Assembly: GCA_018985225.1 (NCBI GenBank)
Contig: JADGIF010000678.1
Coordinates: 1-5,254 of the forward strand
Length of the DNA stretch: 5,254 nucleotides
DNA from: Amoeboradix gromovi X-113
Taxonomy: Eukaryota > Fungi > Sanchytriomycota
Direction of reading: 5' to 3'
The position numbers and the translations under genes are program-made. Below the pieces are notes generated by a model that saw only the letters and a program-made list of their open reading frames with translations, had not been told where the DNA came from and ran no database searches. Below are positions 1-5,254 of this stretch, in pieces; positions within the stretch are counted from its first letter, which is position 1, and every line of letters starts with the position of its first letter.

Positions 1-245
1 TCTGCCGATATATCAAGCTCTGCTAATTTTAAAGCCACCAAAGGGTCTATAGATGATTTCCCTAAATAGCGACCACGGATGTCTCAATTTTTGAGAATGT
101 TGATTTTGGGTTATACCAAAATAGTGCAGAAATAAAAGTATTGTATTTCTGTGGTCTTTATTGCTTGCGATAGAATGCGATAAAAGCATTTCAACTCAGT
201 AAAAGCTGGCCTTTTATTTTAGACGTGAAATGTGATTTAAATTAA

Positions 246-251
246 TTTATT
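246..251 (-). promoter_or_regulatory. Candidate AATAAA polyadenylation signal of the LRR gene
   Basis: Plus-strand TTTATT at 246-251 reads AATAAA on the minus strand, immediately after the TAG stop. A second copy lies at about 213-218. The AT-rich context makes chance occurrence possible. Confidence 0.35.
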
Positions 252-3248
252 CTAAAATACTGACCCAAAGGCTTTGTCCTGGCTTTCCTTTGTATTTTTA
301 CTGTTTTTAGCCTGACTCAGTCTCCATCCCTTTATGCTTCGTGTGAATGGTGTGTAGTGTAGCACTGCTATAGCCACCATCACACTCAGCACACATCTAC
401 CAATGATGAAGTAACTCCAGCGAATGTTGATGTTGAGCTTCCCAGTATTGTAATTGGTAATGACAGGCTGTAGCGCATTGCTGTAAGTGGCATCTGGTTC
501 TGCTGCAGAGTATAGCGTAGTAACTGTTGCACTCTGCTGCTTTGATCTTGTTCGCAAGGATCTCGATCTGAGGATATGCTCGAGTGACTCATCGACTACT
601 GAGACTGCTTCAGTGGAGACTGCTTCAGTGGAGGCTGCTGTCGTGCTTGTTTTCAACTTGCTCAAAGTCGCTAATGACGTCATAGAAACACTTTGCAAGG
701 TCTCTTTGTAGTCGCTAGTTGTGCTTATGTCTAAGGTATCCGATGATGTCAAAGTATCTGACACAGGGCTAGCTGCATATACCGAGCTGGTAATGTCCGC
801 AGTAGTAGTGAAATAGCTGGTACTCTGAACACCTGCGCCGTACTTAACACAGCTGGAAAGGGATGCATCGTTTACATTGACTAGCAGTGGATTGTTGGAT
901 ATGTTGCATATCATCATCTGCTGAGTATCGTTGATGAGAATGTTTGTGATCAGATTGTTTGGCACATACAGCTCCTTTGGCTTCCGTACTGAGATGCCTC
1001 CTGTGAATTGATTGTATGGAGGTGCATCTCTGTTCAAATAGATGTACTCTACATTGCTTAGATCTGGTACTGGACCTGATAGATTGTTGTTGCTGACATC
1101 TAGACTGACAAGACCAGATGGAATGCTGCTTGGTAAGGATCCAGACAGCTTGTTTTTGTTCAATAGCAGCGATAGCAAGCCAGCAGGTAGTACAGTCGGA
1201 ATTGAGCCATCTATCATGTTGTCTGACAGATACAGATGTTCCAGACTCAGAGCAAGATCTGAGGGGATTGCACCACTGAGCTTGTTGGAGTTCAGGGTCA
1301 AGTTTACGAGTGAGCTTGGCATACCCTGCGGAACTGATCCTGTGATACTATTCTGACTCAGGTCCAAGGCAGTTAGGTTGGATGGGATGTGGCTGGCGTC
1401 AATCGTGCCGTTCAAGTTCATGTTTGGCCATTCTATCCTGTCTACTTTTCCCGCAGTACAGGTCACTCCTGCACTCGAGCAGCAGTTGGTCTCAATAGAT
1501 GCCATGAGATCCGGCTGCACAACATCGAGATTCAATCCCTCTGCAAGAGCAATTACACCTACGCAATCTACGATGTAAAGATTGTTTTTAGTGCACTTTG
1601 TAAGATCTGCATCATCTTTGTGAGCTATGAGTGGGTTGCTTGAGATATCGCACCAGGTTAATACGCTGGTGTCTTTAATTGTGAGATTAGTGATGTAATT
1701 ATGGCTAATGTATATAATCTTAGGTTTGTTTAAAGTTAGCTCCCCTTCAAATCTGTTAAATGCAGGTCCTATGTTTAAAAATAAATAGTTCAAAGCATCT
1801 GGAAAAGCAGGCAAACTACCAGACAGATGGTTGTTATATAAACTAATTTCTGATAGCGTTAAAGGAAGAAAACTTGGCAATTGACCTGCCAAGTAGTTGG
1901 TCTCCAGATAGAGTTTTATCAAGTTCATTGGCAGCGTAGTTGGCACTGATCCATTTAATAAGTTGTTGCTCAAATAAAGATTTTCTAAATTTGGTGGTAA
2001 AATTGCAGGAATTCTTCCACTTAAGCTGTTGCAGCTTAGGTCTAAATACTTAAAGCTATTTGGAAGGCTTGTAGGGATTTCTCCAAAAATGAAGTTACAG
2101 GACAATTCCAACTTTTGAATTGATGACGGGATGGCTGTACCATTTATCGTTCCATTTAAACTCATATAATTCCAGCTGATCTCGATTACGTTGCTTGCAT
2201 CGCAGGTTATGGCACGTGTAGTTGTCAGACAGCAATTGGAATTGATTTCCTGCATTAAATCGGGATTTAAAATGTGCAAGTTCATTCCATATGCAAGGTT
2301 AACAACATTATTGCAGTCTGGTTTTGTGCTCGGTACCGTAGCAGATCTGTCGCAAAAAGCCAATTGGGGATCGTTTGCAGGGTTGCTTAGAGCTGTGTCT
2401 CTCATATTACAGTGCCAGAGCCTGGAATTGTCGTCAAATATAACAGATGATATACTAGTTTTACCAATAGCAACATAAGACGGTTGATATAAATGGATGC
2501 TTCCACTCACAGCCAAAGACTGTAATCCCAGAGAAAATATATTACTGGATAGAGATGGTACTACTCCTGATATTTGATTCCATCCAATATCTATCGCATA
2601 CATACTAGAAGGTAGTGTGGCAGGAATAGAACCGCTGATTTTGTTTGAGCTCGCATCCAGATATCCAAGAGAATTTGGAAGAGTCGCTGGAATTGAGCAA
2701 CTTAACATGTTGTTACTAGCCTTCATCATGTACATACCAGGTGGCAATGTGCCTGGGATACAGCCTGAGATCTCATTAAAGGAGATTGAGAAAAATCCTA
2801 ATGTGGTCGAAAGAGAAGGTATAGTACCGTTAAATCTGTTTTGACTGGCATCAATTTCTTGCAGATTAGGCAATGGCATAACAGGTATACTCCCAGTGAT
2901 ACAGTTAATGCCAATGTATAACACTTCTAGAGCAGACGGTAGGTCCCCTCGTAGTTCACCAGCTATCCTGTTTCCTTCCAAGTTAAGATATGTCAACATC
3001 CCAGGTAAAGCAGTAGTATTTATGCTTCCAGTCAGTTTCATTCCAAACCAATTTATACTATCTACGCGCCCAGATATACACCAAACACTATTTGTAGAGC
3101 AGCAGTCTATTCGAAGAGTTTTCAATAAGTCAGGATTAGATAAACCCATTGCGAGTCCAGTAGCAAGATTAATGACATCTGGGCAGTCTATGGATACCGC
3201 ATAGAATAGTGCTGTAATGAGATAAAGTGATAGTGATTTCGAAACCAT
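252..3248 (-). CDS. Multi-module leucine-rich-repeat receptor-like membrane protein (signal peptide, 3 Cys-capped LRR modules, S/T-rich stalk, single TM helix, short cytoplasmic tail, no kinase), 998 aa
   Basis: Part of the 1087-aa ORF 252..3515. Met90 (CAT at 3246-3248) starts a signal-peptide-like segment, MVSKSLSLYLITALFYAVS. About 20 or more LRRs follow, of the form LPxxLxxLxLxxNxLxGxIPxx. A Ser/Thr-rich region lies at about 450-830 and a hydrophobic segment WSYFIIGRCVLSVMVAIAVLHY at about 355-420. The tail is about 30 aa and Lys-rich, and the TAG stop is at 252-254. No introns are needed. Confidence 0.9.
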   Translation of the reverse strand: MVSKSLSLYLITALFYAVSIDCPDVINLATGLAMGLSNPDLLKTLRIDCCSTNSVWCISGRVDSINWFGMKLTGSINTTALPGMLTYLNLEGNRIAGELRGDLPSALEVLYIGINCITGSIPVMPLPNLQEIDASQNRFNGTIPSLSTTLGFFSISFNEISGCIPGTLPPGMYMMKASNNMLSCSIPATLPNSLGYLDASSNKISGSIPATLPSSMYAIDIGWNQISGVVPSLSSNIFSLGLQSLAVSGSIHLYQPSYVAIGKTSISSVIFDDNSRLWHCNMRDTALSNPANDPQLAFCDRSATVPSTKPDCNNVVNLAYGMNLHILNPDLMQEINSNCCLTTTRAITCDASNVIEISWNYMSLNGTINGTAIPSSIQKLELSCNFIFGEIPTSLPNSFKYLDLSCNSLSGRIPAILPPNLENLYLSNNLLNGSVPTTLPMNLIKLYLETNYLAGQLPSFLPLTLSEISLYNNHLSGSLPAFPDALNYLFLNIGPAFNRFEGELTLNKPKIIYISHNYITNLTIKDTSVLTWCDISSNPLIAHKDDADLTKCTKNNLYIVDCVGVIALAEGLNLDVVQPDLMASIETNCCSSAGVTCTAGKVDRIEWPNMNLNGTIDASHIPSNLTALDLSQNSITGSVPQGMPSSLVNLTLNSNKLSGAIPSDLALSLEHLYLSDNMIDGSIPTVLPAGLLSLLLNKNKLSGSLPSSIPSGLVSLDVSNNNLSGPVPDLSNVEYIYLNRDAPPYNQFTGGISVRKPKELYVPNNLITNILINDTQQMMICNISNNPLLVNVNDASLSSCVKYGAGVQSTSYFTTTADITSSVYAASPVSDTLTSSDTLDISTTSDYKETLQSVSMTSLATLSKLKTSTTAASTEAVSTEAVSVVDESLEHILRSRSLRTRSKQQSATVTTLYSAAEPDATYSNALQPVITNYNTGKLNINIRWSYFIIGRCVLSVMVAIAVLHYTPFTRSIKGWRLSQAKNSKNTKESQDKAFGSVF
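601..645. repeat. 15-bp coding tandem repeat in the S/T-rich stalk
   Basis: GAGACTGCTTCAGTG occurs twice (601-615, 616-630), followed by a degenerate copy GAGGCTGCTGTCGTG (631-645). On the minus strand this encodes TAAS-TEAVS-TEAVS. Confidence 0.85.
849..1568 (-). repeat. LRR module 3 (about 240 aa)
   Basis: N-cap DCVGVIALAEGLNL...PDLM...NCC...VTC...VDRIEWPNMNLNGTI. Five regular LRRs and one LRR with a loop insertion follow, then a C-cap ICNISNNPL...LSSC. Confidence 0.85.
1569..2318 (-). repeat. LRR module 2 (about 250 aa)
   Basis: N-cap DCNNVVNLAYGMNL...PDLM...NCC...ITC...VIEISWNYMSLNGTI. Five regular LRRs and one LRR with a loop insertion follow, then a C-cap WCDISSNPL...LTKC. Confidence 0.85.
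2319..3188 (-). repeat. LRR module 1 (about 290 aa)
   Basis: N-cap DCPDVINLATGLAM...PDLL...DCC...VWC...VDSINWFGMKLTGSI. About 8 regular LRRs follow, then a C-cap LWHCNM...LAFC and a short linker. Confidence 0.85.
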
Positions 3249-3465
3249 ATCTGCTGTATTGGACGCGTTCTGATTTAAACATGGTCTTGCGACCTGATTC
3301 GCGAATAAGAAAAGTGGCTGATGTTCTGGAATTGTTCCAGCTTTTGAAATCTCAAGAATAAATGATTTATCAAGAATACAGGAACAATAAGGACCACTCT
3401 TCACGCTTTCTAGTTTTTTCGATCGACATATATACGCGCTATTCTTCCTACTCATCAATGAGGAA

Positions 3466-3699
3466 TGGGCCATGTCCCATTGCACATTCAAGGAACGCTT
3501 GAAGTTCAAGTGCAAGCAAAGAGGAAAGACGATCGTCGAATGTAATGATGCATATAATGAAGCATTTACTAGTCAGACATGTACAAGGTGTGGTACTCTA
3601 AAGAAAACCAACTTAGAAACCTACACTTGTACCAATTGTTATTTGCAGATAGATATACATCAAGTATATGCATCCTTATTCAATCCCGCCTCAAGGTAG
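3466..3699 (+). pseudogene. Truncated TnpB/Fanzor (Fanzor2/IS607-TnpB-like) nuclease C-terminal fragment
   Basis: ORF 3472..3699 reads MSHCTFKERLKFKCKQRGKTIVEC-NDAY-NEAFTSQTCTRCG-x11-CTNCYLQID. This matches the family pattern SHxxFxxRLxxK...G...ExxTSxTCxxCG...CxxC...DRDxNGAxNI. The N-terminal WED/REC/RuvC-I region is absent (upstream in-frame stop at 3388-3390, no homology seen), and the RuvC-III DRD reads DIH. Confidence 0.8.
3544..3567 (+). repeat. 12-bp imperfect tandem duplication inside the Fanzor fragment
   Basis: AATGATGCATAT followed by AATGAAGCATTT (10/12 identical), encoding NDAY-NEAF. Confidence 0.75.
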
Positions 3700-3790
3700 T
3701 GAAAGCGTGAACAATCACTGTAACGGAGCATCTAGCATTGCTAGCTACTTTGTGGAAATTCTCGATTTTCTCAGAAATCGCTAGCTTTAA
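3653..3790 (+). ncRNA. Putative omegaRNA (Fanzor/TnpB guide scaffold) / right-end structured RNA
   Basis: Hairpins: ATATAC/GTATAT (3653-3669), TAGTGA/TCACTG (3697-3720), CTAGC/GCTAG (3732-3744) and CGATTT/AAATCG (3763-3780), with an alternative outer pair AGCTA (3743-3747) / TAGCT (3782-3786). The position overlapping and downstream of the nuclease 3' end is where TnpB and Fanzor omegaRNAs are encoded. Boundaries are approximate. Confidence 0.5.
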
Positions 3791-4072
3791 CGAGGAGCCC
3801 AGTGCTTGGTTTAGAGCTTTTCGGCACCTGACACATCAAAAACATTAGATAGTTATTTTGTGGCAGCAAGAAACATAAACTTAAAGTTAAACAGCTGAAT
3901 ATACAGTCTGCCCCGACTCAAACTGTTACTCAGATGCTTATCATGGCCTCTAAAATCGCACGTTTCGTTATGTAATCAAAATGAAAACGCTGTAACTTCT
4001 ACAAAGCAAAATTAGTTTTCCAATTGATTGATTTGACAAAAGGAGTAAACCTTTGCAACATGACAAATAGAT

Positions 4073-4918
4073 TTACTTTCTAGGTAACCCATGTCTCAAT
4101 CTGTCAACACGCCTTTCTCTAGTTATCAAGGTAGAGGCTAAAAGTGCAAAGCAACCAGCCATATAGAACATAAAAATCATCGCTTCTAACTTTTTTTCTG
4201 GCAAAGACTTCTCATATGTGCCAAAATTTTTTGAGTACCCGCTCATGTCTTTATTTGCTTGTAACAGAGCACTGCATTCAGAATCAGCGTCTAGCTCAGG
4301 AGTCTCAAGAATTGGCAAGTCAAGCAGTGAATTCCCAACTGAAGTGTTGTCAAAGTCCACAATTGGTGGATCTAAAATGCTATTAACGCAAGCATTTTTT
4401 ATTTTTTTTATTTCGGCGTCACATCTTAGCATCACATTGAAATGATAAATGAAGATGAAAGCCAGAACCGCAAGAAACACTTTACCAACGTTTATCCGGT
4501 GATATTCTTCTGTTAAAATTCTTCTATGCTCCTGTCCAGTATCAAGAGCTCTCTTTTTCAATCTCATTATATTTGCAGTAATATGAGATGCATAATAAGG
4601 ATTCACTTTTCTCATTATTGTTGAAATATCAGCAGGACTCAATGTGGAGCATACCATCTCACTGTATATTCTAAAAATACTTGAAGCAATATCATCTAGA
4701 GTTTTGCGCTGTGCTTCTGGAAGTTCGATTATTTTACATGCTTCTGCATTAGGCTTACCTTCAATTATCTTCATACACTTAGGATCGAAACCACTATCGA
4801 TCAATTGTGTATATAATTGTTCTAATGCTTCTAGTTCGACATATTTAATACCATGTTCTGCAGCGAATCTCTTCCAGTTATAATCAACTCGAGCAGCAAA
4901 TACGAGAGACAACAACAT
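4073..4918 (-). CDS. Hypothetical membrane protein with a short signal peptide and two hydrophobic helices, 281 aa
   Basis: 846-nt ORF with N-terminus MLLSLVFAA. Hydrophobic segments are VFLAVLAFIFIYHFNVML (about 4427-4480) and AMIFMFYMAGCFALLASTLIT (about 4120-4183), followed by a basic tail (RERRVDRLRHGLPRK). No recognisable domain. Confidence 0.75.
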   Translation of the reverse strand: MLLSLVFAARVDYNWKRFAAEHGIKYVELEALEQLYTQLIDSGFDPKCMKIIEGKPNAEACKIIELPEAQRKTLDDIASSIFRIYSEMVCSTLSPADISTIMRKVNPYYASHITANIMRLKKRALDTGQEHRRILTEEYHRINVGKVFLAVLAFIFIYHFNVMLRCDAEIKKIKNACVNSILDPPIVDFDNTSVGNSLLDLPILETPELDADSECSALLQANKDMSGYSKNFGTYEKSLPEKKLEAMIFMFYMAGCFALLASTLITRERRVDRLRHGLPRK

Positions 4919-5254
4919 GTTTTGAGGGGTCCAATCAGTTTTCTTTGCAACATCCTTACGTCAAATCAAACATGGCCAGAGTGATGATGAGCAAAGCGCT
5001 GTTTTTGTTTAAATGTTACTTTGCTGAGATCTTGTCATGATTGATCAAAATAAACTATTAAATTAAGCAATTTATTGATTAAAACAAATGGGACATCAAA
5101 TATAAAAACTGGACTAACTTTCTGTAACAACTTGGAACATTATTTCAGCTTTATTACTTCATGGATTTAAGAGACGAGTGGACATTCAGCTAGTTGCGGA
5201 GTTGACGAGTATAAAAGGAAAATAAATAACTTTTTGTATCGAAATTTCAAAAAT

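Follow-up and report, generated by a model that had tools for sequence, protein, structure and literature searches.

The window analysed here is the complete contig JADGIF010000678.1 of Amoeboradix gromovi X-113, a stretch of 5,254 nucleotides with a GC content of 39.4%. It has two genes on the reverse strand, which code for an LRR protein and for a product of 281 aa (4073–4918, -) that matches no Pfam family. Between them there is a small element related to the Fanzor nucleases (Table 1). It lies upstream of the divergent LRR-protein gene, about 86 bp from its start, and downstream of the other gene, about 275 bp past its stop codon. The LRR protein contains three LRR blocks with Cys-rich caps, and at its C-terminus a stretch that resembles a transmembrane segment. 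Its real gene most likely starts at the ATG in 3251–3249 (MVSKSLSLYLITALFYAVS, signal-peptide-like); the open frame of 1087 aa found at 252–3515 (-) is an artefactual upstream extension, which runs antisense through the Fanzor remnant. The spacer 3909–4049, just past the stop of the 281-aa gene, has a single match elsewhere, with 84% identity, in C1247:318–455 (-).

Table 1. The miniature element of the window, its parts and a neighbouring fragment
Feature	Positions	Strand	Basis and remarks
Whole miniature Fanzor2-derived element, window-type sub-lineage	3338–3797	+	nhmmer; 460 bp, left and right ends kept
Left end, starts CAGCT, diverged form of the family left end of about 167 bp	3338–3463	+	nhmmer profile
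Remnant ORF: RuvC-II Glu E30, C4 zinc ribbon, first Asp of DRD, frameshifted tail	3472–3699	+	PF07282
12-bp tandem duplication	3547–3558	+	Insert columns; common to C401, C560 and C167
Site of private 26-bp deletion (unit about 430–455), removes 'RDHMAARN' and shifts the frame	3654–3655	+	Comparison with sister copies
Right end, terminating ...TTTAACGAGGAG, degenerate in the window copy	3655–3797	+	Family conservation 0.88–0.95 over unit 541–600
Possible second, older family fragment, unit 425–493	3846–3919	+	nhmmer E 0.0077 within the window (weak)

The remnant ORF gives by direct translation a product of 75 aa, MSHCTFKERLKFKCKQRGKTIVECNDAYNEAFTSQTCTRCGTLKKTNLETYTCTNCYLQIDIHQVYASLFNPASR; a sequence-only reading of this DNA had placed its start at 3466, six nucleotides too early. 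All the motifs named in that reading are there: SHCTFKERLKFK (aa 2–13), GKTIV (18–22), EAFTSQTCTRCG (30–41), YLQID (57–61) and a zinc finger of the form C37-x2-C40-x12-C53-x2-C56. The Pfam profile PF07282 (Cas12f1-like TNB, the zinc ribbon of TnpB and Cas12f, formerly OrfB_Zn_ribbon) matches aa 5–61 with E 9.3e-10 and 39 bits, the Pfam cut-off being 26.3 bits. Every other Pfam family, including other zinc ribbons, scores under its cut-off. Chance does not explain the match: in its own genome the 75-aa ORF has at least 150 scored places, with E values of 1e-20 to 1e-30 and amino acid identities of 66–92%.

TnpB and Fanzor proteins share the motif D-X(125,275)-[TS][TS]-X-X-[C4]-X(5,50)-RD (Bao & Jurka 2013, PMC3627910). 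Its central part is present in the window copy as T33-S34-Q-T-C37..C40..C53..C56. The RuvC-I aspartate 125–275 residues upstream is absent both from this copy and from the entire miniature unit described below, because it falls in the deleted region, and the RuvC-III 'RD' 5–50 residues past the zinc finger is absent from the window copy because of its private deletion of 26 bp. After YLQID, with the first Asp of DRD still in the ORF, the frame continues out of phase as IHQVYASLFNPASR and meets a stop; sister copies read ...LKIDRDHMAARNIYIKY... or ...CHLKIDRDHMAARNIYIKY... in the same region. Fanzors are recognised by DPG in RuvC-I and by a RuvC-II Glu that has moved to a point six residues ahead of the zinc finger (Yoon et al. 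2023). Here E30 is followed by A-F-T-S-Q-T and then by C37: the glutamate had been rightly read as the RuvC-II residue of Fanzor type. The description of the segment as RuvC-II, zinc finger and RuvC-III stands for the shifted Glu and the zinc ribbon; RuvC-III is mostly gone with the 26 bp. E30 is the only one of the three catalytic residues left. Two of them have been lost and the window copy therefore cannot encode a nuclease. A further oddity of the ORF, the sequence NDAYNEAF, arises from the 12-bp tandem duplication.

With a profile built on 23 copies, nhmmer aligns window positions 3338–3463 to unit 3–129 (E 1.2e-5) and 3469–3798 to unit 256–599 (E 1.3e-101). A blastn search had suggested a copy truncated at its 5' end, at 3472; this is rejected, as the profile recovers the diverged left end. 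The earlier description of a 5'-truncated, inactive, Fanzor2-like relic is essentially right, with the refinement that the remnant did not arise as a one-off: it is one copy of a miniature element with high copy number and both ends. Downstream of the element, one frame of the fragment 3846–3919 reads ..VAARNINLK.., and a DNA search gave no further copy of this stretch. We considered an intron GT...AG at about 3695–3851, which would splice the ORF onto the ..VAARNINLK.. frame at 3858–3896, and rejected it: homology stops sharply at 3797 in every copy. The 26-bp deletion with respect to the sister copies accounts for the missing DRD..AARNI, and what lies downstream is a weak fragment of its own.

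The window copy belongs to a sub-lineage with at least four members. The other three (C401, C560 and C167) share its diverged left half, its junction between ...GAATGGGCC and ATGTCCCA and the 12-bp duplication. The flanks of the four copies are unrelated and differ upstream of CAG. Since the derived changes are shared at loci with unrelated flanks, the sub-lineage has transposed after these changes took place. C560 and C167 retain the stretch which the window copy lost in its 26-bp deletion.

The family was searched in the assembly of the window itself (10.55 Mb, 1319 contigs). A first look gave 611 candidates for the unit with protein and 917 with DNA, and the left-end 27-mer occurs 446 times in the genome when up to three mismatches are allowed; the reversed control gave no occurrence. 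The copies have diverged by a median of 14% and are scattered over hundreds of contigs. Their unit of about 600 bp is made up of a non-coding left end of about 167 bp, the last 135 codons or so of a Fanzor gene of about 550 codons, and a right end. Unit positions 168–597 match longer copies, which are rare (C385, C565), at their 3' end. The longer copies match OrfB_IS605 (PF01385) with E 2e-11, and two of them (C385 and C477) contain ALDPGVRKF, with the DPG of RuvC-I. Unit 173–520 also corresponds to the 3' coding sequence of P0006, an intact gene from another assembly, starting from codon 416 or thereabouts (nhmmer E 7e-24). The start of this match places the deletion there, with roughly the last quarter of the gene kept: WED, REC and RuvC-I, three-quarters of the gene, were taken away. 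The deletion junction is identical in all the 600-bp copies. The N-terminal 410 aa of P0006 find only 15 stretches, in about 11 loci of the genome. With 446 left ends against some 11 N-terminal loci, the units are internally deleted and non-autonomous, and they outnumber the gene-bearing copies by about 40:1 or more. The family as a whole has what is expected of non-autonomous ghost or MITE-like elements: both ends are present, the coding capacity has been lost, there are many copies and gene-bearing ones are rare.

Sister copies are better preserved than the window one. The ORF of a sister copy matches PF07282 with E 1.4e-18 and has an intact DRDHMAARNIY; IDRDHMAARNIY is present in most of them, NE[SAP]FTSQTC is invariant across the family and open frames of 120–150 aa persist in many copies. 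About one third of the copies sampled by their left end have a shorter arrangement, in which unit 1–181 is joined to 353–599, in place of the 600-bp form. The sub-family with the shorter arrangement carries a 105-bp tandem duplication of unit 352–457 (L109, L123, L128, L131, L144, L150 and L159). In L031 1729–2145, which is C385, the Fanzor frame is fused at RuvC-I to an antisense C-terminal fragment of a serine recombinase: C385 is a rearranged element which carries an inverted piece of TnpA. The assembly yielded no intact gene belonging to the window's own family.

The ends of the element were read from an alignment of 54–66 copies. On the left they start with CAGCT(C/T)GA..., and on the right they terminate in ...TTTTAACGAG (AACGAG), also written ...AACGAGGAG, with GAG coming next in about 70–85% of the copies. 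The copies sit in unrelated flanking DNA; the one exception is a weak W-R preference immediately ahead of CAGCT. Neither terminal inverted repeats (TIR) nor a target-site duplication (TSD) are seen in the aligned copies. Such termini appear to fit elements of the IS607 type, mobilised by a serine recombinase, which have no TIR or TSD (Bao & Jurka 2013, PMC3627910; Yoon et al. 2023, bioRxiv 10.1101/2023.08.09.552727). No TnpA was found beside the ends of the window family; the inverted fragment in C385 is its only trace. We also compared the ends with those of the P0006 element. A CAGCTTG start and an ...AGGAG end are visible in L180, the idea of common ends was however rejected, since local alignments are no better than those of shuffled sequences (187/1000 and 361/1000).

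Several observations bear on the type of Fanzor from which the family derives. Among solved structures its best relative is chain P of 9b0l, the TnpB-like protein L79 (E 1.1e-11 with the family ORF, 1.7e-13 with the C542 ORF), which we take to be the Fanzor2 of Acanthamoeba polyphaga mimivirus. The next solved matches are Cas12f and TnpB chains, and neither the family ORF nor the C542 ORF has a match to a Fanzor1 chain at E<=1. DPG is also found in P0006, P0008 and the C542 ORF; the profile PF12323 (HTH_OrfB_IS605) matches C542 and P0008, and P0006 weakly. From its best solved relative and its signature motifs, we would file the family as Fanzor2-like.

The C542 ORF (L042 943–2958, -) is the sole complete Fanzor ORF seen in the assembly, with 671 aa and matches to both PF07282 and PF12323. 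It belongs to a different family, with 40% identity to the window family in the shared domain. The expectation that full-length Fanzors exist elsewhere in this genome is therefore borne out by C542 and by the decayed long copies C385, C565, C477 and C977; it does not hold for intact genes of the window's own family. The genome has 12 loci with a Resolvase domain. In four cases (C542, C392, C373 and C46) the recombinase immediately precedes a Fanzor and has the same strand, as in the IS607 layout. A peculiarity of C542 is that the first 240 codons or so of its Fanzor overlap, in another frame, a 171-aa ORF with a Resolvase domain (E 1.2e-15). Yet the N-terminus of the Fanzor frame shares 'PFW...LWLP' with P0006 and P0008, so that both of the overlapping frames have stayed conserved.

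An exhaustive profile search gave 6973 matches. Leaving aside short ORFs which are evidently copies of the unit, the nearest are P0006 (551 aa) and P0008 (604 aa), both of them intact and found in GCA_013565735.1, contigs L180 and L181. P0006 has 51% identity to the mini-ORF and also 51% to the piece from a long copy. No recombinase ORF was found at the P0006 locus. GCA_013565735.1 is a very fragmented assembly. The two contigs have tightly packed ORFs, most of them without a family, together with Polysacc_lyase_14, a thioredoxin-like protein, a helicase and ricin-B lectins; it is plausible that they are giant-virus-like DNA.

The best conserved part of the unit is formed by its last 345 bp or so, with values of 0.88–0.95 over unit 541–600. 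By analogy with the right-end guide RNAs of TnpB and Fanzor (Saito et al. 2023, PMC10432273; Yoon et al. 2023), the scaffold of an omegaRNA would be encoded here, with the flanking DNA as guide. Taken one by one, copies form four to five hairpins. The right end of a good copy has a folding z of -2.08; that of the window copy (z -0.40) folds no better than shuffled sequence. A conserved RNA structure was looked for and rejected: over 100 right ends RNAalifold keeps only one hairpin, and a model with five hairpins shows in 100 copies no covariation beyond that of shuffles.

The way in which the copies have changed was studied in two samples: 100 copies with the common deletion junction, chosen by protein similarity, and 60 copies picked by the left-end motif alone. 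Variants private to one copy have a synonymous fraction of 0.19–0.24, against 0.24 expected at random, and they include stops. Those shared by more than 5% of the copies have a fraction of 0.41 in the first sample (90 conserved codons, p 6e-4) and 0.33 in the left-end sample (p 0.019), the expectation being again 0.24. Substitutions cluster at third codon positions in the 90 conserved codons, with a control for base composition, and the non-coding left part is flat. Some third-position excess is also present in a sub-family which lacks the first 31 codons of the ORF and its ATG. In the tree, long gene-bearing copies are interleaved with the short ones. A reading as strong purifying selection, from a pairwise pN/pS of 0.24 and parsimony counts, was given up, the initial set of copies being itself a selection by protein similarity. 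After sampling by the non-coding left end, the base-composition control and a split of the variants by frequency, what remains is a real but moderate signal limited to shared variants. Since private variants are neutral, the present copies decay neutrally; the synonymous-rich shared variants indicate that the source lineages diverged partly under protein-level constraint.

Repeated derivation of the units from coding full-length elements, or recombination with them, is the likelier cause of the shared-variant pattern, and selection on the mini-ORF itself the less likely one. A stand-alone 'mini-Fanzor', in which the source lineages kept the tail of about 130 aa with Glu, zinc ribbon and RuvC-III under selection, is in our opinion quite improbable; if it were true, such a protein might bind the right-end RNA or modulate full-length Fanzors, and the elements would be more than non-coding ghosts. 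A related proposal is that the truncated ORF of about 130 aa is a working small protein still kept by selection, for example as a binder of right-end RNA or DNA or as a regulator of Fanzors. The synonymous enrichment of shared variants, the third-position excess next to a flat left part and the many open frames of 120–150 aa speak for it. However the neutral private variants, with their stops, mean that present copies are not maintained; the excess in copies without the first 31 codons and the ATG, and the long copies interleaved in the tree, both fit a repeated origin of the units from coding full-length elements or recombination with these; RuvC-I, WED and REC are missing from the fragment, which in the window is also frameshifted. 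We consider a working protein of this kind very improbable.

Another proposal concerns the carrier. The family could come from Fanzor1, or from another TnpB lineage outside IS607, on a cut-and-paste element mobilised by a DDE transposase. In its favour, P0006 belongs to an element with a Fanzor and no TnpA, none is found next to the left end of the window family, and Fanzor2* copies captured by transposons with TIR and TSD have been described (Yoon et al. 2023). Against it stand the lack of TIR and TSD in the 54–66 aligned copies, a Fanzor2 as best solved relative with no Fanzor1 chain at E<=1, the PF12323 HTH of the relatives, and the related Fanzors which in this genome lie directly downstream of serine recombinase genes; such an origin is unlikely. 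As for contaminating bacterial or viral DNA, or a chimera made in assembly, the genome was assembled from single cells after whole-genome amplification and had to be decontaminated (Galindo et al. 2021, PMC8371127), and the nearest intact relatives lie in another assembly on ORFan-dense, possibly giant-virus-like contigs. But the hundreds of diverged copies lie in hundreds of contigs, amid genes of eukaryotic type, such as an ORF like a GPN-loop GTPase beside the C385 copy and the LRR protein with a signal peptide beside the window copy, and there are sub-lineages with shared derived changes at unrelated loci. Contamination is extremely improbable and close to refuted.

The element at 3338–3797, a member of this high-copy family with both ends, without TIR or TSD and with two of its three catalytic residues lost, is very probably a decayed, non-autonomous, internally deleted derivative, ghost or MITE-like, of a Fanzor2-type (IS607-like) transposon. 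In a parent Fanzor element an internal deletion would have joined the left end of about 167 bp to the gene tail and the right end. The unit may then have been spread in trans by the serine recombinase (TnpA) of IS607-like elements in the same genome; we only infer this mobilisation, because no intact gene of the family and no TnpA beside its left end were found. The conserved right end would match the part which is transcribed as omegaRNA scaffold in Fanzor/TnpB systems. The window sub-lineage would have kept transposing after a further change in its left half, to decay neutrally afterwards.

It is useful to compare this family with known systems. With the IS607-like Fanzor2 elements (mimivirus L79, ISvMimi/ISvNY2A, PMC3627910) it shares the shifted Glu six residues before the C4 ribbon, followed by DRD..AA.NI, the DPG of its long copies, the absence of TIR and TSD and, at related loci, the recombinase upstream. 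It differs by the deletion of about three-quarters of the gene, by its hundreds of copies and by having no linked TnpA, and it has little sequence identity with L79 (E 1e-11 over 85 aa). Bacterial TnpB-only elements and MITE/PATE derivatives of IS200/IS605-IS607 are also non-autonomous, keep their ends and need TnpA in trans, and the TnpB-only ones have been discussed as possible non-autonomous IS607/IS605 derivatives (Bao & Jurka, PMC3627910). The window family has instead a eukaryotic host, and the deletion took most of tnpB and not tnpA. In P0006 and P0008 the DNA match starts at the codon where the gene remnant of the unit begins, and similarity persists through the C-terminal tail as far as the right end; unlike the unit they are intact genes on ORFan-dense contigs, with ends which have no significant similarity to it.

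Ghost Fanzor loci have already been described, so that the kind of element is known; its density here is unusual. In Spizellomyces punctatus, Fanzor1 has 134 ghost loci of about 550 nt and 42 loci with the gene (Saito et al. 2023, PMC10432273). These ghosts have 30-nt inverted repeats, no gene remnant has been described in them, and their omegaRNA is expressed and usable (PMC10432273). Both are short multicopy units which keep their ends and the right-end guide-RNA region, have lost the nuclease gene and greatly outnumber the gene-bearing copies. The window family differs by its lack of inverted repeats, its Fanzor2 affinity and its tail of 135 codons; it is known here from DNA alone, and it is about 3–7 times more numerous in a genome less than half as large.

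By itself the window copy is an ordinary dead remnant. The family is of more interest: a Fanzor2-type element, normally rare in eukaryotes, has expanded to several hundred miniatures, which by rough arithmetic amount to about 3% of the 10.5 Mb. The idea of ghost loci, which comes from Fanzor1 with inverted repeats, is thereby extended to an IS607-like element without them. The intact Fanzor and the several open serine-recombinase genes of this genome, among them those at C459, C690, C787 and C542, are candidates for questions about mobility and orphan guide RNAs, and the opposition between neutral private variants and synonymous-rich shared ones gives a handle on when the remnant ceased to be a gene. 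The genome paper of A. gromovi (10.5 Mb, 1167 contigs, GC 36.3%) makes no mention of transposable elements (Galindo et al. 2021, PMC8371127). Our literature search found no paper pairing Fanzor with sanchytrids and no report on Fanzors or transposons for the host phylum, a little-studied one.

The window contains the start of a second repeat family, much younger than the Fanzor one, at 5081–5254, where the contig ends inside the repeat. This family has 805 first-look candidates and its copies are 95–98% identical. In L014 and L018 there are inverted terminal matches about 400–470 bp apart. In L022 and L030 the terminus of this second family immediately adjoins the miniature Fanzor2 unit at its right end.
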